Origin: Eledone cirrhosa
Taxonomy: Eukaryota
NCBI GenBank assembly: GCA_964016885.1
Contig: OZ024743.1
Coordinates: 82,584,001 to 82,648,000, forward strand
Reading direction: 5' to 3'
Length of the DNA: 64,000 nt
The stretch's first letter is position 1; every line of letters begins with the position of its first letter. A model generated the notes under the pieces. It was not told the DNA's origin, made no database searches, and was given only the letters and a program-made list of their open reading frames with translations. A program made the translations under genes and the position numbers. Shown here in pieces: positions 1 to 64,000 of this stretch.

Positions 1-74
1 AACTCCAAGTTACACTCCCTAGATATATATATATATTTAAACCCACAGGCCTAGAAGGGGATGGCATCTGTGGA

Positions 75-145
75 ATGTGCCACAGGGATGGACTGAACCT
101 GAAACTAAATGGTTACGAAATGAACTCCTTAACCATACAACCAAT
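75..145 (-). mobile_element. tRNA-derived SINE head fragment
   Basis: Reverse complement tggttgtatggttaag...ggttcagtcc has A-box/B-box-like motifs typical of cephalopod SINE heads. Confidence 0.5.
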
Positions 146-192
146 AATAGTTTAAACTGGGAACTGGAGATGTCATTGGTGTTTAAATAAAC

Positions 193-285
193 CGAGAGAG
201 AGGGGGTGGGGAAGTGGGGAGAGGGGGTGGGGAAGTGGGGAGAGGGGGTGGGGCGGTGGGGAGAGGAGAGTGGTAAGAGGAGGAA
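193..285. repeat. G-rich ~21-bp tandem repeat (gagagggggtggggaagtggg), G-quadruplex potential
   Basis: Three near-identical units with multiple G4-5 runs. Confidence 0.7.
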
Positions 286-454
286 GAGAAAATATCAATG
301 TGTTACTGACCTAGATGGGGAATATTAGTGGGAGGGGGAGAGAGACAATATGACATAACATTGACATTTTAACGCGAATACACTCATATGCGTGTGTGTA
401 TTCACGTTAAAAGCTGATATATATACATAATCACCTTTCCTAAAGCAATCATAC

Positions 455-610
<156 letters not shown>

Positions 611-1409
611 AATGCTCACACATACACCTTTATATATATGCATTTCCTAAAGCAATAATACTTTGTGCGCGTGTGTCTGTGTTTTTGTGTGTGTGTGTGT
701 GTGTGTGTCTGTGTGAGTGTGTAAAGTAGGTATCGCGACGAAGTTATGCCAAATTGAATGAGAAACAGATTTCGTTCAACAATAAATAGAAAAATTATAA
801 AAGGTTGGAGTACAACAAAGATTATGTCAACAACAATAACAACAATGAAGATAATAATAATAATAATAATAATAGCACCAACAACAATGCCCATAAAAAA
901 CAATATCATTCAATAACAAGAACAACAATAACAACATCAACAACGTCACTAAGGACAATAAAAACATCAATAACAACAACACAAGGTATATAAAAGTCAT
1001 GTATACAAACAATTTGAAAGAAGGAACAGACACTAAAATATATATAAAAATTATGGTGCATAAAAACGATATATATACGTACATATATAAAATATGGTGT
1101 CATTAACGGTGTCCAAAGAGGAATGTTAAAAAAGATGCTGTTTGATTGATGGATTGGAGAGAAAAAGAAAAAGAATGATTTGACATAAGTGAGTGTATGA
1201 GGAGGTCGAAATCTCTGTAATCCAAAACCAGTTGGCAGCTGATGAAGGAGTATCGATGGTTCGTTTCATTATTGCTCTGATTGTTTCGACTTGGATTGAA
1301 TAGACACTGATATATATATATATCGACTTTCGTTAAATCGGACCGAGGAAACAATGTTTCCATGGGTATTTCTAATTGCTAATACTCTCTATCGGTTGCA
1401 ACTCTAGGT

Positions 1410-1500
1410 AGAAGGAGCAACGTTAAATAAAGTGTATTTCCCAAAGACATAACGCATCGCCCAGACTTGGAATCGAACTCACAATCTCACTCGCAACATT
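1410..1500 (-). mobile_element. SINE 5' fragment
   Basis: ggagcaacgttaaataaagtg...ggaatcgaactc (reverse B-box); same family as 21450-21710. Confidence 0.6.
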
Positions 1501-1536
1501 ACCATTTTGAATTCAACGTTCACCTATATATGTATA

Positions 1537-1567
<31 letters not shown>

Positions 1568-1593
1568 TATATACGTGTGTGTGTGTGTGCGTG

Positions 1594-1730
1594 TATGTAA
1601 AAGGTAAACAGAAATAACAACACAATCGGTACAGTATATGGAAGGTATATATTAGGTTAACGCTTGATATAGCAGGAAGAGGGTTTAACGTTTCGGACGC
1701 TAGTCCTTCATCAGAAGAAAGAATGAGAAA
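1594..1730 (-). mobile_element. Short HHR-bearing element, family A (homolog at 34780-34950 +)
   Basis: Near-identical to the reverse complement of 34780-34950; ends in a microsatellite. Confidence 0.8.
1686..1714 (-). ncRNA. Minimal hammerhead ribozyme motif
   Basis: CUGAUGA-A-GGAC-uagc-GUCC-GAAAC-GUU; stem I only about 2 bp. Confidence 0.65.
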
Positions 1731-1872
1731 TAAAATAAAGGGGACGGGCGGGATGGAATTGGAAAAAATATATACATATGTATATAAATTTCGTATTTTG
1801 AAAGAAATACGATTTTAGGAAGCCGTAGCTATGCGAACACCGGGGGGGGGGGGTGCTAACGCCCTCTGAAAA

Positions 1873-2812
1873 AAGTTATTGGGACACGTAGAATAAGGTG
1901 AAGCGAGCGAGACATGTAAACAAACAGAGATGGTAATGCAACTGAAAGAGAGGAAGAGAGGAAACAAGTCCGTGATATCTATGAACTTAAGTTCGATGAA
2001 TCATGGACCGTGTGAGATGTAAGCGAGAAAAGGATTTCACACAGGTCTGACGGGAGGAAGTGAGAGAGGGGGAGTAGCAGGGGATGAGTGAGTGAAAGCG
2101 TGAGGAAGAGGTCAGCTGAGAGAGAGTGACTAGCAGAGGGGGTGAAATGAAGGAGAGATATACAGGAGGAGAGAAGGGGATAGCAGTAAGAAAGAAACAG
2201 ACTGGTCACAGCGGAGGGAAAAATATAAATGAAAAATGGCGTGCTGCGTTGTTGCAAATGGGATACATATGAATAAAATTAGAGCGAGGAGACGTCCGTC
2301 ATCAGTGATCTTCCAGCCGTCATTGGTATTTCTTCGCATTAAAGATCATATACCTCTGGTTGGTTCAAGCAATAACTAAAACAAGTTATTGGGACACGTA
2401 GAATAGGGTGAAGCGAGCGAGACATGTAAACAAACAGAGATGGTAATGCAACGCCCGTCAGACCTGTGTGAAATCCTTTTCTCGCTTACATCTCACACGG
2501 CTCGGACGCGTCTGTCTCTTCTCGCCCATGATTCATCGAACTTAAGTTCACAGATATCACGGACTTGTTTCCTCTCTTCCTCTCTTTCCGTTGCATTACC
2601 ATCTCTGTTTGTTTACATGTCTCGCTCGCTTCACCCTATTCTACGTGTCCCAATAACTTTTTTTTGTTATTGCTCGCACCAGCCAGACGTATATGATCTT
2701 TAATGCGAAGAATGACGGCTGGAAGATCACTGATGACGGACGTCTTCTCGCTCTAATTTTATTCATATGTATCCCATTTGCAACAACGCAGCACGCCATT
2801 TTTCCTTTCTTT
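1873..2812. mobile_element. Two inverted, circularly permuted copies of a ~510-bp repeat monomer
   Basis: 70-bp direct repeat 1873-1942/2383-2452 (period 510); 2453-2812 is an inverted copy reading across the monomer junction; homolog at 17857-18402. Confidence 0.8.
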
Positions 2813-3200
2813 CACATATATATAAATATATATATATATAAATATATATATATATTTATATATATATATATATAAATGAGAAATTTGTCATACTTTAGGC
2901 AAATGTTTTGCCTTTTCTTTAGTGTTCCCCCTCCCGATATGGCGTATGAAAGAAACTAATTACCATAATCATCATCATCGTCAGCACCACTATAGTCATC
3001 ATTATTACTATCAATATCCTCACAATCACCACCAGCATCATCACCACTATTGCCATCACCATCACCGTCACTGTCAGTAATATTATTAATGCAAATTTGA
3101 TGATGTCCTTGTCTACCTTAGCTTTCTCTCTAAGAATCTAGCTTTTTTTCTGCTCCTCGTACTCATTTTATCTTATCTATACATACATGTATGAGTATGC

Positions 3201-3264
<64 letters not shown>

Positions 3265-3369
3265 ATTTATACAAATATGCAAGTATGTTTGCTTATATGT
3301 ATTTTTATATATAAGTAAATGTATATTATGTATATGTGTGCAATATATCTAGCTATCTACCTATATATG

Positions 3370-3422
<53 letters not shown>

Positions 3423-3580
3423 TTGAAGAGAGATATTACACACACATATATATATATATTATTTATTTATATATTATATATTTACTTATATATAAAAAAT
3501 ACATTTATGCACACATACTTGCATATTTATACATATTTATATAAATACATATACGCTTTCATATATATACATTTATATAT

Positions 3581-3627
<47 letters not shown>

Positions 3628-3859
3628 CATTTGTATAATTTCTACACATACAGATATAGGTGTGTATGTATATATATCTATAATATATATATTTCATGCA
3701 GCTCTCAGCTGAGATATAATATTGACCTAATACATACCTCAGTCCTCCATATTTTATCAACATAGCTTCACCATTGACAGCACCAAAAAAAGTCTCTTCA
3801 TATTTCTACCTTTATTTGTTTGTTTTTTAATTTGATTTATCTACTTATTGATAGCGTCG

Positions 3860-3936
3860 TTTTTGTGTCTGTTTGTGTTTTTCTTTTTGTTTTTTGCTTA
3901 TAGGCGCACGCACAAAGAAGCTCATATATGTGTGTG

Positions 3937-4011
<75 letters not shown>

Positions 4012-4082
4012 GCACATATATGAGGTTCTTTGTGCGCGCGCCTATAAGCAAAAAACAAAAAAAACACAAACAGACACAAAAA
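3860..4082. repeat. Inverted repeat (~70-bp arms) flanking a (TA)n tract
   Basis: tttttgtgtctgtttgtg...cttataggcgcacgcacaaagaagctcata and its reverse complement at 4013-4082, with a few mismatches. Confidence 0.85.
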
Positions 4083-4822
4083 TATATATATATATTTATA
4101 TATACGCACACACACATGCATATATGCGTACGTATATATATATATATATACACATACCTATATATACATATATGCGTGTGTATATAAATATATAAACACC
4201 CACACATATAAACACACATGTATTTATACAGGCTGTCTTATATACACTACATTCTATCCCATCTCAGTTTTCCTGTCAATCTAATTTGTCTACCTCTCAA
4301 TATATTTCAATTTTTTTTTATGTATGTATATGTACATGTGTGTGTGTGTGTGTTAATGCGTGCGCTTACCTTTGTAATACACACGCACTCTGTTGTGTGT
4401 GTGAGAGAGGGTGAAGAGGGGGAGTAAAGAAACGTAAGTGACGACTCTCTTCTGTCGAGGAAGGAACTTCTGACTCTCAGAATCTTAACATTCTGTGAGG
4501 CCTTTAAAGAATTAAACATGTTGGGTCAAACACACACACACATACATACCATCACATTCACCCACACACAGACGTATAGACTGGCGTACACACTGACATG
4601 CACACACACACACACGTGTGCACGCGTGCACATGCACCTAAATACTCATATATACACACATGTTTATGATGTATATATGTTTATTTATATATCTATGTAT
4701 ATATGTGCGTAGTGAAATGTTCATGTATGTTTGTAATGGTGTATATATGTGTGTGTGAAAGTGCTGTTATGTTAGTGCTTGTACGTATAGATATATAGAT
4801 ATATATATATATATATATATAG

Positions 4823-4873
<51 letters not shown>

Positions 4874-4874
<1 letters not shown>

Positions 4875-4925
4875 TGGCTTCTACTTGACTAGAACTGTTA
4901 CATTCGAAGGAAATCATCAGTTAGA
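4874..4925 (-). mobile_element. Fragment of family X (HHR-like CUGAUGA-UUUCCUUCGAAU-GAAACAGUUC)
   Basis: Matches copies at 40745, 43345, 45170, 52393, 58028 and 59505; GAAA mutated to GUAA here. Confidence 0.7.
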
Positions 4926-5316
4926 TGAGTTGATAACACAACCATATAAAGCAAACACTATTTCAAAGCTCAGATGTGGTTTTATAGTCCACAGCAAGAT
5001 AGGTAAAATACAGTTCAGAGTTTAATCCAATCGGTAAATTTGCAATCCCAGTAGTTTTACAATATCACAGAGTATATATATATATAATTGGTATTGGAAG
5101 CTTAAAGTGTCCGTATGCGGTAGGCCGTTTGAGCACTCGATGATGCTTTCATAGGAAAATCTGCTTCGTAGAATCAAGACGTATCTGAGGACCTTGCGAT
5201 TTTCAGAATCAGGTTCGATCATCACATTGATCGTGCCTCGAGCTGGTCGCCAGAGAAACGATTGTAATATGTCCAATGATTTCCATTCGTCGCAACACTG
5301 ATTCTCTTTTTTTCTG

Positions 5317-5351
<35 letters not shown>

Positions 5352-5357
<6 letters not shown>

Positions 5358-5483
5358 TAACAGATTAAAGTTTAAGCAAAGAATCGCTGCTTTCGCCCAT
5401 AACAGGATCTTCTGAAACTCAGAAGATCCCATTAAGGGTGGAAGCAGCGATTCTTTGCTTAAACTTTAATCTGTTATTTTAAT
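5352..5483. repeat. Fold-back palindrome (~60-bp arms) next to (TA)n, with a decayed HHR-like core
   Basis: ttaaaataacagattaaagtttaagcaaagaatcgctgc... and its reverse complement; CAGAAGA-stem-GAAA in the arms. Confidence 0.8.
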
Positions 5484-5572
5484 AAATATTTGCTCTACGG
5501 TTCTTATATATTCGATATATATTTATCCTTATCGAGTCCTCTTTGGATTTTAGTCTTCAAATTTATTATTAT

Positions 5573-5628
<56 letters not shown>

Positions 5629-5722
5629 GTAGAACACTGGAGGGTTATATCCGTAGTAGTAGAACACTCAGTCCATGGGACGAGTTAGGTAGAAGTAGTT
5701 CCACAACAGTTAGTTCACCATA

Positions 5723-5763
5723 CCGAGAACAAATGTTTCACCTTATGCGGATCTTCAGCCAGC
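5723..5763 (-). ncRNA. Hammerhead ribozyme motif (homolog 58913-58954)
   Basis: CUGAAGA-UCCGCAUAAGGU-GAAA-CAUUUG-UU-CUCGG; the homolog supplies the matching 5' stem I CCGAG. Confidence 0.6.
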
Positions 5764-5782
5764 TACTTCTATATATCTATAG

Positions 5783-5871
<89 letters not shown>

Positions 5872-6176
5872 GTTTAACAGAAATCAATGCAGAAGAAATG
5901 TATTTCCTTACTGAACTGATAGAAACGTTTATCAATCAATTAATCCATTTCTGGCATTCGTCGGTGGCGATTGTCAAACTGAGATCTCAGTTTGACAATT
6001 GCCACTGACGAATGCCAGACAGTTCTCCAGTTAACCAGGAATCTTTAAAAATCTCCCCACCGAAGTTAACAAAGAACTTACTAGATCTACAAAACCAAAT
6101 TGTTAAATTATAATATTATAAAATTAAATCAAATTGTTTAGAACTACAAGTGAAGTCTTTCTTTTCCCTTTATATA

Positions 6177-6573
6177 CGAGGGTAATCCCAAAAGTAAGGT
6201 CTTCAAAGCGATGGGGACGCAGAGAAACTGTTCGTAGGGCTGTTGTCAACACTGTTGTGATTGGTGCTTCCTTCACTCCCAAACAAGCAAGCAAGCGCTT
6301 CGCTGGGATGCTCAATCTTGGCTTGACAGCCGTTAAGAATGGAGCTCCCGTTGAACGCTACCGCCAAATGCGAATTTCGCGCAGTTATTATATAGAAGGC
6401 AATCCCAAAAGTAAGGTCTCCTTCCGAGGAAAACGCATGTTTTCCTCGGAAGGAGGATCACTCATGATGCTCTCTGCATTTTGGTTCCTGAGGTTTCTCG
6501 ACGCACCATCCACAGGATTTTAACTGAAAAGTTGCAATATCGGAAGGAGACCTTACTTTTGGGATTGCCCTCG
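6177..6573 (+). mobile_element. Internally deleted mariner (Tc1/mariner) element
   Basis: TA-flanked 26-bp TIRs CGAGGGYAATCCCAAAAGTAAGGTCT; transposase remnants MELPLNATAKCEFRAVI (from 6339) and RRITHDALCILVPEVSRRTIHRILTEKLQYRK (~6451-6546). Confidence 0.85.
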
Positions 6574-6675
6574 TATATATATATATATATATATGACGGC
6601 GATGAATTTGTCTTGCAATGTTTTTTTTATATGAATATAACAATATATATATATCTATGATTATCATTATTATAT

Positions 6676-6720
6676 ACTGGGTAATTGCTGGCCTTGTGCC
6701 AAAAAGTAGAAACAATTATT
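6676..6720 (+). mobile_element. SINE 3' tail fragment
   Basis: actgggtaattgctggccttgtgccaaaaagtagaaacaatt. Confidence 0.7.
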
Positions 6721-6789
6721 ATATTGATATAAAATAAAGAACCAGTCAAAGTACCATCAATCTACTTTAGCCTTTCCCTGAATAGCCGG

Positions 6790-7290
6790 CCTTGAACCTA
6801 AATTACGATTTTGGCCAAGGTGTTAGTAAACAGTTTGTCATCAAGAGTTGAGTCTATCCACGACAACCTCTACCCATGAGATACATCATAGAGAGGTTAG
6901 AGAGTAAACCTGTTTTCGTTGGGGTTTTGATCAACTTGAATCAATCAAAAGCTTTTGATGGGGTTGAGCATCGCGATTTGGTGGCTGTCGTCGGGGAAGT
7001 ACTGCCTGTTTGAAATAAACTCTACAGGCATGGAAGTGCCATCTGCTGGTCCTGTCTGAGATGCGCGCAGGACGACGAAACAGAACATCTGCTATCACAT
7101 GTAGAACGGATCCGGCTATCAGCTGAGTTTATCATGAAGATCGCCCCGTCGCCATCAATTAGCCGGGAAGGCCAAGCAATATGTATCTGCCTTGGTGGCC
7201 CTGGCGAAAGAGATCGTGTGGTGTACACGTTTGAAAGGTTTGAAGACAAGCACTTTCCCCTTCCGCGAAGTCCCGATTAATTTTTTCAGG
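6790..7290 (+). pseudogene. Degraded Tx1/L1-clade LINE ORF2 fragments (RT and C-terminal Zn knuckle)
   Basis: Manual translation: ILAKVLVNSL, SIHDNL, VLINLNQSKAFDGVEH (compare LDQSKAFDRVDH), KLYRHGSAICWSCLRCAQDDET; frameshifts and deletions. Confidence 0.8.
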
Positions 7291-7345
7291 AAAAAATCAG
7301 ATACATAGAAACAGTGAAATATTAATTGAACGAACACTCAATACA

Positions 7346-7379
<34 letters not shown>

Positions 7380-7526
7380 AAGTTAAATAAAAGTCAAATG
7401 AGGAACTGGATATGATTCCAGTTCCTCAGTGAAATAACAACCCGACAAGGAACTGGGCATATCAGAGTATTGACAATATTATACACCTCAACAACACATG
7501 TACTTGTCTATACCATACTAATTCAA

Positions 7527-7581
7527 ACTGCCTGAAGAGGTCACAGCCAAAGATGGCTGTCACTGAAATATATATAGCAGT
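7527..7581 (+). ncRNA. Type I hammerhead ribozyme (family B)
   Basis: ACUGC-CUGAAGA-G(gucacagcca-aaga-uggcugucac)U-GAAA-UAUAUA-UA^GCAGU, followed by AATAAA; element ~7378-7730 has an inverted copy of 7604-7628 at its 5' end. Confidence 0.85.
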
Positions 7582-8039
7582 AATAAACGAAGCTAAATTT
7601 TAATCATTTGACTTTTATTTAACTTTATTTTACACTACTTCAGAGTAACCAAACCAACCTGCGCACTTCGTCAAGTGCTCCAGCCTGCATACTGAGGTGT
7701 TGGTATACAACCAACATAAACTCAAAATCTATATATATATATATAAAGTTATCCATAAGCTAACCCCAAAATTTAGAGATTTTTCCCATGTAGCTTAATT
7801 AAAAGTCGTCCCTAATTATTCCATCAACCCTAGTTATTCCAGGGCAACAGAGATCTACGTGAATCAGGGGATTATCCTAAACATAAAATCTAATTTTATT
7901 TTATTATGTTTTGATGTTATGTTTTGATGTACAAAAGTGGAAATATTTATACGAGCTACGCGTCCTTATTTCTGTGTTTTATTAGTGAGAAGTGTGATTT
8001 TATGAGTAGAAACATCGTTGTTATTACTGTAATTCCCAG

Positions 8040-8217
8040 GATGGTGGGGTGACACATTGGTTTGATCGTCGGACAACATGCTTTGAGGTTAGCTTTGCTT
8101 TCCATCATTACATGGCCGGGAAAATAAGGTACCAGTAACGCACTGGGGTTGATTTAATCGACTTCCCCCACATCCTTCAAACTACTGCCCCTGTGCCAAA
8201 ATTAGTGACAATTATTA
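8040..8217 (+). mobile_element. Degenerate SINE (Meta-domain-like family)
   Basis: ctttccatc...aaaataaggtaccagtaacgcactggggttgatttaatcgac...gtgccaaaattagtgacaatt. Confidence 0.65.
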
Positions 8218-8288
8218 CCGTAATTCCGTTTTATTTTCATTGATCTAGAGTCCATTGGTCTTTCGTTTATTGATATGGTATATTGGAT

Positions 8289-11200
8289 TGTAGTGTCAAT
8301 TGCAGGCCCTTACACCTAGTACCCATGTAGTAGTGACAATTGCAGGCCCTTACACCTAGTACCCATGTAGTAGTGACAATTGCAGGCCCTTACACCTAGT
8401 ACCCATGTAGTAGTGACAATTGCAGGCCCTTACACCTTGTACCCATGTAGTAGTGACAATTGCAGGCCCTTACACCTAGTACCCATGTAGTAGTGACAAT
8501 TGCAGGCCCTTACACCTTGTACCCATGTAGTAGTGACAATTGCAGGCCCTTACACCTAGTACCCATGTAGTAGTGACAATTGCAGGCCCTTACACCTAGT
8601 ACCCATGTAGTAGTGACAATTGCAGGCCCTTACACCTAGTACCCATGTAGTAGTGACAATTGCAGGCCCTTACACCTTGTACCCATGTACTAGTGACAAT
8701 TTCAGGCCCTTACACCTAGTACCCATGTACTAGTGACAATTGGAGGCCCTTACACCTAGTATCCATGTAGTAGTGACAATTGCAGGCCCTTACACCTAGT
8801 ACCCATGTAGTAGTGACAATTGCAGGTCCTTACACCTAGTACCCATGTAGTAGTGACAATTGCAGGCCCTTACACCTTGTACCCATGTACTAGTGACAAT
8901 TGCAGGCCCTTACACCTAGTACCCATGTACTAGTGACAATTGCAGGCCCTTACACCTAGTACCCATGTAGTAGTGACAATTGCAGGCCCTTACACCTAGT
9001 ACCTATGTAGTAGTGACAATTGCAGGCCCTTACACCTAGTACCCATGTACTAGTGACAATTGCAGGCCCTTACACCTTGTACCCATGTACTAGTGACAAT
9101 TGCAGACCCATGTAGTAGTGACAATTGCAGGCCCTTACACCTAGTACCCATGTAGTAGTGACAATTGCAGGCCCTTACACCTTGTACCCATGTACTAGTG
9201 ACAATTGCAGGCCCTTACACCTAGTACCCATGTAGTAGTGACAATTGCAGGCCCTTACACCTTGTACCCATGTACTAGTGACAATTGCAGGCCCTTACAC
9301 CTAGTACTCATGTACTAGTGACAATTGCAGGCCCTTACACCTAGTATCCATGTAGTAGTGACAATTGCAGGCCCTTACACCTAGTACCCATGTACTAGTG
9401 ACAATTGCAGGCCCTTACACCTAGTACCCATGTAGTAGTGACAATTGCAGGCCCTTACACCTAGTACCCATGTACTAGTGTCAATTGCAGGCCCTTACAC
9501 CTAGTACCCATGTACTAGTGACAATTGCAGGCCCTTACACCTAGTACCCATGTAGTAGTGACAATTGCAGGCCCTTACACCTAGTACCCATGTACTAGTG
9601 TCAATTGCAGGCCCTTACACCTAGTACCCATGTACTAGTGACAATTGCAGGCCCTTACACCTAGTACCCATGTACTAGTGACAATTGCAGGCCCTTACAC
9701 CTAGTACTCATGTACTAGTGACAATTGCAGGCCCTTACACCTAGTACCCATGTACTAGTGACAATTGCAGGCCCTTACACCTAGTACCCATGTACTAGTG
9801 ACAATTGCAGGCCCTTACACCTAGTACCCATGTACTAGTGACAATTGCAGGCCCTTACACCTAGTACCCATGTAGTAGTGACAATTGCAGGCCCTTACAC
9901 CTAGTACCCATGTACTAGTGTCAATTGCAGGCCCTTACACCTAGTACCCATGTACTAGTGACAATTGCAGGCCCTTACACCTAGTACCCATGTAGTAGTG
10001 ACAATTGCAGGCCCTTACACCTAGTACCCATGTACTAGTGTCAATTGCAGGCCCTTACACCTAGTACCCATGCACTAGTGACAATTGCAGGCCCTTACAC
10101 CTAGTACCCATGTACTAGTGACAATTGCAGGCCCTTACACCTAGTACTCATGTACTAGTGACAATTGCAGGCCCTTACACCTAGTACCCATGTACTAGTG
10201 ACAATTGCAGGCCCTTACACCTAGTACCCATGTAGTAGTGACAATTGCAGGCCCTTACACCTAGTACTCATGTACTAGTGACAATTGCAGGCCCTTACAC
10301 CTAGTACCCATGTACTAGTGACAATTGCAGGCCCTTACACCAAGTACCCATGTACTAGTGACAATTGCAGGCCCTTACACCTAGTACTCATGTACTAGTG
10401 ACAATTGCAGGCCCTTACACCTAGTACCCATGTACTAGTGACAATTGCAGGCCCTTACACCTAGTACCCATGTACTAGTGACAATTGCAGGCCCTTACAC
10501 CTAGTACTCATGTACTAGTGACAATTGCAGGCCCTTACACCTAGTACCCATGTACTAGTGACAATTGCAGGCCCTTACACCTAGTACCCATGTAGTAGTG
10601 ACAATTGCAGGCCCTTACACCTAGTACTCATGTACTAGTGACAATTGCAGGCCCTTACACCTAGTACCCATGTACTAGTGACAATTGCAGGCCCTTACAC
10701 CTAGTACCCATGTACTAGTGACAATTGCAGGCCCTTACACCTAGTACCCATGTACTAGTGACAATTGCAGGCCCTTACACCTAGTACCCATGTAGTAGTG
10801 ACAATTGCAGGCCCTTACACCTAGTACCCATGTACTAGTGTCAATTGCAGGCCCTTACACCTAGTACCCATGTACTAGTGACAATTGCAGGCCCTTACAC
10901 CTAGTACCCATGTAGTAGTGACAATTGCAGGCCCTTACACCTAGTACCCATGTACTAGTGTCAATTGCAGGCCCTTACACCTAGTACCCATGTACTAGTG
11001 ACAATTGCAGGCCCTTACACCTAGTACCCATGTACTAGTGACAATTGCAGGCCCTTACACCTAGTACTCATGTACTAGTGACAATTGCAGGCCCTTACAC
11101 CTAGTACCCATGTACTAGTGACAATTGCAGGCCCTTACACCTAGTACCCATGTACTAGTGACAATTGCAGGCCCTTACACCTAGTACTCATGTACTAGTG

Positions 11201-11951
11201 ACAATTGCAGGCCCTTACACCTAGTACCCATGTACTAGTGACAATTGCAGGCCCTTACACCTAGTACCCATGTACTAGTGACAATTGCAGGCCCTTACAC
11301 CTAGTACTCATGTACTAGTGACAATTGCAGGCCCTTACACCTAGTACCCATGTACTAGTGACAATTGCAGGCCCTTACACCTAGTACCCATGTACTAGTG
11401 ACAATTGCAGGCCCTTACACCTAGTACTCATGTACTAGTGACAATTGCAGGCCCTTACACCTAGTACCCATGTACTAGTGACAATTGCAGGCCCTTACAC
11501 CTAGTACCCATGTAGTAGTGACAATTGCAGGCCCTTACACCTAGTACTCATGTACTAGTGACAATTGCAGGCCCTTACACCTAGTACCCATGTACTAGTG
11601 ACAATTGCAGGCCCTTACACCTAGTACCCATGTAGTAGTGACAATTGCAGGCCCTTACACCTAGTACTCATGTACTAGTGACAATTGCAGGCCCTTACAC
11701 CTAGTACCCATGTACTAGTGACAATTGCAGGCCCTTACACCTAGTACCCATGTAGTAGTGACAATTGCAGGCCCTTACACCTAGTACTCATGTACTAGTG
11801 ACAATTGCAGGCCCTTACACCTAGTACCCATGTACTAGTGACAATTGCAGGCCCTTACACCTAGTACTCATGTACTAGTGACAATTGCAGGCCCTTACAC
11901 CTAGTACCCATGTAGTAGTGACAATTGCAGGCCCTTACACCTAGTACCCAT
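8289..11951. repeat. 40-bp tandem minisatellite, about 92 copies
   Basis: Unit tagtgacaattgcaggcccttacacctagtacccatgta(c/g); one unit shortened near 9105. Confidence 0.98.
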
Positions 11952-12097
11952 ATAATAGTCAATCCCATAAATTTAACCTCAAATTAGTGAAGAATTCGAT
12001 ATTTGCACGTGCGCGCGCGTGTGTGTGTGAATGGGGTGGTTGACTTTAGAAACACAGGAAACATGTGAAATGTGTTTTTCCTAACGCAAATGACTAT

Positions 12098-12172
12098 AAT
12101 AATTGTTTCTATTTTGGGCACAAGGCCAGCAATTATCCCAGTCCACTACTGGTACTTTATTTTATCGACCCC
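12098..12172 (-). mobile_element. SINE 3' fragment
   Basis: aataattgtttcta...cacaaggccagcaatt...ggtactttattttatcgacccc. Confidence 0.75.
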
Positions 12173-12295
12173 AATAATAGTCGATAACTATAAAAAATAG
12201 TTGTGAAAATCGGGGAAAATATCATTCGTGACGGAAAAATTTTATTTTTCTAAACTATTTTTGTGATCAACTCTTGTAGACTTTTTGTCAGACCC

Positions 12296-12356
<61 letters not shown>

Positions 12357-12362
<6 letters not shown>

Positions 12363-12578
12363 TTTTGATACTAATGCAACCAATACTAGCTTTGTTTCTA
12401 TTAAATAAAACCACCTATTAGAATTAAAATTGTCCAACATAATTTCGTATAAGAACAATATGCTAAATTACTATCTTAGTAATGTAATTATTAAACAATT
12501 TAGTAAATCCCATAGAATTCTTCATTAATTAATTGAAAATAGTTGTATTTCATGAGAAATCCTGTTAGGAAATGGTTA
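12357..12578. mobile_element. Possible degenerate piggyBac-like MITE
   Basis: Begins taaacccttttg and ends ggaaatggttag, resembling TTAACCCTTT...AAAGGGTTAA termini; recalled similarity only. Confidence 0.35.
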
Positions 12579-12895
12579 GGAGATGAGTTCCATGACAGAA
12601 CTAGTGACACATTAGTTAAACAATCAACACAGAAGAAAGTTGGTAAACATTGACTAAACTAACTTGATTAATTAACTAAAGCTATGTTAATTGGTTAGAT
12701 ATAATTAAATGTTACCTCATTGTTTTTACTGTTAGATACTCTATAATGACATGTGTATGGTTGTGTGTAATTATGTGTGAGACTGTGTGGTTATGTTTGT
12801 GTGTATGTGTGTATGTAAGGTTTTTCTGCAAAAGTAATGGCTTCTAACAAAATAGTCCACTATGGCAGGAAAAGACTTTCATTTTCTCTCTCTCC

Positions 12896-12974
<79 letters not shown>

Positions 12975-13157
12975 TCTCTCAATAACCAATTATATATCAT
13001 TAGAAATTAATTATCATGTATTCAAACATTTAGAAATATTTTTATCTATCCAACCACACACACACACACACTCTCTCTCTCTATATATATATATGTGTTT
13101 GTGTGTGTGTGCTATTTGTATATATTTATACAGTATATATGGGGAAACGAGTGTTAA

Positions 13158-13195
<38 letters not shown>

Positions 13196-13786
13196 ATGCA
13201 TATCGATATATGGTATTAGCTATATAAACACAATTTTGAAGGATGTAACCACCGCAAGTAACCACCGTTCCGTATGGGTGAAGATTAGTGAGGACAGTCG
13301 GCACATACAACTTCTAATAATGAAGAACACGTGCCTTTCACAACAAAGACTATGTATCTGCTAGTTTCTTGAATGTCCAGTTAATACTATATATTAGAAT
13401 ATATAGATTAGCTCTACGATTACAAACTGAGGGATCAAAAATCACACTCAAGTAACTAATGTGTGTGTGTGTGTGTATTACATTTTTTTTTTATTAAATT
13501 TCTCATATTTTGTTATTTGTCTCAATATTGTTGTTGGCGGTGGTGACCGGAGTGGGGTGGGCTGTTATTGGTGGTAGTGGGGTGGTGTTGTTATTACTGG
13601 TGGTGGAGGTGGTGTTGTTATTACTGGTGGTGGAGGTGGTGTTTAGTGAGAAGGGTCGTACTATTGTTGATGCTGAGTTCATGTTGCTTCTTTTTTCTAT
13701 TTCTTTTCAAAATATTTATTGATCTATTCACCACCCACTTTTCATTAGATGTTGTCATAAGTGCGAACCTGATCTGGATGAGAAAG

Positions 13787-13993
13787 GTTTCTGGTTTAGG
13801 CTCAAGGCCAACAATTTTCGAAGAGAGGGAAAGTCGATTAAATCGATCCCAGTGTGTTACTGGTACTTTCTTTCATCGACCCCGTAAAGATGAAAGGCAA
13901 AGTTAACATCGGCGGGATTTGAACTCAAAACGTAAAGGGTCGTAACTCTATGTCGCAAAGCATATTGTCCGACGCTCTACTGATACTGCCAAT
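13787..13993 (-). mobile_element. Near full-length tRNA-derived SINE
   Basis: Same family as 56153-56340; B-box gagttcaaatcc on the minus strand. Confidence 0.85.
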
Positions 13994-14169
13994 AATAATA
14001 ATAATGGTTTCTGATTTAGGTACAGGGCCAACAGTTTTGAGGGTCGATAAAATATGTAGCAGTCCATCACTGGGGTCCGGCACTTAAAGTTGCCCAACTG
14101 GTACCTAAATTGAAAACCATTAAAGTCCAACCTGAGAATTCTTCCATCTTCTTTTCACAATATTAGGCC

Positions 14170-14351
14170 TGTTCCTCTTCTGTTATAATGAGAGTTGTAG
14201 TGATGGTTGTTGTCTGGTTGTGGTGGCTGCTGTGGTAGTTGTGGTGGTTGTAGTAGTGGTTGTTGTGGTGGTCGGGCTGGTTGCAGTGGAAGTGTGTTGG
14301 TTGCAAATGGTAGTGGTGTTCAATTTGACAGTAGTGGTTGTAATGTTGGAG

Positions 14352-14411
<60 letters not shown>

Positions 14412-14412
14412 A

Positions 14413-14443
<31 letters not shown>

Positions 14444-14762
14444 TGTTGTTGTTGTACATCTACCACCACCATTATCACCACCCAGTCACTAGCACCACTA
14501 CTACCACTAATGAGGATGATAGATAACCTGTGATAGGATGGATGATGACAACAAAGATAACAATTGCGTCGATGGTGGCGGTGGCGGTGACGGTGCTGGT
14601 GCTGGTGCTGGTGGTGGTGGTGGTGGCGGTGGCGGTGCTGGTGGGGAGATATCAAGAATAACAAAAACTATAAAAAGATTGAGAGACGGTGAATAGACAG
14701 AAAGACAGAGAGACAGATACATAATATATATATATATAGAGAGAGAGAGAGATAGAGAGAAT

Positions 14763-14812
<50 letters not shown>

Positions 14813-14915
14813 GTAGAGAAATAGACAGATAGATAGATAGGTAGAGAAATAGATAGATAGATAGATAGATAGATATATAGATATATAGATAGGTAGGGAA
14901 ATAGATAGATAGATG
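14170..14915. repeat. (GTA)n/(GGT)n and (GATA)n simple repeats
   Basis: Direct reading. Confidence 0.9.
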
Positions 14916-15252
14916 GAAGCAGTAAAATTCAAACACTGACAGATGTTCCAGACAAAAACTCTCCTATCCAGGAGTATTAAAATGATGAATTACACTTCTC
15001 TCTCCTCCTCCTTTCACTCTCCTTCATTCTATGTCAGACTCCTCCTCCTCGTCCTCCTCCTTCATTTTATGTCGTCGTTGACGTTTCCGCTGGCTTCTTT
15101 TTTATCATTTCACTTCCGGTCTCGTTGTTCCTGAACATTTGGGGAGATTTTTTTTACCTAAAAGAAGAAAAAAAAATTCATCTCCTTTATTTTATAATCT
15201 ATTTAGTTATTTTTGCTTTTGTTCGTTCAGGATCTCTCTTTCTATCTCTCTG

Positions 15253-15336
<84 letters not shown>

Positions 15337-15339
<3 letters not shown>

Positions 15340-15526
15340 CAAAGGAATTGTGGTAAGGAACCAGATGGACCATAACGCCCAAGAGTACTCAATACTTAGG
15401 GTAGTAGGGTGGGAAATAGGAAAAAGTATGACCCCGACGGCAGAGCTCAAGCCGTTTCGACGGCTATTTCTGGACTATAATAGTCCAGAAATAGCCGTCG
15501 AAATGGCTTGAGCTCTGCCGTCGGGG
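15337..15526. mobile_element. Family G fold-back element (other copies 32806-32917, 33254-33406, 44670-44727, 45809-46003, 46564-46683, 63797-63972)
   Basis: Shared ~145-nt sequence ...agtccagaaatagccgtcgaaacggcttgagctc...ttccttcgtt(TA)n; most copies are palindromic. Confidence 0.9.
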
Positions 15527-15573
15527 AGAGAGGTGTAGAGAGATATGAAGGGGGAGAGTAGAGATAGAGATGG

Positions 15574-15648
<75 letters not shown>

Positions 15649-17039
15649 CATATAACCATCTCTATCTCTACTCTCCCTCTTCATATCTCTCTCACTTTCT
15701 CCGGATCACTATCATTTGGTAGAAACTTTGTCTCCAAATTCTCTCTTAAAATGAGATTTGAGTGTGTGCGTGCAAACATGTGTATAAATACATGTGTATA
15801 TATATATATATATTCACACACACACAAATTCACCCCCCCCCCCTTATTTATTATATCTTTTTAATACTTTCATCATTGAACACAATTTATATACGAACAA
15901 AAATTAGTTCATACGAAATAATTTTTTTTTTTTTTAATGAAGACATTGCAGATTTAAAAAAATAAAAATGTCGCAGAAAGAGTTATTGTTTTCTCGTTGT
16001 TTTCTTACCGGTTTCTGCTCTCATGAGATCTTCAAACTTGTAATTTTCAAGGTAATATTTGTATTGAAGGTGTGTATTTTTAATTTGTCCTTATGTCCCA
16101 GTTATACATACATATAAATGCATGCATGCATACATACACACACACATACATACACACATACTTACATGATTATATACATACATAGTATATATACATACAT
16201 AAATATACACACAGGTACACACAACTATAAACACGTCACCCAATAAAGAATGAAGTAGAGAGTGTTTGAAGTAGAGAGTCTTTAAAAACTGCTGCTAGTT
16301 ACAAATTTCAAGTTCAACATTATTAGTATACTTAAAGATTATAGTAAGAAACCTGCTAATAATTATTTAGCCCGTGTGACTTGTAAATAAAATGGATGGC
16401 GAATGTTAAACAAGGAAGAGAGTATTTAGAACTGCCAAACTCAGTGGTTCGTAAACATTTATTTTAAACGTTGTTTATGGTCAACAAAATCTCTTTGGTA
16501 CGAGACAAAGAGTTAAGCCCCCAATGGAGGAATAATAATTGTAGTAAAATCTGTGCAGAAGATACAGAATGAATGATAGGAGAAGGAAAGATAGAAGAAA
16601 GACAGAAAGAAGGTAGAAACAATCAGCAGACGACACCAGGGTGGATTAGTAAAAGGGCATTTCATAGTCTGAACACACAAATGGATTTTCAAGGCATTAC
16701 AGTTAATTAAAAGTCCCAGAACTTTAGTTATTGTCTACTGTAACCCATTGGCATTAAAGCCGTAAAGCAGGGAATACTAAGTTATTTTGAATAGAAAGGG
16801 GCCAACAGAATATCTTATAGGACATTAATTAAAAACTAAGTGTAAAACAGGGTGACAGCTTATCACCAGCCTTGTTTGGTGGTTGTATTGTTGTTTCTGT
16901 TGAAATACATGGCAAACAGTAATTGGGAAACCATCTCACGTATACCTTCAAGACAGGAAACTACTAACTTAAAACATTATCAAGTCATTAAACATAACAA
17001 AACATCAACAAAACAACATTATTTCACCCAGTAGGAACG

Positions 17040-17256
17040 GAGGAGGGGTGCAGAATCGTTAGAGTGTCGGCTAACATTGTTTGTAGTATTTGTTTTGGCT
17101 CTTTACTTTCGGAGTTCAAATCCTACCGAGGTCACATATGCCTTTCATCCTTCTGGGGTCAATAAAATACCAGTCCACTACCGGGGACAATATAAATGAC
17201 CACCCCCACACAAACACAAAAGAAAATTGCTGGCCTTGTGCCAAAATTATAAACCA
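17040..17256 (+). mobile_element. Near full-length SINE
   Basis: gcagaatcgttag...gagttcaaatcc...gcctttcatccttctggggtcaataaaataccag...aattgctggccttgtgcc. Confidence 0.8.
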
Positions 17257-17537
17257 TTGTTTTACCCAATATTCTATATAGACGTGTTGTGTAGAGGGTA
17301 AGTGTTGTGTAGAGGGTAAGTGTTGTTGTGTAGAGGGTAAGTGTTGGTGTGTAGACGTAAGTGGTGTTGTGTAGAGGGTAAGTGTTGTTTGTAGACTTTA
17401 TTATTCTGGCAACCTCCAGTTCTTACTATTAATTTATTTTTTCACATTTTTCATTTATATATATATATGTATACATATATATATATATAAATATATATAC
17501 ACACACCAATACTAATATATATATACATATATATTTA

Positions 17538-17845
17538 TATATGAAAATAGGGAGAAAAAGACGATTATTAGGAAGAAAAATATTTTTTTTTCCTTTTATT
17601 TTTTTCTGGGTTAGAAAATGTTTAAAACAAAATATTTTACTTTGTGTGAAGTGTTAAGGTATTAGTTAATTTATTTATTAATTAACAATGGCATTTATTT
17701 ATTTATTTATATATTTAATAATTGTCTATTACCGGTTTCAGCATTTTATGCATTATCAAAGGGGGGAATTTGTATTGGTGTAAAATGTTGGTGATGTTTT
17801 ACATGTTAAGGAAATGGTGAAGAAAGAACCATTTCCTTAACATGT
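17538..17845 (-). mobile_element. ~300-bp element with U3-A8 HHR-like core (homolog 37795-38095 +)
   Basis: Reverse complement of 37795-38095; UUGAUAA-UGCAU..UGCU-GAAA-CCGG-UA at ~17727-17761; terminal hairpin 17801-17845. Confidence 0.75.
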
Positions 17846-17856
17846 TCAACATGCTG

Positions 17857-18399
17857 CAGCAGACTACTGATGATTGACAGTCGTGTCTCGGTCTATTTTC
17901 ATTCATATGTTCACATTCGCAACAACGCAGCACGCCATTTTTCATTCACATATATTTTTTCCCCTAGATGTGGTTCGTTTTTTTTCTGTCACCTAACTGG
18001 TATCCTCTTTCTCTCTCCCCCTTCTCTCTCCTTGTACCTCTTACTTTCATTCACCCCTCTGCTGGTCACCCACTCTCTCGCCTGGCCTCTTCCTCACACT
18101 TTCACTCACTCACACTCTGCTACTCCCCCTCTCTCACTTCCTCCCGTCTGACCTGTGCCTCTTCTCGTCATTTGATATGTTCGGACTTAAGCCCACAAGA
18201 TTCATTGACTTGACTCTCTTTTCCTCTCTTTACGTTGCATTACTACTGTGTTGTTTGTTGACTTTTTTTCTTTTCGCTCTGTCGCGATGACTTAATTTAG
18301 TTATCGCCCGCACTGATTTTAGGTATCTAGTATGCGAAGAAATACCAATGATAATCAGCAGACTACTGATGATGGACAGTCGTGTCTCGGTCTATTTTC

Positions 18400-18402
<3 letters not shown>
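17857..18402 (+). mobile_element. ~499-bp monomer plus 47-bp terminal direct repeat (family of 1873-2812)
   Basis: cagcagactactgatgat..acagtcgtgtctcggtctattttcatt at 17857 and 18356; shares gcaacaacgcagcacgccattt and ctactccccctctctcacttcctcccgtc with 1873-2812. Confidence 0.8.
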
Positions 18403-18476
<74 letters not shown>

Positions 18477-19172
18477 TGTATACATATGTATATATGTATG
18501 TATATAATAAGAGTTCAGATAGATACTCAGTGATTTCGATCTCGTTGTTTACAATTTGCTCAACAAATTCCTTTGGAGCACACGCATAGGATTAATTGTA
18601 ATACAACATTCCTATATGTATATATATATATATATCACATAAACGTTGCTCTGGATATGAAACGACCAGCCAAGCCTCAGTCCCTCTTTCATTCTGAACG
18701 GGAAATTTTCAGCATAAATGCAGCTCTGAATAGACAAGAATTTTCCATAAAACCGCAGCCGATAAAGAAGTTTTTATACGGGAAACATAACAAATCCGGA
18801 TTTACAAAGAGCAGACGACATCTGTTCGAGAAAGAAAGAGAGAGAAAGAGCGAGAAGAAACGAGAGAATTTGAAGGAATATTTTAGCCAACAAAGGGTTT
18901 ATAAATATGAAAGAATCTGCGTATTGCTGTATTTTACTGTATGGGAGCAATATCTGGAGTTATGGTGGTCTAACAACATGCAGTAACTTACGTACGAATG
19001 TATTGTACTGTAGTGGGATATATGTGGAGGTGGGGGTGGGGGTAATTTAAATAAAGTAGTAACAGAGAAGAGGAATGGGGTGAGGAGAGCTGGAGGAGTG
19101 AAGAGAAATGATGAGAGGGGGGAGAGTGTGGCAACAGAGAGAGGGGGCAGAGATCATTTTTCATGGGTGATG

Positions 19173-19221
<49 letters not shown>

Positions 19222-19630
19222 GACATATTGCTTGATGAAGGCAGAGATCAAAGCCAGGAATATCTGAGAGAGCCGGGAATTGGAGAGACGGTATGTGTGT
19301 ATGTGTACGTATGTATGTGTTCGTATGTGTGTATGTGTACGTATGTGTATATGTGCATGTGTGTATGTATATTCGTATGAGTGTATGTGTACGTACGTAT
19401 GTATGTGTGTGTGTATGTGTACGTATGTTTGTATATGTGTGTAAGTGTATATGTGCATGTATGTATGTACGTATGTATATATGTATGTTCGTGTGTGTAT
19501 GTATGTATATATTTCGTGTGTCTATATGTGTATGTGTGTATGTATTAGGACGTAGAAGGATTGATGAACGAAAGAATGAAAAGAGAAGTAGAATATTTGA
19601 CAAAATTTCCTTTCAGGGATATTGTGGGTG

Positions 19631-19722
<92 letters not shown>

Positions 19723-19790
19723 CCCCTTTCTAAATGTCTCTCCTCCACTCGCCTACACACCCTCGGAACTCTCTTCCCACACACTTTTCG

Positions 19791-19821
19791 CCTGAAGAAG
19801 GGCTTATGCCCGAAACGTCGT
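19791..19821 (+). ncRNA. Minimal hammerhead ribozyme of Penelope-pLTR type
   Basis: CUGAAGA-A-GGGC-uuau-GCCC-GAAAC-GUC^; AATAAA at 19860; downstream part repeated at 32630-32712 and inverted at 32940-33001. Confidence 0.75.
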
Positions 19822-19924
19822 TCCCCACCACCACCACCCACTCTCAAGCGCGTGAAACTAATAAACCTTTGTTCGTTCTGCCTCTCTGTTTTGTTCCCGT
19901 TCCATTTTTCACTATATATAGAAA

Positions 19925-20013
19925 AAAAACTCCAGGAAAACCTGTGTTGAGTGCTTTTAATCTATTGTAAAACTGTATTCATTGACTAATCAATGAACCA
20001 TATTCATCTTTGG

Positions 20014-20088
<75 letters not shown>

Positions 20089-20191
20089 TTTGGTGTGTAT
20101 ATATGTAAATGTGTGCATGTATATGTGTGTGTATGTGTAAGCGAGTGTATATATGAATGCATGTATCTATATATATATATATGTATGTATG

Positions 20192-20234
<43 letters not shown>

Positions 20235-20326
20235 CCAAAGATGAATATGGTTCATTGATTACTCAATGAATACAGTTTTACAATAGATTAAAAGCACTCA
20301 ACACAGGTTTTCCTGGAGTTTTTTTC
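19925..20326. repeat. ~92-bp inverted repeat arms around a microsatellite core
   Basis: aaaactccaggaaaacctgtg...catctttggttata and its reverse complement at 20230-20326. Confidence 0.9.
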
Positions 20327-20659
20327 TATCTATCTCCCTAAATTTGATTATTTCTATTTACTCTCCCCTTCCTTTTACTTTCCAAACATATTCCCTTTCT
20401 TTTGTCGTTATTTCTTATTTCTTCTTTTTTCTGTTTTTTTATTCATTTAAATATTATGTATTTATTTATTTTTTCTTGCCTTCCTCCTCTTTACACCCTC
20501 TCTTATATCTCTAATTCGCTCCACGTCCTTTTGTTCTTTAAGTTTATCATATTATTATTTGTGGTATATAAATGTTGAGATTTGATGAAATAAATCACTG
20601 CCAATACAGGAATTGAACTATCAAGACCGTAGAGGTATGTCATATATCAAATCATATAT

Positions 20660-20719
20660 TTTATCTGACGAGGACGTACTGGAAAAACAACACAGTACTT
20701 TCGAAATATATATAATAAA
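20660..20719 (+). ncRNA. Type I hammerhead ribozyme (family C; decayed inverted pair at 53150-53405)
   Basis: UUUAU-CUGACGA-GGACGUACUG...CAGUACUUUC-GAAA-UAUAUA-UA^AUAAA. Confidence 0.8.
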
Positions 20720-20764
20720 GCATATATTTTGATTATGTGAGAATATCTTCATTTGTCAATTTTG

Positions 20765-20828
<64 letters not shown>

Positions 20829-21449
20829 GTGTGTGTGTGTGTGTGTGAATATATGTATAAATGCAGTGGAAAGCTCTGTAAATACCAACAGACTACTTAG
20901 TGCATAAATGACAAAATTGATTCTAATACAAGTACATCCAGTGCATATTTTGTAAAAAATGGTGTATTGAACTGTGAGAGAATGTCATCAAATATTACCT
21001 TCCAACAAGATCTGGTATCAATGGAAAAACATCGTGGAATGCAACCCACGGGTTCTTAACTCTTAATGGAGTTGTAGGGGCGCCATCATGACATACGGCT
21101 TCTTTTCGACATTTTAAACTTGGTTGAGCGCACATCCTCTCCAGCTCTGAACAGAGCCTATTTCTTCCAGAGTGTGTAGGAAGCGTGAGAGAGAGAAAGT
21201 GAGAAATAGATATCGCGGAAAAACCGATCTAAGTACATAACAGGTACTTTTCAACATCGAAAGGATGAAAAGCACAGTTGAACTCAACGAGGTTTGGACT
21301 CAAAATGCAAAAAGCTGAAAGGAAAAATGTCAATCATTCTATCCGACACCATGACATAAATAGGATCTTAGGTCCAGGAGGGGAATAAAATGAATTGCTT
21401 TATTGAAGCTAATGGTCTTCATAGTAGAGCTAAACATATAAAGTTGTGT

Positions 21450-21710
21450 GTGTTTGATCACCGTCGCTTACGACGAGTATTTCAGTCGCCAGAACAGCTT
21501 TGCTCGTGAAACTAACCCGCACGTGCTTGGACATTGCACAGACACGTGTACCTTTAACGTAGTACTCAAGGGAGTCACGTGACACGGCGTCAATGCTTGA
21601 CTTTTGTATTACAGATGCAACTCGTTCCCCACCAGCTGAGTGGACTGGACTATATTGCTGGAGGACGCATAACACCACCGGGAATCGAACTCATAACTTT
21701 CTAATCGTTG
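21450..21710 (-). mobile_element. tRNA-derived SINE, second family
   Basis: cacagacacgtgtacctttaacgtagt...ccagctgagtggactgga...gggaatcgaactc. Confidence 0.75.
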
Positions 21711-22351
21711 ACCACCAATAAGTCACGTGAATTAAAACAGGCAAAACATTGTTATTCATAACGTTTCATACTTCTCGGTAATTCCCGATGTTTTTCGTTG
21801 TTTCCCGGTGTTTTTCTCCGCGAAACGCGCGTAAAAGGTCGATACACACACACAAACATTAAATACATATATTTATTGAGAAAACAAAGCGAGATCGAAG
21901 TATAGATATAACATTAATATATTTTTATTCACACGTGACGCGCTTTTCGTAATTGGTCACCTCAATACACGATCGGTAGTGATTGGGCCCCACCCCGGAA
22001 TCGAATGACCACTCTGAGGTAGGATCTGACATCGGTAGCCACAAACACTGGCTGCTCAAACTAGTGAACCATCAGTAACTGTAAATTACTCACCAATACA
22101 CAGTGCGTGTGTGTGTGTGGGGGGGGGTCAGTGTGTGTGAGTGGGAGTGTGTGTGTTAGTGTGAATGTGTGTGTCAGTGTGTGTATCAGTGTCAGTGTGA
22201 GTGTGTGTGTCAGTGTCAGTGTGTGTCCGTGTGAGTGTGTGTGTCCGTGTGAGTGTGAGTGAGTGTGTCAGTGTGAGTGTGTGTGTCAATGTGAGTGTGT
22301 GTGTCAGTGTGAGTGTGTGTGCTAGTGTCAGTGTGTGTTGAGATCCAGACT

Positions 22352-22878
22352 TAAGTACTAGGGTAGATATAATAAAGTACTGGGGTTGATATAATAAAGT
22401 ACTGGGGTTGATATAATAGAGTACTGGGGTAGATATAGTAAAGTACTGGGGTAGATATAATAAAGTACTGGGGTAGATATAATAAAGTACTGGGGTAGAT
22501 ATAGTAAAGTACTGGGGTTGATATAATAGAGTACTGGGGTAGATATAATAAAGTACTGGGGTAGATGTAATAGAGTACTGTGGTAGATATAATAAAGTAC
22601 TGGGGTTGATATAATAAAGTACTGGGGTAGATATAATAAAGTACTGGGGTAAATATAATAAAGTACTGGGGTTGATATAATAGAGTACTGGGGTTGATAT
22701 AATAAAGTACTGGGGTTGATATAATAAAGTACTGGGGTTGATATAATAGAGTACTGGAGTTGATATAATAAAGTACTGGGGTAGATATAATAGAGTACTG
22801 GGGTAGATATAATAGAGTACTGGGGTTGATATAATAGAGTACTGGGGTAGATATAATAAAGTACTGGGGTTGATATAA
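22352..22878. repeat. 22-bp minisatellite, about 24 copies
   Basis: Unit agtactggggt(a/t)gatataata(a/g). Confidence 0.97.
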
Positions 22879-23035
22879 AGTCCAGTGAATGAAACTCGTG
22901 AAAATCAGGACAAATGTGTACAAAACGATAGAAAGACGGCCTGAGCATTTCTATTGAAGCGACATTTTTTTTGTATAGTGGGAGCCCTTTTAAGAAATAC
23001 CAACACTGACATTGCAACAGCAGCAGCAGCAGAGC

Positions 23036-23095
<60 letters not shown>

Positions 23096-23306
23096 GGTGG
23101 TGGTAATAGCTGTTGGGGGTGGTATTAGTGGTAGCAGTGGTGGTGGTGGTAGGGATGATAGTGATAACATAGTGAATATGTGTGTTATGGTGTGTGTGCA
23201 TTGGTTATGTATAAATACTAACACACTCACAATAGAGAGGGGGGGGTAGACAGTGAGTGTATATAGAGGGGGGGTAGACAGTGAGTGTATGCACAACGAT
23301 TATATA

Positions 23307-23337
<31 letters not shown>

Positions 23338-23456
23338 TGGTGTGTGTGTGTGTGTGTGTATTATGTGTGTATTTCACACTACATTATTATAGTCTTCTCT
23401 GTTGCTGAACCGAGAGAGAGTGTGTTGTAGGTAAAGTAATTCATCTGAGAATATGT

Positions 23457-23537
<81 letters not shown>

Positions 23538-24153
23538 TGTGTGTATGTATGTGTGTGAGTGTGTCTCCGTGACTGTGTGTGTTAGTACTGAAGGCATATA
23601 GCTGTGTCTGTGTGTAAGTTTTTCTGTGTTCGTGTGACCGTCGTACTTGTGATCGTGTGTCTGTGTGACAGCGTCTGCCTGTGTGTGTATAACTATATGC
23701 ATGTGTTCAACTGTTTCTATGTGTGTGTATATATGACTGCGTCTACGTGTGTGTGTATGTATGTGTCTATCTATAACAGTGTTTCTGTTATTTCTGCATC
23801 TATCTTGTTTGTTCTCTTATATACATACGTACGAACCCCCTCACACATATACCCGCACACACACACACATATACCCGCACATACACACACACACATATAC
23901 CCGCGCGCACACCCACGTATATATACATAGATATACATTAAACCCAGTTACTACAACGGCGTCATACCAGGAAACTGGCCTTAATAATTATATTCAAACT
24001 CGTCCTATGGACTTGAGTTGCTATACCTTCGTTTTATTGCCAACCTATTGCACTATTTTATATATATATATATATAATAGTGTAATATATACATATATAT
24101 ATATTACACTATTATATATATATTATATATAAATATATATATATATAATAGTG

Positions 24154-24275
<122 letters not shown>

Positions 24276-24426
24276 ATAAATCTACCACTGATAGTTTGTA
24301 ATATTTTTACATAGATCTATATGATGTACATACCAACACACACATATATCCTAGAAACGATCGTAAAATGATGAATTTTTTAATATAAGGAACTTGTTCT
24401 TTGTTTTTATTCATTGTTTTTATTAA

Positions 24427-24501
<75 letters not shown>

Positions 24502-24855
24502 AACCCCTTAGAAATAGCAGTTACGACTCCCTCATATTATACCTTGTCGTCTTCACTACAATGGAACATGACACAATGTAAATTACTAGTTATAAGACAG
24601 ACGAGGTGGTCACGACTGGAATATATTTGACCAACGCTGAACTGGGACCAAACATCTTTCAGTATTTGACTGCACCCAGTGGCGAGGTCAACAGAGTACT
24701 TGTGTGTCAACTGAGCTGCTTCGATCTCAACTGACCTGGGGGTCACGCCATCACCATCACCACTACTAACCCCGCCATTAACAACAACAGTCTTAAAAAC
24801 ATGTTTACTCTCGTTATATTGCTATGGCACTCTTAAATACTCTCACACACATATG

Positions 24856-24924
<69 letters not shown>

Positions 24925-25083
24925 TGTGTGTTATAGAGAGAGAATATATATACACACATACATAGGTATTTATAGGACATTCTCTTGGTTCGTGTTAAAT
25001 TTTGTATTGGTCAAGATTAGTTTCGTGTGTGGCACACAGAGTGAGAGAAGAGAGAAGATGAATATAGATGCTTCAGTGTAAAT

Positions 25084-25115
<32 letters not shown>

Positions 25116-26337
25116 CCCCCCTCTCTCTATCTATCTCCCCCTCTCTCTATCTATCTCCCTCCTCTCTCTGTAAATAACGCACACACGCATATACACATGA
25201 CATGATATATATATATATAAATACATAACATGTGTGTATACACACACACACATATATATATCTATATATATATATATGCTATATATATATGAATATATAT
25301 ATATATATATATATATTCATATATATGTGTGTGTACAGAATCTCTCCGTATCTTGGCGGGTTTAATTAATCTTTAGCCAACAGACAGAAATAACTGTAGT
25401 AGTATGTTTATATATCAAGGGTGGGGGAGATATTTTTAACAGCTTACTGTTGAATTAATGAGACAGACAGGAATAAAAATGGAAAATAAAGATCCCTTAA
25501 TTTCTAATGGTGTCATAGGAGTGCCGTCCTGTCTGGGGGGTTTTAAACCTGGTCGAGCCCTTCCTTCTCCAGGTCAGAACAAAGTTGATTTCCCCCAGAG
25601 AAGGAGAGAGAAAATAATGAGATATAGAGGAAGAATCGACCCAGCTCTTCAGTATTTATTCACCTCGAAAAGTTGAAAGACAAAGTTGGCTTTGGTCGGA
25701 TTTGAAATCAGAGTAAAAGAGTCGGAACAAATATGGAGGCAATGTGACCTTCTAACGACTCTTCGAAATATAGTTATATATACACTCAGGTAGCGTTTAT
25801 CAAAGAATATACTATTGAAACACACACACACGACTGAGTTTGTAAAGAAAGACTCACAGGTTGACACGTTTATTTATTGTCAGACCTCATTGACAAACTT
25901 GTCACCACTCCCTCTATATTAATTATATATATGCATATATATATATATGTATAGTTGATAAAGCAAACAAAACAAAGGCAGGGATGCAAAAATACAGTCA
26001 TATTTGGTTCACGCTTGGAGTGTGTGCGTGTAGATCCCGAGTTAAATCGGAGGTAACCACAGTAAATAAGTACTCAATACATTACTAGAGCGTAAACATC
26101 AATATTTCATTCATACGAATGAAACAGAAGCGAGTTTGAATATATTTAGGTCAGTACTACAACGACACCCTACCAGGGACGTACGTTTCGTTGGTCGTTG
26201 TTCAAACTGTGCCAATGAAAAAGAACCGATTGTGTTTGTGTCCCGTAACGTAGAAGTACGATAAAATGAGCTCGATTAAATAAGTAGCAGATTTGAAAAA
26301 AAAAAAACGTATTTGTGACGATACGATCGTCGAAAGG

Positions 26338-26395
26338 AAGGTGGTACTCCAGCATGACCGCAGTCTAATGACTGCAACAAGTAGAGAACAGAGAA
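26338..26395 (+). mobile_element. SINE/LINE 3' tail fragment
   Basis: ggtggtactccagcatgaccgcagtctaatgactgcaacaagtag stem-loop tail, recalled from octopus SINEs. Confidence 0.5.
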
Positions 26396-26649
26396 CATGT
26401 GTGTGAGAGTGTATGAGAGAAAAAAATAAGCTAGAAAAATAATAAGATTTATAAGCAACATAATTTTTCAAAAGTTGACATATATTGAATATGTTGTGTC
26501 ATTTGACCGTCATTAAGAAACAAATCTTAGTAGAGTGACTATACAGCTGTGGTGTGGAGAAAGCCATCCTGTCACTTTATAAACGTATATCTCTACTGAT
26601 CTACGTACAACCATCGAAGAGAGATTGGTTTATATATAGAGGGAAGGAT

Positions 26650-26722
26650 ACACACACACAGCATACAAAACAATGTATATATATACTCATACATATAGAA
26701 AATATACATATACATATATATT

Positions 26723-26789
<67 letters not shown>

Positions 26790-26805
26790 GTATATGTATA
26801 TTTTC

Positions 26806-26901
<96 letters not shown>

Positions 26902-26966
26902 TATATATGTATATGTATATTTTCTATATGTATGAGTATATATATACATTGTTTTGTATGCTGTGT
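26650..26966. repeat. Inverted repeat around a (TA)n tract
   Basis: acacagcatacaaaacaatgtata... and ...tatacattgttttgtatgctgtgt. Confidence 0.85.
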
Positions 26967-27089
26967 CTATATATACATATATATGTATATGTATATATAC
27001 ATGTATATGTATATGTATATATATGTATATGTAATATATACAGAGAGAGAGAGAGAACGGACTTCTGCAGGTTCGTTCCGTCTTCCAAA

Positions 27090-27475
27090 TAGATATATTT
27101 CTTTATTTGCCACAAGGGCGCACAAGAAAAGGGGACAATACAAATTCACATGCCGGGGATTTTAAGTACAGTCGTGTAAAAATATTGAAACAAACAATTA
27201 TAACAATCGAAATCCCCAATAGGGGGGAAGCACCCCAAATAGGTTGTTTAATACCCCGTCGATAGAACAACCCTCAACTTCAGGAGCGTGTTGTGCAAGT
27301 GCCCCTTTCTTTCTTTTGCTCTCTTTTTTAACCTACAGGCTTATAAACAGAGATAGATAGTTAGTTTCATAGATAGTTAGATAAATAGATAGGTAGATAG
27401 ATAGATAGATATGTTTCTTTATAAGCCACAGGGGCACAAAAGAAGGGGACAAATACAAAGAGAGAAGTTTACATA
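27090..27475 (-). mobile_element. Retroposon 3' end(s), LINE/SINE-type tail
   Basis: Two copies of tttctttat..gccaca.ggg..caca..aga.ggggacaa, next to (GATA)n. Confidence 0.45.
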
Positions 27476-28127
27476 CAATAAGATAGATAGACAGCTAGAT
27501 AGATAAAAAGCTTGTGTCTGTATGTACTGGCCGGATGCCATAAACACTGGTTTTCGTCAAAGCAGCAAATGTTTGCAACAGAATCAAACCTGGTTGTTAA
27601 TAAAACAGTTGACCTGTTGGTCAACCGAGTACATACATACTATACCTCCTACCACATACAACATCTACCTCACTCCTTCCCTCCTACTCCCTCTAAAATA
27701 TGTTTCACTCCTACCACCTATAACTGTACTAGTGAGCTCGCGCTATTGAAATTCACGGCTACTCGCACACACACACACTCTCTCTCTCACACACACACTC
27801 TCTCTCTCACACACACACACTCTCTCTCTCTCACAGACACACTCTCTCACACACACACACTCTCACACACACTCTCTCACACACACACACACACACTCTC
27901 TCTCTCTCACACACACTCTCACCCCCCCCCCCACCCACACATATTAAAGGTTATTCAGCCATAATTGAGTGGTTAAAGAGCTCGCGTCGCCACCATGTAG
28001 CCTCTTTTGCCTTCTTTTCCTTCGTTGTCCGCTCTTTCTTTCCCTAATACACACACACACACACACGCACACACACACATATATATATATATATATAGTT
28101 ATGTAATAAACAACATAAGATAATTAT

Positions 28128-28185
28128 TTCATTTACCAGTGGTTTCTTGAAAGCAGATATATCTGCTTTCAGTCGTCAGAATGAA
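28128..28185 (-). ncRNA. Type I hammerhead ribozyme (family D, left arm)
   Basis: UUCAUU-CUGACGA-C(UGAAAGCAGA-uaua-UCUGCUUUCA)A-GAAA-CC-acu-GG-UA^AAUGAA. Confidence 0.88.
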
Positions 28186-28228
28186 TAAAACATGGTGTTT
28201 TTATTAAATGTGGATTCAAGTCCACATC

Positions 28229-28415
28229 TAATAATTGTTTCTACGTTAGGCACAAGGCCAGCAATTTACCCAGTGTATTACTGGTACTTTATTTTATCGA
28301 CCCCGTAAGGATGAAAGGCAAAGTTAACCTCGGCGGGATTTGAACTCAGAATGGCAAGCCGTAACTCTATGCGTCAAAGCATGGCGTCCGACCCTCTACC
28401 AATACTGCCAATCCA
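28229..28415 (-). mobile_element. Full-length SINE between the two HHR arms
   Basis: Same family as 56153-56340. Confidence 0.9.
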
Positions 28416-28422
28416 TGTATTA

Positions 28423-28480
28423 TTCATTCTGATGACTGAAAGCAGATATATCTGCTTTCAAGAAACCACTCGTAAATGAA
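28423..28480 (+). ncRNA. Type I hammerhead ribozyme (family D, right arm)
   Basis: UUCAUU-CUGAUGA-stem II (10+ bp)-GAAA-CCACUCG-UA^AAUGAA. Confidence 0.85.
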
Positions 28481-28576
28481 ATAATTATCTTATGTTGTTT
28501 ATTACATAATTAATAAGCTCTGTAACCTACATAGAGCACTCTTTTTTCCTGTACCTTTCCGACGGAATTACTTCCT

Positions 28577-28652
<76 letters not shown>

Positions 28653-29111
28653 GTAAGGTTAGGTGGCTGTCTCCTAGATTTGAAAGTCCGGTTAAGTCTG
28701 TGTAATATCTTTAAATATGATGCAACACTGAATCCTCGTTCTTTATCATTATAATATATATATATATATATGTAAATGTTTAAAATTTAAACCCACAAGA
28801 ATACTACATACAATTTCCAATCTCAGCCATGTTGCTACAATAAGGAATTGGCTTTCCAACCATAAGGTATTGTGTTCTAACCAAACATTTGTCTCTGTAT
28901 ATAGTTATTTCTTCACTCATACATTTAATCCTATATGTCACTTTATATATATGCTAAACATTTATATAAATATATCTTAGACATATTAAAATATCACTCG
29001 TATCTTCAATCACTTCTTGGTGCCAGAAATCATCAAAAACTATAGGATTTCTCTTATGAAATTAAATAAATTCACCAACACAAATGTCCCAATATGTATG
29101 ATTGTTCATAT

Positions 29112-30385
29112 ATCCAGTAATCCTGGTATATATAGTATACCAATCCTAGACTCCAGTAATCCTAGTATATATGGTATACCAGCCCTAGACTCCAATAATC
29201 CTGGTATATATGGTATACCAATCCTAGACTCCAGTAATCCTAGTATATATGGTATACCAATCCTAGACTCCAGTAATCCTAGTATATATGGTATACCAAC
29301 CCTAGACTCCAATAATCCTGGTATATATGGTATACCAATCCTAGACTCCAGTAATCCTGGTATATATAGTATACCAATCCTAGACTCCAGTAATCCTAGT
29401 ATATATGGTATACCAATCCTAGACTCCAGTAATCCTGGTATATATAGTATACCAGCCCTAGACTCCAATAATCCTGGTATATATGGTATACCAATCCTAG
29501 ACTCCAGTAATCCTGGTATATATGGTATACCAATCCTAGACTCCAGTAATCCTGGTATATATGATATACCAACCCTAGACTCCAGTAATCCTGGTATATA
29601 TAGTATACCAACCCTAGACTCCAGTAATCCTGGTATATATGGTATACCAATCCTAGACTCCAGTAATCCTGGTATATATGATATACCAACCCTAGACTCC
29701 AGTAATCCTGGTATATATAGTATACCAACCCTAGACTCCAGTAATCCTGGTATATATAGTATACCAATCCTAGACTCCAGTAATCCTGGTATATATGATA
29801 TACCAACCCTAGACTCCAGTAATCCTGGTATATATAGTATACCAACCCTAGACTCCAGTAATCCTGGTATATATGGTATACCAATCCTAGACTCCAATAA
29901 TCCTGGTATATATGGTATACCAACCCTAGACTCCAATAATCCTGGTATATATGGTATACCAATCCTAGACTCCAATAATCCTGGTATATATGGTATACCA
30001 ACCCTAGACTCCAGTAATCCTGGTATATATGGTATACCAATCCTAGACTCCAGTAATCCTGGTATATATGGTATACCAATCCTAGACTCCAGTAATCCTG
30101 GTATATATGGTATACCAACCCTAGACTCCAGTAATCCTGGTATATATGGTATACCAACCCTAGACTCCAGTAATCCTGGTATATATGGTATACCAACCCT
30201 AGACTCCAGTAATCCTGGTATATATGGTATACCAATCCTAGACTCCAGTAATCCTGGTATATATGGTATACCAACCCTAGACTCCAGTAATCTTGGTATA
30301 TATGGTATACCAATCCTAGACTCCAGTAATCCTGGTATATATGGCATACCAACCCTAGACTCCAGTAATCCTGGTATATATGGCA
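29112..30385. repeat. 39-bp minisatellite, about 33 copies
   Basis: Unit tccagtaatcctggtatatatggtataccaa(t/c)cctagac. Confidence 0.98.
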
Positions 30386-30390
30386 TATAT

Positions 30391-30543
30391 ATGCTTTGCA
30401 GCATAGTTACGTCCCTTTATGTCCTGAGTTCAAATGCCGCCGAGATTAACTCTACCTTTCATCCGTACGGAGTCGATAAAATAAAGTACCAGTAATGCAC
30501 TAGGGTAATTGCTGGTCTTGTGCCAGAAGTAGAAACAATTATT
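30391..30543 (+). mobile_element. 5'-truncated SINE abutting the 39-bp array
   Basis: atgctttgcagcatagttacgtccc...gagttcaaat...agtagaaacaattatt. Confidence 0.85.
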
Positions 30544-32149
30544 GATGACACGTGCCCTCTTGTTCAATAATAATGTATGTATTTGTATCGAACTATCTTT
30601 CATATTTAAGATACGTTCAACGAGAGAAAGAAAGAATACATCTTACTAAATAAGAAAAAAAAATGTTTTACTTCTTCTCTTTAACTTCTTGGCGGGTTCG
30701 AGAAAGTAACAGATTGGTGACTGGTGCTAATAAGACCACCAACGTTGCAATATGGTGAGAGGAACGAAAAACAACCATACTGCATCGTCCTTCGCGTGGG
30801 TTAACAAGGGACGCATCAGGATTTAGGTAGAGGCACCTGCTCGAAAAATATATTGCAGTCTCCATTTCACGCTGCAAAAACTGACAATGGGCCTGCGACC
30901 TGTCCTGTGAGGCATAGGATAGATGCTCAAAGATTGCCTAACCCGAGACCCCAAAGAGGGTTCGGGAGGGAGCAAACTCTGACATATTTTACTTTGCATT
31001 TAATATTCAACGAAATTTGAAAGTTCTTTTGAAAGTCAGCTACTACAAGATATGTTAAACTATTGAATAGTGGAACATGTTGGTCATATAAACCTCTAGA
31101 GACAGGAAAAGGTGGACAGTTTCCTTTGTAGGAATCAAACTCATATCTGCTGTATACCGGAGGGCTGGTGTATTACCACTACCCCAGAGTCAGGCTGACT
31201 GCTTTCTCCTCATTTTAAGGCCTTATCTTTCAGCGAGGAGATGGAGTTAAGTTTTTAATAAGAAAATATTTTCTCAATACCAAATTATTATTTTTCTCAC
31301 TCTCTTTCGCTCTCTCATCACTCTCTTTCGCCCTCTCACTCTCTGTCCTTCTCTGGAGGCAATCTGTTGTATTCAGACCTGGAGAGGTGATGGGCTCTGT
31401 CAGGTTTTAAAATATGCCATATAAACATTGTATGTTAATCCTCCGAGTCCATCAGGAGTTACAGGACCCTGCATGTTGAGATTGCAGTATAGGCACAGTA
31501 CCTTCTACGGATCAGGTGTGTCATAAACTGTTTTGCCCCCAAATTATTTTAATACATTACACTAAAAAAAGAAATATTTCTAAGTGTTGGACCTTCGTTT
31601 GGTTCCAACTAGGAATCTTCGAGTTGTTCGAACAACAGAACAGTCTGATCGGGAAAGTAACGCAGGAGTGCCTTAGCATTCCACAAACATTAAAGTAATT
31701 TCCAAGGAGATTCAGTGTGAACTCTGTTGCTCAAGGACACAATGTGCTACCAGGAATCAAATTTATAACTTTATGATTGGCCACCAGGCTACGGTTGATT
31801 AAGGGAGTTAAGAAGCCTTAAACTATTGAAATAAGGAAGTAAACAAATGATGAGAGTGACATGTTGATACAGTACAGTATATATATATATATAATATATA
31901 TATATAAAACCATCGGAATACTCAATGTTCCGCTGATTTTATATATTTATATATGTGTGCTTGTGTATATATATATATATAATGTGCGTGTGTATGTATA
32001 TACATATATATATAATGTGCGTGTGTATGTATATACATATATATATATAATGTGCGTGTGTGTGTGTGTGTGTTGCCAGTTGTAGAAAAAAATAGGATTG
32101 GGGAGAAGGGAGAAGTAAAATTCCAATAAAACCACCTTAGTCGGGGAAG

Positions 32150-32238
32150 CTTAGCCCAGCCGCCGCTGCTGCCACCACCGTCGGCCTTAGCCCAGCCGCC
32201 GCTGCTGCCACCACCGTCGGCCATAGCCCAGCCGCCGC
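32150..32238. repeat. GC-rich 36-bp tandem repeat, about 2.5 copies
   Basis: cttagcccagccgccgctgctgccaccaccgtcggc. Confidence 0.9.
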
Positions 32239-32583
32239 CAGCCTTAACTCCGTCTTTTAAAGAAGTCGGTTAGTAGAACGGTAATATGTACTACAATAGT
32301 ATCACACACACATACATAGAAATATGTATATATATATATATCATATGTATGTATATATATATATATAGAAATACAAACATATGTGTATATATATATACAT
32401 ACATATGTATGTATATATATAGAAATACAAACATATGTATATATATATATATACATACATATGTATGTAAATATATAGTAATACAAACATATGTATATAT
32501 ATATATATATATAAATACATACATATGTATGTATATATATATATGTGTATATATATATATATATATATACAAACATATGTATG

Positions 32584-32622
<39 letters not shown>

Positions 32623-32715
32623 CTCCCCCCCCCCTCTCAAGAGCGTGAACCTAATAAACTTTTATTTGTACTGCCTCTCTGTTTTTGTTCCCGTCCAAGT
32701 TTTCACTATATATAA

Positions 32716-32807
<92 letters not shown>

Positions 32808-33404
32808 CGAAGGAAATGTGGTAAGGAACCAGGTGGACCATGACGCACCAAAGTATTCAATACTTAGGGTAGTAGAGTGGGTAATAGGAACAAGTATTGG
32901 GGTCTTACTTGTTCCTATATATATATATATATATATATAATGAAAAATTTGAACAGGGACAGAACAGAGAGGCAGTACAATAAATGTTTATTAAATTCAC
33001 GTATATATATATATATATAAATATATATATGTAGGAGGTGATTAATATTGTAGAACAATAAAACTATGTATATATCAGTTAAGTAGCACTCAACAGTTGG
33101 CAGAACTGGAGTATATATAAAGAAGAAATTAAAAGCGTTAAAAGGTTAAAAACGTTCCATGGGACAAAAATTATGTTCTCATCAGATAAAATAAGGTAGC
33201 ATCATCTGAGACCTAAAAACACTTGTGGTGTCCAGTCTACATATATATATATAGGAAAATGTTTAACCCCGTCGGCAGAGCTCAAGCCGTTTCGACGAAA
33301 CGGCTTGATCTCTGCCGTCGAGGCTAAACATTTTCCTATTACCCACTCTACGACCCTAACTATTGACGTTATGGTCCATCTGGTTCCTTACCACACTTCC
33401 TTCG

Positions 33405-33454
<50 letters not shown>

Positions 33455-33513
33455 GTATTTATATATATATATACGTATATATATATATAGATATATGTAT
33501 ATGTATGTGTGTG

Positions 33514-33548
<35 letters not shown>

Positions 33549-33555
33549 GTATTTA

Positions 33556-33595
<40 letters not shown>

Positions 33596-33610
33596 TATGT
33601 ATATATATAC

Positions 33611-33710
<100 letters not shown>

Positions 33711-34029
33711 GTATATAGAAATACGAATATATATATACATATAAATATGTATATACATATGTATATATACTATATATTTATACATACATGAATATATACA
33801 CAATATATACACAACGTTTAAATTAGTTCTAAGCCAGCCACTATCGACTCCATAAATTTACAGAAATCGAATGTTGTAAAACGAATCTGCAATTGTGAGT
33901 GTACACAATACTTTAAAGTGTATTTAGATGAGCGAATAGTTGAATAGCTGAGTTGGTAGAGCACCGATAGGAATAAGTTGTGCTATATACTCCTCTATAT
34001 CTTGCCACGTATCGAATACTCGGATTTGT

Positions 34030-34063
<34 letters not shown>

Positions 34064-34316
34064 GTATATACATAATTGTGCGTGCGTATATATACACACA
34101 CTACAGGCATGGTTTTTACCACCATCGATAGACACAATACTACTGCTGTAGTACTGTTTGTTTACTACTACTACTACTAGTAGTAGTGGTAGTAGTAGTA
34201 GTAGTAGAGGTTGTGTTTAATGTTAGTAACTGTAGAAGTAGTAGTAATGTTACTAGCTGCTGCTGTTTGTTGCTAGCAGGATCTGTTAACGGTTGTTCCT
34301 ACTTAGGGTTAGTATG

Positions 34317-34364
<48 letters not shown>

Positions 34365-34550
34365 GTCTGTGGTGGTGGTACTACAATTACTAGTGATGGT
34401 ACTGGTGGTACTATGACAAATCGGTGGCTTACTCTCGTCTAAATTATATTATCTATATATATCTAACTGTGATATATTCTGTATGTGGTTGACGGCTGAG
34501 GGAAAAGTGTACTCAATATCGAAGTAGAGTTTAGATATTCATTTTATTAT

Positions 34551-34657
34551 GGCTAAATTGTGTGTTGTTACTGCCGAGATTCGCCTGTTTTTACATCTTG
34601 TCTAATGACCCTGCAATAAACAGGCGAAACTCCACAGTAACAACACTCACTATTTAG

Positions 34658-34660
<3 letters not shown>
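34551..34660 (+). mobile_element. Fold-back element containing an HHR with a G5A core mutation (34598-34643)
   Basis: UUGU-CUAAUGA-C-CCUG-caauaaa-CAGG-C-GAAA-CU-ccac-AG-UA^ACAA; inverted arm 34551-34590. Confidence 0.65.
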
Positions 34661-34720
<60 letters not shown>

Positions 34721-34744
34721 TCTTCCTAATAATCGTTTTTTTCT

Positions 34745-34780
<36 letters not shown>

Positions 34781-34796
34781 CTTCTCATTCTTTCTT

Positions 34797-34825
34797 CTGA
34801 TGAAGGACTAGCGTCCGAAACGTTA
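34797..34825 (+). ncRNA. Minimal hammerhead ribozyme motif (family A)
   Basis: CUGAUGA-A-GGAC-uagc-GUCC-GAAAC-GUU. Confidence 0.65.
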
Positions 34826-35069
34826 ACCCTCTTCCTGCTATATCAAGCGTTAACCTAATATATATATTAGGTGAACGCTTGATATAGCAGGAAGAGGGTA
34901 CCTTCCATATACTGTACCGATTGTGTTGTTATTTCTGTTTACCTTTTATATACACATATATATATATATATACAAATATATATATATATATATATAAATA
35001 TATATACAAATATATACAAATATATATATATAAATATATACAAATATATATATATACAAATATATATAT

Positions 35070-35176
<107 letters not shown>

Positions 35177-35189
35177 CCAGGCCATATCT

Positions 35190-35470
35190 ACCATATAATA
35201 GATGGTGGCAGTTATTTAGATGTGGTCTGGCCGCAGTTGTCGGGGTGTTCATGCTGGTCTCTAGGCCCCACAATGCACAGGAAGGTTGTTGTGACCTGTC
35301 CCGTTCTTGATGTCCGACCAGGATTGTTTTCCTTTTGCCCTCCTTCACCAGTGTCCAGCAGAATGGTTTTCAACAGGCCCTCGTAGCGGGATACATGACC
35401 GTACCAAGCGAACTTCCCTCCTCTGACCATAGTAAGGAGTGGTTCCTGTCTGTCAGCTTATTTGTCTGAC
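35190..35470 (-). pseudogene. RTE-type LINE ORF C-terminal fragment
   Basis: [26 protein letters not shown] resembles the RTE motif KLxWFGHVxR...KTILQGTVEGGRRRGR. Confidence 0.75.
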
Positions 35471-36318
35471 CAACCTATAGTTCAACATCACTAGATTGTG
35501 GTCAAGAGTTGTGATTAGTGGCCTGTCATGACTAGGTGGCCTCACATCAAGCGTAACGAAACTTTGCACACTGGTCAGTCGAGTTTGGGTATAATATTAC
35601 TGGCCTGACAGAAAAGCTAGCTACTTACTCACGTTTAGGTGGACGGAGAAAGTGAGTGGCTAGAATGGTCAATGTGTTGGTGACAGGCGAGTATGCTGGG
35701 ACTAGTTTAATGTTAGTTTAAATTCAAAGGCCATGAAATTGTTATTTTGAAACTTCATCTGTAATTTTTCACCGAGTTACTATATTAAACTGAGAGACAT
35801 AAACAGGTTTATAGTTATATTCATTTTTGGGTTTTGTTTTTGCTCATCTCAAGCAAGGCAATAAAGTCACTAAAATACAAGGGGTTGGTGAGAAAGGAGG
35901 ACAAAACACAGAGAATATAATTCAAGAGATGACGACGATTGGCGTCGCTTTTGAAATTTTACAAATTGTAGTCAGAAAAACAAGAAGCTGGAAATAAATT
36001 TCATTGGCGAGACATAGTTTTGTGAATTGTTAAATCTTAATAGCCATTGTAGTTGTATATAATTCACACACACACTCACACAAACACACTACACACACAA
36101 ACACTCTACACACACACACACACTCACAAACACACTACACACACAAACACTCTACACACACACACAAACACACTACACACACAAACACTCTACACACACG
36201 CACACACACTACACACACGCGCGCGCGCACAGATGATTCCTTACATGCATTATTTTCTAATTTTTTTACGTTCTGACTTCAAATCCCGCCAAGTTTAAGC
36301 TTTGCTTTTCCTCCTCTG

Positions 36319-36591
36319 GACTATCCAGAGAACTTCAACCGTTAAGGTTGTCTTATTTTTTGGGTATGTCAATATATATTTATAAAACAAATCTGTATTT
36401 TATCTGATGAAAGCGCACCATAATTTACCTTGGTTGCCCTTGAAATATATATAATAAAATAATTATGGTTTTATAAATATAGTTTCCATTTATTTATATA
36501 TTGAATATTTACTCCACTATACTGCTGAGTGCTTTATATCAGTTATAAAATTGTTAAGCTTGTTGAATCCCAACAAATTAAATATAACCTC

Positions 36592-36595
<4 letters not shown>
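36319..36595 (+). mobile_element. Family F HHR element, ~275 bp (other copies 36715-36980 -, 44301-44435 +, 46262-46460, 55690-55810, 56092-56588, 58280-58379 -, diverged 33030-33200 -)
   Basis: Shared blocks actatcca...tattttatctgatga...tgaaatatatataat...atggttttataaatatagtttcc...gagtgctttatatcagttataaaa. Confidence 0.85.
36396..36461 (+). ncRNA. Type I hammerhead ribozyme (family F)
   Basis: UAUUUUAU-CUGAUGA-AAGCGCACCA...UGGUUGCCCUU-GAAA-UAUAUA-UA^AUAAAAUA (8-bp stem I). Confidence 0.85.
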
Positions 36596-36675
<80 letters not shown>

Positions 36676-36844
36676 GATAACAGGACGCTGATATAACAGG
36701 CTGATATAACAGAAGGGATATTCAATTTGTTGGTAATTCAACAAATATAAATGTTTATAACTGATTCAGAGCACTCGACAGATTTCTGGAGTATAATATT
36801 CAATGATATTAAATAATTGGAAACTATATTTATAAAACCATATT

Positions 36845-36905
36845 TATTCTATTATATATATTTCAAGGGTACCCACATTTTTGTACGCTTTCATCAGATA
36901 AAATA
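36845..36905 (-). ncRNA. Type I hammerhead ribozyme (family F)
   Basis: UAUUUUAU-CUGAUGA-AAGCGUAC...GUACCCUU-GAAA-UAUAUA-UA^AUAGAAUA. Confidence 0.82.
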
Positions 36906-37034
36906 CGAAGTGTGTTTTATAAATTTTGACATAGCCAAGGGAACATACCTTATCAGTTGAAGTATTCCTTGGATACCATCCAAGGAAGACTTAACCTACA
37001 TAAATATGGTTTCCATTTATCTAATATCATTGTG

Positions 37035-37114
<80 letters not shown>

Positions 37115-37170
37115 ATTTTCGCCCTACATGGCTGAATACGATAGATGTAATGTGTGAGTTTTTCGAATAT

Positions 37171-37340
37171 TAATAATTGTTTCTACTTTTGGCACAAGGC
37201 CAGAAATTACCCAGTACATTACTGGTACTTTATTTTATCGACCCCGTAATTAATAATTGTTTCTACTTTAAGCACAAGGCCAGCAATTACCCAGTGCATT
37301 ACTTTATTTTATCGACCCCGTAAGGATGAAAGGCAAAGTC
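37171..37340 (-). mobile_element. Two tandem SINE 3' fragments
   Basis: taataattgtttctacttt...atcgaccccgtaa repeated at 37171 and 37251. Confidence 0.8.
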
Positions 37341-37565
37341 TTAATAATAACATTCGATTCGTTAGCAATTATGCAAACAAGCCTCAATTTTATAGCCATG
37401 TCAGTAGAATGGACCCTTCATTCTTGCTCCTGCGTTGGCATATATATATATATGTTGTGTGTGTGTGTGTGTGAATATACATATATATATATATATATAT
37501 ATATGTAATTATACATATATATATATGCATGTATACACACATATATATGTATACATATATATATA

Positions 37566-37630
<65 letters not shown>

Positions 37631-37631
37631 C

Positions 37632-37671
<40 letters not shown>

Positions 37672-37859
37672 CGTGTGTACATATATATATGTATACATGT
37701 ATATGCCCCACATTACGCCCCTCTTTTTTCTTTTTTCTTTTTTCTTTTTTCTTTTTTCTTTTCACTTCATAAACCTTGTTTGTAAATAACATTATTCTTT
37801 CTGAACCATTTCTTTGACGTGTCCAACACCACCATTCTACACCAATACATATTATTATA

Positions 37860-37894
37860 ATTTGATAATGCATAAAAATGCTGAAACCGGTAAT
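37860..37894 (+). ncRNA. HHR-like motif with U3-A8 core
   Basis: UUGAUAA-U-GCAU-aaaa-AUGC-U-GAAA-CCGG-UA^; weak stem I. Confidence 0.5.
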
Positions 37895-38099
37895 GGACAA
37901 TTATTAAATATATAAATAAATAAATTAATGCCATTGTTAATTAATAAATAGATCAACTAATACCTTAACACTTCACACAAAGTAAAATATTTCGTTTTAA
38001 TCATTTTCTAACCCAGAAAAAAGAGAGAAAGAGATAAAAAGGAAAAAAAAAATTTTTTTCTTCCTAATAATCGTCTTTTTCTCCCTGTTTTCATATATA

Positions 38100-39055
38100 T
38101 ATATATTTATATATGCATGTATATATATATGTATACATGTATATAAATACATGTATATATATGTGTACATATATATATATATATACATGTTTATATATAT
38201 ACATCATGTATATATACATGTTTCTATATGTAAACATGTATATATATATATACATGTTTATATATGTGTACATGTATATGTATGTGTACATGTATATATG
38301 TGTACCTGTATATATATATGTGTACATGTATATATATATGTGTACATGTATATATATGTGTACATGTATATACATGTGTACATGTATATATATGTGTACA
38401 TGTATATATATGTGTACATGTATATATATGTGTACCTGTATATATATGTGTACATGTATATATATATGTGCACATATATATATGTGTACATGTATATATA
38501 TGTGTACATATATATATATATGTGTACATGTATATGTATGTGTGTATGTGTGTGTGTTATGATTATTCCTTTTGTCTAAAGCTTTCTTTTCCTCTCTCTC
38601 TTTCTCTCTTTCAACGATTCAATGAAAACTGTTCATCACATTGATATTATTGAAAAACTACGAATACACACACATAGACACTATCATACACCCCCACACA
38701 CGCATACACTATCCCCTCCCCCCACACATAGACACTATCATACACCCTCACACCACCCCCACACACACATACACTATCCCCTCCCCCCACACACAGGCAC
38801 TATCACCCCCCCCCCCCCACACACACAGGCACTATCACCCCCCACACACATTATATATATCTATCCAATGTACATAGACACATTCTAGCATGCACATCCA
38901 CATATACACACATACCACCCTACAGTCACATATACACACTCTACCATATATAGAAATATATGTCAGGCAGAATATTCGAGGTGCACAGTTTATGATTTTA
39001 TATACTCCCAGTGCAGGGTTACGGTTGTTTCAGCAAACCAAGTAAACATTGTATT

Positions 39056-39146
<91 letters not shown>

Positions 39147-39831
39147 GTGTGTGTGTGTATCTATTTGTAAGTACGTCTGTGTATATCTATATATATCTGT
39201 GTGTGTGTGTGTATCTATGTGTATGTCTGCGTATATCTATATATATATATGTGTGTTTGTGTGTGTGTATCTATGTGTATGTCTGCGTATATCTATATAT
39301 ATATATATGTGTTTGTGTGTGTGTGTGTGTATCTATGTGTAAGTATGTCTGTGTATATCTATATATATGTGTGTGTGTATCTATGTGTAAGTATGTCTGT
39401 GTATATCTGTGTGTGTGTATCTATGTGTAAGTATGTCTGTATATGTGTGTGTGTGTTTGTGTGTATCTATGTGTAAGTATGTCTGTGTATATCTATATAT
39501 ATGTGTGTGTGTGTGTATCTATGTGTAAGTATATTTGTGTATATCTATATATATCTGTGTGTGTGTGTATCTATGTGTAAGTATGTCTGTGTATATCTGT
39601 GTGTGTGTATCTATGTGTAAGTATGTCTGTATATGTGTGTGTGTGTATCTATGTGTAAGTATGTCTGTGTATATCTATATATATATCTGTGTGTGTGTGT
39701 GTGTGTATCTATGTGTAAGTATATCTGTGTATATCTGTGTGTGTGTGTGTATCTATGTGTAAGTATGTCTGTCTATATCTATATATATATCTGTGTGTGT
39801 GTATCTATGTGTAAGTATGTCTGTGTATATC

Positions 39832-39866
<35 letters not shown>

Positions 39867-40740
39867 CTATGTGTAAGTATGTCTGTGTATATCTATATAT
39901 ATATATCTGTGTGTGTGTCTATGTGTAAGTATGTCTGTGTATATCTATATATATATATCTGTGTGTGTGTCTATGTGTAAGTATGTATGTGTATATCTAT
40001 ATATATATATCTGTGTGTGTGTGTGAAATTAACGTCTCTGAGTCATATGTATCTATACAAATTTCTACCATACATTTATATAGAAATCTATTAGTCGTAC
40101 TCCTCGTTATTTCACACACACAAATATATACATATTTATATAAATATATATATATTTATATAAATATATATATTCATATAAATATATATATTTATATAAA
40201 TATGTATATATTTATTATAAATATGTATATATTTATATAAATATATATATATTTATATGAATATATATATATTTATATAAATATATATATATTCATATAA
40301 ATATATATATCTATATAAATATATATATATTTATATAAATATATATATATTTATATAAATATATATATATTTATATAAATATATATATATTTATATATAT
40401 ATTCATATAAATATATATATCTATATAAATATATATATATTCATATAAATATATATATATTTATATAAATATATACATATTTATATAAATATATCTATTT
40501 ATATAAATATATACATATTTATATAGATATATATATTTATGTATATATATATATATTTATATAGATATATATATTTATATGAATATATATATATTTATAT
40601 AAATATATATATTCATATAAATATATATATATTTATATAAATATATATATATTTATATGAATATATATATATTTATATAAATATATATATTCATATAAAT
40701 ATATATATATTCATATAAATATATATATATTTATATAGAT
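38100..40740. repeat. Microsatellite-derived minisatellites (~18-bp tgtacatgtatata, ~40-bp tatctatgtgtaagtatgtctg, ~20-bp AT-only)
   Basis: Direct reading. Confidence 0.85.
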
Positions 40741-40861
40741 ATGTATGATTTCATTCAAATGAAACAGTTCTAGGCTGTAGAAGCGATTTCTATAATAAAT
40801 GTTGTATATACTCTAGTAATGTATTGCGTACCTTACTGTGGTTGTCCCCGATTGGACCGGG

Positions 40862-40899
<38 letters not shown>

Positions 40900-40975
40900 T
40901 ATCTGTATGTGTGTGTGTTATATAATTATATTGTATTGTTTATTATGTAATTTTTCTCTTTACCTTTTTCACACA

Positions 40976-41092
40976 CACACCCACACATATGTAAAAGTTA
41001 AACAAATAACAACACAATCGATTTATATATATATATATATATATATAAATCGATTGTGTTGTTATTTGTTTAACTTTTACATATATGTGTGG

Positions 41093-41098
<6 letters not shown>
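40976..41098. repeat. Palindrome centred on (TA)n, related to the family A 3' end
   Basis: gtaaaagttaaacaaataacaacacaatcgattt(TA)n aaatcgattgtgttgttatttgtttaacttttac. Confidence 0.85.
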
Positions 41099-41165
<67 letters not shown>

Positions 41166-41307
41166 ACTTTGATGGGTTTCGGCCAGTATTGGCCCAGGCC
41201 ATGTCCAACTTAATAGCCCCACCTGGTGAAGTTTGGGCATCATGGCCCACTCGAGCAGGGAGTTATTGATTAAGGAGGCAATATATGTATATATAAATTA
41301 ATAAATA

Positions 41308-41415
<108 letters not shown>

Positions 41416-42059
41416 ATGTATATATGTATATATGTATATATATATCTATATATCTATATATATATGTATATATATGTATATATATATCTATATCTATATA
41501 TATATGTAGAATCTCTTCTATATTAAAACTATGTATACCAAGAATAAACAAGACAAACCTGGAGATGCAAAAAGCCGTGTGAGTGTGTGTGCGTGTGTGT
41601 GTGCGATATTATTTGCCTTTTACAGATTTTAATGATGGTTTTTCATGGCTGTGGAGTAGCAGTGGTTGTGAGGGGTGGTGGTGAGGGTAGACAGAAGCGG
41701 TCAGTGGCGGTCAGTAGTGAGGAAGTGACCTTTCCATGTACCTCATGTCTTTACTTTGACCTAATAGTAAGCTACGTTGTCAACACACACACACATACTA
41801 GCGAGACACCTACACATACACACTAGCGAGACACATACACGCGCACACATACTAACTACACACATATACACGCCGACACACGTACGCACACATACATGCG
41901 AGACACACACACAGATATATAGAGAAGTACCACCTGATGTTATTTGGGTCGAGAGGTCAAACGAAGGTCTCACATCTTTTAATTACAAATATTTTGGGGC
42001 AGAGAAACTTAATAAAGAAAATATTTGAGACGGTAAACACTGCTAAACACTGCTAAACA

Positions 42060-42099
<40 letters not shown>

Positions 42100-42265
42100 A
42101 TATGACGATTAGAAATACGAAATACGTTCATTACAAATATTACAATTCAATCTATTCTGGAGAAATGCGTATATGTGTGTGTGTATATATGTATATATAT
42201 ATATATAAAAATATTTATATATATAGATATATATATATCTATATATATAAATATATATACATCTA

Positions 42266-42320
<55 letters not shown>

Positions 42321-42424
42321 ATATTTATTCATATGTAACCCATGTGCAACCACGCAGCACTCAATTCTTCTCATATTTATATATATATATATATATCCAT
42401 ATATAAAAAATGTATGCGTATATA

Positions 42425-42463
<39 letters not shown>

Positions 42464-42712
42464 ACACAAACACACACACGCGTGTATGTATGTTTCTGTC
42501 TGTAATGTATGTGTGTATGAATATATATATATTTGAGATAAGAGTTAGATTGCTAAATATATTTTTCTGTGAAAAAGGAGGAAAATCGCGTAAGAAGAAA
42601 TTTCTTACATAATATCTAGATTATATATACACTGCCTCACAATATATATACCATATGTATATATATATATATACCATATGTATATGATGATATAGACATA
42701 AAGTAGTGTATA

Positions 42713-42902
42713 AATAATTGTTTCTACTTTTGGCACAAGGCCAGCAATTAACCAGTGTATTACTAGTACTTTATTTTATCGACCCCGTAAGGATGAAAGG
42801 CAAAGTTAACCTCGGCGGGATTTGAACTCAGACTGTAAAGGGACGTAACTATGCTAGAAAGCATGGCGTCCAACCCTCTACCGATACTGCCAATTCACCC
42901 CT
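42713..42902 (-). mobile_element. Full-length SINE
   Basis: Reverse complement matches 56153-56340. Confidence 0.9.
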
Positions 42903-42993
42903 TAATAATACAACCTTATATACACTTCATTATGAAGTAGCATGTTTCTCTCTCATATATATATAAACATCTCGTATACATAAACATATATAC

Positions 42994-43025
<32 letters not shown>

Positions 43026-43095
43026 ACATATATATATATACATATATATAAACATATATATATACATATATACATAGATATACATACATATAATC

Positions 43096-43137
<42 letters not shown>

Positions 43138-43438
43138 ACATATATATTTACACAAGTGTTGGTGCTGGCGATTTGTGTATGTTTTTTTGGTTTTTTTTTG
43201 AAAAGTGGATGATGGAGCGCGTCTACATGACCATAGTGCAGTGTTTGGGGTCGAGAGGGGGCAGAGGTAGGGTGGGAAGGGGTAGAGGGGGGTATTTTGC
43301 CGAGTGGGTTTTTTTAAAAAAGAGATTCTACATATAGAATCTCCGTAGAATCTCTTCTATATTAAATCTTTTATACTCTGCTAGGTATTGAGTACCTTAC
43401 TTACTGTGGTTACCTCCGATTCAACCCGGAATAACTTA

Positions 43439-43562
<124 letters not shown>

Positions 43563-43692
43563 TACCCTTGTTTCTAAACACACAATTTACTGTGTTTATT
43601 CCTTTATATATATATATAAAGGGAGAGAGATCTTATATGTATAAATCTATTAATAAAAAAATAAAACAAAAGCTTGAACTAGCAGGATATAT

Positions 43693-43734
<42 letters not shown>

Positions 43735-43769
43735 TGTGAGAAAAACGACAGACCCTCCATCTCAACTCA

Positions 43770-43807
43770 CCTTTTGAAAAGCAGAAGAACTGCGAAACCG
43801 GTAAAGG
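43770..43807 (+). ncRNA. Type I hammerhead ribozyme, U3-A8 core variant (module Z)
   Basis: CCUU-UUGAAAA-GCAG-aagaa-CUGC-GAAA-CCGG-UA^AAGG, followed by AATAAA. Confidence 0.75.
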
Positions 43808-43870
43808 AACCAAATAAATATATATATTTAAAAAAAAATAAATAAGACTTCAGTTGCATTTTCGATTTCA

Positions 43871-44012
<142 letters not shown>

Positions 44013-44264
44013 CCAAGATACCAAGTGAGAGAATATGCTCCGAAATCATCAGACGTGTCCGTCGAACCTGCGGGTCCAGAATCAGACAGATCCACACAAT
44101 GATCGTGTCTCGAGCTGTCCGCCGGGGAAACAATTGTAACACACAATAAATTGAGTTCAGATGCATCACTGATTTTTCGTTTTCTATTCTATATATATAT
44201 GCTCGGTAAGAGCATAGAGTGCTGAACCGGCATACCGTTTATGGAAGCATCTTAGCTACCATCA

Positions 44265-44303
<39 letters not shown>

Positions 44304-44380
44304 CTATCCAAGAATAACTTGAACTGTTAAGGTATATTCTCCTTGGTTATGTCAAAATTTATAAAATACACTTCGTATTT

Positions 44381-44431
44381 TATCTGATGATAGCGTATCA
44401 AAATGTTGGTACCGTTGAAATATATATAATA
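44381..44431 (+). ncRNA. Type I hammerhead ribozyme (family F)
   Basis: UAU-CUGAUGA-UAGCGUAUCAA..UUGGUACCGUU-GAAA-UAUAUA-UA^AUA. Confidence 0.7.
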
Positions 44432-44473
44432 TATATTAAATTTGCTATACAAACTTATTATATAATATATATT

Positions 44474-44656
44474 TAATTGTTTCTACTTTTGGGACAAGGC
44501 CAGCAATTACTCAGCGCATTACTGGTACTTTATTTTATCGACCCCGTAAGGATGAAAGGCAAAGTTAACCTCAGCGGGATTTGAACTCAGAATGGCAAGG
44601 GTCGTAACTCTATGTGTCAAAAGCATGGCATCCCACCCTCTACCGATACTGCCAAT
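44474..44656 (-). mobile_element. Full-length SINE
   Basis: Same family as 56153-56340. Confidence 0.9.
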
Positions 44657-44849
44657 ACTGGTGGCTTAGTTCGGATCTACCTGTCGAAATGGCTGGAGCT
44701 CAGCCGTCGGGGTCCTGAATCTTTTCATATATATATAGATATATATATATATTGACCGGGCTAGAAGCTGGTAGATGTTCGGCCGCCCTCATGTCTCTGA
44801 TTTTCAGCCCCATGGATTTTGTCTAATATATTCCTTTGTTATATTTCGA

Positions 44850-44907
44850 ATACCTGATGATGTCACCGAGTTCATACTGATCCCTGTCATTGAAATGATC
44901 ATAGTAT
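44850..44907 (+). ncRNA. Type I hammerhead motif with decayed stem II (family H)
   Basis: AUAC-CUGAUGA-...-GAAA-UGAUCA-UA^GUAU then AATAAA; palindromic stem III. Confidence 0.6.
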
Positions 44908-45308
44908 AATAAACCTTTTAAGGAATTACACCAGTCCAGCCTCCTGTTATCTTATAATATATATATATATATATAAATTATGAAACAAAGAAGTAGAAGA
45001 CCATGAACTGAAACAAAACAAAATCAATGTTTTTTAGAATAAATATGCAACCTGGGCAGTTTTGACCCCTACCAGCGGTAGTGCTGGTACATTTGGTGTG
45101 GCAACGTCTGACATAAGCCAAACTCTGTCCTAGGGAGTAAGAGACGAAAGACAAAACATTAATATCATGTTTAATATAGAAATGTCTTCTGCAAGACTAG
45201 AACTGTTTCATTTAAAAGAAGTCATTAGTTCTAGTCATGTAGAAGTATTTCTATATTAAACATGATGTTTATAGTAATGTATTGACTACGCACTTCTTTC
45301 ACCGTCAG

Positions 45309-45349
<41 letters not shown>

Positions 45350-45440
45350 TGCACACACACACACACACGCACACGCACACACATACACATACACATACAC
45401 ACACATACACATAGTTCAAGACAAACACATGAATAAGTCC

Positions 45441-45512
45441 CCCGAAATGTCGGAAACGAACCTGGACCGACAAAGTGAAATCCAGGAATCCTAACCACTT
45501 GACCACATTGGA
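45441..45512 (-). pseudogene. tRNA-Glu(TTC)-like pseudogene or SINE head
   Basis: TCCAATGTGGTCAAGTGGTTAGGATTCCTGGATTTCAC...GGTTCGTTTCC resembles metazoan tRNA-Glu; anticodon and acceptor stems broken. Confidence 0.6.
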
Positions 45513-45769
45513 ACATATTTGTGTTGGGATCCCCTACCTATATTATATTTAGGGTCCATACATTACATAGGGCGCCTTTGTTTCATTGACCTTCTCGCAC
45601 TATATATTTATATATATATATATATATATATATAAAATCACATCAAGAATTTTACAACAGCAATACATAAACGAGTGTCCTTGTCTCCAAATCATGATTT
45701 CGAATACTCCGTTAGGGACTGCTATTTAGTTAGATATTGCCTGGGTCAACACTGGCCGAAACCTATCAG

Positions 45770-45811
<42 letters not shown>

Positions 45812-46226
45812 CGAAGGAAATGTGGTCAGGAACCAGGTGGACCATAACGCACCAAAGTACTCAATACTTAGGGTAGTAGAGTGGGTAATAGGAGCGAGTA
45901 GGACCCCGACGGCTGAGCTCAAGCCGTTTCGACGGCTAATTCTGGACTGAATTAGCCGTCGAAACGGCTTGAGCTCAGCCGTCGGGGTCCTACTCGTTCC
46001 TATATATATTTATAAATTCAGCGATGTTTGTATTTCGGCGGGTAGAAAAAGCGAAACGTAACGCAAATTCCGAGTCATGCTGGCAAGCGCTCCATGGGCT
46101 AAAGAGACCAGAGCAATAAAGATAGGTTATAAAGGCCATACAAACTGAGAAGCGGTCAAGAAGCCATTAACCACCTAAGCCAAAAAACAAGTCAAGCTAA
46201 ACAGGTCAGACAAAATAAATGACATA

Positions 46227-46264
<38 letters not shown>

Positions 46265-46459
46265 AAAGTTCTATTTAAAAGTGTTGGGATACAACAAGTA
46301 AATATTTTATAACTGATATAAAGCACTCGACAAGTTTTTGGAGTCGATATACGATATTAAATAAATGGGAACTATATTTATAAAACCATATTTAGTTCCT
46401 GAATATGTATAATGAAATAAATATGGTTTTATAAATATAGTTTCCATTTATTTAATATC

Positions 46460-46564
<105 letters not shown>

Positions 46565-46824
46565 AAAGTATGACCCCCGACGGCAGAGCTCAAGCCATTT
46601 CGACGGCTATTTCAGTCCAGAAATAGCCATCGAAACGGCTTGAGCTCTGCCGTCGGGGTCATACTTTTTCCTATTTCCCACTCAAAATAAACAGAATTAA
46701 AAATGATATATAAAAAAATGTGTATGTACACACATACACCTTCCTCTCTCGGGTCACCTGTACCCACACTTCGCCACCCCACTAACACAACTAACCCCAT
46801 CATATAAATATTTATATATATATG

Positions 46825-46954
<130 letters not shown>

Positions 46955-47134
46955 TGTATGTATATATATATATATATATATATATACATACATACACACA
47001 TACATATATATATATGTGTGTGTGTGTGTGTTTATATATATATGTGTATATATATATACATGTTTGTGTGTGTGTATATGTATATATATACATATATATA
47101 TATACATATCTATATATATATATACATATATATA

Positions 47135-47167
<33 letters not shown>

Positions 47168-47178
47168 CTGTGTGTGTG

Positions 47179-47227
<49 letters not shown>

Positions 47228-47409
47228 CTTTGAATAACTTTGAAATGTTATATATATATATATATACATATATATACATATATATATATATACATATATA
47301 TACATATACATATATATATGTGTGTGTGTATGTGTATATATCGTATAATAAAGATACTACGACCAAGATAACACGAACGCAATACAAAAAAAGTGATGTA
47401 AATCATCAT

Positions 47410-47750
47410 ATATTGTTGTTGATATTGATGGTGATGGTGTTGTTGTTGGTGCTGGTGTTGGTGTTGGTGGTGGTGATGATGATGTGATGGTGTTGGAGGT
47501 GGTGGTGGTGGTGGTGGTGGTGGTGGTGGTGTGGGGGATGATGAAGGTGGTGACGGTGTTGATGGTGGTGTTGATAGTGATGATCGTGATGATGATGGTG
47601 TTGATGGTGATGTGGTGATGATGATGCTGTTGATGGTGGCAATGGTGTTGATGGTGGTGTTGATGGTGTTGATGGTGGTGTTGATGGTGTTGATGGTGAT
47701 GATGATGGTAATGGTGTCGATAATAGTGATGATGGCAATGATGATAATTA
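47410..47750. repeat. (GAT)n/(GGT)n simple repeat
   Basis: Direct reading. Confidence 0.9.
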
Positions 47751-47854
47751 TCATATTTCATATATATGAAAGTTATACAGAATTATTAGGGCGATGTGTG
47801 TGTATAGACACAAACAGAAACACACACACACACACACACACACACACGCGCACA

Positions 47855-47941
<87 letters not shown>

Positions 47942-47970
47942 ATGCGTGTGTATAGGCATGAAATAATATG

Positions 47971-48102
<132 letters not shown>

Positions 48103-48114
48103 TCATCTTTAACC

Positions 48115-48149
<35 letters not shown>

Positions 48150-48291
48150 CATAAGTATATATGTATATATACAATTATTATATATATGGATATATATCTT
48201 ATAATATATATATAATTATGTATGTAGATATGCATATATAGATATATACATCCATACATTCATACACACGCATATACACACACACACATAC

Positions 48292-48335
<44 letters not shown>

Positions 48336-48534
48336 TATATATCGCTGTCCTCCATGTTTGATTTAGTTGTTTTTATTGACCTGTCGTCTGCTAAACGATT
48401 CCATCATTTCTTTAATAATTTGTTGTTGTTATTATTGTTGTTGTTGTTATTGCAGCTGGTGTTGCTGCTGAAGCTGCAGTCTAGTGTTGAGCAGCAGTAG
48501 CAGCAGCTACATAGTCGGTCAAATTAGACCAATA

Positions 48535-51210
48535 GAGAGAGAGAGAGTGTTGTATATAGAGATAGAGAGAGAGAGTGTTGTATATAGAGATATATAGAGA
48601 GAGAGTGTTGTATATAGAGATAGAGAGAGAGAGTGTTGTATATAGAGATAGAGAGAGAGAGTGTTGTATATAGAGATAGAGAGAGAGAGTGTTGTATATA
48701 GAGATAGAGAGAGAGAGAGTGTGTTGTATATAGAGATAGAGAGAGAGAGAGTGTTGTATATAGAGATAGAGAGAGAGAGTGTTGTATATAGAGATAGAGA
48801 GAGAGAGTGTTGTATATAGAGATAGAGAGAGAGAGAGTGTGTTGTATATAGAGATAGAGAGAGAGAGAGTGTTGTATATATATAGGTGTTTATATATATA
48901 TATATAGAGAGTATTGTATATAGAGATAGAGAGAGAGAGTCTTGTTATAGAGATAGAGAGAGAGAGTGTTGTATATAGAGATAGAGAGAGAGTGTTGTAT
49001 ATAGAGATAGAGAGAGAGTGTTGTATATACAGATAGAGAGAGAGTATTGTATATAGAGATAGAGAGAGAGAGTGTGTTGTATATAGAGATATATAGAGAG
49101 AGAGTGTTGTATATAGAGATAGAGAGAGAGAGTGTTGTATATACAGATAGAGAGAGAGTATTGTATATAGAGATAGAGAGAGAGAGTGTGTTGTATATAG
49201 AGATAGAGAGAGAGTATTGTATATTGAGATAGAGAGAGAGTGTTGTATATAGAGATAGAGAGAGAGAGTGTTGTATATAGAGATATATATAGAGAGAGTG
49301 TTGTATATAGAGATAGAGAGAGAGTGTGTTGTATATATAGATAGAGAGAGTATTGTATATAGAGATAGAGAGAGAGTGTGTTGTATATATAGATAGAGAG
49401 AGAGTGTGTTGTATATAGAGATATATAGAGAGAGTGTTGTATATAGTGATAGAGTGTTGTATATAGAGATATATAGAGATATATAGAGAGAGAGGGTTGT
49501 ATATAGAGATATATATATAGAGAGTGTTGTATATATATAGAGAGGTGTGTGTGTTGTATATAGTGATATATATATAGAGAGAGAGAGTGTTGTATATAGA
49601 GATAGAGATAGAGAGAGAGAGTGTTGTATATAGAGATAGAGAGAGAGAGAGTGTTGTATATAGTATAGTATTGTAACGGCGTCCCTTTAAGACGGCTGAG
49701 ATTTTAGCAGAGAGAATCTTATTGGCACACACGCAATCTCACAGATACAGTTATAGACACACACACACACAGATACAGACACACACACAGAGATATAGAC
49801 ACACACTCACAGAGGTACAGACACACACATACACACACACAGATACAGACACACACACAGAAATACAGACACACACTCACAGAGATACAGACACACACAC
49901 ACAGATATACAGACACACACACAGAGATATAGACACACACTCACAGAGATACAGACACACACACACGCACAGATGCAGACGCACACACAGAGATACAGAC
50001 ACACACACACACTCACAGAGATACAGACACACACGCATAGAGATACAGACACACACACACACAGATACAGACACGCACTCACAGAGATACAGACACACAC
50101 ACACACACAGATACAGACACACTCACAGAGATAAAGACACACACACACACACAGATACAGACACACACAGAGAGAGATATAGACACACACACAAAGATAC
50201 AGACACACACACACAGAGATATAGACACACACTCACAGAGATACAGACACACACTCACAGAGATACAGACACACACACACAGAGATACAGACACACACAC
50301 AGAGATACAGACACACACACACACACAGATATACAGACACACACTCACAGAGATACAGACACACACACAGATACAGACACACACACACAGAGATACAGAC
50401 ACACACACACAGAGATACAGACACACACTCACAGAGATAAAGACACACACACACAGATACAGACACACTCACAGAGATACAGACACACACACACAGAGAT
50501 ACAGACACACACATACACAGATATACAGACAGACACTCACAGATATACAGACACACGCACACAGAGATACAGACACACACACACACACAGATACAGACAC
50601 ACACACAAAGAGATACAGACACACACTCACAGAGATACAGACACACACTCACAGAGATACAGACACACACACACACACATACACACACACACACACACAC
50701 ACATACACACACACACACACAGATAGATACATATAGGGAAACATTCAGAGATACATATAGATACACAGATAATATAACACATACATACACATATAGACAC
50801 ACAGATAATATGACATACATATACACATATAGACACACACTTCCACCCAGACATATACAGAGACATACACATGCAAACAGACACACACAAGCGCAAACAG
50901 ACACACACACACACAGACACACGCAGACACAGATACACACACGTAGACAGACACTGATACACAGACAAACACACACACACACATACAGACACACACAGAT
51001 ACACACACATAGACACACACACAGATACACTGATTCACACATGCAGACACACACACATAGACACACACAGACACACAAAGACACACATAGACACACACAG
51101 ACACACACATAAACACGCATACACACACACACACATAGACACACACAGACACACACATAAACACGCATACACACACACACATAGACACACACAGACACAC
51201 ACACATACTC
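48535..51210. repeat. Compound minisatellites: ~28-bp (gtgttgtatatagagata(ga)n), then ~24-bp (acagagatacag(ac)n)
   Basis: Direct reading. Confidence 0.9.
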
Positions 51211-51292
51211 AAAAATAATTACATATCTTCTCCCGTATACGTGAAGATTGTTCCAAATTGTATTTCTTCGTATGTGTGTGTATGTATGTATG

Positions 51293-51323
<31 letters not shown>

Positions 51324-51325
51324 AT

Positions 51326-51457
<132 letters not shown>

Positions 51458-51511
51458 GTTTGTGTGTGTGTGTATATATATATATATACACACATACATA
51501 CATACATATAC

Positions 51512-51551
<40 letters not shown>

Positions 51552-51552
51552 G

Positions 51553-51620
<68 letters not shown>

Positions 51621-51683
51621 TACGCATACAAAAATATATATATATAAATGAAAAGTATAGAAATCATTATATATTTATATTTA

Positions 51684-51745
<62 letters not shown>

Positions 51746-51749
51746 ATAT

Positions 51750-52181
51750 AAATATAAGTATGTATACGTATATACATATATTTGTACAGACGCACAGTAA
51801 TATGTATATATATATATATACATACATGCACACACATATATATATATATGTACGTATGGGTTTACCGAACATTTATTATAATGTTCGGTTTGTTACATTA
51901 TAATCGTTTCTACTTTATGCACAAGGCCAGCAATAACACCAGTTCGTTACTGGTACTTTATTTTATCGACCCCGTAAGGATGAAAGGCAAAGTTCGGTTT
52001 GTTACATTATAATAAATGTTCGGTAAACCCATGCGTACATATATATATATGTGTATGTATGTATATATATACATACTACTGTACGTCTGTACACATATAT
52101 GTATGTACGTATACATACTTATATTTAGGTATCAGCCGTACTAAGAGTGAGAAATGAAATTTCGTTTCATTCTTTACCATT

Positions 52182-52185
<4 letters not shown>
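51750..52185. mobile_element. Inverted pair of family W 3' ends with a SINE fragment (51900-51993) at the junction
   Basis: Arms match 57150-57345; atgggtttaccgaacatttattataatg and its reverse complement. Confidence 0.8.
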
Positions 52186-52230
<45 letters not shown>

Positions 52231-52354
52231 CCTGCTAGTTCAAGCTTTTGTTTTATTTTTTTATTAATAGATTTATACATATAAGATCTCTCTCTCTTTA
52301 TATATATATATAAAGGAATAAACACAGTAAACTGTGTGTTTAGAAACAAGGGTA

Positions 52355-52395
<41 letters not shown>

Positions 52396-52529
52396 TAAGT
52401 TATTCCGGGTTGAATCGGAGGTAACCACAGTAAGTAAGGTACTCAATACATAACAGAGTATAAAAGTTTTAATATAGACGAGATTCTACAGGATTAGAAC
52501 TGTTTCATTCTTTAGAAATCATCATTAAT

Positions 52530-52602
<73 letters not shown>

Positions 52603-52668
52603 AAAAAAGATGAAATCGAAAATGCAACTGGAGTCTTATTTAAAAAATATATATATATTTATTTGGTT

Positions 52669-52705
52669 CCTTTACCAGTTTCGCAGTTCTTCTGCTTTTC
52701 AAAAA
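52669..52705 (-). ncRNA. Second copy of the U3-A8 hammerhead (module Z)
   Basis: UUU-UUGAAAA-GCAG-aagaa-CUGC-GAAA-CUGG-UA^AAGG. Confidence 0.65.
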
Positions 52706-52726
52706 TAGAGTTGAGATGGAGGGTAT

Positions 52727-52783
<57 letters not shown>

Positions 52784-52944
52784 ACACACACACACACACG
52801 CACACACACACACACGCACACACACACACACACACACACATACACACACACACACACACACGCACACACACATATATATATATTCCAAGGCTCTGATACC
52901 ATCAACACCATAAACACAGAGCTGGCATATGTAAGTACTGTCTA

Positions 52945-53000
52945 ACTGCCTGATGAGGTCACAGTCATTCAATGGCTATTATCGAAATATATATAGCAGT
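52945..53000 (+). ncRNA. Type I hammerhead ribozyme (family B; 3' half duplicated at 55550-55630)
   Basis: ACUGC-CUGAUGA-GGUCACAGUCAU..AUGGCUAUUAUC-GAAA-UAUAUA-UA^GCAGU, then AATAAA. Confidence 0.8.
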
Positions 53001-53052
53001 AAATAAAGGATTATGAGTTCATGCAATTGACTTATGTTTCGTCGTCACTATA

Positions 53053-53135
<83 letters not shown>

Positions 53136-53413
53136 ATTATTAATTCAAAATATTAATAAATATAGACATTCATGTAATCAAATATATTTTATTATATATA
53201 TTTGGGAGGTACTGTGCTGTTTCCTCAGTACATCCCCATCACATGAAATATATAAATTGATGTATTTCATACCTCAACTGTACTGATGTTTCAATTCCAA
53301 TCTTGGCATGAGGACGTACTCAGGAAACAGCACAGTACCTCCGAAATGTATATAATAAAATATACTTGATTACATGAATGTCTATTTGATTACATGAATT
53401 AATATTATATATA

Positions 53414-53485
<72 letters not shown>

Positions 53486-53653
53486 ATGTGTGTGTGTGTG
53501 TGGATGCATGTATGCTTGTGTGATTGTTTGCGTGTGTATATATACACATATATAATTATTATATTGTAAACATAATCATATGACATAATTCTTTCTATTA
53601 ATTAAAGTGTTATCAGTGTTGTTGGTGATCTTCTTAATAATAACAATAGTAAT

Positions 53654-53725
<72 letters not shown>

Positions 53726-53784
53726 TTAACGTCCGTTTTCTTACGTTTGTCCGGCTAGCTAACATTGTATAGTGGGTGTATATG

Positions 53785-55105
53785 TTGTGTGTGTGTCTAT
53801 GTGTGTGTCTCTATGTGTGTGTCTCTCTATGTGTGTCTCTCTATGTGTGTCTCTCTATGTGTGTGTCTCTCTATGTGTGTGTCTCTCTATGTGTGTGTCT
53901 CTATGTGTGTGTCTCTCTATGTGTGTGTCTCTATGTGTGTGTCTCTATGTGTGTGTCTCTCTATGTGTGTGTCTCTATGTGTGTGTCTCTATGTGTGTCT
54001 CTCTATGTGTGTGTCTCTCTATGTGTGTGTCTCTATGTGTGTGTCTCTCTATGTGTGTGTCTCTATGTGTGTGTCTCTCTATGTGTGTGTCTCTATGTGT
54101 GTGTCTCTCTATGTGTGTGTCTCTATATGTGTGTCTCTCTATATGTGTCTCTCTATGTGTGTGTCTCTCTATGTGTGTGTCTCTATGTGTGTGTCTCTCT
54201 ATGTGTGTGTCTCTCTATGTGTGTCTCTCTATGTGTGTCTCTCTATATGTGTCTCTCTATATGTGTGTCTCTCTATATGTGTGTGTCTCTATGTGTGTGT
54301 CTCTCTATGTGTGTGTCTCTATGTGTGTGTCTCTCTATGTGTGTCTCTCTATGTGTGTGTCTCTATGTGTGTGTCTCTATGTGTGTCTCTCTATGTGTGT
54401 CTCTCTATGTGTGTCTCTCTATGTGTGTCTCTCTCTATGTGTGTCTCTCTCTATGTGTGTCTCTCTATGTGTGTGTGTCTCTATGTGTGTGTCTCTATGT
54501 GTGTGTGTCTCTATGTGTGTGTCTCTCTCTGTGTCTCTCTATGTGTGTCTCTCTATGTGTGTCTCTCTATATGTGTGTCTCTCTCTATGTGTGTCTCTCT
54601 ATGTGTGTCTCTCTATATGTGTGTGTCTCTATGTGTGTGTCTCTCTCTGTGTCTCTCTATGTGTGTCTCTCTATGTGTGTGTCTCTATGTGTGTCTCTCT
54701 ATGTGTGTGTCTCTCTATGTGTGTATCTCTCTATGTGTGTCTCTCTATGTGTGTCTCTCTATGTGTGTGTCTCTATGTGTGTGTCTCTATGTGTCTCTCT
54801 ATGTGTGTGTCTCTCTATGTGTGTGTCTCTCTATGTGTCTCTCTATGTGTGTGTCTCTCTATGTGTGTCTCTCTCTATGTGTGTGTCTCTCTATGTGTGT
54901 GTCTCTATGTGTATGTCTCTCTCTATGTGTGTCTCTCTCTATGTGTGTGTCTCTATGTGTGTGTCTCTATGTGTGTGTCTCTATGTGTGTGTCTCTCTAT
55001 GTGTGTGTCTCTATGTGTGTCTCTCTCTATGTGTGTGCCTCTATGTGTGTGTCTCTATGTGTGTGTCTCTCTATGTGTGTGTCTCTATGTGTGTATCTCT
55101 ATGTG
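53785..55105. repeat. (ctat(gt)n(ct)n) 14-16-bp compound repeat
   Basis: Direct reading. Confidence 0.95.
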
Positions 55106-55247
55106 TCTGTATATGTGTGTGTGCATATATGTATATATATGTCTGTATATGTCTGTGTGTATATGTATATATATGTCTGTATGTGTGTGAATATATATAA
55201 ATATATTTAGACATATATATATATGTCTAAATATATATATATATATA

Positions 55248-55297
<50 letters not shown>

Positions 55298-55314
55298 TAT
55301 ATATATATATAGAC

Positions 55315-55357
<43 letters not shown>

Positions 55358-55367
55358 TATTTGTATT

Positions 55368-55423
<56 letters not shown>

Positions 55424-55446
55424 GACACATATGTATATATATATAG

Positions 55447-55480
<34 letters not shown>

Positions 55481-55625
55481 TTAGACATATATATATATAT
55501 ATATATATATAGTCACACACATATGTATATAGACATATATATATATATACATTCAATGGCTATCATCGAAATATATATAGCAGTAAATAAAGGATTATGA
55601 GTTCATGCAATTGACTTATGTTTCG

Positions 55626-55675
<50 letters not shown>

Positions 55676-55821
55676 TATGTATATAGACATACCTTATCGG
55701 TTGAAATTCACTGACTATCCAGTGAATTTCCAACCGATAAGGTATGATTTCCATCGGTATGTCTCTATTTATAAAACAAACTTTGTATTTTATCTGATGA
55801 ATGTGTACAATGCTGTCTTCG

Positions 55822-56093
<272 letters not shown>

Positions 56094-56152
56094 GATATTA
56101 ATAAATGGAAACTATATTTATAAAACCATTTCATTATATTTATTTCATTATA

Positions 56153-56340
56153 ATGGGGTGGATTGGCAGTATCGGTAGAGGGTCGGACGCCATGCTTTCC
56201 AGCATAGTTACGTCCCTTTACGATCTGAGTTCAAATCCCGCCGAGGTTGACTTTGCCTTTCATCCTTACGGGGTCGATAAAATAAAGTACCAGTAATGAA
56301 CTGGGTATTTGCTGGCCTTGTGCCTAAAGTAGAAACAATT
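56153..56340 (+). mobile_element. Full-length tRNA-derived SINE with a 17-19-bp target-site duplication
   Basis: A-box tggcagtatcgg, B-box gagttcaaatcc, Meta-domain-like gcctttcatccttacggggtcgataaaataaagtaccag; TSD atatttatttcattata at 56136-56152 and 56341-56357. Confidence 0.92.
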
Positions 56341-56345
56341 ATATT

Positions 56346-56410
56346 TATTTCATTATATATATTTCAGGGATACCAAATTAAAATATGGTATGCCTTCATC
56401 AGACAAAATA
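56346..56410 (-). ncRNA. Type I hammerhead ribozyme (family F)
   Basis: UAUUUUGU-CUGAUGA-AGGCAUACCA...UGGUAUCCCU-GAAA-UAUAUA-UA^AUGAAAUA. Confidence 0.82.
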
Positions 56411-56584
56411 CAATATATATTTAATTTGGTATCCCTGAAATATGTATAATGAAATAAATATGGTTTTATAAATATAGTTTCCATTTATTTAATATCGTAT
56501 ATCTACTCCAAAAATTTGTCGAGTGCTTTATATCAGTTATAAAATATTTACTTGTTGTATCCCAACAATTTTAAATAGAACTTT

Positions 56585-56680
<96 letters not shown>

Positions 56681-57039
56681 CATATATATATGTGTGTGTA
56701 TTCATATATGTATATGTGTGTATTCCTTTCCCTGTTGCTATAATTCTTCCTTCCATTATCTTAACTCCCTACTTCCTTGTCACAGATGAAATACACACAC
56801 AGAACATACACCACATCCATATATGGACATATGTAAATCTACTCTATACACATATATATACACACGCACAGAACATACATTCTACATATCACGGCCAAGG
56901 CCACGTAAATGTGTCTTATAGACATAAACATACGTATTCATACTTATACTTCCATATATATATATATATATATATACACACACTCACTCACATATATATA
57001 TATATAATCTCCACAATTTCTCTTCCTGTATTTTGTTTT

Positions 57040-57115
<76 letters not shown>

Positions 57116-57209
57116 ACCATAAATATAAATATATATATATATATATATATAAATGGAAAAGAATGAAACGAAATTTCATTTCTCACTCTTACTACGGCTG
57201 CTACCTAAA

Positions 57210-57983
<774 letters not shown>

Positions 57984-57994
57984 TATATATTATA

Positions 57995-58024
<30 letters not shown>

Positions 58025-58026
<2 letters not shown>

Positions 58027-58142
58027 GAAATGGCTTCTACAGGACTAGAACTGTTTCATTCGAAGGAAATCATTAGGAAAGCCATATCCTGATGATTTCC
58101 TTCAAATGAAACAGTTCTAGTCCTGTAGAAGCCATTTCTATA
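58025..58142. mobile_element. Family X fold-back with HHR-like core (58089-58122 +)
   Basis: ~50-bp arms; CUGAUGA-UUUCCUUCAAAU-GAAA-CAGUUC-UAGUC. Confidence 0.75.
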
Positions 58143-58313
58143 TTATATATATATAATTGAATATATGAGAGAGATGGACACAGATATAAGTTTACACGTG
58201 TTCCAATTGCAAAGGACCTTGTTAGTTAGGTTGAGAGAGAGAGAGAATATATATTTATGTTCTATGTAATACAATATATTAACAAATGGAAACTATATTT
58301 ATAAAACCATATT

Positions 58314-58379
58314 TATTTCATTATACATATTTCAAGGGCCACCAAGGCAAATTATGGTGCGCTTTCATCAGATAAAATA
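58314..58379 (-). ncRNA. Type I hammerhead ribozyme (family F)
   Basis: UAUUUUAU-CUGAUGA-AAGCGCACCA...UGGUGGCCCUU-GAAA-UAUGUA-UA^AUGAAAUA. Confidence 0.8.
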
Positions 58380-58443
58380 TAATTGTTTCTACTTTAGGCA
58401 CAAGGCCAGCAAAATACCCAGTGCATTACTGGTACTTTATTTT

Positions 58444-58478
<35 letters not shown>

Positions 58479-58529
58479 ATATATATATATTTTATATATA
58501 TATATATATTTTATATATATATATATATA

Positions 58530-58572
<43 letters not shown>

Positions 58573-58584
58573 ATATATATATAT

Positions 58585-58830
58585 TTGTCCTGCGTCTCCA
58601 ACAGACCAGTGTCTGTCCTTAGGGCATCAACATACGTTAACCTTGATCTTCCTCTTCTAGTGCGTCCATGTAGGGGCTCCCAAAGGAGCACTGAGTGCAA
58701 TGTCAACTCTGGATGTCGGTGAGCATGTCCAGCTAACCCCAATCTCCTCTGTGTCACTTTTGAGCTGACTTTGCGATATGGCAGCGATAATGAGGGACAG
58801 AGACCGCTGGAGAGAACTCGTCCATGGATC
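58585..58830 (-). pseudogene. RTE/RTE-X-type LINE C-terminal fragment
   Basis: QRRLGLAGHAHRHPEL...VLLWEPLHGRTRRGRSRLTYVDALRTDTG. Confidence 0.8.
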
Positions 58831-59624
58831 TCGGGAGTTTTACCCGCCTTAGATAGATAGATATATATATATACATATATATAAGTAGCAACACAACAGT
58901 TAGTTCACCATACCCAGAAAAAATGTTTCTCACCTTAGCGGATCCTCAGCTCGGACTGTATATATGTATGTATGTATGTGTGTGTGTGTGTGTGTGTTAT
59001 ATTTCTTGTATATTTACTTTTGTAAATCATTTTTGTGTTTTTTACCCACGATAAATAACCCGGCCATCTTCTACATCACCACTACCACCTCTTACCTACA
59101 CCACCACCTCTTACCTACACTACCACCACCTCATATCTATGCACCCTCTCACCCCCACCATCACTTCTTACCTACACCACCACCACCTCTTATCTACACA
59201 CCCTCTCACCCCCACGACCACCTCTTACCACCACCCCCATCTTTCACCGCCTCTTATCTATACGCCCCTCCCTTACCACTACCACCACCCCTCTATTATC
59301 TATACACCCCTCTTACTTACACACTCCTCTCTATTCCTTTTTCTTCTATTTCTTCCTTTATTTCCTTCTGTCTTCCCGGTTTATCATAACTCTGTATCTC
59401 TCTCTCTCTCTCTCTCCTTACATCTCTCTCTCTCTCTCCTTACATCTCTCTATCTAACTTTTCAATTACGCTTTTCTCAATCCTTAAACAAACACACACA
59501 CTCATTTCTCACGAATGGAACAGTTCTAGTCCTGTAGAAGCTCTTCTATATTAAAACTGTTATACTCTGCTATGTATCGAGTACCTTACTGTGTTTACCC
59601 CCAATTCAACCCGCAATTACTTAC

Positions 59625-59664
<40 letters not shown>

Positions 59665-59934
59665 TTAATAAATGTATATATATGTAGACATATAATGTAT
59701 ATATATATATATACATACCGATATATATATATGTGTGTGTGTGCATAGCTACATACATATCCATATAGACACATACTTGCAATAAAACCTTTTCACACGT
59801 ACATACACATACTAATACAATATGCATATCCACATAGGTACATCTACTCATAATCACATATACTCATATACACATATACACATATACAGTAATCTCTTTC
59901 ACACACCCACATCCTTTCTTTTGTATTTCTTTCA

Positions 59935-60870
59935 CTTACCAGATACACCGCCCCACCACACCCCCACCACCACCACCACATCAGATACACCGCCCCACCA
60001 TCACCACCAGATACACCGCCCCACCACCACCACCAGATACACCGCCCCACCACTACCACCAGATACACCGCCCCACCTCACTCCCGCCACCCCATCACCA
60101 CCACCACACCAGATACACCGCCCCACCTCACCCCCACCACCACACCAGATACACCGCCCCACCTCACCCCCACCACCACACCAGATACACCGCCCCACCT
60201 CACGCCACCACCACACCAGTTACACCGCCCCACCACCACATCAGATACCTCCCCACCAGATACCCCCCCACCACCATAACACAGATACACCGCCCACCAC
60301 CACAACCCCACCACCACCATCACTAAACACTCCTACTAACGTCACCGCCACCAACAACCTGTATCACCATGACACCACCGCCACCATAGTATTAAATAGA
60401 ATCCATAACCGCCATTATCGCCACCACCGTCAATACAATCTTTAAAGACACTACTACTACTACTACTACTGATACTGTTACTACTACTACTACTGTTACT
60501 ACTACTACTACTACTACTGTTACTACTACTACTATTACTACTACCCTCCGACTACTACTACTACTACTACTACTACTCTTACTACTACCCTTCTACTACT
60601 ACTACTACTACTACTGTACTACTACCTCCTCGTTACTACTACTACTCCTAACCCCCCTCCTACTACGGCTAGTACAGTCCCCCGCCTCCGACACCACCAT
60701 CACTAGCTACTACAATTACTATCAAACCACCACCACCCTACTACTACAACTTCCACCACCACCGTCACTACTACACACCCCTCCACCACCTCCCTCACTA
60801 CAACGCACTCCTCTACCACCTCCACCCCCACCACCACTCTCACTACTACAACCTCCACCACCGTCATCAC
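59935..60870. repeat. ~24-30-bp ccagatacaccgccccacc repeat followed by (CTA)n/(CCA)n
   Basis: Direct reading. Confidence 0.85.
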
Positions 60871-61479
60871 TATCTACATGTCTTTCTTTTCCTCGTTATT
60901 TTCTAGTTACACTCCCCTCCTACCATCACCACCACCATACTCCCCCTTTCTCATCTTATCACTACAACACACACACACACACCTCTGTAGTGTGCACACA
61001 CACACACATATACCTCTGTAGTCTGAACATGGATTCACACACATTAGTGTGAACATGCATATACATAATTATACTACTACGCATATTTATACACACACAC
61101 ATTCGTATACTCATATAGATAAATATGGAAAAGCATGCAAACACACACAGCTCTCTCTCACACATTCTCACTGACACACGTACACATACACGTAACTGCG
61201 ACTGACACACACAGATATACACTGACGGACACACGTACACACAGATTCACATGCATGATATAGACACACGTACACGCGCAGCTACACATGAACACATACG
61301 ACCGCACAGACACACGCATACACAGATAGACAGTCAAACGCACACACGTACACAGACACATACAATACAGAGACAAACGTACACAGACACATACAATACA
61401 GAGACAAACGTACACACATACACAGCCAAACGTACACACACACAGACACAGATAGACAGTCAACAGTACACACACACAC

Positions 61480-62575
61480 AGAGACACATACAGCCAACCG
61501 TACACACACACACAGCCTGACAGACACACACAACCAACCGTACACACACACACAGCCAACCGTACACACACACACACAGCCTGACAGACACATACAGCCA
61601 ACCGTACACACACACACAGCCTGACAGACACATACAGCCAACCGTACACACAAACACACAGCCTGACAGACACATACAACCAACCGTACACACACACACA
61701 GCCAACCGTACACACACACACACACAGCCTGACAGACACACACAACCAACCGTACACACACACACACAGCCTGACAGACACATACAGCCAACCGTACACA
61801 CACAGCCTGACAGACACATACAGCCAACCGTACACACACACACACACACAGCCTGACAGCCACATACAGCCAACCGTACACACACACACACACACACAGC
61901 CTGACAGACACATACAGCCAACCGTACACACACACACAGCCTGACAGACACATACAACCAACCGTACACACACACACAGCCTGACAGCCACATACAGCCA
62001 ACCGTACACACACACACAGCCTGACAGACACATACAACCAACCGTACACACACACACAGCCTGACAGCCACATACAGCCAACCGTACACACACACACAGC
62101 CTGACAGACACATACAACCAACCGTACACACACACACAGCCTGACAGCCACATACAGCCAACCGTACACACACACACACAGCCTGACAGACACATACAGC
62201 CAACCGTATACACACACACACAGCCTGACAGCCACATACAGCCAATCGTACACACACACACACAGCCTGACAGACACATACAGCCAACCGTACACACACA
62301 CAGCCTGACAGACACATACAACCAACCGTACACACACACACAGCCTGACAGCCACATACAGCCAACCGTACACACACACACACAGCCTGACAGACACATA
62401 CAGCCAACCGTACACACACACACACAGCCTGACAGACACATACAGCCAACCGTACACACACACACACAGCCAACCGTACACACACACACACAGCCTGACA
62501 GCCACATACAACCAACCGTACACACACACACACAGCCTGACAGACACATACAGCCAACCGTACACACACACACAT
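61480..62575. repeat. ~40-bp minisatellite agcctgacagacacatacagccaaccgt(ac)n
   Basis: Direct reading, about 25 units with variable (AC)n. Confidence 0.95.
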
Positions 62576-62822
62576 ATATCGAGTGCTCCTATGACAAGGC
62601 AGTTCACAAAAGCAACTCAGTTCTCAATCGATACGACACAGTCTCGATCGCAATATCGAGCTACGACCGCGTAAAACACATTTCTATTAATGTTATAATA
62701 GTAAATATAGTTATAATAATTAGTATTACTATATTAATACATTTCATATTTCCACGGATACCAGTTATGGAGGAACAGCAAGAAGTTTAATATGGAATTA
62801 TTATTGATAATATCAGTTTAAT

Positions 62823-62868
<46 letters not shown>

Positions 62869-62899
62869 CACATACACATACGCGCATACACAAACACAC

Positions 62900-62974
<75 letters not shown>

Positions 62975-63036
62975 GATATATATATATATATATATAAATG
63001 AGAGGTATAAAGATTGTTTTAGCAAGAAGCTAACGG

Positions 63037-63159
<123 letters not shown>

Positions 63160-63596
63160 CACACACACAAACGGAGAAAATACAAGCCAAAACAACCGCA
63201 GCCCTATAAAAGGGTTCGCAGGAAAAAAAGTTTATCCCTGGCCACACCTTGCCGTTTTGTAGTCCCCTACATTTCATACATACCTTCATATATATATATA
63301 TATATATACAACGTACAATGGTAGGTTGTATAGATATATGTATGTATGTATCTTTATTAGTAACACCCCCCTTATACAATTATAACAAAGTTTATATGTG
63401 AAATTTGGTCCCTGATTTATTAACCAAAATGTGGACGTAAAACGTAGGAATCGTGTTTACTCTAAGTTATGTTAAAAAGAGGATCAACTCCCGAATGACT
63501 ATGTGTAGTCACTGGTATTGGGTCCCACCCGAAGAAAAGGAAAATATATATATTGGTACGTATTTAAAATTCATTTATCCAATCTGTATACATATT

Positions 63597-63635
<39 letters not shown>

Positions 63636-63752
63636 TGTGTATTTATATACATACATACATATGCTTAATATGTAGATTTAATTATTTACAAAATATTCAT
63701 ATATTTATATTTATGTGTGTATAGTATATATAGTATGTATGTATATATAGTA

Positions 63753-63795
<43 letters not shown>

Positions 63796-64000
63796 CAAAA
63801 AGTATGACCCCGACGGCAGAGCTCAAGCCGCTTCGACGGCTATTTCTGGACGAAACGGCTTGAGCTCTGCCGTCGGGGTCATACTTTTTCCTATTACCCA
63901 CTCTACTACCCTAAGTATTGAGTACTCCGGTGCGTTATGGTCCATCTGGTACCTTACCACACATCCTTCGTTATATATATATATATATATATATGTGTGT

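What the first reader, a model, noticed from the sequence alone, without database searches (positions are those of the whole stretch)
43770..43807. Two element families carry a compensatory U3-A8 hammerhead core
Seen: CCUU-UUGAAAA-GCAG/CUGC-GAAA-CCGG-UA-AAGG at 43770 (second copy 52669-52705 -), and UUGAUAA-GCAU/AUGC-GAAA-CCGG-UA at 37860 (second copy ~17727-17761 -). In both families C3 and G8 change together to U and A. Known: positions 3 and 8 form a Watson-Crick tertiary pair in the active HHR fold, and U3-A8 is a rare natural variant. Inference: the double change in both copies of two families suggests selection for catalysis. CUGANGA-based searches would miss these motifs.
Basis: partly seen in the sequence, partly recalled or inferred. 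Interest (0 to 1): 0.75.

Follow-up and report, generated by a model that had tools for sequence, protein, structure and literature searches.

The report
Penelope hammerheads with swapped core pair
The four motifs are truncated end-copies of two sister jumping-gene (Penelope-like) families whose predicted self-cutting RNA carries the already published U3-A8 core pair in about 20,000 genomic copies; the swap was likely inherited once, while rarer relatives that appear to have switched back to C-G and an abundant sister with a further core change form a natural test series.

Summary
U3-A8 minimal type I hammerhead cores sit at 43774(+), 52702(-), 37862(+) and 17759(-). Family B has an unmentioned U.U at 10.1/11.1 and a poor helix I; copy 52702 has a broken loop 3. 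Genome-wide, with the CCGG loop: U3-A8 20,565, C3-G8 22, U3-G8 150, C3-A8 203. Both families are 3' ends of Penelope-like retrotransposons (RT, CxxC linker, C-terminal GIY-YIG); a full-length copy has the motif in both 99%-identical pLTRs. Their proteins are 55% identical and group with four more U3-A8 families, so the 'double change in two families' is most likely one inherited event. Better evidence of selection came from relatives: helices covary, and two small lineages among U3-A8 copies carry G8, mostly with C back at 3 (one with an inserted A). Against strict catalysis: sister family D (about 12,000 copies) also has A13C, and no copy starts at the cut site. U3-A8 in Penelope hammerheads is published (Schistosoma, 2014), and this scan noted it before in this and other genomes. 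Cleavage is untested.

The parts
43770..43807 (+). Family A minimal type I hammerhead: U3 (43774), A8 (43779), palindromic ACCGGU helix III, predicted cut 43803|43804
43731..43881 (+). Family A pLTR fragment (solo, 5'-truncated at -73 from the cut, between (TA)n and (TC)n/(TA)n), 96% identical to the pLTR of full-length copy L230
52669..52706 (-). Decayed family A hammerhead (U3 at 52702; loop 3 CUGG; weak helix I)
52596..52724 (-). Family A pLTR fragment, 87% identical to L230, ending at the +82 end site
37862..37892 (+). Family B hammerhead core: U3-A8, U10.1.U11.1, helix II GCAU/AUGC, CCGG, weak helix I
37745..38092 (+). Family B pLTR fragment, 95% identical to L072, ending in (TA)n
17730..17759 (-). 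Second family B hammerhead core, almost no helix I
17543..17828 (-). Family B pLTR fragment, 87% identical to L072

Best explanation
These are minimal type I hammerhead motifs in the terminal repeats of two related Penelope-like retrotransposon families, with U3-A8 as the family state; the swap was likely fixed once in their common ancestor and likely kept because the RNA must still fold into a hammerhead that is predicted to cut weakly, and only as a dimer. Shown: motif, copy numbers, link to RT/GIY-YIG frames, presence in both pLTRs of a full-length copy, grouping of the U3-A8 families. Inferred: the transcript of a full-length or tandem element carries two motifs whose ACCGGU palindromes pair to build helix III; A8 pairs with U3 as G8 does with C3; cutting after GUA trims the element RNA from read-through transcripts, perhaps with help of the element protein. 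The four window copies are solo, truncated insertions and are likely inert.
For: Counts with CCGG loop: U3-A8 20,565 (control 30), C3-G8 22 (13), U3-G8 150 (25), C3-A8 203 (22). Family A exact motif 6,254 copies, 9 with C3, none of the 9 with G8. GIY-YIG (PF01541) in the frames upstream of A and B. L230: 938-aa open frame with DKG, YLDD, CX4CxxC and GIY-YIG, 753-nt direct repeats 99% identical, motif in both, 4,979 nt apart. Ten rows from six U3-A8 families (A, B, C, D, F14, G) are one side of a branch, SH-aLRT 99 with one unlabelled outside protein and 86 alone; C3-G8 family F9 lies elsewhere. Across these families helix II reads GCAG/CUGC, GCAU/AUGC, GAUG/CAUC, GUAC/GUAC, and loop 3 is CCGG or CAGAGCUCUG, always palindromic. 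The predicted dimer of window copy A forms helices I, II and intermolecular III at -22.5 kcal/mol against -7.5 per monomer. G8 lineages J and M lie among A8 rows, and one clade for both is rejected with the ribozyme masked (p-AU 0.0014). In M, C stands two letters before UGA in 14 of 18 copies and helix I pairs in that register (first pair Watson-Crick in 13 of 18, against 1 of 18 in the normal register). Published: dimer-dependent, low activity of PLE min-HHRs.
Against: No cleavage or expression data. 0 of 88 (A), 0 of 30 (B) and 0 of 30 (D) 5'-truncated copies start within 3 nt of the predicted cut, and 3' ends lie 82-200 nt beyond it (many loci were chosen by motif, so the sample is biased). 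Sister family D carries A13C in 34 of 34 copies in hand and about 12,000 genome-wide (12,826, control 724) and is young (pLTRs 98.8% identical). Family B has a weak helix I and a predicted alternative helix that hides the core. U3 can pair with A17 in A, like the C3-G17 pair presumed to be inhibitory. A pairwise scan of one hammerhead found only the G3-C8 swap rescued, other doubles low. In a Poseidon PLE, ribozyme mutants did not affect insertion in vitro. J is 2 C3-G8 and 2 U3-G8, all picked by pattern. The protein tree is a quick search with two gappy rows, and its outside proteins were found with the F9 query.
Confidence: 0.7

Rival explanations
1. The motif in this clade is no longer a working ribozyme; it is kept as a folded, dimer-forming handle bound by the element protein, so the core drifts (U3-A8, A13C, inserted A).
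For: A13C family D is among the most abundant and is young; weak helix I in B and D; no copy ends at the cut; cleavage dispensable for insertion in vitro; low U3-A8 rescue in a mutational scan.
Against: U4, G5, A6, A9, G12, A14, A15.1 and U16.1 are kept across families with 43-70% protein identity (partly imposed by the scan patterns); G8 returns together with C3; no high-copy family with a 3-8 mismatch was seen.
Confidence: 0.22
2. Families A and B each changed C3-G8 to U3-A8 independently.
For: Switches at 3-8 do recur in this genome (J, M); a distant K clade also has a UUGACAA core.
Against: All six typed U3-A8 families group together; A and B share the CCGG loop and alignable sequence at the motif; the nearest protein relatives of B are U3-A8 (D, N).
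Confidence: 0.06
3. Chance resemblance in AT-rich repeat DNA.
For: Monomer folding z-scores of the four 71-76-nt window pieces are weak (-0.8 to -1.7).
Against: Fixed position in pLTRs, covarying helices, reversed controls near zero.
Confidence: 0.02

Closest known systems
Minimal hammerheads (min-HHR) of metazoan Penelope-like elements, including the U3-A8 variant found via the Schistosoma mansoni Cercyon element (Cervera and De la Pena 2014, PMC4209133; parts 1-2 of 4 read)
   Same: Type I, short helix I, palindromic helix III, located in pLTRs, mostly solo copies, close pairs on opposite strands, U3-A8 core, predicted dimers
   Different: Other host and PLE lineage; at least 20,565 copies against about 1,300; 4-bp helix II; relatives with A13C and with C3 plus an inserted A, which I did not see in the parts read (supplementary figures not seen)
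Natural hammerhead core variants (Perreault et al. 2011, PMC3088659; passages and section 8 read)
   Same: Natural C3-G8 to U3-A8 covariation; U10.1-U11.1 mismatch; weak stem III; insertions near C3 in saltern variants
   Different: The M lineage has one extra letter between C and U4G5A6; A13C is not among the variants named in section 8
Neptune/Nematis-type EN+ PLEs (Craig et al. 2021, PMC8557442; abstract and passages)
   Same: C-terminal GIY-YIG, CX2-5CxxC linker, DKG motif, pLTRs, inverted truncated copies, two end sites (tail), (TA)n targets
   Different: Not Naiad (endonuclease is C-terminal); Neptune against Nematis not resolved because no reference sequences were in hand
Poseidon element PAc hammerhead (Frangieh et al. 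2024, PMC11167929; passages)
   Same: pLTR hammerhead with 3-8 pair dependence; insertions end beyond the cut site
   Different: PAc is C3-G8 and was tested: it cuts only with protein, and cutting is not needed for insertion in vitro

Membership tests
Type I minimal hammerhead (PLE min-HHR) | Core N3-UGA-N-N8-A ... GAAA ... UH with Watson-Crick 3-8 pair | tested here: met
   U3-A8 in 4 of 4 window copies and 20,565 genomic matches
Type I minimal hammerhead (PLE min-HHR) | Helix II closed by G10.1-C11.1 | tested here: met
   A: GCAG/CUGC; B: same pair behind a U.U mismatch, a known variant
Type I minimal hammerhead (PLE min-HHR) | Helix I of about 4-5 bp | tested here: inconclusive
   4 bp at 43770; 2 adjacent pairs (4 with a bulge) in the main B subfamily, 4 bp CAAU/AUUG in L251 and L261, 1 pair at 17759
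Type I minimal hammerhead (PLE min-HHR) | Palindromic helix III allowing dimers | tested here: met
   ACCGGU duplex -8.3 kcal/mol; dimer fold of A; not met for copy 52702 (CUGG, -3.2)
Type I minimal hammerhead (PLE min-HHR) | Self-cleavage after N17 | not testable with these tools
   No assay; no copy boundary at the site
Penelope-like element, EN+ | RT plus C-terminal GIY-YIG endonuclease | tested here: met
   PF01541 in A and B frames; DKG and YLDD in L230; relatives carry PF00078 and PF01541 (F9 query)
Penelope-like element, EN+ | Direct pLTRs with the hammerhead; inverted truncated copies; tail | tested here: met
   L230, L285; head-to-head pairs in 25 of 30 family A loci; A ends at +82 (41 of 100) and +143 (51 of 100)
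Neptune clade | CX2-5CxxC linker between RT and EN | tested here: met
   CX4CxxC at residue 814 of L230; shared with Nematis
Neptune clade | RT groups with reference Neptune rather than Nematis elements | not tested
   No named reference PLE proteins in hand
Naiad | N-terminal endonuclease | tested here: not met
   EN is C-terminal
Non-LTR retrozyme | Non-coding tandem repeats of 170-400 nt | tested here: not met
   A and B are pLTR ends of coding elements; only relative G forms 320-nt tandems

The most novel reading that the evidence does not exclude
One Penelope clade has walked the hammerhead active site through a natural series: U3-A8 as its base state, two separate returns to G8 (one as C3 plus an inserted A, one as plain C3-G8/U3-G8), and a 12,000-copy young family with U3-A8 plus A13C. 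Either A13C and the C-A insertion are new working hammerhead cores, or a very successful retrotransposon keeps the fold without catalysis; both outcomes answer whether these elements must cut their RNA.
Probability: 0.35. Interest if true: 0.6.

Novelty: new member of a known kind. Interest (0 to 1): 0.33.

Why it matters
The finding itself extends a published variant to another animal genome and shows that CUGANGA descriptors miss at least 20,565 motifs here, plus about 12,000 with GCAA. The role of hammerheads in Penelope-like elements is open. The related families give matched natural variants on known element backgrounds, which makes that question testable with a few short RNAs.

Tried and rejected
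Rfam scan of the window: the 150 rows shown of 396 were microRNA-family matches on simple repeats, no hammerhead. The repeat finder was swamped by a 40-bp tandem and microsatellites. Wobble-intermediate idea for lineage M: rejected, because its apparent U3-G8 copies have two letters before UGA and helix I pairs in the shifted register; for J it stays open (2 and 2 of 4, picked by pattern). Cut-site footprint in copy ends: none for A, B, D, F14; 2 of 16 for F9, both from one fold-back in L007. Naiad link: rejected. K clade (UUGACAA core, L232, L115) as an independent U3-A8 origin: not counted, no clear helix I. RNA: no RNA holder listed. Contigs of four coded runs laid on the family A pLTR listed no difference of 5% or more at positions 3 or 8, and one low-depth contig under another organism label held the motif unchanged; independence unknown. 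Papers not held: Lunse et al. 2016 on PLE hammerhead dimers, Nelson and Uhlenbeck 2008 (62), Martick and Scott 2006 (83), Scott 2013 (89); Lunse may list A13C or the insertion. Searches for A13C or GCAA variants gave nothing relevant, nor for cephalopod PLE hammerheads. Rows left out: I_L167 and 78 of 120 outside proteins from the protein tree; duplicate L312 from the DNA trees; A and D outgroups.

Full report
Setting. The window lies in a 3.0-Gb animal genome (G000:C4) rich in (TA)n. A structure scan of the window lists 11 C3-G8 and 3 U3-A8 type I hammerhead-like motifs; a fourth U3-A8 copy (17759) fails the helix I filter and was found by a looser scan. Earlier scan notes call the host cephalopod-like; I did not test that.

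Observation. Copy 43770-43807 is exactly as described. Copy 52702 has CUGG in loop 3 and a weak helix I. Both family B copies have an extra U on each side of helix II and little helix I. The window copies are short solo fragments: A 43731-43881 and 52596-52724, B 37745-38092 and 17543-17828. No PLE reading-frame remnant was found in the window.

Family state. Exact genome-wide counts for N3-UGA-N-N8-A ... GAAACCGGTA: U3-A8 20,565 (reversed control 30), C3-G8 22 (13), U3-G8 150 (25), C3-A8 203 (22). Family A's exact motif has 6,254 copies; 9 have C3 and none of those has G8. Single mismatches at 1% or less fit decay after insertion. In 94 stretches of 10 kb taken at fixed intervals, 42 motifs passed a strict scan: 32 C3-G8, 4 U3-A8, 6 others, and 0 in reversed sequence.

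What the families are. Upstream of A and B copies lie frames with a C-terminal GIY-YIG domain. L230 is a full-length A copy: 938-aa open frame with DKG, YLDD, CX4CxxC and GIY-YIG, and 753-nt direct repeats 99% identical with the motif in both. 25 of 30 family A loci hold head-to-head pairs, and 3' ends fall at +82 and +143 from the cut (41 and 51 of 100), the inverted-copy and tail pattern of PLEs. They are Neptune/Nematis-type by the linker; the two were not separated.

One origin, not two. A and B proteins are 55% identical. In a quick tree of 57 rows (15 from this genome, 42 of 120 outside proteins), ten rows from six U3-A8 families are one side of a branch (SH-aLRT 99 with one unlabelled outside protein, 86 alone); the C3-G8 family F9 is elsewhere. 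The double change in A and B is therefore most likely one inherited event. What does point to selection on the fold is that helix II and loop 3 change while staying paired or palindromic across these families.

Covariation inside the clade. The 22 C3-G8 and 150 U3-G8 hits included old low-copy relatives. A pattern for this group gave 375 matches; of the first 100 listed, 67 were U-A8, 27 A-G8, 1 U-G8, 3 A-A8 and 2 C-A8 (counted by hand). The 'A-G8' copies (lineage M) read helix I, C, A, UGAAGA: C stands two letters before UGA in 14 of 18 copies, and helix I pairs in that register (13 of 18 against 1 of 18). So G8 goes with a C and one inserted letter. Lineage J has C3-G8 in 2 and U3-G8 in 2 of 4 copies. 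In pLTR trees both lie among A8 rows, and with the ribozyme masked one clade for J plus M is rejected (p-AU 0.0014; groups were named). That these are returns to G8 rests on long-branch outgroups and on frame remnants beside L323 and L331; it is inferred.

Evidence against strict catalysis. Family D, the sister of B (70% identity), has U3-A8 plus A13C: 12,826 matches with a non-A at 13 (control 724), 97 of the first 100 being D with GCAA, and 34 of 34 D copies in hand; full-length L285 has pLTRs 98.8% identical. No truncated A, B or D copy starts within 3 nt of the cut (0 of 88, 30, 30, motif-biased sample). U3 pairs with A17 in the predicted fold of A, like the C3-G17 pair presumed to inhibit minimal hammerheads (PMC3884650, passages). 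In a full pairwise scan only G3-C8 rescued (PMC9901934, passages), although Perreault 2011 states that U3-A8 had been shown active in vitro. In a Poseidon element the ribozyme needed protein and was dispensable for insertion in vitro.

Mechanism. Most likely (0.7): a weak, dimer-dependent ribozyme. Two motifs in a full-length or tandem transcript pair through ACCGGU (predicted dimer -22.5 kcal/mol against -7.5 per monomer), A8 pairs with U3, and the RNA is cut after GUA, freeing element RNA from read-through transcripts. Sequence, location and grouping are shown; folding is predicted; cutting and its purpose are inferred. The main rival (0.22) is a non-catalytic folded handle. The window copies have no same-family partner on the same strand and are likely inert.

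Known or new. U3-A8 min-HHRs in PLEs are published, as are natural U3-A8 and U10.1-U11.1. Earlier notes of this scan reached the same reading in this and other genomes. New here are the counts, the single-origin result, the two G8 lineages and family D. I found no report of A13C or the C-A insertion, but Lunse 2016 and the supplements of Cervera 2014 were not seen and may hold them. Core numbering is the standard scheme, recalled. Verdict: real, new member of a known kind, interest 0.33.

Noticed in passing
L236, L246, L282-L287 (family D; not in the window): Sister family of B with U3-A8 plus A13C (GCAA), about 12,000 copies, full-length young copy L285, helix I only U-A pairs
   Followed up: partly
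L295-L302, L310, L315, L320, L324, L331, L332, L334, L336, L338 (lineage M): Old relatives with C-A-UGAAGA core: G8 with C3 and one inserted letter; helix I covaries TCG/CGA and TAG/CTA
   Followed up: yes
L287, L290-L292 (lineage J): Few copies with C3-G8 or U3-G8 among U3-A8 relatives
   Followed up: partly
L170-L199, L270, L288 (family G): U3-A8 hammerhead with 12-nt palindromic helix III and a long helix I, 683 pattern matches, often in 320-nt tandems (12 same-strand motifs in L288); retrozyme-like
   Followed up: partly
L232, L243, L262, L264, L115, L008 (K clade): UUGACAA-helix II-GAAAG motif 1-2 kb behind the frame of a distant PLE clade, without a clear helix I; possible second U3-A8 origin or rearranged hammerhead
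   Followed up: partly
window 7532, 20665, 34797, 36404, 44384, 52950 (+); 1714, 36897, 56402, 57459, 58371 (-): Eleven C3-G8 type I hammerhead-like motifs of several repeat families
   Followed up: partly
window from about 8171, at least to 9900: Tandem array with 40-bp period, 93 overlapping register copies, about 97% identical
   Followed up: no
window 37862 and 43774 (+): A and B copies share the ACCGGU palindrome on the same strand 5.9 kb apart, so cross-family dimers are possible in principle
   Followed up: no
L285 (- strand 2431-3795 and 3729-5690); L230: An upstream frame overlaps the RT frame in another phase in D, and apparently in A; possible frameshift
   Followed up: no
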